Assembly: GCF_009914755.1 (NCBI RefSeq)
Contig: NC_060931.1
Direction: 5' to 3' (one strand)
Source: the human T2T-CHM13v2.0 reference genome, Homo sapiens
DNA length: 64,000 nt
In this document: positions 1 to 64,000 of the stretch, piece by piece
Layout of the letters: the number at the start of each line of letters is the position of its first letter
How positions within the stretch are numbered: the first letter of the stretch is position 1
Position numbers and translations under genes: made by a program
The notes under the pieces: generated by a model
Told to the model about the DNA's origin: nothing
Database searches by the model: none
Seen by the model: only the letters and a program-made list of their open reading frames with translations

Positions 1-1152
1 GATAGAAGAAGGCTTCAGATGATTAAACTTCTCTGAGCTAAAGGAGGAAGTTTGAACCCATTGCAAAAAAGTTAAAAACCTTTAAAAAATATTAGACAAA
101 TGGTTAACTACAATAACCAATGTAGAGAAGGCCTTAAATGACCTGACGGAGGTGAAAAACATGGCACGAGAACAATGTGACGAATGCACAAGCTTCCATA
201 GCCGATTCGATCAGCTGGAAGAAAGGGTATCAGTGACTGAAGATGAAATGAATGAAATGAAGCAAAAAGTTTAGAGAAAAAAGAATAAAAAGAAACGAAC
301 AAAGCCTCCAAGAAATATGGGACTATGTGAAAAGACCAAATCTACATCTGATTGGTGTACCTGAAAGTGACAGGGAGAATGGAACCAAGGTGGAAAACAC
401 TCTGCAGGATATTATCCAGGAGAACTTCCCCAACCTAGCAAGACAGGCCAACATTCAAATTCAGGAAATACAGAGAATGCCACAAACATACTCCTCGAGA
501 AGAGCAACTCCAAGACACATAATTGTCAGATTCACCAAAGTTGAAATGAAGGAAAAAATGTTAAGGGGAGCCAGAGAGAAAGGTTAGGTTACCCACAAAG
601 GGAAGCCCAATGGACTAACAGCTGATCTCTCAGCAGAAACTCTACAAGCCAGAAGAGAGTGGGGACCAATATTCAACATTCTAAAAGAAAAGAATTTTCA
701 ACCCAGAATTTCATATCCAGCCAAACTAAGCTTCATAAATGAAGGAGAAATAAAATACTTTACAGACAAACAAATGCTAAGAGATTTTGTCACCACCAGG
801 ACTGCCCTACAAGAGCTCCTGAAGGAAGCACTAAACATGGAAAGGAACAACCGGTACAAGCCACTGCAAAAACATGCCAAATTGTAAAGACCATCGATGC
901 TAGGAAGAAACTGCATCAACTAAGGAGCAAAATAAACAGCTAACATCATAATGACAGGATCAAATTCACATATAACAATATTAACCTTAAATGTAAATGG
1001 GCTAAATGCTCCAATTAAAAGACACAGACTGGCAAATTGGATAAAGAGTCAAGACCCATCAGTGTGCTGTATTCAGGAAATGCATCTCACATGCACAGAC
1101 ACACATAGGCTCAAAATAAAGGGATGGAGGAAGATCTACCAAGCAAATGGAG
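1..1152 (+). mobile_element. L1PA LINE-1 fragment: ORF1 (disrupted), spacer and start of ORF2; 3'-truncated
   Basis: ORF 327-587 (KRPNLHLIGVPESDRENGTK...[21 protein letters not shown]) is L1 ORF1p. ORF 951-1175 (MTGSNSHITILTLNVNGLNAPIKRHRLANW) is the ORF2p endonuclease N-terminus. Similarity stops after CAAGCAAATGGA. Confidence 0.97.
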
Positions 1153-1249
1153 AACTATGTATTCTTATACTTTGATTATTGAAGGGGGGTTGATTATTGA
1201 TCTTCCTTTGCATTATTTCCTAATTTAAGAACAAACTGGAAAAAAATAT

Positions 1250-1345
1250 CTTTATTGTATCCATTTAGCAGATAAACAAATAAAGACTCAAGAGGGAAAG
1301 AAAATTTCCCAAAGTTAGAATGTTATTTGTAGAGGAGCTGAGATT
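1250..1345 (-). mobile_element. MIR SINE fragment
   Basis: Degenerate MIR core: ccatttagcagataaacaaataaagactcaagagg. Confidence 0.55.
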
Positions 1346-1377
1346 CTTATATATGGAGTATATGAACCACCACACCT

Positions 1378-1560
1378 GCTACCCAAAGTGTGACCCCTCA
1401 GACCAGCAGCAATGGCACCATCTAGGTGCTTGTTACAAATGCAGAATCTCAGGTCACTTCCTAGGCATAGCAATCAGAATCTGCATTTTAACACAGCTCT
1501 CAGGGGAGAGAGAATTGTACCTTCTTCATGTGTACATTAAAGTTTGAGAAGCTGCTCTAG
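1378..1560. mobile_element. MER5A-like hAT-Charlie DNA transposon
   Basis: caaagtgtg...accagcagca...aaatgcagaatctcagg...aatcagaatctgcattttaac...aaagtttgagaagc. Confidence 0.8.
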
Positions 1561-1590
1561 AGTGAATCAGTAAAGGATAGGAAGCACAGA

Positions 1591-2180
1591 CTTTTTTATT
1601 GGGGTAAAATGGACATAAGCTGTACATATTTAAACCATGCAATTGGATAACTTTTGCATATGATTTTATCCATGAAAACATCCTCACAATCAAGCGAGTG
1701 AACATATCCATCATCCTCCAAAGTTTGTGTCTTTATAGTTGCTCCCTCCTGCCACTCTTCCAAACCTCTTGATTCCCAGGCAATCACTGATCAGCTTTCT
1801 GTCATTATCATTTACATTTCCTAAAATTTAACATAAATGAACTCATACAGTATGTACTCTTTTTTTTTCAGTATTTGCTCTTTTGTATCTGGCTTCTTTT
1901 ACTCAGCATAATAATTTTCAGATTCATCCATATTGTTGCACATATTAACACCTCATTTCTTTTTGTTGCTAATTAGTATTTGTTTGGAAAAATCAAATTT
2001 GCTCATCCATTCACCTGTAGATAGACATTTTGGGTTGTTTTTGGTTTGGGCTGCTACAAATAAAGGCTCTATAAGCATTTGTTTGTAAGTCTTTGTATGG
2101 AAATATGATTTCATTTCCTTTGGGTAAGTGGCTAGGAATGGAATGGATGGGTCATATGATAGGTGTATGTTCAACTTAAG
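1591..2180 (-). mobile_element. Old L1M (L1MB/MC-like) 3' region
   Basis: T-rich tail on the left. Minus ORF 1953-2285 has L1 ORF2 C-terminal-like text (HLSYDPSIPFLATYPKEMKSYFHTKT). Confidence 0.85.
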
Positions 2181-2199
2181 TGCCAACTTACTTAAGTAA

Positions 2200-3825
2200 T
2201 TTTGGAAATAAATGGAGTCTGTAAGACTAAAAACAAAAAGAATTGCACATAAGCACTGTATTCTGCTTGATAAAGTTATTGCCATGGGTTAACAATTCGG
2301 ATACTGTCATGCATGTATACTGGAATTGGACAATTAAGCAATTGGATGGTGGATGGTAGGAGCCAAGTTTTTCACTGTTGAGAAATTTTAGATTGGAAAT
2401 TTAGAGATAAGCAAGGGTGGAGGCTAAAATTATCTTTGTGGTAATTTATTAGAGTTGGAGATAGTAGCATAAATTCATATTAAACTTAACATAGATACAG
2501 ATGTTACATATGAAAATATTGATATGTATATATACATGAGTTAGCATATAATCAGGAATAATTTGAGCAAAAAAATAAAATAATAGTGGATTATAACCCA
2601 AAGAATAAATATCCATGAGTCCCCATATATATAGACTATTGAATAAATAAATAAATGAGGGAGAAGAGAAAAATCTTCTGTGCAAAAGAATTCCAAATAA
2701 CTTATGCAAATATTACACCCTCAAGGAGGTGGCTCATAACTCTTCACTCTAAATGTGGGCTTCACAGAGCGACTTCATTCCAGAGACTACAGTATGAGGA
2801 AGGTGAGAAAGGAGTAACTTTACAGTGGAGAAACCTGACAAACTACCTCAGACAAACAGGGCCAATGTCAACCATAAGTCATGTCAATAGTACGTATTCT
2901 TGATACAGTGTGATAGGAACGGCACTTCACCTCTGCAAGATTCCTCTCCAAAACCCCTATCCCTACTATAATCACGAGAAAAATATCAGACAAAGCCCTA
3001 TTTAGGGACATTCTACAAAATACGTGATCAGTACTTCTCAAAGCCTCCAAGTTCATCAAAAACAAAGAAACTCTGAGAAACTGTCATAGGCAAGAGGAGC
3101 CGAAGGAGACATGATGACTAAATGTAATGTGGTGTCCTAGATGGGAACAGAAAAAGGATGTTAGTAAAAACTAAGGAAATCTGAATAAAGTATGGACTTC
3201 AGTTAATAATGTATTTATATTGCTTCATTCATTATAATAAATGCACCATACCAATGTAGATGTTAATAGTGGGGAAACTGGGTATGGGGTATATGAGAAA
3301 TTGCTGTACTAACTTTCTTTGCTATAGATCTAGAACTATTCTAAAATATAAAGTTTATTTTAAAAAAGAAATAGAGGGGAAACAGATTTAAAAAGGCATA
3401 AGAGATAGCAACTGAATTGAAATGTGTAGACCTTGTTTGGATCCTGATTCAAGCAAACTGTTTTTAAACACATTTATGCAAACAAAACATAACAAAATAA
3501 AATCATTTATAAAAGAATTGGAAATTTGAATACTAATATTTAATGATATCAAGAAATTTATTGTTACTTTCTAAGGTAGAATTATGGTTATTTTTAAAAT
3601 AGAATATTTATATTTTTGAGATAAATAGTGAGATATTTGCAGAAGAAATGATATGTCTGGAATTTGCTTCAAAATGACTAAGGCAAGGGGTTACTGAGGG
3701 TATTGCTGAAACAAGGTTAGTCATAAACTGATAGTTTTTGAATATGGATGATGGTTACAGGGGTCACCCAAACTATTCTGTCTAGTTTTGTAAAAGTTTA
3801 AAAATGTTCATTGCCAAAAAAAATT
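2200..3825 (+). mobile_element. Old L1M 3'UTR fragments (L1MC-like, then L1ME-like)
   Basis: Typical L1MC 3'UTR motifs: gacatgatgactaaatgtaatgtggtgtcct, ggggaaactgggtatggggtatatg, and an A-rich end near 3365. Confidence 0.75.
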
Positions 3826-4539
3826 GAGAAAGAGAGAAATTTGAGCAACTGCAATTCCAAGAGAAACATGTAACACCTTCTGAGGATATCAATCTCCTGG
3901 CTCCCTCCTTGATCCATCTAATATAAGGTTTCTCTGATTTCAAACGCTACTCCCCAAGATCACAGTTGCATAGCCACACCCTTGATGCCCAGGGCTGCCT
4001 CCAATTTCCACATTTTGTATAATAGAAATTCAAGAAGTGGCTTGCCAGAGGAAATAGGGCAGCCTTTGCCAGCATTCTAAGAAAGATCTGGAAATCTCCA
4101 TATGCATTATGGGGCTAACAGAAGCAGATACTTGATTAATTAAAGCTCATCCTAGAGTTTTCAATGCCAATATGGCCTTGCAGCTCCATAGAATCTAGTT
4201 CACAAAAAGCGCCTTTGTCAAAGGTGACATAAATCCATCTCCATGCCTTACTGCCAGCAACATATAGAGGTATACTTTTACTGGTAAAGAAAGAGGGAGA
4301 GACAATGAGAAGGAGAGAGGAAATCAGAGGGAAGGAAAAGAAAAGAATGAGAGGGAGAGAATAATTTTCATATTTTATCCTTGCAGATCAGAGTCAAATG
4401 AGTATGAACAAACTAATCATTAGCAAATGGACACCTCCAACAAGTTCAAAGGAATTGTGAAAGTTAATTAAGGGCTTAAGTGCAGTGCTCATGTAGTTGC
4501 TGAGATCATGAAAGTACTAAAAGAACGCTTTCTTAAATT

Positions 4540-6667
<2,128 letters not shown>

Positions 6668-7289
6668 TCATTGGTGAAACTTTAGTACTTAAGCTTTGGC
6701 TAGAATCTTGCTCTTATATGAATTAAGAATTTAAGAATTTGGTGAACACTGTAGCCTAACTCTCTTTGTGAGGGACATTCCTGGGCTAGGACTCCCTTTG
6801 GGTTTGTATTTTATCACTTAACGGAGAGATCTGTCTCCTGATTCAACTAAAAGTCTAACATATTCTCCTGACACTAAAATGCTGTTACATCTATTTTGAG
6901 TGAACCTTTCATGCAATGCACTTGTCAAGTACCCAAAGATTAGAGAGCTGGAAGTGTTTACCAGGAAAGGTGTGGCCATGGTTGTCCTGCCTTGTAAGAC
7001 AGGCTTGTCTGTGAGGCCAAACTCCCCCCTGCACTTTCATCATAGCCCAATAGTGAGTTTGGGGAAGAAGGGACCTAGAATTCCGATTCACCTCTAAGCA
7101 CTCCGTGTGTATAATCTAAGCCCAATCACCTTAGATCAGTTATCAACACTTCCCTTCCCTCAGAAACCTTCAAATTCACAATACTGTCCCAGCCAAATTC
7201 TGCCTGAATGGTTGGTCCCATTACCAGCCTTTCCTAGACAGAGCTTTGTGGCCTTTCAGTCCCCAGGCACTCCATTTCCAGCTTACACC

Positions 7290-7790
7290 AACTCAGCTTC
7301 TGTGGGTATCTTAAGATCTCAGAATGTTACAGCTATCAGTTTAGTTGCTTCTCATTCTCAGATTATTTCATATGTGCTAATCTGGCCTCTCCAACTAGAT
7401 GACAAGCTTTTAGAGGATCAACATTCCCCCAGTCCCTCCTTTCCTTCCATATTTTAAATACTTACTGATCTGGCACTACCCCTTGCACTGGGATGCATAG
7501 TACTGGTGAAGAAAGCAGACACAGTTTCTGCCTAACAGAATGCCCAGTTGAGTTGGGGAAAACAGAAAAGAAAATGGGCAATTACAATAGACCATTATAA
7601 GTAGTAGAAATTCATCCATGCATATATTCACTCACTCATTTGCCCATACCATAAATGTATGTTGAGTTTCCACTATGTTGGCCATTGAGGGACACAACTA
7701 CTCAAGATGGACCCAGTCCTTATGGATCATAGTCCAGGAAAGAGGAAACACCGGATAGGAGAGCTCAAGGTGGATCAACTGTGATGTGGA
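7290..7790. mobile_element. L2 fragments
   Basis: Degenerate L2 3'-end motifs: cactcattt...aaatgtatgttgagt, agacacagtttctgcc. Confidence 0.5.
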
Positions 7791-8266
7791 TGAGAAGCCT
7801 TGCAGGAGGGGTAAGGTTGATGCTGAGTAACTCATAGCTGCTGGGAATCTGCAGCTCCCCCTTCTCTTTATATAGCTCAGATTCATGCTTTATTACTGGA
7901 GAAAAATAAAACCAAGAAACAAATGACACAGCATTAGCATAGATGTCATGTTGCATCCATAGTAAGAGGCACCTCCCTCTCCAGGCTGGAGTCCCCCCAG
8001 GAAGCAGCTTCTGATGTCAGAAATCCCCAGGGAATTGGCCACCTTGGTGAGGGGCAAGATCCAAGTTTTCCCTTGAATAGCTGGGTGTTATTTTTTTCCT
8101 GGAACCTGCTAAGAAGCTGCAAACTACATTCATATTTAACCCCTGGGGACCCCTTTCTCTCTGAAGAACCTATTGGACAAAACATATTTCTCAGTGGGGA
8201 TGAACTAACACTGAAAAATGTTACAAGACCAGTGGATTACCTCCCCCCCCAGTCCCCTACCACTAT

Positions 8267-8648
8267 TGTTAAAATAAAAACCTTAGGCAAATTAAATTTA
8301 ACATCATTTAATTGAGCAAAGAACAATTCACAAATTGGGCAATCCCCAAATGAGAATAGTTCAGAGAGGTTCTGGGGGTGCCACATGGTGGAAGAAGATC
8401 TATGGACAGAAAAAGGAAACTGAAATACAGAAAAAACAGCCAGATTGGTTACAGCTCAGCATTTGCCTTATTTGAACCTGTTTGAACAGTTGGCTGCCTG
8501 TGATTGGCAGAAACTTAGTGACTGGCACAAGAGCAGGTTACAGTCTGTTTGCAGATCCAGTTGGGTTCAGTTCACTGTGTACAGAGAAACCTTTAGGCCA
8601 AACGTAAAATATGTAAGAAGGCAGCTTTAGGCTAAACTTAATCTAACA
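8267..8648 (-). mobile_element. MER57-family ERV1 solo LTR
   Basis: TG...CA termini and 4-bp TSD CTAT on both sides. The minus strand begins tgttagattaagtttagcctaaagctgcc. Confidence 0.85.
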
Positions 8649-9649
8649 CTATTTTGCAGCCAAGTGGCTCCATGCTCCTGTCATGTTATAAGGTGGGGGA
8701 GGGCAGGGTGAACAACGCCTGTATTCAGGTCCTAGCCCTGACCACTGGCCACCCAGAGGCTAGGAGCTCTGCTCAGCCTTCTACCCAGCTTCTTCTCCCT
8801 CAGTAATCTGGCTGTTCCCAGAACCAGGTAAGAATTCTGCTGTGTGAGGATGAATCGGCAGAATTTTGCCAAAGACTGAAGTGGAAGGAACCGCCCATGC
8901 CACTTCTGTGTTATGCCTGGGGAGCCAGGGACTCATCTCCCCACTTGGCCGACTCTCAAGGTCCTTGGAGCTCTTTGCCTGTGGATTCCCTTCTGGAGGG
9001 GCTGAGTATGAAGGCTCCATCCCAAAGTACCTTGATCCAAACCATCTTTCATCTCTGTCTTAACTGTAGGCACTGCTCAGGAGAAAGGGTGGAGCAAGCT
9101 CTTTATCTAGAGGAAATGAGTTGTATCACCAATTTGACATCTACAAACCTACTCATAAAATGACGGGCATGGTAACATGTAACTACCCAACACCGAATGA
9201 ACAAATGGATACCCTACTTACATTTTCCATAGAATAAAAATGAATTTCTAGAAGTGGTGACACTTATTTAGAGAAGGTGAAGTTAGCTTGAGGATACAGT
9301 ACAGTGGCCTGGTTTTACATGTCATTTCTCTCTCTGTGGCTGATCTTACATAACTTAACACAAAGTCTTTGTGCTTCCACAGTTTAGTAATTCATCTTCT
9401 GTTTTTGCTTTACTTAGAATACATTTGGAAGAGCAATGAAAGCCACTGACAATCCTAGCATCTCACTGGAGACCATAATTTCAATCTTCTCTCATCAAGG
9501 TGGACTATCAAGTAGATATTTTAATTCCATCTCCTTTATTTTATTTTATTTTCCATTTCCTCCTGGTGGTGGTACTAGCAAGCCAATAAATTATGCTCTT
9601 AAAAATACATAATAAAAATAAAACCACCATCTATTGGTATGACACTGAA

Positions 9650-9840
9650 TACTTAATAGAGTACTTTTAAAAACGTGTTTCTCATGTTGGGCCTTGCAAC
9701 TTCCCCACTGTGGTAAGCAAGGCAAGCATTACCTCCATTTTTCAGATGATGACACCAAGGTTCAGAGATGTTGCATCTCTTGGCCAAAGTCACACAAGTT
9801 GAAAGTGGCAGAGTTAGGTATCAAATAGTTTTACTCCATG
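9650..9840 (-). mobile_element. MIR SINE
   Basis: ccatttttcagatgatgacaccaaggttcagagatgtt...ccaaagtcacaca...gtggcagag. Confidence 0.8.
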
Positions 9841-10213
9841 CTCCAGATATGTTTTGTTAAAATGAACAACAAAAATGAAAAACTGAGTGCCTGGATTATT
9901 CACAGTGAGATCATTAACCCACTAAAGAGGTTAATAGTTTGTTCATTTTTAGTTTTTGATGTTTACTTCTATTAAAATCACAATGGTAAGTAACCATTTG
10001 TATTTGTCCAACCAAAGACTTTCCACACCCAAAGCCATTGTTTCCCATGCATTCCCTTACAGCCTTGTGGGTGACTGGCCTGTGCACCAGTGAGACACTA
10101 TAGCTCCTCTCTTGATGTTTTCTAATCATTTATTTGGAAAATAATATCCTACGAACCATTCATTCCATTCCCTGAACATTCAAAAAGATTACATTTAATG
10201 GGAAAGACAGACA

Positions 10214-10896
10214 TGTACCTGCTCCGTGGGTTCACCTTGTCCACTGTCTAGACAGAGTCAATTTATCAAGACAGGAGAATTACAGTAGAGAAGGAGTAAT
10301 TCGCCCTGAGCCAACTGTGCAGGAAACAGGAGGTTTATTATGACTCAAATAAGTCTCCCTGGGCATTTGGGTTTCATAATTTTTATGGATAATTTGGTGG
10401 TGAGTTGGGATATGGGGAGACAGTGAGTCAAGAGTGCTGAATGTTTGGGTGGGAGATGAAATCAAAAGGAGTGAAAGCTGTCTTGCACTAAGTCAGTTCC
10501 TGGGTAGGGGCCACAAGGTCAGACGAGCCAGTTTATCCATCTGGGTGGTGCCAGCTGATCCATCAAGTGCAGGGTCTGAAAAATATCTCAAGCACTGATC
10601 TTAGGCTTTACAATGGTGATGTTATCCCCAGGAGCAATTTGGGGAGGATAATTTCTAATCTTTTGGCTAATTTGTTAGTCCTACAAAGGCAGTCTAGTCC
10701 CCAGGAAAGAAGGGAGTTTGTTTTGGGAAAGGTCTTTCATCATCTTTGTTTTAAACTATAAACTAAGTTCCTCCCAAAGTTAATTTAGCCTACACCCGGG
10801 AATAAACAAGGCCAGCTTGGAGGTTGAAGCAAGATGGAGTTGGTTAGGTCAGATCTCTTTTACTGTCTCAGTTGTAATTTTGCGATGGCGGTTTCA
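10214..10896 (-). mobile_element. LTR8-type ERV1 LTR in the 3' LTR position
   Basis: The minus strand begins tgaaaccgccatcgcaaaattacaactgagacag and ends ...taca. It is continuous with internal sequence. Confidence 0.85.
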
Positions 10897-13800
10897 ATCA
10901 TTCCCTTTGGGTTTTATAATACCTTAATCTTAAGGTGTTGGCTAATGAAGATGGAAAAAGGACAAAGACCACTCTAACTTCTTCCCGCTGACCAGGAGCA
11001 TAGTGGGGGTAGGTGTTGAACCCAAGGTGAGGGGTAGAACTGCTTTGCAACTATCTGAGTGTACTAATGCAGGCTGGGATTTCCAGACCTGTATGACAAA
11101 GACATTAGTATTGTCATGTATAGTTTTAGTACCACATTTAAGTGAACAGTGTACTATAAGGTAAGTAATGAATACGAGGATAACGGGTGCAATTCCCAGT
11201 TTTAAAAATAAAGATTTGAAAGCATTAGTCTGGGGTCTTGTAGCCCACCAAGAATTTAGGATTTAGTCCAAACTGCAGAATAAAACTCAAGAACAGCTAA
11301 CAACAGGTTTTTGTTGGAGGAACTAAAGTTTTTTGGAGGAACAACTAAAGTTTTTTGGAGGAATAACTTTTCTCTCTCCGGTCTCCATTTTTATTAAAAG
11401 CAAATCATGACATGATTGATTTGTATGCAAAATAAACTTTAGTCTTATTATACTTGACCTGATTATTTGCATAAAGGGCAGCAAGAATAATTATTTTTCA
11501 CATAGGCTTTTTAATTGGTTTGGATGGAACTCTGTTCCATAAGAAATGTCAGATAAGACTTTTTTTTAAAGCTGAGCACAGCCATGGGTTTGTACCCTCA
11601 AATACCTATGAGTTGAGTAAATTCCTTTCCTCTTGAGGCACCAAGGTAACTTGGGGCTCCTAGGCCTGTCAGAACATGACATTCTTTACTTATCACATAC
11701 CAGGAACCCCGTGCAGGGACTGTATAGACAAGGTGTGAGGTCAATTTTCCCAAGGGGCTTTTATTAGCTCTATAAGTCAAGTTTGATTTCTTAAAGGAAT
11801 GCACGCCATTCCAGTCAAAGCCTTGGTAAAATAACCAGTTTCTCCAATTGTGTCCTGTTACAAAAGAAAACAGATTCTTACTGCATTTAAGCAAATAACT
11901 ATATTGCCATAAGTTAAGAATACTCAGAAGTAGTTTCCAAATTCTGGAGAAATCAGGTAGAGAGAAACAAATATGCTCCAAATTTTGTTCACAGGAGTAT
12001 AGGTTACTCAATTGTTAAAAGCTGTAAATAGCTCAAAAGAAAAGTTTTCTTGACTCTGAAAAACAAAACAAAGGATCAGCAACGTTTTAAGCAAAAAGTA
12101 AAAAAGATTACTTCAGTTTTCTATTAGTTCAGTCCGTGCAGTTAACTCCCGTTCTGTTTGATATTCATGAACGTTTCAGCTCCCCATGAGAATCCTGAAA
12201 GTTTTTTTCTCTATTCTAATGTCACAATTTCCAAAGTTATTAGAAACCTGCATTCAAGAGCATCTATTAAAGTCCTAAAGCTGATTATAAGCCACCTTTT
12301 GAAGAGGATCAAAACAAGACAATAATTGTCTGTGGATGACAAAAACTCTTAGAACAGCCATTATTAAAACCACAATTGACCAGGAATTTCAGTTACTTCT
12401 ATGGCATACAATAATTTTACGTAACAATTATAATTATTAATAACACACAGTAAGTCTTATCAGAATTATAGGAGTTTCTCATAATTTTGGAACACATACC
12501 AATAACACATTTATACAAATTCAGCCCAAAGAAAGCCAAATACCATTTCTTATTCAACAATGCTTCCTATATGATTTTTATACCAAATAAGCAAAATATG
12601 TCTCTTTTGGAATTCAGGGCATTAATATAAAAAAAATTAATGTGGACCCAAGTTAGAATTTGACTTTGAAAAGTTTGTCAAATATATAAAGTTTAAAATG
12701 CTTTATATCACAAAATAGGATCACAGGTCATTATAAAATAAGTCATTCATTTCACCAAAGTGATAACTCAAAAATGTCCCAGAAAAGATTAAAACCTTGA
12801 TTCACTGAGAGAGAAGAGACTTAATTTCCCAAATAATAAGCCCTAATAAAAACAACATGAGGCCAAAGTTGTTTTTCAAAATTTTATAAACAACCTATAA
12901 AATTTTAATCACATTGACCATAAGATATAATTTCCATAAACCTTTTTATAACCTTTATAATCTTCATTAAGGAGTGGATTAATGCTCCAAGAAAACCTTG
13001 TTAATCTGACACAGGGTCTTGCATCAGTGTGCCTTTGACATTAATGGTTAATTTATAGAGAAACTGAACTTATTTTATCTCTCAAAATCAGCCCTTACAA
13101 TCTCATGTGCCCACCTCTTCTGCAAGGTGCCTGGGCCTTGAGGAATTGAATAGTTTTAATTTCTGCCCCTGTGTCTCATGAAGGCAGTTTATTTTGACTG
13201 CTGTCTTCTACCTGGCCTAAAGATGAGGCTTTAATTGCTGTCAGTGTTTAAGACTTAGCAGGATTTGGTGTCCATTTTAGACCCAGCAGTCAGAGCCCTA
13301 TAACTCAATGGCACAAGGTTTTTAAAAGCACATACAGAAAGATACATAGATGTAATAACATTAATTTAAAAAACATTTTTTTAAATCTCAGGTTTTTTTT
13401 AAGCAAACCAAAACAGAATAATAATGACATAGGAATTACTTCCATAAAACATGAAATCTGTTAGGCCAGTTACCAAAAGGCAATAGAAAAGATCTTCTGC
13501 AGTGCATAGAATATTATTTTGGAAGAAAACATTTCCTTAGACCTTTAAGAAAACATTTTTAGCATCAAGTCACAATAAACAGTTGGAACCTGAGGGGGAA
13601 AAAACTTACATGAGCTGAAAATGAGTTGAAGGAGATCATTATTATTTCGAGCCTTTTAAAAAAGGGGAGAGAAAACTGAAAATGGTGACACAGTAAAAGT
13701 TGAAATTTGGGTTACAAAATTAAAATATCTTATAATTTATTAAGAGTTAATCAATCCCTTAAGAAAATTTCATTGTTCTAACCAATTCTTTAGTGTATAA

Positions 13801-14878
13801 GTGTTTGTTAACATCGAAACCCAATCTCTAGAAAAACTATTATAACTAATTTCCCTTTAATTATAGACAACTTGATAGAAGTCAATTGTGACATGCTTGG
13901 ACTTCCTGTTTTATCCTAGACATCTCTCTTTCCTAAATAATTATTTTATTCTAGGACAAAATTTCCCTACAAGATTCTTTCTCATTAAAATTATTGTCCT
14001 TTTAACATTTCCTGTCAAAAATACCTCTTCGTATTTATAACTTTCTTCACATTGTTCTTATTCATGGATTACCATTACCTAATTTCATGAATAACTCTTA
14101 AATAACCTTTGAATTAGATAAAAATTATTTTCCTTTAAATAAGAACACATTTCTTGTTTTTGGAAAAATATTTTCCTATAATTAAAAAAATGGAAATGAC
14201 CCAAAGATTTAAGGGATATCTATTATTTAGCTTAATATAACTTTAGATTTTAAATTATATGACAAGATTATCTACAAGCATTTATTCTATTACATTTACC
14301 TAATACATTAATTTATAAAGATAGTTTACTCAGATTACTTAAGAAAACTGTGATAGTTATCACTTAAAGTTATTTACCTGTTAACCATTTTTATAACCTA
14401 TGAATTTCAGGTTTTCCTAAGTAAGGACCTTAAGGTTAGATAATTGTTTTTGTTTGTTTGTTTATTTGTTTTTGCCAATACCTCAGGACTTAGCTGTTTT
14501 CATTAACTGAACAAAAAACCTGCCTTATTTATTAAGTTTTACATAAACAAACATAATTCTCTTTTGAGCTGCATTCATAGCTTTATAACCCTCATGGCAA
14601 ATTTTGACGTTTAATAGAAATAAATAAGTTGACAATCCTTAAGCCATTGCTAATTCTACTCCACCAAAATTTTTAAACCAACATATTTATTAAAGATTTA
14701 CTTAAGTGACATGAACTTGAAAAAGCATTTGGCTTAACATCTATTTTTCTGATAAAGTATTTAAGTGTTTCTAAAGTCAATTAATTAGAGCATTTTATAC
14801 ATTTTTAGTGGTGAAACATCATGTACATGACAGATGAACACATAGACATACTAGACCCATAGATAGATCTTACAGATC
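10897..14878 (-). mobile_element. MER4-group non-autonomous ERV internal sequence
   Basis: AT-rich with no gag/pol ORFs. ~11250-12600 is clearly homologous to ~16000-17920 inside the MER41 provirus. Confidence 0.8.
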
Positions 14879-15479
14879 TGTTACTGGAAAAGGGTCCCCA
14901 TCCAGATCCTAAGAGAGGGTTCTTGGATCTTGCACAAGAAAGAATTTGGAGTGAGTCCATAGAGTTAAGTGAAATCAAGTTTCTTAGGAAAGTAAAGGAA
15001 TAATGAATGGTGACTCCATAGGCAGAGCAGCCCCAAGGGCTGCTGGTTGATCATTTTTATGGTTATTTCTTGATTATATGCTAAACAAGGGGTGGATTAT
15101 TAATGAGTTTTCTGGAAAAGGGGTGGGCAATTCCTGAAACTGAGGGTTCCTCCCCATTTTAGACCATATGGGGTAACTTCTTGATATTGCCATGGCATCT
15201 ATAAACTGTCATGGCACTGGGGGGAATGCCTTTCAGCATGCAAATACATAATAACTATTGTATAATGAGCAGTGAGGACAACCAGGTCACTCTCGTCACT
15301 ATCTTAGTTTTGGTGGGTTTTGGCCAGCTTCTTTACCATAGCCTGTTTTATTAGCAAGGTCTTTATGACATGTATCTTGTGCCAACATCCTATCTCATCC
15401 TGTGATTTAGAATGCCTAATCTCCTGGGAATGCAGCCCTTATTCGAGATGGAATCACTCTGGTTCAAATGTCTCTGACA
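14879..15479 (-). mobile_element. MER41B-like 3' LTR
   Basis: TG...CA termini. The minus strand begins tgtcagagacatttgaaccagag. A polypurine tract (plus-strand tttcccccctccc) abuts it at 15480-15495. Confidence 0.9.
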
Positions 15480-16589
15480 TATTTCCCCCCTCCCTTTAAT
15501 AAGAGAACCCTTAATCTTAAGGGTTGTTGAGAGCTGAAGATTCATCTCCATAACTTCTTCAGGCTGAATAGGGGCAATGATATTCCTGCCTAACTATTAG
15601 GGTCTCTTATATTTGGTGTACAGAGAGGCTCAGTCAGAAAGCGTCAATATGATGAGGGCCATTCATGACTCTGAATTCTGATAAGTGATATCTGGAAGAT
15701 TAATATGTGTTCAATTTAAGAAAACATTGAGTAAGCTTATCTTGCATTCCTGCAAAGAGTATAACAGCAAATATATTCCACAACATAAAGCAAAATAAGC
15801 AAAATTATCCCAAGTAAACTAAATAAGAAGGTATTCCATGAACTGGGCAGCTGTTGGAACCAAGCTGATATGAAGTTGCTATATGTGTTACATATTTCAA
15901 TATGGGCCAAGAATTTGAATATTGATCCAGATTTTTACATTACTCATCCTTCTTGTTTATTCTGGGCAGCAGCCAGAGATCACTGCTTGGGTCACAGGAA
16001 TAAGCAGGGTTAGTTTAGATTGCAGAAAAAAAATCTCAAAAACAACAGATGAGTCTAGAATCTAATAACAGGTGTACCATAGTTTTTGAAATGTAATTTT
16101 TCTCTCTCTGGTCTCCTATTTTTACAAAAGAGAAATCATGGTAAGACTGGTTTGCTTTATTATACTTGGCCTGATTATTTGCATGAAGGGCAGCAAGAAT
16201 AATTATTTTTTACATAGGCTTTTTAAATTGGCTTTGATGGAACTCTGTTCCACAGAAGGAATCTCAGATAAGACTTTTTAAAAGCCAAGCCCAGCCATGG
16301 CTTTTTACCATCAAATACCTGTGAGTTGGGTAAATTCCTCTCCTTTGAGGTCCCAAGATAACTTGGGGTTTCTGGGCCTGTCAGAAAGTGATATTCTTTA
16401 TTTACAACAGGTCAGCAACCCTGTACAGGGACTGTGTAGATGTGTAGGAGGCCAGTTTTCCCAAGGGGCTTTTATTGGCTCTACAAGTCAAGTTTGATAC
16501 CTTAAAGGAAAGCACTCCATTCCAGTCAAAGCCTTGGTAAAATAACCAGTTTCTCCAGTTGTGTCCTGTTACAAAAGAAAACAGATTCT

Positions 16590-16889
16590 GGCTAGGCATG
16601 GTGGCTCACGTCTGTAATCCTACCACTTTGGGAGGCCAAGGCAGGTGGATCACCTGAGGTCAGGAGTTCGAGACCAGCCTGGCTAACATGGCAAAACCCC
16701 GTTCCTACTAAAAATACAAAAATTAGCCAGGTGTGGTGGCGTGCGCCTGTAATCTCAGCTACTTGGGAGGCTGAGGCAGGAAAATAGCTTGAATCCAGGA
16801 GGCAGACGTTGCAGTGAGCCAAGATCACGCCACTGCACTCCAGCCTGGGCAACAGAGTGATATTCCATCTCAAAAAAAAAAAAAGAAAG
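16590..16889 (+). mobile_element. AluSx-like
   Basis: Full dimer. TSD aaaagaaaacagattct / aaaataaaacagtttct. Confidence 0.95.
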
Positions 16890-16953
16890 AAAATAAAACA
16901 GTTTCTTATTGCACTTAAGCAAATAACTATATTGCCATAAGTTAAGAGTACTT

Positions 16954-17252
16954 GGGTTGGCACAGTGGCTCATACTTGTAATCCCAGCATTTTGGGAGGC
17001 CGAGGCGGGTGATCACCTGAGGTCAGGAGTTTGAGACCAGTCTGGCCAATGTGGTGAAATCCTGTCTCTATTAAAAATACAAAAATTAGCTGAGTGTGGT
17101 GGTGGGTGACTGTGATCTCAGCTACTCGGGAGGCTGAGGCAGGAGAATGCTTGAACCTGTGAGATGGAGGTCGCAGTGAGCCGAGATTGTTCCACTGCAC
17201 TCCAGCCTGGGTGCCGGAGTGAGACTCCATCTCCCAAAAAAAAAAAAAAAAA
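16954..17252 (+). mobile_element. AluS
   Basis: Full dimer with poly(A). TSD aagagtactt / aagaatactt. Confidence 0.95.
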
Positions 17253-19999
17253 AAGAATACTTACAAATAGTTTTCAAATTCTGGATAAATCAGGTAGAAA
17301 GAAACAAATATGGTCCAAATTTTATTCACAGGAATTTATTTTACCCAATTGTTAAAAGTTGTAAATAGTTCAAATGTTTTCTTGACTTTGAAAAATAAAA
17401 CAAAGGATCAGCAATGTTTTAGGCAAAAAGTAAAAAAAAAAATTACTTTATTCCTTTATTAGTTCAGTCCAGGCAGTTAACTCCTGTTCTGCTTGATATT
17501 CATGAATATTCCAGCTCTCCATGAGAGTCCTGAAAGTTTTTTCCCGTATTCTAATGTTGCAATCACCAAAGTTATCAGAAACCTGCATTCAAGTACACCT
17601 GTCAAAGTTCTATAGCTGATTATAAACCACCTTTGAAGAGGATCAAAACAAGACAACAATTGCCTATGGATGACAAAATGTCTTAGAGCAGCCACAGTCA
17701 AAAATATGACAAAGAAATTTGGTTACCTCTGTGGCATACGATAATTTAACATAACAATCATAATTATTACTGATAATGTACACTAAATCATAGAATTATA
17801 GGAGTATCTCATAATTTTGGAACACATACCAATAACACATTTATACAAATACAGCCCAAAGAAAGCCAAACACCATTTCATATTTGATAATGTTTCCTGT
17901 ATGATTTTTATACCAAATAAGCCAAATTTCTCCATTGCATTAGTATACTATTAATGTCAATCCCAATTTTAAATAAAACCTTATAGACAAATCTATTCAA
18001 TCTTAATCAGTTTAACCGTAAGGTAAGATTATTATAAGCTTTCCATAACCCTTTACATTATTTGTGAAAGTGCAGATCAGTGCTCTAAGAAAACCCTGTT
18101 GTACTTTTATTCCAATGTTCAATTTACAAAAAAACTGAATACTCCTTGAACTTTAGCCAATATGTTCACACACTTAATTTCTTTTACAAGATTAATTTTT
18201 CAGAAACCTTCTACAACTTGCTCAAACCTTCAGCTTTTCCCTATCTAATTTGAAACAATCCTTTAACCCTTTAATCTAGGGAAAAAAATCCACATTCCCA
18301 TTCCCATGCCTTTTCATAATCTTTACCAAAAACACATTTCACTTTCTTATCCACCTTGCATGTAAAACTGTTTTTTCAGTATTCTCAAGTACATGTTACG
18401 CTGTTAACTCTTAGTAACTTTTGGTGAAAAACCTGGTTAGTAAGCGATTCTAATTATGAACTAGGTGTGGAGCCTAGAGCAGCCAGTTTTGAGCTTGCAA
18501 AGTCTTTTAAGTGCTCAAAATAATTTTTAGAGCTAACCATGACATGAACCCCAAAATTCTTGTCCTCCAGAAGGCAGATATTAAGAGAAAGCATGGCCCG
18601 GGTGATAATAAGGTCAAGCTCCCAAGGGCATACAAGACAAGAGGGAAAGCTCATTCAGTAATTTTTTTTAAGAGACCTGCAGCAAACTTTGCAACTGACC
18701 AGTTTGCTGGGCTGGCTTGAACAGCAGGCTTATAGGGTTCCTAGGCCCACATTCTATCCTAAGGTACCCCTCTTTTATGACACAACACAGAAAGACAAAT
18801 TCATAGCACAAGGCACAGATTTGATACAGCTTAAGACTGGCCTTATAAATCCTTTTTCCTGTGAATCAAAACTTTGCAGAGGAGATAAACAGTCATTTTT
18901 ACCATTCATTCAACTAGTTTGCATAGACAGAGAGGCCAGCAGTGTGACCGGTAAGAAACCCTTACCCTTTTGCCAGCATGTCAGGCTCCTGGGTTCCCTA
19001 TCCCTAAGCAGTCCTAGTGACCCGGCTCACCCACCATATCCCTGGGGGCTAAGCCACAACACAAAGGAAAATCATGAAACCATAGGCAAAATCCTCTCAA
19101 TTTTGCAAGTGGCTGCCCAACCGGCTGCCTGGGGGAACAGAATTAACATTTTCTATTCCAGCCAGAGCAAAATACCTGTGACAAAACACAGACATTAGCC
19201 ACTCCACTTAGGACCCAATATTGAACTGGCAAGACTCAAATTTTTCCCCAGTTGGACTCGTCACCTTTGATCCATTCAAAGTGTGTTGGAATGATCTTCT
19301 ACCAGGGGTTTCAACATGCGGTCTCTGGGCAAGATGGTTGCCCTGAGTAACAGAAAAGATAACAAAGAGAAAGTTGAGAAAGAGAGAGAAAAGCACTGCC
19401 TGCGGCAGGGTAGGGAAGGCAAGGCACTCAGGGAGGCCAGAGAAAGACCCACCCATTGCACTGAATCAAAAAGTTCAGGCGGCTGCTTGTCAGTCACAAA
19501 GGGATCTTTTCCAGCAGTCCCATCGGCTCTCAAGTTTCCTCCATCAGGGAGGAAAAGACTCCCAATGTCCCATGATCCTGTACCTGCTTAATTCTGTCAC
19601 CCACAGCCATCAGCAAAGAGTGCAAGGCAGATTAATCCAAAGAGAATAGCGTATAACACCCCGTAGTGCTGAACCCATTCTTAGCAGAGAGGGATTTTAC
19701 TGCGGGGAGGGGGCGGTTTCTAACCCCTTAACTCTTAGGAAGGACTCTAACCTTCCTAAGTTGGGCTTCCAACCCAAGTTTGGTCAGGTGTCCTTGCCCT
19801 TATTAAGAGGGGCCTTTAACCCCACTCTGTCTTGGGAGAAACTCTAACTCCCCTAAGCTGGGCCTCTAACCCAATCCCATCCTTTACCCAGATACCTCAC
19901 CACTCACCCAAAGTCAGCTGATTGGTGCTGCGACCTGTTTCCTTTGTTGTTGGGGGGTGGGTCTCCTCAGTATCACCCCTTTGAAGTTTGCCAGGAAGA

Positions 20000-20617
20000 T
20001 GTTATCAGAAAGGGGTCCCAATCTAGACCCCAAGAAAGGGTTTGGATCTCACCCAAGAAAGAATTTGGAGCGAGTCCATAGAGTAAAGTGAAAGCAAGTT
20101 TATTAGGAAAGTAAAGGAAGAATGAATGGCTACTCCATAGGCAGAGCAGCAGCATGGGCTGCTGTACTGATGATGCTTATTGCTACTTCTTGATTATATG
20201 CTAAACAAGGGGTACATTATTCATGAGTTTTCCAGGAAAGGGGTAGGTAATTCCCACAACTGAGGGTTTGTCTCCTTTTTAGACCATATAGGGTAACTTC
20301 CTGATGTTGCCATGGCATCTGTAAACTGTCATGGTGCTGGTGGGAGTGTCTCTTAACATGCTAACGCATGCTAAGCAGTGAGGACGACCAGAGGTCACTT
20401 TCATTGCCATCTTGGTTTTGGTGAGTTTTGGCTAGCTTCTTTGCCACATCCTGTTTTATCAGCAAGGTCTTTATGATCCGTATCTTGTGTTGACCTCCTA
20501 TCTTATCCTGTGACTTAGAATGTCTAACATCCCGGGAATGCAGCCCGGTAGGTTTTAGCCTTACCTCACCCAGCCCATATTCAAAATGGAGTTGCTCTGA
20601 TTCAAACGCCTCTGACA
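20000..20617 (-). mobile_element. MER41B-like 5' LTR
   Basis: The minus strand begins tgtcagaggcgtttgaatcagagcaactcc. Homologous to 14879-15479. Confidence 0.9.
20230..20238. promoter_or_regulatory. GAS (STAT) motif TTCCAGGAA in the MER41B LTR
   Basis: Exact TTCNNNGAA match at the position of the MER41B tandem GAS sites. The partner site is degenerate (TTCCCACAA). Confidence 0.5.
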
Positions 20618-21182
20618 GTTTGAGCCATAAAGATAGCTCAAGCTTGTACCAAGTGGCCATAGAAGATTTTCCAAAGGCCAGAGCCACCTCCATTCCGAGT
20701 CACTTACGTTGGTCACCAAATTATTAACTCAAAATATGTGAGACAGGTCTTCATCAATTTAGAAAGTTTATTTTGCCAAAGTTAAGGATGCATGCCCATA
20801 ACACAGCCTCAGGAGGTCCTGACGATATATGCTCAAGGTAGTCAGGGCACAGCTTGGTTTCATACATTTTAGGGAGACATGAGACATCAATCAATATATG
20901 TAAGATGTACATTGGTTCTGTCTAGAAAGGTGAGGGTGGGGGGGTGGTGCTTCCAGGTCATAAGTAGGTGAGAGACAAATAACCATTGGTTTCTCAATAA
21001 CCATTTGCATTGAGTTTCTGATTAGCCTTTCAGAAGGAGGCAATCAGATACGCATTTATTTCAGTGAGCAGAGGGATGACTCTGAATAGAATGGGAGGCA
21101 GTTTTGCCTTAAGCAATTTCCAGCTTGACTTTTTTCTTTAGTGTAGTGATTTGGGGGTCCCAAGAGTTATTTTCCTTTCACA
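20618..21182 (-). mobile_element. MER4A-type LTR (20721-21182) plus ~100 bp of PBS/leader
   Basis: The minus strand begins tgtgaaaggaaaataactcttgggacccccaaatcac. It is followed by a PBS-like tttggtgaccaacg. Confidence 0.85.
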
Positions 21183-21199
21183 GCAGCAACACTGTGGGT

Positions 21200-21600
21200 C
21201 TACCTGAGAGGTTAGGCAAAGCATCGTGCGGGATTTAGGGTTTGCCAGATACAGACAGGGAAGAACATTCTAGATAGAGGAAACAGAGTATGCAGAGTTG
21301 TGAAAAATCAGGCATGTTTGGTGAACTGCTAAATGTCTGTGTTACTGAATTAATAAGTATGTGTGTGTGGGTGTGTTTGTGCAAGTGTGTGTTTGTCGGC
21401 CACGTTGGAAAAGGCTTGTGTGTCAAGCATTGAAGGTTTCATTTGGTCCCATAGCCAGTGAGATGGGTTTTTAAGCAGGAGAATGGCATGGTCGGCTCTG
21501 ACGTGTAGGAAGGCAACTCGAGTGGCTGCAGGTTGGAAGGCTGGAGGCAGGGAGGACAGTTAGGAGCACTTGCAGTAGTCCCAGAAATTGCAAAGGACAT
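21200..21600 (-). mobile_element. L2 fragment
   Basis: gggaagaacattctagatagaggaaacag...ttttaagcagga...ctggaggcagggaggacagttagga. Confidence 0.7.
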
Positions 21601-22224
21601 CAGTCTTAAGGTGGGCCCAGCTCAACAGTGACAGGGCTTATGGGCACGAGAAAAGAAGACACCAGCTGTAAATGGTTCAGTTGATTGACAGATGCAGAAG
21701 ACTGAAAATTCCTCAGTGGTGGAAGTTGTCCCTGGGGCTTCCATACAAGGCCTTTTCCACCAGGACTCAAGCAAGCTGTGTGTTCAGGAAGATCATTAGG
21801 AAGTGGTCAAAGAGATTTTTTTTCTTTCTTTCAAAGAAACAGGAAAACATATAAGAAATGCTCTTAAACCACTGGGTCTCTTAGCAAGTGTAACTTCTGG
21901 TCAGAGAGGTGTACCACACAGGGGTATTAGTTGGAGAAAGGATATTTATTTCCCTTTAGCTGAAGAAATTTCTGTATTGCTTTCATACTAGAATTTTTTT
22001 TTTCTGCAATTAATCTGCCACCTCGTGGCCTAATGAGAAATTTCAATTTCCATAGCTTGGAGAGGGAGGATTGAAGAAGCAGAAGTCAACACTCTTTCAC
22101 TTAATAGAAACATCGACATACTACTGACTGCCAGCACAGGAGTGCTTTCCTCTAACTATATAATGCCCTTGTTACCTGCTATTCAAAGGGTGTTTTGTGA
22201 TTTTCCAAAAACTCAAAAAATAAC

Positions 22225-22503
22225 GAGGAAGTGCTTGACTCATAGACACTTCATACACGTGTATGTTTTTGACTCCACAAAATGAAAACTAGAATATGGT
22301 TCTTGTATTTTAATGGGAAAAGAAAATGTCCTAAAAGCTATACAACTTTATAAGATTAATTTCAACTTCTAAAATATTGCTTAAAATAATAAAGTGAATT
22401 TGCAAATATAGATAAAACCTGGACACTGAGCAAACACCCATTAAGCTAAAATGAAAAATGAACACAAGCAGATTGATGGGACTGCTTTTCTGTGGCTGAG
22501 TCA
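22225..22503. promoter_or_regulatory. Candidate enhancer motif cluster (PU.1/ETS, AP-1 x2, E-box)
   Basis: GAGGAAGT 22225-22232, TGACTCA 22236-22242, CACGTG 22256-22261 and TGAGTCA 22497-22503, all in non-repeat DNA. Confidence 0.4.
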
Positions 22504-23035
22504 TAAACCTGTATGTAATAATTGATCTTCTTGAGAAACTGAGAGGGCTGCTTTTGTGAGAGATGGGTGATCTTTGAATCAGATCACTTCTTGGATTCTA
22601 CACAGATCAAATAAGCCATCCTGAAATGTGTCCCTAAGTCAGGAGTGCAGTGCAGCAAGGAGGGTAAGAAGACCAGCACTGGGTTGGACTGTCACCTGCT
22701 GGGTCAGGCCTTTAACCTTTCAGTTGCTGGATAATAGGGAGGTGGGGAGTCCCAGAGGAGGATGGGGGAGGGGCACTAGAAAGCCAGACAAGTGCAGATG
22801 CCTGTTGCTCTTAGTTCAATCTACCCTGGCCCTCAGAAAGGCTGTCTAAAGAAGATGTCTTTTAATAGGTACATTCGCCTAGTACAATACTTAAGAGTAT
22901 AAAATTGTTAACATAAGATGTGGTCAGAGTTTATTTTTGCTCTTTTGTGAAGCAGCTGTGTGCAAAGCAAATTAAAAGCATAAATACAACTTTAAAAGAA
23001 TATTTAAACCATCTAGGTACTAATAGATTTCCCTA

Positions 23036-23086
23036 AGTTTCCATTTCCATATCTTTCTGTAATGATTTTCCTAAGTTTCCATTTCC
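23036..23086. promoter_or_regulatory. Tandem ISRE-consensus motifs
   Basis: AGTTTCCATTTCC at 23036-23048 and 23074-23086. Both match AGTTTCNNTTTCY. Confidence 0.5.
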
Positions 23087-23999
23087 GTAATTCTGACTAC
23101 ACAACTGTCATTAATTCTTTAAAAAAGTCAATCATTTTGTTTTCTAGATCCAAACGTATTGTTCGTACATAGTGTTAATTTAGTGTCCTCCTTTCTAATA
23201 GCAATACTTAGAATTTGTTATATATCTTAAGTAATTGGCAGGTAAACTTCTTTCTGAATAGAAAACTATTTCTTATAGGATTTACTTGGTAACAGTTTGT
23301 TAGCAACAAGTCTCAATGACTCTTTCACATAAGAAAGAAATGCAATGTCTTTGAAACATTGTATGCTTCTGACTTTTTAAAACTAATTTAAAATACTGGC
23401 TCATCCCAGTCCAGATTTTATTATTATTGTTATTGTTATCATTTATTTTATTGGCAATGTATCAAGGAAAGTGAGAGCCAGAAGAAAACTGAAAAGTAAT
23501 TGAGTATACCCAGCTGCTATTTGAGTCAACTCATGTCCTGAATACCTAGTTTGATTTTGATCCACATTGATGGAAAGGTAAAGGAAACCAACTAATCTAT
23601 GAAGGATCATGTGGAGAGTGAGTGTTACACAAATCATACGGAAACAAAAGTGATCACTCTTGGATACTTCCAGAGAAGCTGATGCAGCAGGCATGGCTGC
23701 AGGGCCAACCAAGATGGCAGATGCTAGAGTTGGGCCCAGGAGGCAGGGATGAAGGTAAGTGGGGCTGTCACAAGTAAACAGAGGGAAAGAACAGTGTACA
23801 CCCAGGAGAGAGAACCAAGGATCACATGGTTTAGCTTTGGGAAGGACGCCAGATAATTACATGACCCAATCACTTCTTTCAGAGGGAGGATGGGGGCTGT
23901 GGGAAAGGATTGTGCTGGTGAGGGAGGAGGTCACACAACTTCTGTTTTCAGCCATGTAAATGAAGTGAAAATTGGGTGGTGACCTGAAAAGTGGTAGAA

Positions 24000-24165
24000 C
24001 AGCAGTTCTCCACCTTAGCTGCATATGAGAATTACTTGGGGAGCTTTGAAAAATCCTAATGCACAGATTCCTCATCTGACTCTGAGAGTGGGACCCAGGC
24101 ATCCTATCTTTTAGAGCTGTTTAGGTGATTTCAATGTATAGTGACAGTTGCGAATCACTAGTGTA
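24000..24165. mobile_element. MER5A-like DNA transposon
   Basis: cagcagttctccaccttagctgcatatgagaattacttggggagcttt...ggtgatttcaatgt...ttgcgaatcacta. Confidence 0.8.
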
Positions 24166-25999
24166 GAAAACATACTTGTGAGATTTCTAGCCCTGAGCAG
24201 ATAGGCTATGTGACCTCAGAAGAGGAGATGAGACCTAGCTATTGGCCTGCCTTTCTCAGCTCCATAGAAAAAAAGTACTCTAACTCGGAGGCTCAGCTTT
24301 CAGTAGCACTTGACTAATTCTGACCAGGCCCAGGACTATATTAGGAGCTCAGTTCTCATCAGCTGGTGGGGAAGCTGGAATGAATTTTGTTGCCCACAAT
24401 TCTACCCCTGGGCAGCCCCATTCTCAGAGAGCTGTAACCTTTCCTCCTGCCTCCTGACTTTCAGATTTTGGGTTTCATTCCTCTACCTGCTGGAACTAGA
24501 ACTAAGCTAAGCCTTCCAGCCAACTGTGCTGGTCCTGCCTCCTCCCTAGAGCTGGACTGTGACGCCTTATCATGGCTGCTGGCTAAAGGCCGGCCTGCAC
24601 CCTGGTGGATCTCACCATCAGCTTACCTTCTTGAACAACTGTGGTATCAATTCTAGCATGGAAAGAGTTGAGGTCACAGAATCCTTGGGGACAATGGGAC
24701 TTGCACTGCTGGCCCTCTCTCACTGGTGCCAGTCTTATGGCTAGGTTACTTTCTGGAGACTGAACATCCCAGTTGTTGGCCACCTCTCCTTTCCCACTGT
24801 CCACTGTTGCCTCAACACTGAAGACAAATGGTCAGAGCTCAAGCAGCCAGATCAAAATTGTGCCACCCCACTGGTAGGAGGATAACATCTCACTCCTCAG
24901 GGCATTCAGATGTTTTGGAGATTGAGAAGTCTGTTGGGAATCTATTTAACACACAGTATTCCTCCATGAACCCATCACCTGGAATCATCAAGAAGGCTTC
25001 TGAAGGAAGGAAAGGGATGGGGTAACAAGATGTGAGTTATGAAGGTATTTGGAAGAATTGGAAAGGAGAGGGGTGCTCAGCTTAGAGAATTGTTTACAGC
25101 AACATTGGCAAAAGCATGGCAGTCGAGGCTCTGCTGCATCTTCCCATACCCACAGCACATGTCACCCATCAACTTCAACATCCTCACCTGCTGCACTTGG
25201 CCTGGGCTTTAAATCGCTCAATCTAGCTTTCCAGGTTTTGCTACGAATCAATCAGAAAACCGTCAGCCATCCTGGGTCTAAATGAAGAAGCACATTTCTT
25301 CATCAGGGCCACCAACACAGTATAGGCGTTCATGGTTGAGAGGAGGTCAGAACAGGAAACCAGAGAAGAAGCCTGTGTTATGGAGAAGTAAACTCATTTC
25401 TCAAGGTTTTGTAGTAAAATTTAATACTTTATTTATTAAATTATGCCCAATTCACACAATTCTCTCCTTTTTGCTAATTCCTCATTTTCCCCAGTGCCAT
25501 TTCCCTTAAGTGTGGTCTCTCTCATAATCCTCCCAACCCCTCTTTCTTTTTTTTTAAATTGACTAGTGTGCTATTGAGGTGAAAATAAAAATGGCTTCCT
25601 GGAAACCCCTCCTGACCTCAGGCAACCCGCCAAGTTGAGACCAAGGACAGAAAAGGCAACTGGGGAGTCATGTGACTTAGGAGTGCCTCTCCATGCTGAG
25701 TAGCCATTTGTCCCCATTTGAATCTAATTTGTGATCGTTTTCCAACCCCTGCAAATACTTTAGATTCTGCAGGCACCAAATGTTCCCTGGCATGTCAAAC
25801 AAAAACACAAGAATAGAACAGAAGGTTGACATTTCACCCAACCCTATGGAACAGAAAAGAAAAATATTAGAAGCTAAAAGATTGCTTTCAGTGCATGCAG
25901 TTCTGGGAAGGTTAAATCAGATTAAATGTTCTTACCTCCCTTTAAAATCGACCCAAGTACAGCATGGTTTCTATTCCTGATTAAAGCTCGTCCCGTATC

Positions 26000-26420
26000 T
26001 CCAACTGTTGGCAAAACACTTGGAGGCACTTGGATAGTCTATTGTTACCTATGCATGTTATCAGTATTCTCCTAGTCACCCCGAATTGAAACCTCAGAGC
26101 CATCATTGATGTTTTCTTCTTAATCTGTGGCATCTAACTGCATCAATGTCCAACAGATTCTCCTCTCAAAATGTCTGTAGATCAACTCTCTTTATTGCTT
26201 CATTCTTAGATTACTGCAGCCACTTGATCTGACAGCCTCCAGCTTCAACTCCCTCCATTGCTAGACCAATAGTCCTAAAACTCAACTTTCCCCTTTCTAA
26301 TACCCCTCTCAATAACCTCCCATGGATTCCCAAGCTGACATACAAAGCCTAAAACTCCTTAGGCTGTTATGCAAACCCTCGATAATAGACCACTATATTT
26401 CCTATCTTCATTATTTCTAA
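26000..26420 (+). mobile_element. L2 fragment
   Basis: gaaacctcagagccatcattga...ttagattactgcagc...caaagcctaaaactcctt. Confidence 0.6.
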
Positions 26421-26863
26421 TGAGAAAAGGAAGGAACTCTTATCTGAGGAATGCAAGTCCTTTTAAATGATCAGGCCCAGAGAGTCATTCAAATGAGACA
26501 GCAATCGTGTCCTACTGCTGTCCCAGCGCCCTTTGAGCTCTGTATTCATCTCTTGAAACTGCTTACTATTGCCACAAGTGGCTCTAAATTAACCTCATAA
26601 TGCTGCACCAGACACTGTAACTCACACCCTATACCTTAACAGCGTGAAGCTAATCAGTTGCTTCTGTTATTTTAATATAAATTCTTGGTAAACAACTCGG
26701 GAACTGCTTCTTCTTTCCCTTCAATGATCCACTTGTAACTGCTACTAATCAGAGATTACATTGAAGGCAATTTGAATCTGTGCTTTCAGGCTGCAATCCT
26801 TGAGCCTGGCCCAAATAAACTCTCTACTTATATTAATTTTGCATTTCTTCCTTTTAGGTTACC
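26421..26863 (+). mobile_element. MER65-like ERV1 solo LTR
   Basis: tgagaaaagg...ttatctgaggaatgc...tcaggcccagaga...ggcccaaataaactctcta...ttttaggttacca. Confidence 0.7.
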
Positions 26864-27054
26864 ACTGACTATTTCCTAACAGTACACATGTGCTCCAAAA
26901 ATCATGTTTTCACCCAAAGTGAGTCCCTTGTTAGGTACTTGAGTGGCCTTTTGGTTTGCTTTCCTCTTAGCCTCTAGCAGAGGGTCAAGGGAGACCCCTA
27001 AAGTTCTGGGTGTTTCTAGGAACATTCCCCCATTCTCACCTCACCAGTACCATT

Positions 27055-27954
27055 GTATTATTCATTATATTATTTCAAAAAGAAACAGCCCAATAGATAT
27101 ACATATAGGGAGAGATAACTAGATATGTAAACAAAAGGGGATTTATTATGGGAATTGGCTGCTGTAATTACTGAGGCTGAGAAATCCCATGATGTGTCTG
27201 CAAGCTGGAGAACTAGGGGAGCTGGTGGTGTAGCGCAGTCCAAGTCTGAAGGCCTGAGATCCAAAGGGTCACAGGTGCAAATCCTGAAGTCTGAAGGCTG
27301 GAGAACCTGGAGTTCTGATGTCCAAGGGCATGAGAAGAAGAGTGTCCCTGCTCCAGAAGACAGTCAATTCACTTCTCCTTTGCCTTTTTTGTTCTATCCA
27401 GGCCCTCAGCCAATTGGATGGTGCCTGCCCACATTGGGTGAGGGTGGATCTTCCTTATCAGTCCATTGATTAAATGCCAATCTCTTCCAGAAATACCTTC
27501 ACAGACACACCCAGAAATATGCTTTATTAGCTTATTAGTCTGTTCTCATGCTGCTAATAAAGACATATCTGAGATGGGTAATTTATAAAGAAAAGAGATT
27601 TAACTGACTCACAGTTCCACATGGCTGGGGCGGCCTCACAATCATGGCGGAAGGCAAGGAGAAGCAAAGCCACGTCTTACATGGAGGCAGGCAATGAGAG
27701 AGCTTGGGCAAGGGAACTCTTATTTATAAAACCATCAGATCTTGTAAGACTTATTCACTACCACGAGAACAGCATGGGAAAGACCCACCCCCATGATTCA
27801 ATTACCTCCCACTGGGTCTTTCTCATGACACATGGGAATTATGGAAGCTAAAATTCAATATGAGGCTTGGGTGGGGACACAGTCAAACCATATCAATTAG
27901 CTATCTGGGTATCCCTTGATCCTGTTAAGTTGGTACCTAAAACTAACCATCACA
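27055..27954 (-). mobile_element. MLT2-type ERVL LTR interrupted by THE1
   Basis: gggaattggct...tctgcaagctggaga...gtccaagtctgaaggcctgag...aaccatcaca. Confidence 0.85.
27531..27895 (-). mobile_element. THE1-type MaLR solo LTR
   Basis: tattagtctgttctcatgctgctaataaagaca...ggggacacagtcaaaccatatca, with 5-bp TSD ATTAG. Confidence 0.92.
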
Positions 27955-28037
27955 ATGATCAAGGCTATTTTTATCCTTTCTTTCAGCATTGTTTGTGGAT
28001 TTTCCCTCAAAAATCCCAGGTTTCCTTGTTTATCCTT

Positions 28038-28373
28038 TATGTTAGTCCATTTTCACACTGCTGATAAAGACATACCCCAGACTGGGCAATTTACAAAACA
28101 AAGAGGTTTAATTGGACTTACATTTCCATGTGGCTGAGGAAACCTCACAATCATGTCTCACATGGATGGCAGCAGGCAAAGAGAGAGAGAGTTTGTGCAG
28201 GAGAACTCCTCATTTTAAAACCATCAGATCTCATGAGACTTATTCTTCACTATCATAAGAATAGCATGGGAAAGACTTGCCCTCATGATTCAATTATCTC
28301 CCACCAGGTCCCTCCCACAACACATGGGAATTCAAGATGAGATTTGGTTGGGAACACAGGCAAATCATATCAT
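28038..28373 (-). mobile_element. THE1A-like solo LTR with a small internal deletion
   Basis: ttagtccattttcacactgctgataaagacatacc...catatca. Imperfect TSD tcctt/tccct. Confidence 0.9.
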
Positions 28374-28904
28374 CCCTCATCTCCCAGATTCTAATACCCA
28401 TAGTATCCTACCCACCCCCTTTTCTGATTCTATTTCCCACTTCCTCACTTCCTGAAACAACTTCAATGTGCTTGTAGGAACTCTTTATTCATCAGCAGCA
28501 AAATTTCTTTATGCTTGGCTTCTCTTCTGAATGTTTCCTTTCTCTTCTTTCTCTCCCTGAAAGTTGACTCTCCCCTGAGGACACAGCTGCCCTTGCAGCT
28601 TTCTCACATTGTGGCTTCTTTCTCGTCCACATTCCTCTAGTCAACTGGTTAGTGTCCTTCTTGTTCTTCTTTGCTGCTTCTAGACCATTCTCTCTCCTTC
28701 CTCTTTAAAAGTATCCACATGTGATATTATGTCATTATATTGTACTACCTGCTACTGTTCCTTGTGACAGTCACCTATCAACCCACTGGTTACATTCCAT
28801 CATTCCTTGAAAATTTTATCTCCTGACTCATTGTCTCATTCCCCATCTTTTTCCTGTTATGATTCTTGATTATGTCAATATAATTAATCTTCCCAATATA
28901 GTGA

Positions 28905-29252
<348 letters not shown>

Positions 29253-29398
29253 TAACTTTAATCTGCAATATTATCCACTTCCAATTATCACTATCTATTT
29301 TGCTATTTTACTTTCTGTAGTACCTGGACACCAAAATCTACAATTTATTGTGTTCATCACTTTTTACTGACCCTTGTGCCCTACATTTTAAAATGTCG

Positions 29399-29687
29399 TT
29401 TTTTAAGATATAATTGACAAAATTGTATGATTTTAAGATGTACAATGTGATAATTTGTTATGCATATATTTTGTGAAATGATTATTGCAAAATCCAGTTA
29501 GTTAACACACCTATCACTTCACCTCATTACTCTTTTTTGTTTTGTTTTGTTTTCCTATGAGAACATTTAAGCAAATTTCAAGTATAAATTCAGGATTGTT
29601 AACTGTAATCATCATGCTGTATACTAGATCTCCCAAACTTACTCATTTTATGACTGAAAGTTTGTACCCTTTAACCAATATCTCCCT
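29399..29687 (-). mobile_element. L1MA/MB 3'-end fragment
   Basis: tttaagatataattgaca...catgctgtatactagatctcc...ctgaaagtttgtaccctt. Confidence 0.8.
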
Positions 29688-30001
29688 ATAGTAATAGAAG
29701 ACAAAATAAAATATATGGTACACGTGCAGATAGGTGGCTACCTATGGTGGTGGCTTCATAGAAGTTTTCTTCTTAGTGCTTATATTTTTTCAGTGAAATA
29801 AGATGCAAAATCTTTGGGTTAGATTAGAGATAGGACAAGGTTCCTCCACATTGTTGCCAATGCCCTGTGCCTCTCTTCTCCTCATTTACCTCCTTACTCA
29901 GGTTAATTCTATGGCCAATCATTACATTTCTGCCCTTGCTTACAACCTCAGCTCTCTTGCCCCTCTCTCATTTTGTTGTGCTGCTTTCCGTTAAAGTATA
30001 A

Positions 30002-30420
30002 TTTGAATAAAGTTAAACCTGACTCTGATGCAAATATTAATAAGCGTAGATTAAATATTTTATTCAACTCATTAATTAATGAGGCAATTAGAAGTTATAA
30101 CTGGTTCAAAGAACATTTAAGTAATTAGGTATATACAGGCAGTGCTAGGATAAAAATTGCTAGATTAGATATAAAACTGGTTAACATCCAATAGGGCCAT
30201 AAACCATGTGATCCATTAGGCAAAAATTATTTGTATCTCTACTGGACAAAAAAACCCTACAACTTAATATGCAACTTCACATATCACCTGGGGCCTTTAA
30301 TCAATAGTTAACAGTGAGTTCAAGTAAGTACATTCCACAGGATAATCCATGGGTGGCCTTCATCACCATATGACAAAGAAGGATACGGGACTCATATTTT
30401 TGCCTTATTTAAATAACAGC
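30002..30420 (-). mobile_element. Old ERV1 LTR (LTR37-like)
   Basis: AT-rich LTR with a minus-strand AATAAA (plus-strand aatattttattc) and ...taaataaca end. Family assigned from memory. Confidence 0.45.
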
Positions 30421-30873
30421 CTTAAAATCGCAAGCCTGGCTAAATTCAAGTTCTAAACTATGCTACACTTGTACTGCACAAGTAAACATGCCTGGAGAAA
30501 AACCAATGTTCTCACTTCAAATTCATGATCACTAGTTTTTGGTTTGTTTTTTCCGTACCTCAGTGGATGCAAAATGATCACCAGTTTTAAGAAGACCCTT
30601 ATTAACCATGATGTATTCATTGATTCCACTTGCCCTCCCACTCTCCTAGATGACTATGTCACACTTTTTCTACCCTCAAACCTCCTCCACTTCTTTTCCT
30701 ATCTCTACTCTAAGCCAGAGATTTTGCATCTTATTTCACTGAAAGAATATAAGCCAGAAGAAAAATTCTACAAACTGCCACCTCCACGTGTACCCACCTA
30801 TCTGCATCTGTACTCATATATTTCACTTTCTTTTCTATTACTATGGATGAACTGTCCTCCCAGAAAAGATCAA

Positions 30874-33800
30874 GGACTCAACTTTAGGCTTCTGACCATG
30901 GGTTAGATTAGAGATAGGACAAGTTTCCTCCACATTGTTGCCAATGCCCTGTGCCTCTCTTTTCCTCATTTACCTCCTTACTCAGGTTAATTCAAGATGA
31001 TGGGTTAACAGGACTGGACTTAAACTTTTACCTTAAGCAACTAGAAAATGAGACAAAATATATTTTAAAAGGTTTCAGACAGGCATTTGATAACAGGAAG
31101 CACAGGACAGTGATCTCTGAAAGAAGGGAAACGTTTAAATAAGATGAAGCCTACAATTGTCTGCGCTTCTAGTGCAGAGGAGTTTCCAGGCCACAGTACC
31201 ACGAGGAGAATACCAAATGAGCCTAGCAGTCTTGCTGGGTTGAGGAAACAACATACACTGAAATTTGGAGATGCAAAGAGAAAGAGCTCTGGGAATCTGT
31301 AGAAAAGTCCCTTAAGGCTTGGACTCAGCACTAATTTAGACATTTGTATGTGAAAACCAGCCAAAGTTTGGGAAAGAAAACACAGGAAAAGAGGAGGTGG
31401 GACAATCCCTGGGACTCACACAGCATTTAGAAAAATTTGTGTTTGCACCAGCCACAGAAGAAAGGTCTCCTAATATGTGAGACATTTGGTAATGTCCTCA
31501 GAAGTGTATTGCCTTAGTAGTGGACTAAATTAGCCCTAAATTAAAGCCTTGAAAGGATCAAACTAATTCCAAGTCACTCAACATGTCTCGGAACAAATCT
31601 AAAGCAATACATTAAATCTGACATCCAATAATGTAAAATTCACAATGTCTAGTATCTAATAAAAAAACATAGCGGGAATACGAAGGAGCTGGAAAACATG
31701 ACCTATAACCGGGAAAAAAGATACAATAGAAATGACTCAGAAATTACATAGATAATAGAATTAGGAAACAACGAAATAAAAACAGCTATTACAAATATAC
31801 TCCATATCCTCAAAAACAAAAGAAGAGCATGAACATGATGAGAAGAGAAAAGAGAGATTAAAAAGTCCCACATTAACTTTGTAGAAATAAAAATAATACA
31901 ATATCTGAAATGAAAATACACTGGATGGCATTAATGGCAGATTAAATGCTGCAGAAAAAAATAAGTGGACTTGAAGACATGGCATTAGAAACTACCCACA
32001 CTGAATATACAAAGAAAATAAATTGAAAAAACTAAGCAGAGAATCAGTGACCTTTGTAACAGTATCAAGCAGTCTAATATGTATATAATTGGAATCTTGG
32101 AGAGGAGGGTTAGGAGAGACAGAAAAAATATTTGAAGAATAGTCAAAAAATTTCCAAATGTGATAAAAATGATAAACCTACAGATCCAAAACGCTCAATA
32201 AATCCCAAACATGAAGAAAAACCACACAAGGCACATCATAATCAAATTGCTGAAATTTAATGAAAAAGATAAAAAAATTTAAATCAGCCAGAGGAAAAAA
32301 GATGCATTATACATAAAGGAATAAAAGTAAGAATTACAGCAGACTTGCAAACCAGACTTGCCTCAGACTTGCAAACCAGATGACATCACAAAGATATGGA
32401 AAGAAAAAGGCTCGCAATTCTAGAATTCTACACTGGTCAAAAATATCTTTAAAAAATTAGGCAAAAACCAAGAGAAATTAACGCATATTTCTAAATAAAA
32501 GCATGCACACAAAGGTTCACAGAAGTTTTATTTGTAATAGCCAAAACCTGGAAATGACCCATATGTCCATTAACAGATGAATAAACATACAAATTATGTC
32601 ATATGATATATTGATACATGCAAAATAAATGAAACTCAAAGTAATTATTCTAAGTGAAAGAAGCCAGACAGCTGGGCATGGTGGCTCGTCTGTCATCCTA
32701 ATACTTCAGAAGGCCAAGGTGAGTGGATCACTTGAGCTGAGGAGTACAAGACCAGCTTGGGCAACATGGTGTAGAGATAGTGAAACCCCATCTCTACAAA
32801 AAAATACAAAAATTAGCCAGGTGTGGTGGCTTGTGCCTGTAATCCCAGGTACTTAGGGGGCTGAGGCAGGAGGATCCCTTAAGGCTAGGAGGTGGAGATT
32901 GCAATGAGCCAAGATGGTGCCACTGCACAGCCTGGGTAAAAGAGCAAGATCCGGTCTCAAAAAAAAAAAAAAAAAAAAAAAGCCAGACAAAAATGAGTGC
33001 ACACTATATGATTCTATTTACATAAAATTCTAGGAAAAGTGAAAACTAATCTGTGATCATAGATTAGTAGATCAGTTCTTGCCCAAGGAAGCGGTAACAT
33101 GGAGAAGTGGAAAGAGGGATTACAAAGAGAAATGAAGAAACTTTGGGGAGTTATGGATATATTCATTATTTTGATTGTGGTAATTGTTTCATAGGTGTAC
33201 ACAAACATCAAACCTTGTTAAATTATACACTTTAAATTTGTGCAGTTTATTGTATATCAATTATATCTCAAAAAAGTGGTTTAAAAAATTAAAGCAAAAC
33301 AAAAAATTTTCAGACAAGCCAAAACTGATAATTTATTGCCAGCAGACCTATGCTATAAGGAATATTCAAGAAAATTCTTCAGGTAGAAGAAAAATGACAC
33401 CAGATGGAAATTTGAACCTACACAAAGGAATAGAAAAAAAAAATGATAAGTATATAAACAAATATGAGGGTTTTTTTCTAAGTTAAAAAAGTCTTAAAAA
33501 ATGACTGTCTAAAGTAAAAACAATAACAATATAGTAAAAGGTTCATTCATACGTGGAAGTAAAATGTATGATAACAGTTGCATAATGGATGGGAGAGAAA
33601 ATAAAACACACTTTTTTAAGAGTCATATGTGAAATAATACAATATTTAAAGGTAAACTTTGATAAGATAATGATATATATTTGAAAGCTTAAAGAAATGA
33701 TGCAAAACAAACTAATGAAATATAGTTAATAAGCCTACAAATGGAATATTTTCAAAAAACAATTCAATCCAAAAAGGGAAAGGGAGAAACAAAGAACAGA

Positions 33801-34165
33801 TAAGATAATTGGAAAAAATAGCAAAATGGTAGATTTAAATTCAACTAGATTGAAAGTCACATTAAATGTAAATTATCTACACATTCCAATGAAAAGGCAG
33901 AGATCTGTCAGACTGAAAAAAACCACAAGATCTAACTTTATACTGTCTACAAGAACACTACTTTAAACATAATGACATTTAGAAGTTAAATGTAAAAAGG
34001 AAAGAAAATGATATGCCACCATAATATTAATTAAAAAAAAACTGGAGTGAGTGGCTATATTATCCTCATAAAGTAGACTTCAGAACAAGGAAAGTTGTTA
34101 GACTATTTCATATTTCATATTCACCATAAAAAGGTGAATTCATCAAGAGGATGTAATGATCCTTG
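30874..34165 (+). mobile_element. Old L1M 5' end, ORF1 and ORF2 start, with a nested L1ME 3' piece (~32470-33290)
   Basis: A-rich ORF1-like text (aaacctacagatccaa...cacatcataatcaaattgctgaa). Endonuclease-like text (cacattaaatgtaaat...tactgtctacaaga). Confidence 0.8.
32671..32981 (+). mobile_element. AluJ
   Basis: Diverged dimer with a long poly(A). TSD aagccagaca. Confidence 0.92.
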
Positions 34166-34169
34166 CAAA

Positions 34170-35380
34170 GTCAACCTCATCCCTATCAACTAGATCCCAT
34201 TCCCATTAACTTATTCAAGGACAGCACTTGAGCAAATATTCTGTCTCCTGTAGCACCATTTTTTTTCCTGTTTACTAGAACGTTTGCATTAGCATATTAA
34301 GAAGCTGTCATTTATTTAAAAACAAATTAACCCTTTTGTGACCACAGATCCTTCAGCTAATATTCAACTCTTTTTTCTTTAGATAAAATTTCTAGGAAGT
34401 GTTGTTTATACTTGCTTTTTCCAAATCCTTTCCTCTCATTCTCTCTTAAATCCATTCTCATAAGACCTTTGCCTAACAACTGTACTAAAGCTGCTTTTGT
34501 CAAGCTCACCAATAACTTTTACCTAATTCAATCCAATAGTCAAGTCTCAGGCCTCACTTCCTTGATCTAACAATAGGATTTGATGGAAGTCATCACTCCC
34601 TACTTCTTCATAAGCTTTCTTTTTTTGGCTTCCAAGACTCCATACTCTCTTGGTTTTCTTCCTGTTTCCTTCTTTTCCTTTCCTGATTTATTCCTGACCT
34701 CTTACTAATACAGCGCTCTAGGGATCAGACTTTGGCCCTTTTTTCCCCTCTATCTACACTCACGTCCTTGATGATCTCACTGGGTCTCACAGCTTTAAAT
34801 ACCAAACATATGCTTGCTAATGACTTTCAAAGTTATGTCTCCAGCCTAAACCTCTTACCTGTGGTAGAGACTTATATACCTACTTGCCTATTCCAATATC
34901 TCTAACTAGATGTTTAATGGGGATCTCAAATTTAACGTGTCAAAAACTGAACTTCTTATTCCTTCCGGCAAAATATCTACCATGCCCCAAGGCTTCCCCG
35001 TGTTAGTAATGTCTCTTCCACTTTTTGTAATGATTTGCCAAAAACTGTGGTGTCCTCCTTTAAGCCTGTCTTTCTCTTATGTACTACAGCCTAGTTCCTA
35101 TGCTATAAGAAAATTCTATCAGTTACATTTCCAAAATATATCCAGAAGCCAACCATATCTTACCTTCTCCACCACTGCCACCTAGTTCAAGCCACAATTA
35201 TCTTTCACTTAGATTACTGCAAGAGCTTCCAATTTGTCTCACTGAGTCCACCCATGACCCTCTTCCATTTTTCAACACCAGCAGGCAAAATAATCTTTTC
35301 AAAATCTAAGTTATTTCATTCCACTTCCTTCTCAAAACTCACGACCAGCTACCATATCACTTAGAATAAAAGCCATTAAA
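34170..35380 (+). mobile_element. L2 (3' part)
   Basis: tctccagcctaaacctct...ctcaaatttaacgtgtcaaaaactgaact...agattactgcaagagc. Confidence 0.85.
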
Positions 35381-35439
35381 TCACTTTCACTTGAAAATCT
35401 TCATCTTGGGCTCTGCTGCTATGAAATACAACCTAAGAC

Positions 35440-37070
35440 AAGCCAGAGGTTATTGGTAAGGTACTCACAGAAGAAAGTTGTCAATTTAAAATTCTACACT
35501 GAAATAAGGAGATATTGAGAAGAGTCATATGGATGGACCTATGAGAATCTTTGTATTAGATATTAATGCCCACCAGAGAGCATCTATTGCAGAAGTAGAA
35601 TTAAACAACCAAGTGGACAAGATGATTCATTCAGTAGATGTTAGCCAGCCTTGGTCCTTGGCAATCTCCGTGCTTGCTAATTAATGGAGTAGCTATGGTG
35701 GCAGAGTTGGTGTCTATTAATATATGTGCACCCAAGTGCACTGGCTTTAGCTCACTGAGATTGGTGCAGCCACTACTGTTTCTCAGTATTGACCAGACAG
35801 TGGCAGGGTCCAGTGCTGAACTCCCAATATGGCACCACCCCTTGAGAAGTTCAACCAGCCACCTGGTGGCAAGATTTTTTTTTTTTTTTACATCTAACTC
35901 CTTTAGCCTGAAAAAGGTAACAACACTTCCTGACTAGGATTGACATGTCAATCAATCCGTGGCATACATTTGCCTTTCTCTCCTCCAGTGCCTCAACCAG
36001 TATTGCTAGCTAGTGGCTCATAGTTTCTAAACTGCCGGCAAGGGAACCCACATAATATCATCTGGGACCAAGAACCTTTTTCAGCAAAGAAGGTAATGCA
36101 GGGAGCACTTTTCCTGTCACATTCTGCATTATCCAGAAGCTGCCAGCCAGCCTAATAAAGAAGTGAGGCAGTCTCCTGAAGGAACATTGAAATACTGGCT
36201 TGGAAATGCCACTATCTGGGGCACTATCTTTCAGGACGTTGGGTATGTCTTCAGCCAATACCCATAACATGGTACCATATCCCCAGAATGTAGAATACAT
36301 GGATTTGAGACCAAGGCATGGAAGTAGAAGTGGCCATATTTATTATCACTCCCAGTGACTCACTTGGGAAACTGGTACTTCCTGTTCCACAATGTTAGCC
36401 TCTGTAGGTTTGAAGACCCTGGTTTCCAGAGGCAGATGCTTCTACCAAAAGGCACTATTTCACTAAATTTAGTTATAGCAGCTACCTGGTCACTTTAGGT
36501 TTCTCATGCCAGTATATCAGCACTCATAAACAGCAGTTATCATACTGAAAAGGATAATTGACGCTGATCATTACAGCAAAGTGGGGCTCTGGATACATAT
36601 GAGAGAAGGGAAAAATATGTTTGATGCTCAGACAATCCATTGAATCATTTCTTGGTACTCCCATGCTTAGTTCTAATTGTAAATGAACTATCTGGGCATG
36701 GTGGCCTGTGCCTGTAGTCCCAGCTACTCAGGAGGCTGAGGCAGGAGGATCACTTGCGCCCAGGAGGTTGAAGCTGCAGTGAGCTGTGACTGCACCTAGG
36801 TGACACTGAACACTGAAGCCTGGGTGACAGAGTGAGACCTTGTCTCTAAAAATAAAAATAAAAAAAAGGTAAATGAGCAAATACAGGGACCACAACTTGA
36901 CAAATACATGGCAACTAGGGACCCAGTCCCCTCAAGGATGAGGATCTAGGCCCACCAGGTATACTAACTAGACTAGCAAAAGTGCTTGCCAAAGTTAAGA
37001 ATGGGTGGTAGAGGAGAGAGTTGATGTGTGTCAGTTTAGGCTTCAGGACAAACTGAAACAGTTGTATCCT
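35440..37070 (+). mobile_element. ERVL/MaLR internal pol-like remnant
   Basis: aatgcccaccagagagca...aacaaccaagtggacaagatg translates to NAHQRA...NNQVDKM (ERVL RNaseH/integrase junction). Many stops. Confidence 0.7.
36691..36868 (+). mobile_element. Alu right monomer (FRAM/AluJ)
   Basis: Single monomer with an A tail. TSD-like gtaaatga. Confidence 0.85.
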
Positions 37071-39484
37071 CCAGCATCCAACATGTTATCAGACGTAATG
37101 TTTATGTAAAGGGATCAGACAGTATATTAACTTCTGGGCTGGACAAACACTTATGGGCACTCTGGACAGGGTAATAGAGTGTTGTCTCTTAAAATCTATA
37201 TTCTTTAAATACATTTAAATCTACAGTCTTTATATATATATATTTAAATCTATGGTCTTTATGTATTTACTCAGAAGGGATACTGAGCGCTATGTGGATG
37301 GAGGTTAGAGATGACGACTGATCAAATTACTTAATATTCCTATAGTTTCATTAGGGTTTTCTCTGTAAACAATCATGTTAATAAAATAATGGAACTTTTG
37401 TTTCTTCATCTCTAATCCTCATATACGTTCCACTTTTTTGTTGTCTTATTTGGTACCTAGGCATTCCAGTATAATGTTGAATAGAAATGGGGAGAGTAAG
37501 TACCCTCTATTTGTTTCTGATTTTAGAAGAAAATCTCAACATTTCCTCCATTACACATGGTGTTTGCTGTAGGCTTTTTGTAGATATCCTTTATCAGATT
37601 AAGAGAATGTTCTTCAATTTCTAGTTTTAATAAACTAGATAGTTTTTTAAATCATGAAAAGCTGTTGAATATTAGATTTTTATAAATATCTATCAAGATA
37701 ATCATATAATGTTTCTCCTTCAATCAGTTAATGTACCAAATTGCATTAATAAGTGCTCTCACATTGAGGGAACATTGTATTCTTGAATAATCACATCTTG
37801 CTTATGATTATCCATTACTTGGGTTGATTTATTCATATTTCATTTGTGATTTTTGCATCCATAATCATAAGTGTGATTGACCTGTACTTTTTCCTTCTTT
37901 ATCACATTTTATTGTTCTGCTATCCTTACATTTATCCTGTTTGGTCTTGATATCAAGGGTATTCTAGTGTCATAAATAAATGCTTAGCTCATTTATTTTC
38001 AGTATTTGTGTTCTTTTGATATCATTTAGTTCTAATTTTCCCCTAATTTCCATTATATTTCTTTATAGACCCATGAATTATTGAGAAGGGTATTTTTTGG
38101 CCTTTTTGTTTCCTGTATTTTGGAGCTCTGTTGTTGAATATGAAAATATTTATATTGTTATATATTCCTGATGTATTAATCCTTTTATTATCATGAAACA
38201 CCCCCTTTATTCCTACTATTTTTTTGTTTTAAAGTCTACCTGGCTGATATTTGTATAGTTACTCTGGCTTTCTGGCTACTATTTGCATGATGTATCTTTG
38301 TTCATCTTTATGTTTTGAACCTATTTCTGTCTTTAAATCTAAAGTGTGTCTCTTATAGAAAATATATTGGATCATGCTTTAAAAAAAAAAATCCAGTCCA
38401 ACAATCTTTGCCTTTGAAGTCCATTCACATTTAGTGTAATTATTGACATGTCTGTCATTTTCTATTTTTTTCTGTCTCATGTCTTCTTTTCTGCCTCCTT
38501 TTGTGCTAAACAAATATTTTTTAATGTACTATTTTGATTCATTTGTTGACTTTTTGACTCTATGTTTTCAGTTATTTTCTCAGTGGCCAGGATTATAATG
38601 TGCATCCTAACATCATATATGTCAGGTTAATACTGACAGGATTCTCATAAAAATTTGCCCCAATGTAGATTCATTGCCTCCCTCATTCTTTGTAATTATT
38701 GCCATATATGTTATATCTCTGTCTGCTGTAAATCAATAATACAGTATTGTAAGTATTGTTTTATGAAATCTATGTTTTTAAAATAAATTAAGAGACTTAT
38801 CTAGGAATGTCTTTATTTTGAATTCCTTTTTAAAGGCTATTTTTGCTTGATGTAGAATGTCTGCTGACAGTCTGTTAGCTTTTTGAATGTCATTTCATTG
38901 CCTTTGGTTCCCCATTGTTTATGAGAAGTCAGCCAAAACTCTTTGTCTTCTCCCTATGTGTGATAAGTCATTTTCTCTTGCTGCTTTTAAGATTTTCTCT
39001 TTATCTCTGCCTTTAAGCAGTTTGAGTATGATGTGTTATAGGCATTGATCTCTTTGTATTTATTTTCCTTGGGGTATGTTGAGGTTCTTGGATCTACATA
39101 TTAATGTTTTTCATCAGATTTGTTAAGATTTTTGCCATTATTCCTTCACATATGTTCTCTGTCTCTTCCTCTCCTTCTGGGATGCATATACAGATGTATG
39201 TTGGCATACCTGATATTGTCCCACAGGTCTTTGAAGCTCTGGGGTTTTTTTTCTTCAATCTTTTTCCTTCCTCTCTTCTCCACATTGAATATTCTGTTGA
39301 TCTATCTCCAGGTTTATACCTTTTTTATTTCCATTATCTTATTGTTAAGACCACCTAGTGACTGTTTCACATTGGTTATTATATTTTGATTCTGGAATTT
39401 CCATTTTGTTCCTTTTTCTAGTTTCTGGATATTTGTTGAGATTTCCTATTTGTGTGTCATTGTCATCATATTTTCATTTATTAA

Positions 39485-39601
<117 letters not shown>

Positions 39602-41759
39602 TGACTCATTTAATTTTTTAAATGTTACTTCACTTAATTCTTTGAACATATTTATAATAGCAGCTTTGAAGTTTTTGCTACTAAGTTCAACATGACAGTC
39701 AATTTCTGCTGACTGATTTTTATCATGACTATGGGTCACATTTCTTGTTTCTTTGTATGTCTCAGGCTTTTGTGTTGGAAACCAGAGATAATCTAAATAA
39801 TACATTACAGCAACTCTGGATTTCACTTTCTTGTGAAAGTTGTGGTTGTTTTAGTAACTTGCCTAGGCTTAACCTGAGGAACCTCTCTCCCCTACAACAT
39901 GCAGATGCTGATGTCTCTGCCCAGTTTCTTTTTAAATATTTACATTAGTTTTTTAACATCCTGGCTTCTCAGGGGTCACACCTGTCTGTGCATAGTTTAG
40001 TGGTCAGCCAATGGTTGGTGAAAGGTTGTGTTTAAATGTCTCAATTTCATAAGTTTTCCACCCTCTGTGAGGATACCCAACTGTGCATAAGTTGGAGAGT
40101 ACATCCAAAAGCCAGACATTTTCAAGTATATTTCAACTTTTACTTCTAAGAGACTGATTTGAATCTCCTCTGAGTGGGCACATGGTTTCCCCGTTAGCCA
40201 GGGAGATACAAAGAGTTTGTCTCGTCCCTTCATAATGCTCTCATTTTAGGTACCTCCCTACATATTTCTGGCTGGTTGCCACCCTAACCAGACCACACTT
40301 TAGTCTAGCAGAGTTGGGAGTTTTTCCTGTTTGTTTCCTAACGGGTTTTCTACTTATACTGACAATGATATTGTCTGTGGATTTTTGCTCTCTGCTCCCA
40401 ACCAAGTCATTTCCTTCTGGCTGTGAAGCTACTGGTTTCCACAGCCAGCTCTTCCCTGGAAAAACTATCTTTCTCACCAACTGAGCTGAAGGGGATGGGA
40501 GTAGCCCCAGACAAAAAGGTGGCAAACTCACACTGTTCTTCCCCAAAGTAAGTGCAAGCAGTTTGCATGAATAAATGCTTCTTTAAATGTTGTTTGTGTC
40601 TGGTTAATTTCCAGGGCCCTTAAGTAATTGTTGTTTTCACAATTTTGTCTAGTTTTATATTTGCTTTTTGCCAACAGTATTTTCTAATCTCTTAACTCCA
40701 CCATAGTTGGAAGTCCTGCCTCTAAATATATTTTAACCACAATTTTTCATTAAATCAATATTCAGCATACACTGTAAACACATAAATGATTTTATATCTG
40801 AGGTCAATAGTAAACTAGCATTATTTGTTCACTTTGGTTTTTCTTAATGTTAAAAAAGATTTTCTTCTCCCTCCTCTTTTAAAAGGTAGATACAGGGTCT
40901 TGCTTTAGTTGCCCAGGCTAGTCTCACACTCCTGGGCTCAAGCATTCTTCCCAACTTAGCCTCCCAAGCAGCTGGGACTATAGGCATGTGCCACCACTCC
41001 CAGCTTCATATTTTCATTTAAAATTGAATTTTCCCAGGCCATCATCTCAATATAGTTTTATTTTGGTCAAAACTTTCAGACAAACTATCCCTTTTTTATT
41101 CTCTCCTGGAGATATTTTTCTTAGAGTTCCTCATTTCTTTATTCCAATCTTGACTAATTTTTCTCTGGGTCTGCAGTATAGGTGCTATTCTGAAAATCTC
41201 CTTTGACTCTCTTCTGTGTTGGGTGCATTGTTTAGTGAGTTAAATGTGATTGTTGTAGAGGTCATGGAAAATAGTGCCTAAAAACATGGGCCCTGGAGTT
41301 AGAATAAATTTAGAGTCCAGCTCTATATCATTATTTGTGCCACATTGGAGACACTGCCTATCTATGCCTCAATTTTCCAGTCTGTAAACTGGTAAAAAGA
41401 ACAGTACTTGCCTTCTTTGGTTGTCCTGAAGATCAAATGAGCTAAAATATCATAAATATTTACTACTCTCATTGTGTTGAAATATGTTTGGTGGAACACA
41501 TGCAGTTTTTTGAGAAATGTGTTAGAGACTTTGCACAGGTCATAATTCTACTAACACTTGATTGTCTGATCAGGCATAGAATTCTAGGTTGAAAATTATG
41601 TGTCCTCAGAATTTTAAAGGCATTGTGCTGTTATCTTGTAGTTCCAGTGCTGCTGATAAGTCTGATGACATTCTGGTTGCCATTTTTTCTGTAAGTGTTT
41701 TTTGTTCATTTGTTTGTTTTGTTTTGGAAGCTTTTTGAATCTCTTATCCTTGGTGGGTG

Positions 41760-41994
41760 TTTTTGTTTGGTTAGTTTTTTTCTGAGACAGAGTTTTGCAA
41801 TTCTCTTGCCTCAGCCTCCCGAGTAGCTGTGACTACAGGGGCGTGCCACCACACCCGGCAAATTTTGTATTTTTAATAGAGGCGGGGTTTTACCATGTTG
41901 GCCAGGCTTGTCTCAAACTTCTGACCTCAGGTGATCCACCTGCCTCAGCCTCCCAAAGTGCTGAGATTACAGGTGTGAGCCACCACACCCAGCC
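41760..41994 (-). mobile_element. AluS with an internal deletion
   Basis: gagacagagttttgc jumps directly to aattctcttgcctcagcctccc. Confidence 0.9.
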
Positions 41995-42193
41995 TTTGGT
42001 GTTTTAAAATGCCATTCTAGTGAGCCTTCAACTATTTCTTCTTTTATTCATTGTGCTGGCTACTCTGTTGATCCATTACTCTAAGAATTTTTATTGTGTT
42101 ATTTCTTTGATGATTTCCTCCTCTGTTCTCTCTTTCTGTTCAGACTTCCTGGAACCCATATTAATTAGAAATTACATCTTGGGGATTGATCCT

Positions 42194-42587
42194 TTTCTTA
42201 GTCTGCTGGAGCTGCCGTAGTAAAATGCTACAGGCTGAGTGGCTTAAACAATAGAACTTTATTTCTCATAGTTCTGGAGGCTGAGAAGTCCAAGATCAAG
42301 GTGCTGGTGAGGCAGGTTTTATTCTGAGTTCTCTTCTCTTAGCCAGTAGGCAGCTGCGACCTCACCGTGTGCTCACGTGACCTTTTCTTTGTGTGTATAT
42401 ATATAGAGAGAGAGATCTTTGACATACACTCTTCTTATGAGGATACCAGACCTACTGGATCAGGACTGTATCTTATGACCTGATTTAACCTTTATTACTT
42501 CCTTATAGGCACTATCTCTAAATACTGTCACATTGGGGATTAGAGCTTAAACATGAATTTTGGAGGGATATAATTCAGCCTGTAGCA
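42194..42587 (-). mobile_element. MLT1A/B-type MaLR LTR
   Basis: ggcttaaacaatagaactttatttctcatagttctggaggctgagaagtccaagatcaagg. Confidence 0.85.
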
Positions 42588-43059
42588 ATCTTCTAATCCA
42601 ATAACCTTTTCACTTCTATTCTCCCTCTTTTTGAATTTTTTCTTTATTCTAGGTGAGTTCCACTTTTACTGAATCATTTCGACATTTCTTGCCATCATGT
42701 TTTTTATTTCTAAGAGCTCTTATTCAATTTTTTGATTATTTTCCTTTATTTCACTGTTTTCTCATTGATAAATATATTTATCTTTCTGAAAATATGATAG
42801 ATTTTTTAAATCCTGCTACATGAATTACTTGTATTTTTTACTAAATGACTTTTTTTTTTTCTATTTACTTTGCACTTGGCCTCTCAAATTGGAGGCTTTT
42901 TCAAATATTTGGTGATCTTTGGCTATCCTTTGTCATATAAAAGTGAGGCACAAAAAAAATCTTAGAGAGAACGAGGCTTGTTGACCAAGTAGCAAGAAGA
43001 CTTTTTTATTGTGTGATCCCCAGATGTCAAAATTGATCTTTTCTCTGGGTCTGCTTAGT

Positions 43060-43831
<772 letters not shown>

Positions 43832-45029
43832 TTATTCAGATACTCAACATCCACTTGGTGAAGTATTGATAAATTGCTTCTTTTACTATTATTTTTTCTG
43901 ATGAAGTATGTTGACTAACTTAAGGAGAACTTAAGAAAAATTAGATGAAAACAAAAGGATTCCTCTGCCTGCTAAACTTTTTATTGTTGTAAGAAAGCAA
44001 CAAAAAACCACTGAATTCCTATTTTTCCATCATCCTATGTCTTCCTAAAGTCATCCTTAATTTCATCACAGCACCACTGATGAGGCAAAGCCAGGGTGGA
44101 AATGAAGGTGGCAGTAAGCTGAATTGTAACTTGGAACTGGCTGTGGCCAGCCTCCACGTGACCAATTTTGTAATTTATTATTAACTTTATGCAGCTACAC
44201 ACAAAAGGGAGTGAAGATTGCACAAGAGGCTCTGCTAATAGCAAAGTCTTTTAGGACCTAGAGCTGTGAACTACAAACAGTTTATCTTCAAGTGCCCAGG
44301 AAGTGATGGTAGAATTCAGGTTGCCTGACAGAAGCAATTTAGATTCTTCAGCAATAGAGGAGAGTTTGAATGTGAAGACATTCTCCTCTCAAACTTATAT
44401 CACCTTGAAGAGTGGACAAATCCCAAGCTTTACTGTTTCGGGCTACCAGGCACAAATGTGATTGCAAACCAGACAAAAGTGTCCCCACAAGTTCATGAGC
44501 AGATTTTAAAACCAACCTGTTTCTCTGCCTCTGGTTTCAAAGAAACTAATTGCTCAGGATGCACACAGATGGTGTCTGACTCATTGTTTCTTTCCTTCAT
44601 GTCACTGGATGTTAAATTAGTAATGGTAATAAACAACCACATATATTCACAGAGAAAAATGTATGAAGCTAAAATTAGAATCTTTGTCATGCAACATTGA
44701 TTTGTTCCAGAAGTTGGAGCTAGATTGGTCAGCAAGTGAATGTTTCAGCCTTGTCACTCCAAGTCTTTTTGAGCCCTGAGCACAGACAACCCTAGTGTCA
44801 TTGACCTTAATAAATGGAGAGTTGCTGAGAAAGCTTCTAGTCCACTGCCAGGCCTCCAGCTGTGGCCTTCCAGTACACACGCCCCTCCTCAGCTCAGACA
44901 ACTTAGTGCTCTATGCACTTGCTGCTGTGCAGGGGACCTCAACACCTCTAGAATGCAGTACAGAAGTTGCCATTTACATCTTTAAGGTCCTAGACATGTG
45001 GCAGCTTATTTGCTAACTGAAGTCGCCAC

Positions 45030-45220
45030 ACTGATCAGTCATTGGATGCAGGCCACCCTGGGAAAGGGTGTGACATTGGAGGAGGTAGGTTTCTGCAGAG
45101 GGGACAATCCATAAAGGGGCTGACAGTTGAAGGCTGTTGGCCCATGACATTCTCAGGAGCTGGGGCAATGAGGCTTCACTGATGGGGGAGCTGGGCAGTG
45201 CATCCTTGTGTCTAGCGCAC
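45030..45220 (-). mobile_element. LTR16/LTR33-like ERVL LTR fragment
   Basis: cagtcattgg...gggctgacagttgaaggctgt...ggggagctgggcagtgcatc. Confidence 0.55.
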
Positions 45221-47229
45221 GGCTACTTCAAGTCACTTTTCCCAGAAGACTCTTCTATCACAATTGAAACTTCTTCAAGTTTCTGCCTGAGATAAGCTTT
45301 CTCCATGGTTTTCAGACCAACATCACTTGCCCCAAACTCTCCACCCCTTCTCATGATCAGTCTCATTTTTTTCTCCACTTTATTTGATTTGTCACACTGT
45401 CTCATGGATATCTGTCCCTAGATGGGTAAGCTTACTTCTACATTTATGGTTATGTTCACTTAGTAGCTTTTCTCCACTGTTTACAATAGTCAGCTCTGTC
45501 TGTACAAAGAATCAGGCTCCAAATAATGAAATGTTGGCTGAACTTGTCCTACTTTTCAACTTCTGAACATGTAGAGTACACAGGGTTCCAAACTATAGTT
45601 TGCTCCCACAGAGTTGGCTTCCTTTGTGTTTTTCATGAACCAAACTCAATCTAATTTACTACAAAAAGTGTGTTCCTGTCAGTTCACTCCAGTCACATGA
45701 GAAATCGATTGGCCTTTCTAAGGGAGAAGAGGAATCATTTCCCAAAATGATAAGAGAAACAAAGCCAGCCAGGGTTAGAAGACTCCTTTTAAATCTCCTC
45801 CTCCTGAAAATAAATGAGAAGAAGAGTCGATAAACTCATTCCCCACATTCCACATAGTGGCCTCAGCAATATTATGCTTCACTGGGCAAAACAGCTTCGA
45901 AGTGCCTGCTTTTACCTAATAGCACCTAAGTGCACTCTGAGTGCCTTCATTTCAATGATTAATCAAGAAAAAACTCAATGATTAATCATTTCAATACTCT
46001 GTGGCTGCATTCCTTTGGTGCTCCATGTACAATAGGACAAATTAGGTAATAAACTTTCTGGCATTTATTCCATTCAATTGAATACTTCTCCACTTTTTTA
46101 GCTGTAATCTCTGACGTTATCTAGCATAAGTGGTCTGCATGGAAATTGTGATTTTTTTCCTAACCTAGTTTCTTTTCCAAGTAAAATTACATCCTTAAAG
46201 GTTCATCCACTCCTCACCAGGGCACTAGACAAAAACTCAGCCTTGATTTTCTCACCTTTGAACAAGTTGTTTTGTTACCTCCAGTTCCTGGTAAAATCCC
46301 CCTGCTGTTTGTTCATAAGGCTTCCACAGTACACATGAACAGAAAATGCACAGTACACATGAACAGAGACCCCAGAACAAAGTGAGATCCAAAGTGACTT
46401 GCAAGCAATGCTTGGGGAAGAGAAAAAGGGGAAGAGATATTTGAAAAGTTACATTAATAGAAGAGGGAGAATCAGATTGACATTTGGAACTTTTCTTTCT
46501 TAAGAAGATAATTACCACTAACTCTTCATCAAAGAGGCATCATTTTGAAATTTTTTTCTGGCTGCCAGGATTAGTTAATATGATAACACATACAGTTTCT
46601 TTCTCTCTCTCTCTCTCTGTCTCTTTCTTCCCTCCCTCCCTCTCTTTTTCAGTCTCTTGCAATCAAAAACATACTTGATCAACACATCCAGCTAGGGTTT
46701 AAGGTGTAGTGTGGAATAGGACAGCTGTTTTTCTCTGGGATGCTACTTGATGCGTGGAACACAAAACGGAGTGTGGTCACTTCTAATAAGCTATTTGACT
46801 TAGCAAAAGCTAATAATGAGAAAAAAAGATTTTGTTGTTTTTATTGTGGCTGTTATTCAGTCACTATAAGTTATCATATTATTATGTAGGGCCTTAAAAG
46901 TTATTGAGAATCTACGGACAATGAAAAAGACACCAAAAATGTAAAGTAGTTAAGTCATGTTCCTGCCCTTGAGAAATAAAACATAGATTTGGAAGAACTT
47001 GAGGTTGAAAGAAAATTTAACTGCTTTTTGGGGTTGGCAGGATCTTTAGAGATCGCTCACTTCAGTAGAGGAGAATGCAGCACTGAGAGCAAAAGTGACT
47101 TGTGGTTTGTTTAGAATCACTGAGCAGAAATGGAACCAGAAGTTGGATCTTCATATTCCTAGCTCACTGTACTTTTTATTACTCAAATTGCCTTCATGGT
47201 CTCCAGTGAGAGTCCATTCACCCTAAGAC

Positions 47230-47820
47230 AATTTTTTTCATCTATTTTCATTTAAATGTCAAGAAAAATATTTCAGACATACAGAAAAGTACCAAGAACA
47301 ATATACTGAGACTCATGTACCTACTCCCCAACTTAAATAAAATATTATAGTCATAATTAAAGCCCTTTTTATATCCATTGTTAATCCCTTTCCTCTATAT
47401 CCCCCCAAGATGTAATCAGTATCCTGAATTTGCTGTTTATCATTTCCATGAATATTTTAAACTTCACTACATATGTATATATTCACAAATAATATATTGT
47501 ATTACTTTGCATGTTTCAAAGCTTTATAAATGATGTCATACTGTAAATGGTATTCTGTGCCTTGCTTTTTTCACTCAACCTATTTTTGAGATTTATGGAT
47601 ATTAATATACGTATTCTAGTTCTGTGTTGTTGCTATATATTGAAAGAATATACAGGTATTTATTTTTCTGCTATTTTTTGTTCATTGACATGTAAATTGG
47701 TTCCAAGTTTTTCTCATTTCATGAACATTTGCATACTGTCACCTTGGACACACTGAGGATATATACTAGGAGCCAAGTTACTAGGTCACATAGTATGAGC
47801 ATCTTTAAATGTACTGGATT
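47230..47820 (-). mobile_element. L1ME-like 3' fragment
   Basis: ttcagacatacagaaaagt...tgccttgcttttttcactcaac. Confidence 0.7.
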
Positions 47821-47885
47821 CCAATGTCAGATCTAGAAACCTAGCTTCACTGGGTTTGGTCTTCTAAATCTATCTGCTTACTTGC

Positions 47886-48424
47886 TGTATTAGCCAGGGT
47901 TTCCCAGGGGAACAGAATAGAATATATCTATACATGAAAGGGAGTTTATCAGGGAGAATTGGCTCACACAACAGGCTGTCTGAAAGGTGGGGAAGAAAGA
48001 AGCCAGTAGTGGCTCAGACCAAGTCCAAAAGCCTCAAAAGCAGGGAAGTCAACAGTGCAGCCTTGGGTCTGTGGCCGAAAGCCCAAGAGCCCCTGGCAAA
48101 CCACTGATGTAAGTCCGAGACTCCAAAGGCCAAAGAGTCTGATATCCAAGGGCGGGAAGCATCTAGCACAGAAGAAACAAAAGCCAGAAGACTCAGCAAG
48201 CCAGCTTATCCCACCTTCTTCCACCTGCTTTGTTCTAGCCGAGCTGGCAGCTGGGTGGATGAGGCCCACCCACATTGAGGATGGGTCTTTCTCTCCCAGT
48301 CCACTGACTCAAATATCAATCTCCTCTGGCAACACCCTCACAGACACACCTAGAAACAATACTTTACCAGCTATCTAGGTTTCCTTCAGTCCAATCAAGC
48401 TGACACCTAATATTAACCATCACA
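47886..48424 (-). mobile_element. MLT2A/B ERVL solo LTR
   Basis: tgtattagccagggtttc...attaaccatcaca, with perfect 5-bp TSD CTTGC. Confidence 0.93.
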
Positions 48425-49157
48425 CTTGCCATATTGCTGACTTTTCAGCTAAGTGCAAGTTTGAGATTTTAATGATGGAAGAGCTTGACACACGTAGCTA
48501 CCTTTTGAAGACTGAAGATGCAGGGTTAGTTTGCCTACAGTTATCACTGGTTGGAAATGCAAGGAGACAGAAGTCTTTGTATTGAGCTGGTTAATTTCGA
48601 GGCTTATAGTGAGCTCCAAAGAGAGAATCAAAACATGTAGCTTTGAATGGGAGATTGTCCCTTTGTGTCATCCTGTGGACATGGTAGGGGATACAAGTAG
48701 AGCCAGCCTTCCAGGAAATGTAGTAAAGATCAACCATGTGATACAAGTTGGTTGGTGCTGCAAAGGTCCTGACAAAGTCTTGCCCTGTGGTTATTTCTGA
48801 AACGCCACCATTCGTTAATGCAGTCCTCCACTAAAATGCAAACAACTGGACAGGAGGGTTCAAGTAAATTATCAGTGTGTTATTTATTTAAATCTTAATA
48901 TGAAAGCAATAGTGGTGGTGGTGGTAGTGGGGGGTATGTGTAAAATCTCCTGAGGGAAATGGATAGCTACAGATGACAATGAACTGGGCTAAGTCTTTAA
49001 AGCCCATTTCAATTACCATCTTCTCTGTGAAGGATTCCCCAATGCCTCTGCCTGCATGTATTTTCCCTGTTCTGATCTCCCTCAGTATTTTATGTCTTTT
49101 CAGTAACAATTATCACACACACTGAATTTTATTTTAAATGTGCAAAATCAGGGATCC

Positions 49158-49636
49158 ATGTATAGTAGAGCAAATGTTTATTATTAGAAAAGAAACCACC
49201 CTCAAACTTTGTGGCTTAAAGCCACCATGTGTTTGCTCATAATTCTACAATTTGGTCAGGGCTCAGCAGGGCCAGTTCTTCTCAGCGCTAGGTGGTGTCA
49301 GCTATGATCCTTCATGTTTGTTGCACTCAGCTGACTGCTCACCTAGGGCTTGAATGTTCAAGGTGTCCTGTCATTTTCCAGGATTCTTCCCCACGCAGCC
49401 TCTTCAGCAGGAAAGCTGGATTTTAAGAGAGCAAAAGTGGAAGCTGCCAGGCCTGTGAAGAGCTGGGCCCAAACTGGCACAGTGTAACTTCTGCCTCATT
49501 CTGTTGGCCAAAGTAAACCACAAAACCAGCCTGATTTTAAGGAGAGGAAAGGCAGATTCTATGTCTTGATGGGGAAGGTAATATAAATGTACAGGAAGGA
49601 CTTGCTGGAAGGCATCTTTAGAGACAATATATCATG
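49158..49636 (-). mobile_element. Old MLT1 LTR
   Basis: ctcaaactttgtggcttaaa...gggctcagcagggc...cattctgttggccaaag. Confidence 0.7.
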
Positions 49637-49889
49637 CATAGTATTTTAGACATAATATTTGATTTCATGAATAGGTGAACAAAAGTGCCTGCCTGCCGGC
49701 TCTGGAGAGAGCAGCAGATCTCCCAGCACAGAGGACTGGTCAAAGAACTACCGAAGAAAACATTCCTTTGGGGCCACCAGTGAATGAAAATGTGAGTCTA
49801 GCTATCTCAGGTAGCACAGAACATAAATATAGAACCATCAGTGCACTGTGAAGAACTGCTCACTCAGCTGGCTTGACTGGGGCCTAGTG

Positions 49890-50330
49890 GCCACTCGAGC
49901 ATAGTCTGGTACTCACTGTTCACAAACATTTCCATCTTACTCTTTGCACAGTTACACTTATCACTCACTCTGAAATTAGGTATGGCTGTGTGATTTGACA
50001 CGACATCTGTCAAATCATGATATCTGTTACATCTAAACAGAAACTGTAGGTACCAATGTACAACTTGTCACATTGCCTTTTTTCTGCCCTGATGATGGTG
50101 GAAGTACCTGTTGAGATGGAGCATCTGTCAGTTTGGGTATCTGAGTGACTACAATGCAAAGAGCTCTGGAATGTGAGGTGCAGAGAATCACCCCAGGAGC
50201 TGGAGAACGAAGCTTGGGGCCAGGCAGCCAAAACCAAAGCCAATGCTTCACAGAGTGTGAGAAATAAACTTTTGTTGAACCACTATCATTTTAATTACCA
50301 TAGAATAATTACTTTATTAGTTTGCTAGTA
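49890..50330 (+). mobile_element. Old MLT1 LTR fragment
   Basis: gatggagcatctgtcagtttgggtatctgagtgactac...gtgtgagaaataaacttttgttg. Confidence 0.6.
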
Positions 50331-50362
50331 TTGCATGATATAGTACCATAAACTTAGTATGT

Positions 50363-50562
50363 GTATTAGTCCATTTTCACACTGCTGACAAAGACTTATT
50401 TGAGACTAGACAATTTACAAAAGAAAGAGGTTTAATTGGACTTACAGTTCCACGTGGCTGGGGAAGCCTCACAATCATGGTGGAAGGCAAGGAGGAGCAA
50501 GTTACATCTTAGGTGGGTGACAGCAGGCAAAGAGAGAGAGCTTGTGCAGGGAGACTCCCCCT
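50363..50562 (-). mobile_element. THE1A-like LTR, truncated (about half)
   Basis: Same sequence type as 28038-28373 but stops after cagggagactcccc. Confidence 0.85.
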
Positions 50563-51213
50563 TGTTCTTGAAAAAATAAAAACGGAAGCTCAGATTTGTA
50601 TGCAAGAATTATTTCAAGGTTATTTATAATAAAATGAAAATACATTTAATATTCAACCTTAAGAGGACTAGATAATAAACAAAACAGGTCTGTACTGTGG
50701 ACAGTTATATAGCCATTAAAAATGATATTTTTGGAGGTGGCCGGCAATATGGCCAAATAGGAACAGCTCCAGTCTGCAGCTCCCAGTGAGATCAATGCAG
50801 AAGGTGGATGATTTCTGCATTTCCAACTGAGGTACCCGGCTCATCTCACTGGGACTGGTTAGACAGTGGGTGCAGCCCATGGAGGGCGAGCCAAAACGGG
50901 GTGAGGCATAGCTGAAGAGGGGCGAGGCATTGCCTCACCAAGAAAGTGCAAGGGGTTGGGAAACTTCCTCCCCTAGCCAAGGGAAGCCTTGAGGGACCGT
51001 GCCATGAGGAATGGTGCATTCCAGCCCAGATACTATGCTTTTCCCATGGTCTTCGCAACCTGCAGACCAGGAGATTCCCTCAGATGCCTACACCACCAGG
51101 GCCCTGGGTTTCAAGCACAAAACTGGGCGGCTGAAGGGCAGACACTGAGCTAGCTGCCGGAGATTTTTTTTATACCCCAGTGGAACCTGGAATGCCAGTG
51201 AGACAGAACCGTT

Positions 51214-52125
51214 ATAAATGGGGAGTCGCTGAGAAACCTTCTAGTCCACGGCCAGGCCACCAGCTGTAGCCTTTCAGTACACATGCCCCTCCTCAGCTCA
51301 GACAAGTTAGTGCTCTATGCACTTGCTGCTGTGCAGAGGACCTCAACACTTCTAGAATGCAGTACAGAAGTTGCCATTTACATCTTTAAGGTCCTAGACA
51401 TGTGGCAGCTTATTTGCTAACTGAAGTCGCCACAGTGATCAGTCACTGGATGCAGGCCACCCTGGAAAAGGGTGTGACATTGGATGAGGTAGCTTTCTGC
51501 AGAGGGGACACTGGAGGCCATAAAGGCAATTTGAGTAATAAAAAGTACAGTGAGCTAGGAATATGAAGATCCAACTTCTGGTTCCATTTCTGCTCAGTGA
51601 TTCTAAACAAACCACAAGTCACTTTTGCTCTCACTGCTGCATTCTCCTCTACTGAAGTGAGAGATCTCTAAAGATCCTGCCAACCCCAAAAAGCAGTTAA
51701 ATTTTCCTTCAACCTCAACTTCTTCCAAATCCCATGTTATATTTCTCAAAGACAGGAACATGTTTTAACTACTTACATTTTTGGTGTCTTTTCCATTGTC
51801 TGTAGATTCTCAATAAATTTTAAGGCCCTACATAATAATATGATAGCTTATAGTGACTGAATAACAGCCACAATAAAAATAACAAAATCTTTTTCTCTCA
51901 TTATTAGCTTTTCCTAAGTCAAATAGCTTATTAGAAGTGATCACACTCAGTTTTGTGCTCCACGCATGAAGTAGCATCCCAGAAAAAAACTGCTGTCCTA
52001 TTCCACACTACACCTTAAACCCTAGCTGGATGTGTTGAACAAGTATGTTTTTGACTGCAAGAGACTGAAAAACAGAGGGAAGGAGGGAGGGAGGGAGAAG
52101 ACAGAGGAAACTCAGTAATTATGTT

Positions 52126-52185
<60 letters not shown>

Positions 52186-52442
52186 TCTCTCTCTCATGAG
52201 ACGGGGTGGAGAGTTTGGGGCAAATGATGTTGGTCTGAAAACTATGGAGAAAGTTTATCTCAGGCAGAAATGGGAAGAAGTTTGAGGCGTGATAGAAGAG
52301 TCTGCTGGGAAAAATGACTTGAAGTAGCCATGTGCTAGACACAAGGATGCACTGCCCAGCTCCCACATCAGTGAAGCCCCATTGCCCCAGCTCCTGAGAA
52401 TGTCATGGGCCAATAGCCTTCAACTGTCAGCCCCTTTAGGGA
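51214..52442. repeat. Rearranged local duplication of parts of 44810-47208
   Basis: 51214-51510 is 44810-45106 direct. 51509-52126 is the reverse complement of ~46584-47208. 52194-52442 is the reverse complement of ~45108-45357. Confidence 0.95.
52128..52195. repeat. (TC)n microsatellite, ~34 units
   Basis: Nearly pure TC run with one CC interruption. Confidence 0.98.
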
Positions 52443-55400
52443 GGTTTTTTTATACCCCAGTGGAACATGGAATGCCAGTGAGACAGAACCATTCACTCCC
52501 CTGGAAAGGGGGCTGAAGCTAGGGAGCCCAATGGTCTAGTTCAGCAGATCCCACGCCCATGGAGCCCAGCAAGCTAAGATCCACTGGCTTGAAATTCTCG
52601 CTGCCAGCCCAGCAGTCTGAAGTCAACCTGGGATGCTTGAGCTTGGCACGGGGAGGGGCATCTGCCATTACTGACGCTAGAGTAGGTGATTTTACCCTCA
52701 CAGTGTAAACAAAGCCACCAGGAAGTTCGAACTGGGCAGAGCCCAGCGCAGCTTGGCAAAGCTGCTGTAGCCAGACTGCCTCTCAAGATTCCTCCTCTCT
52801 GGGCAGGGCAACCCTGAAAGAAAGGCAGCAGTCCCTGTCAGGCGCTTATAGATCAAACTTCCATCTCCCTGGGACAGAGCACCTGGGGGAAGGGGTGGCT
52901 GTGGGTGCAGCTTCAGCAGACCTAAATGTTCCTGCCTGCTGGCTCTGAAGAGAGCAGCCAATCTTTCAGCACAGCATTCAAGCTCTTATCAGAGCCTCCC
53001 CAAGTGGCTCTGATCACACTGCCTCCCCAAGTGGGTCCCTGACCCCCGTGCATCCTGATAGGCAGATACCTCTCAGCAGGGGTTGACAGACACCTCATAC
53101 AGGAGATCTCTGGCTGGCATTTGCTGGGTGCCCCTCTGGGACGAAGCTTCCAGAGGAAGGAAAAGGAAGCAATTTTTGCTGTTCTGCAGCCTCCGCTGGT
53201 GATACCCAGGCAAACAGGGTCTGGAGTGGACCACCAGCAAACTCCAGCAGACCTGCAGCAGAGAGGCCTTACTGTTAGAAGGAAAACTAACCAACAGAAA
53301 GGAATAGCATCAACATCAACAAAAAGGATGTCCACACAAAAACCCCATCTGAAGGTCACCAACATCAAAGGTAGATAAATCAATGAAGATGAGGAAAAAC
53401 TAGCACAAAAAGGCTGAAAATTCCAAAAACCAGAACACCTCTTCTCCTCCAAAGTGTCACAACTCCTCACCAGCACGGGAACAAAACTGGACAGAGAATG
53501 AGTTTGACAAATTGACAGAAGCAGGCTTCAGAAGGTGGGTAATAACAAACTCCTCTAAGCTAAAGCAGCTTGTTCTAACCCAATACAAGGAAGCTAAGAA
53601 CCTTGAAAAAAGGTTAGACGAATTGCTAACTAGAATAACCAGTTTGGAGAAGGACATAAATGACCTGATGGAGCTGAAAAACACAGCACGAGAACGTTGT
53701 GAAGCATACACAAGTATCGATAGCCGAATCAATCAAGCAAAAGAAAGGACATCAGACACTGCAGATCAACTTAATGAAATAAAGTGTGAAGGCAAGGTTA
53801 GAGAAAAAAGAATGAAAAGGAACGAACAAAGCCTCCAAGAAATATGCGAATATGTGAAAAGACCAAACCTACATTTGATTGGTGTATGTGAAAGTGACGG
53901 GGACAATGGAACCAAGTTGGAAAACACTCTTCGGGATATTATCCAGGAGAACTTCCCCAACCTAGAAAGACAGGCCAACATTTCAATTCAGGAAATACAG
54001 AGAATACCACAAAGATACTCCTCAAAAAGAGCAACCCCAAGATACAGAATCATCAGATTCACCAAGGTTGAAATGAAGAAAAAATGTTAATGGCAGCCAG
54101 AGAGAAAGGTTGGGTTATCCACAAAGGGAAGCCCATAAGACTAACAACAAAGATCAAAAGAGACAAAGAAGGCCATTACATAATGGTAAAGAGACCAATG
54201 CAACAAGAAGAGCTAACTATCCCACCCAATATGTATATATATATGCACCCAATACAGGAGCAGCCAGATTCATAAAGCAAGTTCTGAGAGACCTACAAAG
54301 AGACTTAGACTCCCACAAAATAATAGTGGGAGACTTTAACACCCCACTGTCAATATTGGATAGATCAATGGGACGGAAAATTAACAAGAATATTCAGGAC
54401 TTGAACTCAGCTCTGGACCAAGCAAACCTAATAGACATCTACAGAACTCTCCACCCCAAATCAACAGAATATACATTCTTCTCAGCACCACATCACACTT
54501 ATTCTAAAATTGACCACATAATTGGAAGTAAAACACTCCTTAGCAAACGCAAAACAGCAGAAATCATAACAAACAGTCTCTCAAACCACAGTGCAATCAA
54601 ATTAGAACTCAGGATTAAGAAATTCACTCAAAACCACACAACCACATGGAAACTGAACAACCTACTCCTGAATGACTGCTGGGTAAATAGTGAAATTAAG
54701 GCAGAAATGAACAAGTTCTTTGAAACCAATGAGACCCAAGACACAGCATACCAGAATCTCTGGGACACAGCTAAAGCAGTGTTTAGAGGGAAATTTATAG
54801 CACTAAATGCCCACAGGAGAAAGCAGGAAAGATCTAAAATCCACACCCTAACACCACAATTAAAAGAACTAGAGAAGCAAGAGCAAACAAATTCAAAACC
54901 TAGCAGACGACAATAAATAACTAAGATTAGAACAGAACTGACGGAGATAGAGACACACACACACACACAAAAATCCTTTAAGAAATCAATGAATCCAGGA
55001 GCTGGTTTTTAGAAAAGATTAATAAAATAGATAGACTGCTAGCCAGACTAATAAAGAAGAAAAGAGAGAAGAATCAAATAGACACAATAAAATATGATAA
55101 AGGGGATATCACCAATGATCACACAGAAATACAAACTACCATCAGAGAATACCATAAACACCTCTATGCAAATAAACTAAAAAATTTAGAAGAAATGGAT
55201 AAATTCCTGGACACATACACCCTCCCAAGACTAAACCAGGAAGAAGTCGAATCCCTGAAGAGACCAGTATCAAGTTCTGAAATTGAGGCAGTAATTAATA
55301 GCCTACCAACCAAGAAAAGCCCTGGGCCAGGCAGATTCACAGCCAAATTCTACTAGAGGTACCAAGAGGAGCTGGTACCATTACTTCTGAAACTATTCCA

Positions 55401-58400
55401 AACAATAGAAAAGGAGGGAATCCTCCCTAACTCATTTTATGAGGCCAGCATCGCCCTGATACCAAAACCTGGCAGAGACACAACAAAAAAAGAACATTTC
55501 AGGCCAATATCCTTGATGAACATCGATGCGAATATCCTCAATAAAATACTGGCAAACCAAATCCAGCAGCACATCAAAAAGCTTATCCACCACGATCAAG
55601 TTGGCTTCATCCCTGGGATGCAAGGCTGGTTCAACATACGCAAATCAATAAACATAACCCATCACATGAACAGAACCATCAACAAAAACCACATGATTAT
55701 CTCAATAGATGCAGAAAAGGCCTTCAACAACATTCAACACCCCTTCATGCTAAAAACTCTCAATAAACTAGGTATTGATTGAATGTATCTCAATATAAGA
55801 AGAGCTATTTATGAAAACCCACAGCCAATATCACACTGAATGGGCAAAAACTGGAAGCATTCCCTTTGAAAACCAGCACAAGTCGAGGATGCCCTCTCTC
55901 ACCACTCCTATTCAACACAGGAGTTGTGAACAGGGCACATTGGAAGTTCTTGCCAGGGTAATCAGGTAAGAGAAAGAAATAAAGGGTATTCATATAGGAA
56001 GAGAGGAAGTCAAATTGTCTTTGATTTCAGATGACATGATTGAATATTTAGAAAACCCTATGGTCTCAGCCCCAAATCTCCTTAAGCTGATAAGCAATTT
56101 CAGCAAAGTCTCAGGACACAAAATCAATGTGCAAAAATCACAAGCATTCCTATACACCAATAACAGACAAACAGAGAGCCAAATCATGAGTGAACTCCCA
56201 TTCACAATTGCAACAAAGAGAATAAAATACCTAGAAATACAACTTACAAGGGATGTGAAGGACCTCTTCAAGGAGAACTACAAACCACTGCTCAAGGAAA
56301 TAAGAGAGGACACAAACAAATGGAAAAACATTCCATGCTCATAGATAGAAAGAATCAATATCATGAAAATGGCCATACTCCCCAAAGTAATTTACAGATT
56401 CAATGCTATCCCCATCAAACTACCACTGACTTTCTTCACAGAATTAGAAAAAACTACTTTAAATTTCATATGGAACCAAAAAAGAGACCCTATAGCCAAG
56501 ACAATCCTAAGCAAAAAGAACAAAGCTGGAGGCATCACACTACCTGACTTCAAGCTGTACTACAAGTCTACAGTAACCAAAACAGCATGGTACTGGTACC
56601 AAAACAGATATATAGACCAATGGAACAGAACAGAGCCCTCAGAAATAACACTACACATCTGCAACCATCTGCTCTTTGACAAACCTGACAAAAGCAAGCA
56701 ATCGGGAAAGGATTCCCTATTTAATAAATGGTGTTGGGAAAACTGGCCAGCCATATGCAGAAAACTGAAACTAGACCCCTTCCTTACACCTTATATAAAA
56801 ATTAACACAAGATGGATTAAAGACTTAAACCTAAGACCTACAACCATAAAAACCCCAGAAGAAAACCTAGGCAATACCATTCAGGACACAGGCATGGCAA
56901 ATACTTTATGACTAAAACACCAAAAGCAATGGCAAAAAAAGCCAAAATTGACAAATGGGATCTGATTAAACTAAAGAGCTTCTTCACAGCAAAAGAAACT
57001 ATCATCAAACAGGAAACCTACAGAATGGGAGAAAATTTTTGCAATCTATCCATCTGACAAAGGGCTAATATCCAGAACCTACAAAGAAGTTAAACAAATG
57101 TACAAGAAAAAAAAAAAACCCCATCAAAAAGTGGGTGAAGGCTATTTACAGACACTTCTCCAAAGAAGACATTTATGTGGCCAACAAACATACGAAAAAA
57201 AGCTCATCATCACTGGTCATTAGAGAAATGCAAATCAAAACCACAATGAGATACCATCGCATGTCTGTTAGAATGGTGATCATTAAAAAGTCAGGAAACA
57301 ACAGATGCTGGAGGGGATGTGGAGAAATAGGAAAGCTTTTACACTGTTGGTGGGAGTGTAAATTAGTTCAGCCATTGTGGAAGACAGTGTGGTGATTCCT
57401 CAAGGATCCAAAACTAGAAATCCCATTTGACCCAGCAATCCCATTACTGGGTATATATCCAAAGGATTATAAATTATTATACTATAAAGACACATGCACA
57501 CGTATGTTTACTGTAGCACTATTCACAATAGCAAAGACTTGGAACCAACCCAAATGCCCATCAATGATAGACTGAATTAAGAAAATGTAGCACATATACA
57601 CCATGGAATACTATGCAGCCATAAAAAAGGATGAGTTCATGTCGTTTGCAGGGACATGGATGAAGCTGGAAACCATCATTCTCAGCAAAGTAACACAGGA
57701 ACAGAAAACCAAACACCACACTTTCTCACTCATAAGTGGGAGTTGAACAATGACAACACATGGACACAGGGAAGGGAAAATCACTCAGTGGGGCCTGTTG
57801 GGATGTGTGGGGATAGAGGAGGGATAGCATTAGAAGAATTACCTAATGTAGATGACAGATTGATGGGTGCAGCAAACCACTATGGCCCATGTATACCTAT
57901 GTAATAAACCTGCATGTTCTGCATATGTTCCCCAGAACTTAAAGTATAATAAAAAAAGATATTTTTGAAGAGTAAGTAAAGATATAATGATCATTATCTA
58001 TGTTAAGCTATTAAATAGGATATAAAATTATATATATAATCATTTCATTCTAAAAGAAAATAAATATATGCATGAAGGTTACCTCAAGAAAATATGACAA
58101 AACATTTCAATTATTTAAAGTGATAGAATTAAGCAATATTTTTTGTTCTTGCTAAGTTTCTAATTTCCCAAATTTCAGGAATGAAATTGCCTTGCTTAAA
58201 AAAACAGAAAAAACAATCCGTATGCATTTTTTTTTTTTTAGAGCTTAGAATATTGCTTTCAAGTGCTTCCAGCATGTTCAGGGCGGCCTTTCATAAGTAT
58301 TACTAGTACACAATAAAAAGTTCTTATTTTTTGTGAAAAAAGGCATAATTTGTTGGCTTGATTTGTATGTCTGCCTGGATCTGAAAGTTGTAGAATTTAT

Positions 58401-58571
58401 AAAATAATTTAATCATTCACACTTTGGACCATTTTAGACCACATTCCAACTTGTCTGCATTTTCTGAATCATCAAAAGTTTGTGTGGATCTTGTTTGGAT
58501 CCTGATTCAGTTAAAACAACCAGAGAATGATATTGTTGAGACCATTATGGAATATGTCCTGTACTGGCTAG

Positions 58572-58932
<361 letters not shown>

Positions 58933-59829
58933 TGTAGTGTTTTTTTTGTTTTGTTTTTTGTTTTAAGGGTCACCTCTGAAAAATTTACAGATGACATGAT
59001 GTGATGTAAGGTGGAAGATCAAAAAAATTGGCAGAATATTGGTGATTGGTACATCAGTATGTGGAGGTCATTCTATCACTTGCTTGACTTCTGTGCATGA
59101 TTAAATTTTTTCTGTAACAAAAACAATTAAAAATAAATCTGAAAACAGAGTTTCACTGGGTTTGGGTGTCAGACAATCTGGTGCATTGAAAGTAAACAAA
59201 AAGACAAGGGGCCTGCCCAGAGGGAAGAACTGGGGAGGGAGGTAGGAAACCAGTGAGAGCACATCACCTGTCTGCCCATCATGTATCCTCTCAGCCCTGT
59301 GCCAATTTCCCCCAAGGCCCATAGGAAGTTTACTGCTTAGAATCCCCAGTGAGCTGCCTCAAATTTGGGATTAGGAAGAACAATGTTTCCCCATTAGTGT
59401 GGAAAGTAATTTCTATTCTTTGTGTGTGGCATTTTCCCCTGTCATTGCAAGCACCTCTGCTTTAGGCCTTGGTCCCTGGAATTGCAACTTTATTTACCTG
59501 TAAAGCAAGGAGATGAGCCAATAGAAATGAATTATGCCTATCATTACTGAGAAGTCAGCAAAATCTAGAGGAGCCTCGAAAAAGGAGACCGTCTATCTAC
59601 AGTTCAGCTATATGGGTCAGCAGGCATTTGAAATCCAACACATAGACGAAGAAAATCATAAAGGCTGAACTTAGGGGAAGAGTGAGGAATCTGTCTAATG
59701 GATGCAGTCTTCTTTGTTACCGTAAGGTTAGACTCCCTATGGTTGCTTATTTTCAGGTTTATTTGTTTTGAAAAAGACTGATGAGAGTTAATAAGTTAAA
59801 ATACATAAAGTAGGTACAATTAGGTTTTT

Positions 59830-60458
59830 AAAGTTCTTTGCAAAGTCAACAAAACAGGCAAACTACTCAAAAGAAATAAAAGGAGAAAGCACAATTACAC
59901 AAAGTAAGAAATGACAAAAGGGAAATTTCTGTTGAAACAAAGGAAATCTTTAACACCTAAAAGATTATTTTAAACAATTCTATGGCAATAAATAGAAAAC
60001 CTAGATGAAATGGATAATTTTCTAGGAAAATATAATTTCTCAAAATTGAATGGAGTAAAGGTCAAAGAGAAAACATTATAGAGAAAATTACGAAGGAGCT
60101 ACAACTCCCCCAAAGCACCAGGCTCATATGATTTCACAGAGATTCTACCCAACCTCCAGAAAGCATATACACCCAATGCTGTTTGAATTTTTCCGGAGCA
60201 GAGGTAAAGAAGGATAACTTCCAATACTTTTAATCAAATGAATAAAGCATCAATAGCTAAACTCAATAAATATTGCTTTAAAAAGTACATGTGGAAATTT
60301 AATATTTGATAAAGATGACATGTCAAGCCACTTAGGAAAATAGCCGTGTTCAGAACAAGTACCGAAACAACTGATAAACGATTTGGAAAAACTTAAAATA
60401 GAATCCATACTTTACACTATACACTAAGATAAACTCCAAATAGATCAGCAACCTAACT

Positions 60459-60497
<39 letters not shown>

Positions 60498-63400
60498 GAA
60501 ACCATGCAGTATTTGAAGAAAACATAGATGAATTCATCTATTAACTGGGAATGGGGAAAATATAAAAATAATATTATTAAATCAAATATATTAAAATAAA
60601 AATATTTTACATAGCAAAAAACATCATAATCAAATTGAAAAGAAAAAGGTTCAACTGGGAGTAAATACTTGCTATTTACACTACAAAAAAATGACTATTC
60701 TCCCCAACAATATAAAGAGCTCTTAAAAATCTAGAGGAAGACTGGAAGCCTATGAAAATGTTGAGCAAAAGACCTGAATGAATACTTCTGACAAAAATAA
60801 ATGTAAATAGCAATTAAATGAACCAAAGATCCACAAACTTCATTCAGGTGGGAAATATAAATAAAACTTCACTGATAAAACATTTCTCAGATTGGCAAAG
60901 AATTCAAAAGTTTGGCAATATACTCTGTTGTTGAGGGAATAGAGAGGGATACATGCGGTTCGGAGTGGAAAACTCCATATGAAGATTAATTTGGCAAAAT
61001 CTAATAAAATTATGTGAGAATTTAACCTTCAACTCAGCAATTCCACTTTTAGACTCTATTCGGTAGATATAACTCCAGAAAGACAAAATAACATATGCAC
61101 AATGTTATTCATTGTGGTACTTTTTGTAATATCAAAAGATTCTAAACAACTCAAACGTCTACTAATATAGAACTGGTTGAATATAGTTATTTCCACACAA
61201 TGGTGTACTCCCTAGCTGTAGAAAAAAAAAAAGAAAAAAATCTCTATGTACTAATATGGAGTATTTGGCTGAAAACAGCAAGATGCAGAATGATGTATGT
61301 AAGTATGCTTCTTCTGTGTTACAAAGGAAGCAAAAAATGATAGGTGGATAACAGATAAATAGTAGAGAGCAAGATTTGCTGATTTGCTTATTATTTTCCA
61401 AATGAAACACTAGAAAAATAAATCAGAAGCTAACAAAAGAGGCTGTCTTATGTGAGAAAGAGAGTGGGAGGAATAAGGATGGAAACAGTACTTCTCTGGG
61501 GATTCTTTTGTATATGGTTTTGAACCACACAAACGTGTCCATGTGCTAGAAGACCTCACTTAAAGCTCCATGATGTGCTGCCATGACATCTGATAAGATC
61601 AGGAGGGCCTTGCACCGTAAGTTCCCCTCCTGACTCTGCTTCTGCAGATAAGTTCCTCTAGCCAAGCAACCCTTCTTATGAAAGAGACAGACACAGTTCC
61701 TGCTTATTCCTGAGCAGAGGGTTTTGGTTCCCCACCAGTCCACAGAATTATTCAAACACACATCTTCCTATGGGAACCCGGGGCACTTTGCCCCCTTGGT
61801 ACTACAAAGCCTGCCTCCCACAGCTCCTGGCTGTTCACTCTATTCCTGAGTACTATCCCTGTGTGACCCTCCCTGTGTGGCCCTGCATGGTGTGCTGTGG
61901 ACTGCTCCCCCAGGCCATGAGTATACATCACTAATAAACTGCTGCCAATCTCCTTTGCCCAGGGTCAGATCATGTGTGATCAGCCACCCCCATAACCCTA
62001 CGGTGGGAGTCTGTCCCTCACCAGTGGGGTGAATAGGAGATGATTAAAGCATTTACATATTAAAAGCAAAATAAAACTTTAAAATAGCCAAACTATCAAA
62101 CTGAAAACAAACTAAAAAAAGGAACCTGAGAGTGTAACAAATTGGTAAGGTAAAGAATTACTTCAGTTCAGTTGACTTTTCACTGTTCATTTTAGTGGAA
62201 TATGTTCCAAGATTTAATGGTATTAGCACTATAATTTTGAATTAACTTATGTATTTGTAGGATAGAGAAAGCTAGGAAACATATTATTAAGGTCCAAGAT
62301 TTTCAGTGGGAATGAAGAGATACAAAGAAGTTTAGAAAAAATGTGATATTAAATTTTAATTAGAAATATCGATGAAAATTCATGATTTTCAAAACGACAT
62401 ATACTATATATATAGTGTCTCTGTCCATTGAAAGGGTTTCAAGCAATGTCATTCTGGTAGTAATAAGCACTGATAGTCCAATTATCTTGATTTTCATATA
62501 CTATTCTCCAGTTACAGGAACCAAGGCTTCTTAGAGAAATGGCTAGAGTAAGTACAAGTACAGAACATTGTATTGTTCCAGAAAGCACAGAAGTCCTCAA
62601 TTGTCACACGCATGCCAACTGAGAGGAGGTATCACTGGTAATATCTGGAATAATTTAAAGATCAAAAGAATAATGACTGTAATTCATCGAACACATTAAA
62701 TAAATAAAAGTCCATGGTTATACTCCAAAGGGGGGTGGGGAAACTAATTTGCTACCATTAAAGGTGACATATCATCCCCTTATTCAGAAAGTTAGTTATT
62801 AAAGAGTAACTAAAATTTATCCTCCATTTTCAGGAGACATTACAGTTTGTCCTCAGTTGATGAGGTGGAAGTTTTAAAACAATTTTTTTTTCTAACAGAG
62901 AAGAATGCTAGATAATGAGTGTAGGAGGAATGAGAGAATTAGAAAATTACCCATATTGCAATCTCCAGTAAGCTAATTTATTGAGGCAAGGATTAACGAT
63001 AAATACTAAAACCAGTAAGTAAAACGTTGGTAGGAAACAGGACATTTGCTCTGTGCCAGGTGACCTGGCAATGGCAAAGGGAAAACATAATTTCTATAGT
63101 GGAAAGATCTGACTGTTATCCCCTTCACCTAGTGATCAAATTAGCATCTCTAATATTGAAGCAATGAGACACGTGCCTGCTAATATGATGCAATGTGAGC
63201 TATGTAGCATCATCTATGTAGTATCGTTACCCAAAGTATTTAACCTAAATCAGTTGTCTAGCATTTTAAAATTGCTATGTCATTTAAAAAAAAGTGCTAG
63301 GTCAGAAAAAAAATCAATGCATGACTTTATCTTACTTGGAAGAAACTAGTAGAGATGATATTTTTGGGACAATAGACAAAATTTAATTATGCATCAGGTA

Positions 63401-63680
63401 TTTGATAGAAAATTATTAAATTTAGGTGCAGTAACGGTATTATGGCAAAAGGGAATTTTCTTATTTTTAGAAGATACAGGCTCAATTATTTATGATAAAA
63501 GGATCATGATATTTGCAAATTATTTTGAGATGGTTCAGCAAATGTTAGATGACAGAGCAAATATAGCAAAATGGTAATAATTTTAAAAATGTGGGTGGTG
63601 GGTATGTAACATTGATTCACTATTCTTTCAACTTTTCTGTGTAAATGAAGATTTTTATAATAAAAATTAGAAAAGATATT
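59830..63680 (+). mobile_element. Old L1M ORF2 and 3'UTR fragments, with a poly(A) run at 60461-60495
   Basis: ORF2-like text (aacctagatgaaatggataattttctaggaaaata, aactcagcaattccactttta) followed by L1MC/ME 3'UTR motifs. Confidence 0.8.
61544..62051 (+). mobile_element. Solo LTR (ERVL-type, family uncertain) inserted in L1M
   Basis: GC-richer block with TG...CA ends and AATAAA at ~61933 that interrupts AT-rich L1. Confidence 0.6.
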
Positions 63681-64000
63681 TGAGATATTTGTCATTTTAC
63701 ATCATCTACTTTAATTTAAACACAACAGAGTCCCTTTAACTTCCGAGTAAGACTTGGTGTAGTTTGCAGCTGACCTGTGTTCCCACTGAGAAAAACTAAA
63801 TGAACTGGGTAAAATTCAAAAATCCTCTGTTTAAAGATTGCTGATGCAATAGGGATGAGAGGGCACAGGACTCCAGAACAAGGATAACGGTGGCAAAGTG
63901 TGCTGACTCTGCAGGCTTTTGTCCTTGGGGGTATGTGCCAAATCTGGGCTCAGGACAAGAAGCTGAGCACCTAGACTTTGAGCACAGGGCCACTGATGGG

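What the first reader, a model, noticed from the sequence alone, without database searches (positions are those of the whole stretch)
51159..52493. Complex 1.23-kb locally templated insertion inside an L1PA 5'UTR, with twin-priming-like geometry and a ~54-bp flanking duplication
Seen: the L1 5'UTR breaks at 51213 and resumes at 52440. The segment ggag(a/g)ttttttt-ataccccagtggaac(c/a)tggaatgccagtgagacagaacc(g/a)tt is present on both sides (51159-51213 and 52440-52493). The insert is copied from DNA 4-7 kb upstream. Piece A is 44810-45106 direct (about 16 differences in 297 bp by eye). Piece C is ~47208->46584 inverted. A (TC)n spacer follows. Piece B is ~45357->45108 inverted. A and B are adjacent in the source, and the junctions show 2-3 bp microhomology (CA at A/C, GGA at B/L1). 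Established: read on the minus strand, the order B-C-A(rc) is the layout that L1 twin priming gives for a minus-strand RNA of the source. Against that, there is no poly(A), the duplication is much longer than a usual L1 TSD and it does not start at TT|AAAA, and the missing 1.2 kb lacks GT-AG ends. Inference: this is either multi-step replication template switching (FoSTeS/MMBIR) or endonuclease-independent RNA-templated repair using a neighbouring nascent transcript, probably after the L1 inserted.
Basis: partly seen in the sequence, partly recalled or inferred. Interest (0 to 1): 0.8.

Follow-up and report, generated by a model that had tools for sequence, protein, structure and literature searches.

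The report
Twin-primed local copy inside old L1
About 1.2 kb of unique DNA from 4-6 kb upstream was copied, partly inverted, into the start of an old L1 element in a way that looks like two broken DNA ends copying one single-stranded template; it is a real and unusual, but ancient and probably neutral, repair scar.

Summary
A full-length, + strand, decayed L1 (50733-~57951) is interrupted at about its nt 481 by a 1,226-bp insert (51214-52439). The insert is flanked by a 54/55-bp duplication of L1 sequence that 19 of 19 other L1 copies carry only once.

The insert is made of three pieces of nearby DNA, each with only two full copies in the genome. A is source 44804/10-45106, direct. C is 47208->~46582, inverted. 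A (TC)34 tract follows. B is 45356->45108, inverted. A unique 1.2-kb source stretch is skipped.

All pieces and the duplication are equally diverged (66/1155 = 5.7%, chi2 p=0.44). This fits one old event that happened after the L1 inserted.

Both L1 ends were extended into source + sense DNA, so one minus-polarity strand was the template. A stops 1-6 nt from where B starts, which is the logic of twin priming. There is no poly(A), no L1 endonuclease site and no splice.

My best reading (0.5) is two-ended priming on one single-stranded template. I favour RNA, possibly from this L1's own antisense promoter, which points at the source. Serial DNA template switching (FoSTeS/MMBIR, 0.33) is not excluded. 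Nothing here shows whether the template was RNA or DNA.

I class it as a new variant of known kinds, of moderate interest.

The parts
50733..57951 (+). Host element: a full-length, decayed primate L1 with 5'UTR, ORF1, EN and RT. It has its own 15-bp target duplication AAAAA(T/A)GATATTTTT at 50718-50732 and 57952-57966.
   Evidence: Homology to 19 other L1 copies starts at 50723-50749. Pfam hits are Transposase_22, Tnp_22_trimer, Exo_endo_phos and RVT_1 on + strand frames.
51159..51213 (+). Left copy of the duplicated L1 target, 55 nt. The first 3 nt (GGA) and last about 6 nt (ACCGTT) are ambiguous with microhomology.
   Evidence: The segment is single-copy in 19 of 19 other L1s.
51214..51508 (+). 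Piece A: a direct copy of source 44810-45104. With junction microhomology the range is 44804-45106.
   Evidence: 279 of 295 identical. Only 2 full copies genome-wide.
51509..52127 (-). Piece C: an inverted copy of source 47208->46611 (firm). It probably runs on to ~46582 with small indels (52107-52127).
   Evidence: (536 of 564 identical). Only 2 full copies genome-wide. The 15-mer at 52113-52127 has no other match in the window.
52128..52195 (.). (TC)34 microsatellite at the C/B junction, with no counterpart at either source edge.
   Evidence: Tandem Repeats Finder; sequence.
52196..52439 (-). Piece B: an inverted copy of source 45354->45111. With microhomology the range is 45356->45108.
   Evidence: 223 of 242 identical. 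Only 2 full copies genome-wide.
52440..52493 (+). Right copy of the duplicated L1 target, 54 nt. The L1 5'UTR continues from here.
44804..45356 (+). Source of A (44804-45106) and B (45108-45356). The two abut, with only 45107 (at most 45105-45110) unassigned.
45357..46581 (+). Source stretch that was skipped in the copy. It is unique in the genome.
   Evidence: One match genome-wide, itself.
46582..47208 (+). Source of C. It includes a TC/TCCC-rich tract at 46594-46650, which reads as GA/GGGA-rich in minus sense.

Best explanation
This was one event, in a germline ancestor well after the L1 had inserted. The L1 5'UTR was opened at two offset positions: the + strand after 51213 and the - strand before 51159. 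That left two overlapping 3' ends about 54 nt apart.

Both 3' ends annealed by 2-5 nt of microhomology to the same single-stranded molecule carrying the minus strand of the DNA 4-6.4 kb upstream.

- The + strand end primed at source 44804-44810 and copied 300 nt. It stopped at 45106, where it ran into the second primer.
- The - strand end had primed at 45108 and copied towards 47208. It jumped over 1.2 kb at a GA dinucleotide. A (GA)n/(TC)n tract arose there, either at once or later.
- The two new strands were joined at a CA microhomology, and the gaps were filled. This duplicated the 54 bp.

This is the logic of L1 twin priming applied to a non-L1 template that had no poly(A), at a site that is not an L1 endonuclease site.

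I think the template was most likely RNA: a minus-sense transcript of the upstream flank, plausibly started at this L1's own antisense promoter, which lies around the break and points at the source. A cellular or L1 reverse transcriptase would have copied it.

What is shown: the anatomy, the copy numbers, the template polarity, the abutment and the equal age of the parts. What is inferred: the order of steps, the enzymes, and RNA rather than single-stranded DNA.
For: 1. Layout and polarity. The left L1 end continues into source + sense (A). The right L1 end, read on the - strand, also continues into source + sense (B, then C). So both were copied from a minus-polarity template (coordinates).

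2. Abutment. A ends at 45104-45106 and B starts at 45108-45111. Twin priming predicts this. In 287 L1 5'-inverted insertions, 132 (46%) had the two cDNA ends within 20 bp of each other (PMC12016303, section 8 read). Under free serial switching, landing within a few bases inside a 2.4-kb source is about a 1-in-400 coincidence (my estimate).

3. Inverted and direct parts of one template, bounded by a target duplication, define twin priming. The second primer comes from the 3' overhang left by the second nick (PMC2837659 passages).

4. A single event. Divergence is 16/295 for A, 28/564 for C, 19/242 for B and 3/54 for the duplication, with no heterogeneity (chi2 p=0.44).

5. Local, non-repeat origin. 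A, C and B each have exactly two full copies in the 3.1-Gb genome.

6. RNA lean. Kilobase-long single strands are normal for RNA. The L1 is on the + strand with its 5' end at 50733, and the break is at about L1 nt 481. L1HS/L1PA2-8 antisense promoter activity lies within the first 600 bp of the 5'UTR and transcribes into the upstream flank (PMC4908685 passages). Such transcripts would be minus sense across 47208->44804, the required polarity. RNA-derived patches at double-strand breaks are documented in human cells and as polymorphisms (PMC5110952, parts 1-2 read).
Against: - There is no poly(A) at the A end.
- There is no AATAAA or ATTAAA in minus sense within about 50 nt upstream of 44804 (read).
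- The nick sites, CGTT|CA on the + strand and CTCC|GG on the - strand, do not resemble TTTT/A.
- A 54-bp duplication is well above the usual L1 medians of 13 bp and 21 bp.
- The 1.2-kb skip is not a clean intron. There is no acceptor, and intron-side bases seem to have been copied. So nothing positively marks RNA.
- There is no APOBEC- or ADAR-like bias in the differences: C>T 10, G>A 12, A>G 9, T>C 5.
- Documented RNA-templated patches come from distant loci, not from 4-6 kb away. A cis donor is the hallmark of replicative template switching.
- No transcript is annotated here (hub note), and I have no expression data.
- The L1 subfamily was not determined by any search. Whether it had an active antisense promoter is therefore assumed from the look of its 5'UTR.
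- A DNA model with a + strand 5' end at 45107/8 would also explain the abutment.
Confidence: 0.5

Rival explanations
1. Replicative serial template switching on DNA (FoSTeS/MMBIR). A nascent + strand left the L1 at 51213 and then made four switches.

1. It re-primed by microhomology on the source minus strand at 44804 and copied to 45106.
2. It switched to the opposite strand at 47208 and copied leftward.
3. It slipped across 1.2 kb and continued to 45108.
4. It returned to the L1 54 bp upstream of where it had left, which produced the duplication.
For: - There is microhomology of 2-5 nt at 4 of 4 junctions.
- The donor lies in cis, only 3.9-6.4 kb away.
- The insert mixes direct and inverted segments.
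- The donor is intact, so there is copy gain.
- A return upstream of the departure point gives a flanking duplication of any length without needing a nuclease.
- Templated insertions of hundreds to thousands of bp with microhomology are taken as signatures of iterative template switching (PMC5120786 passages).
- Inverted duplications with 1-15 bp of microhomology are common in human populations and are ascribed to replication (PMC12350158 passages).
- The ts:tv ratio of the differences is low (36:27), and there is a 7-in-18 nt mismatch cluster in B. These could reflect error-prone synthesis, but both are weak evidence.
Against: - It needs four switches.
- It gives no reason for B to end 1-6 nt from where A ended, unless one adds a + strand 5' end at 45107/8.
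- It gives no reason for all the synthesis to be reducible to two primers working on one strand.
Confidence: 0.33
2. Several separate events: first a plain duplicative insertion of about 2.4 kb (44804-47208) into the L1, later an inversion of part of it, and later still a 1.2-kb deletion with microsatellite growth.
For: - Each step is an ordinary mutation.
- The (TC)34 tract and the skip could well be later changes.
- B is slightly more diverged than A and C together (19/242 against 44/859, Fisher p=0.12).
Against: - The inversion would need one breakpoint exactly at the insert/L1 boundary.
- No inverted repeats are present to mediate it.
- The divergences are statistically homogeneous (p=0.44).
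- It does not explain the first insertion or its 54-bp duplication.
Confidence: 0.07
3. Ordinary L1 ORF2p trans-mobilisation of a polyadenylated minus-strand transcript with twin priming, that is, a 5'-inverted retrocopy whose poly(A) tail was later lost.
For: - The geometry is that of twin priming.
- 5' inversions occur in processed pseudogenes, 3 of 23 in one study (PMC12016303).
- About 9% of germline L1 calls lack a detectable tail in the same table.
Against: - No A-rich remnant is present at the junction.
- There is no polyadenylation signal upstream of the 3' end.
- The site is not an EN-type site.
- The duplication is 54 bp long.
- The donor is 4-6 kb away, which is very unlikely for a cytoplasmic RNP choosing a random target.
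- The copy is unspliced and intergenic.
Confidence: 0.05

Closest known systems
L1 twin priming (5'-inverted L1 insertions and retrocopies; Ostertag and Kazazian 2001. The original paper is not held, so I know it through PMC2837659 and PMC12016303.)
   Same: - Two parts of one template lie in opposite orientation between target duplications.
- The direct part ends where the inverted part begins on the template.
- There is microhomology at the priming sites and at the internal joint.
- The piece lengths, 0.3 kb and 0.9-2.1 kb, are in the usual range.
   Different: - The template is not L1 and not a known mRNA.
- There is no poly(A).
- There is no TTTT/A site.
- The duplication is 54 bp, not about 13-21 bp.
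- The donor lies in cis a few kb away.
- There is an internal 1.2-kb skip with a microsatellite.
Templated sequence insertions and polymorphisms (TSI/TSIP classes 1 and 2; Onozawa and Aplan, PMC5110952)
   Same: - Unique genomic sequence is copied, not cut, into a break.
- Like class 2, it has microhomology and lacks a poly(A) tail and an EN site.
- Like class 1, it has a target duplication.
   Different: - It fits neither class. Class 1 needs poly(A), a signal and TTTT/A. Class 2 has no duplication.
- TSI donors are distant, often on other chromosomes.
- The inverted two-part structure is not part of either class definition as I read it.
FoSTeS/MMBIR complex insertions and inverted or complex duplications (PMC5120786, PMC12350158)
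   Same: - Microhomology at the junctions.
- Nearby templates.
- Mixed orientations.
- Copy gain.
- A small duplication at the insertion site.
   Different: - The whole structure reduces to two primers on one strand, with abutting start and stop points. The replicative models do not predict this.
- The event is small and isolated, with no accompanying larger copy-number change in the window.
Endonuclease-independent L1 insertion at DNA breaks (Morrish 2002; Sen 2007, PMC1920257. I saw only the search listing and the description in PMC5110952.)
   Same: - Priming by microhomology at a pre-existing lesion.
- No poly(A).
- No EN site.
   Different: - The inserted sequence is not L1.
- A long target duplication is present, whereas ENi events typically lack one.

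Membership tests
L1 twin priming | Two segments of one template in opposite orientation, together flanked by a target-site duplication | tested here: met
   A is direct and C+B are inverted, all from one 2.4-kb source interval, between 54/55-bp L1 duplicates.
L1 twin priming | The end of the non-inverted cDNA and the start of the inverted cDNA lie close together on the template | tested here: met
   45104-45106 against 45108-45111, a gap of 1-6 nt. For reference, 132 of 287 L1 cases lie within 20 bp.
L1 twin priming | Poly(A) tail at the 3' end of the non-inverted segment | tested here: not met
   The junction reads ...GAACCGTT|ATAAATGG..., with no A/T run. There is no AATAAA or ATTAAA in minus sense within about 50 nt.
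L1 twin priming | First nick at an L1 endonuclease-type site (TTTT/A and close variants) | tested here: not met
   The + strand nick context is CGTT|CA and the - strand context is CTCC|GG.
L1 twin priming | Target duplication of usual L1 size (medians 13 bp and 21 bp in two surveys) | tested here: not met
   54/55 bp.
L1 twin priming | RNA template copied by L1 ORF2p | not testable with these tools
   There is no splice junction, no editing bias and no expression data.
TSIP class 1 | TSD of at least 5 bp, plus a poly(A) 10-30 nt after a signal, plus a TTTT/A site | tested here: not met
   Only the duplication is present. Definition from PMC5110952.
TSIP class 2 | No TSD and no poly(A), with NHEJ-type junctions (microhomology, microdeletion, untemplated bases) | tested here: not met
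   Microhomology and the lack of poly(A) fit, but a 54-bp duplication is present.
FoSTeS/MMBIR templated insertion | Microhomology at the breakpoint junctions | tested here: met
   ACC.T(T), CA, GA/TC and GGA at 4 of 4 junctions. Each is short enough to occur by chance on its own.
FoSTeS/MMBIR templated insertion | Iterative switches between nearby templates, in either orientation, with copy gain | tested here: inconclusive
   The structure is compatible with four switches within 6.4 kb. It is equally explained by two primers on one strand.
FoSTeS/MMBIR templated insertion | Origin during DNA replication or break-induced replication | not testable with these tools
   No assay is possible on a fixed ancient allele.
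Endonuclease-independent L1 insertion | Inserted sequence is L1, 3'-truncated, without a TSD | tested here: not met
   The insert is unique non-L1 DNA, and a duplication is present.

The most novel reading that the evidence does not exclude
The L1's own antisense-promoter transcript, still near its site of synthesis, served as the template. A lesion in the antisense-promoter region of the 5'UTR was repaired by reverse transcription from both break ends (twin priming without endonuclease or poly(A)). This wrote part of the element's upstream flank into the element itself.

If that is right, it would be a germline, fixed example of cis nascent-RNA-templated break repair in primates. It would also suggest that bidirectional L1 promoters can seed local templated insertions.
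Probability: 0.15. Interest if true: 0.65.

Novelty: new variant of a known kind. Interest (0 to 1): 0.42.

Why it matters
Whether mammalian germline breaks are ever patched from RNA, and by which polymerase, is still argued from a small number of polymorphisms and reporter assays.

This locus is a clean, sequence-resolved natural case. The geometry fixes the polarity of the template and shows that two break ends used one strand. It lacks every hallmark of L1 endonuclease action.

On its own it cannot settle whether the template was RNA or DNA. It does define a searchable signature:
- a long target duplication;
- two abutting, oppositely oriented pieces;
- a donor in cis;
- no poly(A).

A genome-wide or cross-primate census of that signature, compared with transcription direction, could answer the question.

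For annotation, it explains why an L1PA-type 5'UTR carries 1.2 kb of unmasked unique sequence. No gene or annotated function is affected.

Tried and rejected
1. Multi-copy repeat origin of A, B and C. Rejected: each has two full copies genome-wide, and the other hits are 31-70 bp.

2. The skipped 1.2 kb as a later repeat insertion in the source. Rejected: it is single-copy, and I saw no retroelement ends in the sequence.

3. The skip as a spliced intron in minus sense. GTATGT follows the last firm base of C, but a gapped alignment suggests those bases were copied, and no AG or polypyrimidine acceptor precedes B. Not supported.

4. Origin of the 15 nt at 52113-52127. There is no second match in the window with up to 3 mismatches. 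The stretch is best read as a diverged continuation of C.

5. A fold-back between the GA-rich end of C and (TC)34. The predicted hairpin is no more stable than dinucleotide shuffles (z=0.30, 126 of 200 shuffles fold as well).

6. Editing or deamination bias as a mark of a cDNA intermediate. None was found.

7. The 54-bp repeat as a normal L1 feature or a junction of two L1s. Rejected by the 19 of 19 single-copy result and the shared private states.

9. Ostertag and Kazazian 2001 is not held.

10. Five searches of the held library listed no paper describing a twin-primed, poly(A)-less copy of an L1's own upstream flank. That covers only the listed titles and abstracts.

11. The best other copies are 86-89% identical over 314 bp.
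Full report
**What is there**

The window holds a full-length but decayed L1 on the + strand, from 50733 to about 57951.
- Homology to 19 other L1 copies from the same genome begins at 50723-50749.
- + strand frames give Pfam hits to the L1 ORF1 trimerisation and RBD-like (RNA-binding) domains, the endonuclease and the reverse transcriptase.
- The element has its own 15-bp target duplication, AAAAA(T/A)GATATTTTT, at 50718-50732 and 57952-57966, after a short A-tail.

At about L1 nt 481 the 5'UTR is interrupted by 1,226 bp (51214-52439).

- A: 51208/14-51510 = 44804/10-45106, direct.
- C: 51509-52106 = 47208->46611, inverted.
- (TC)34: 52128-52195.
- B: 52194-52442 = 45356->45108, inverted.

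**Is the flanking repeat a true target duplication?**

Yes. In 19 of 19 other L1 copies (L013-L031), the sequence left of the insert and the sequence right of it map to one continuous 5'UTR and overlap by about 54 bp. So L1 carries this segment once.

The two copies in the window (55 and 54 nt) differ by 3 substitutions and one T-run indel. There are four columns where both window copies carry a state that is not the majority among the other 19 copies: 51171/52451, 51184/52464, 51185/52465 and 51210/52490. At all four, the two copies share the same state. They are therefore copies of each other, made from this element.

The T-run near the left edge of the duplication is L1 sequence, not a tail.

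**Is the insert local, unique DNA?**

Yes. In the 3.1-Gb genome, A, C and B each have exactly two full-length matches, the source and the insert. The remaining hits are 31-70 bp.

The 1,228 bp of source between B and C (45357-46584) match only themselves. The copy therefore skipped unique DNA. The source did not gain a later repeat.

**One event or several, and when?**

Differences between insert and source are:
- A: 16/295
- C: 28/564
- B: 19/242
- the duplication: 3/54

There is no heterogeneity (chi2 p=0.44), and B against A+C gives p=0.12. The overall figure is 66/1155 = 5.7%.

The duplication is as diverged as the insert is from its source, which is what one event predicts.

From recalled primate substitution rates, not from any call, 5.7% between paralogues corresponds to roughly 20-30 million years. 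That is near the ape/Old World monkey split, so this is not an assembly artefact.

The L1's best relatives are only 86-89% identical over 314 bp, in line with an older element. I did not determine its subfamily.

**Junctions**

- L1/A: the L1 ends ...ACCGTT and the source reads ACCTTA before ATAAATGG. This is an imperfect 4-5 of 6 match.
- A/C: 2 nt, CA.
- B/L1: 3 nt, GGA.
- C/B: B ends and C begins with GA in source sense, and (TC)34 sits between them.

A gapped alignment suggests that C continues weakly from 46611 to about 46582.

In minus sense, a GTATGT follows the last firm base of C. But those bases seem to have been copied, and no acceptor precedes B, so I do not read the skip as an intron.

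**What the geometry says**

The left L1 end (+ strand, 3' end at 51213) continues into source + sense (A). The right L1 end, read on the - strand (3' end at 51159), also continues into source + sense (B, then C).

Both syntheses therefore copied a template of source-minus polarity. A plus-polarity template cannot give this layout with L1 ends as primers.

The first product stops at 45104-45106. The second starts at 45108-45111. That is what happens when one primer's extension runs into the other primer on the same strand.

This is the twin-priming scheme (PMC2837659 passages). In 287 L1 cases, 46% had the two ends within 20 bp of each other (PMC12016303, section 8).

Under unconstrained serial switching, I estimate the abutment as a coincidence of a few parts per thousand. 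A DNA variant with a + strand 5' end at 45107/8 would also explain it.

**What is missing for an L1-driven event**

- There is no poly(A) at the A end.
- There is no polyadenylation signal in minus sense upstream of 44804.
- The nick contexts, CGTT|CA and CTCC|GG, are unlike TTTT/A.
- The duplication is 54 bp, against medians of 13 bp and 21 bp.

The event fits neither class of templated sequence insertion polymorphism. Class 1 needs poly(A), a signal and an EN site. Class 2 has no duplication, and its donors are distant (PMC5110952).

**RNA or DNA?**

Nothing in the sequence marks RNA. There is no splice and no deamination or editing bias: C>T 10, G>A 12, A>G 9, T>C 5.

A donor 4-6 kb away in cis is typical of replicative template switching. 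Microhomology with templated insertions of hundreds to thousands of bp is its accepted signature (PMC5120786). Inverted duplications with microhomology are common in human populations (PMC12350158).

For RNA there are three arguments:
- A 2.4-kb single strand is natural for RNA.
- The structure reduces to two primers on one strand.
- There is a directional coincidence that I consider worth noting. The break lies within the first 600 bp of the 5'UTR, where L1HS/L1PA2-8 antisense promoter activity maps (PMC4908685 passages). Antisense transcripts from this + strand L1 would run leftward across 47208->44804 in minus sense, which is the required polarity.

The same transcription could instead expose the minus DNA strand in an R-loop. 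The minus-sense RNA is GA/GGGA-rich at 46594-46650. That is speculation on my part.

Pol theta is reported to reverse-transcribe RNA in repair (PMC8195485). I saw only the listing and the start of the abstract.

**Verdict**

My probabilities are:
- Two-ended (twin) priming on one minus-polarity single strand, with RNA favoured: 0.5.
- FoSTeS/MMBIR on DNA: 0.33.
- Several separate events: 0.07.
- Canonical ORF2p retrocopy with a lost tail: 0.05.
- Something else: the small remainder.

It is a new variant of known kinds, ancient, with no gene or annotated function affected. It is mainly useful as a template for a census that could test RNA-templated repair in the primate germline.

**Limits**

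- No other primate genome, expression data or named repeat library was available.
- The original twin-priming paper was not held.

Noticed in passing
52271-52288 (insert B) against source 45262-45279: Seven of the 19 B differences fall within 18 nt: ATGGG...GAGGCG in the insert against ACTTG...CAATTG in the source. The source version forms a 7-bp-arm inverted repeat, GAAACTT/AAGTTTC. This looks like a short template-switch mutation in one lineage, or error-prone synthesis. It explains why B looks slightly more diverged.
   Followed up: partly
source 45026-45098 and 45160-45219 (loci L003-L005, L011): Short 60-70 bp matches at 82-86% identity on other chromosomes, on both sides of the A/B boundary. 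They may be remnants of an ancient low-copy repeat that spans the point where the second primer annealed.
   Followed up: no
46594-46650 and 52076-52195: The source has a TC/TCCC-rich tract. In the insert, its inverted (GA-rich) copy lies 21 nt from the new (TC)34, so a purine tract faces a pyrimidine tract. The predicted hairpin is not better than shuffles. The origin of the (TC)34 is unexplained.
   Followed up: partly
50718-50732 and 57952-57966: The host L1's own 15-bp target duplication, AAAAA(T/A)GATATTTTT, with a very short A-tail at about 57944-57951. The element is about 5.9 kb without the insert.
   Followed up: yes
58700-58965: Sequence that I recognise from memory as an Alu on the minus strand, with a T-rich stretch at 58938-58965, just beyond the L1's 3' end.
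   Followed up: no
60461-60495: A pure (A)35 run, presumably the tail of another retroelement.
   Followed up: no
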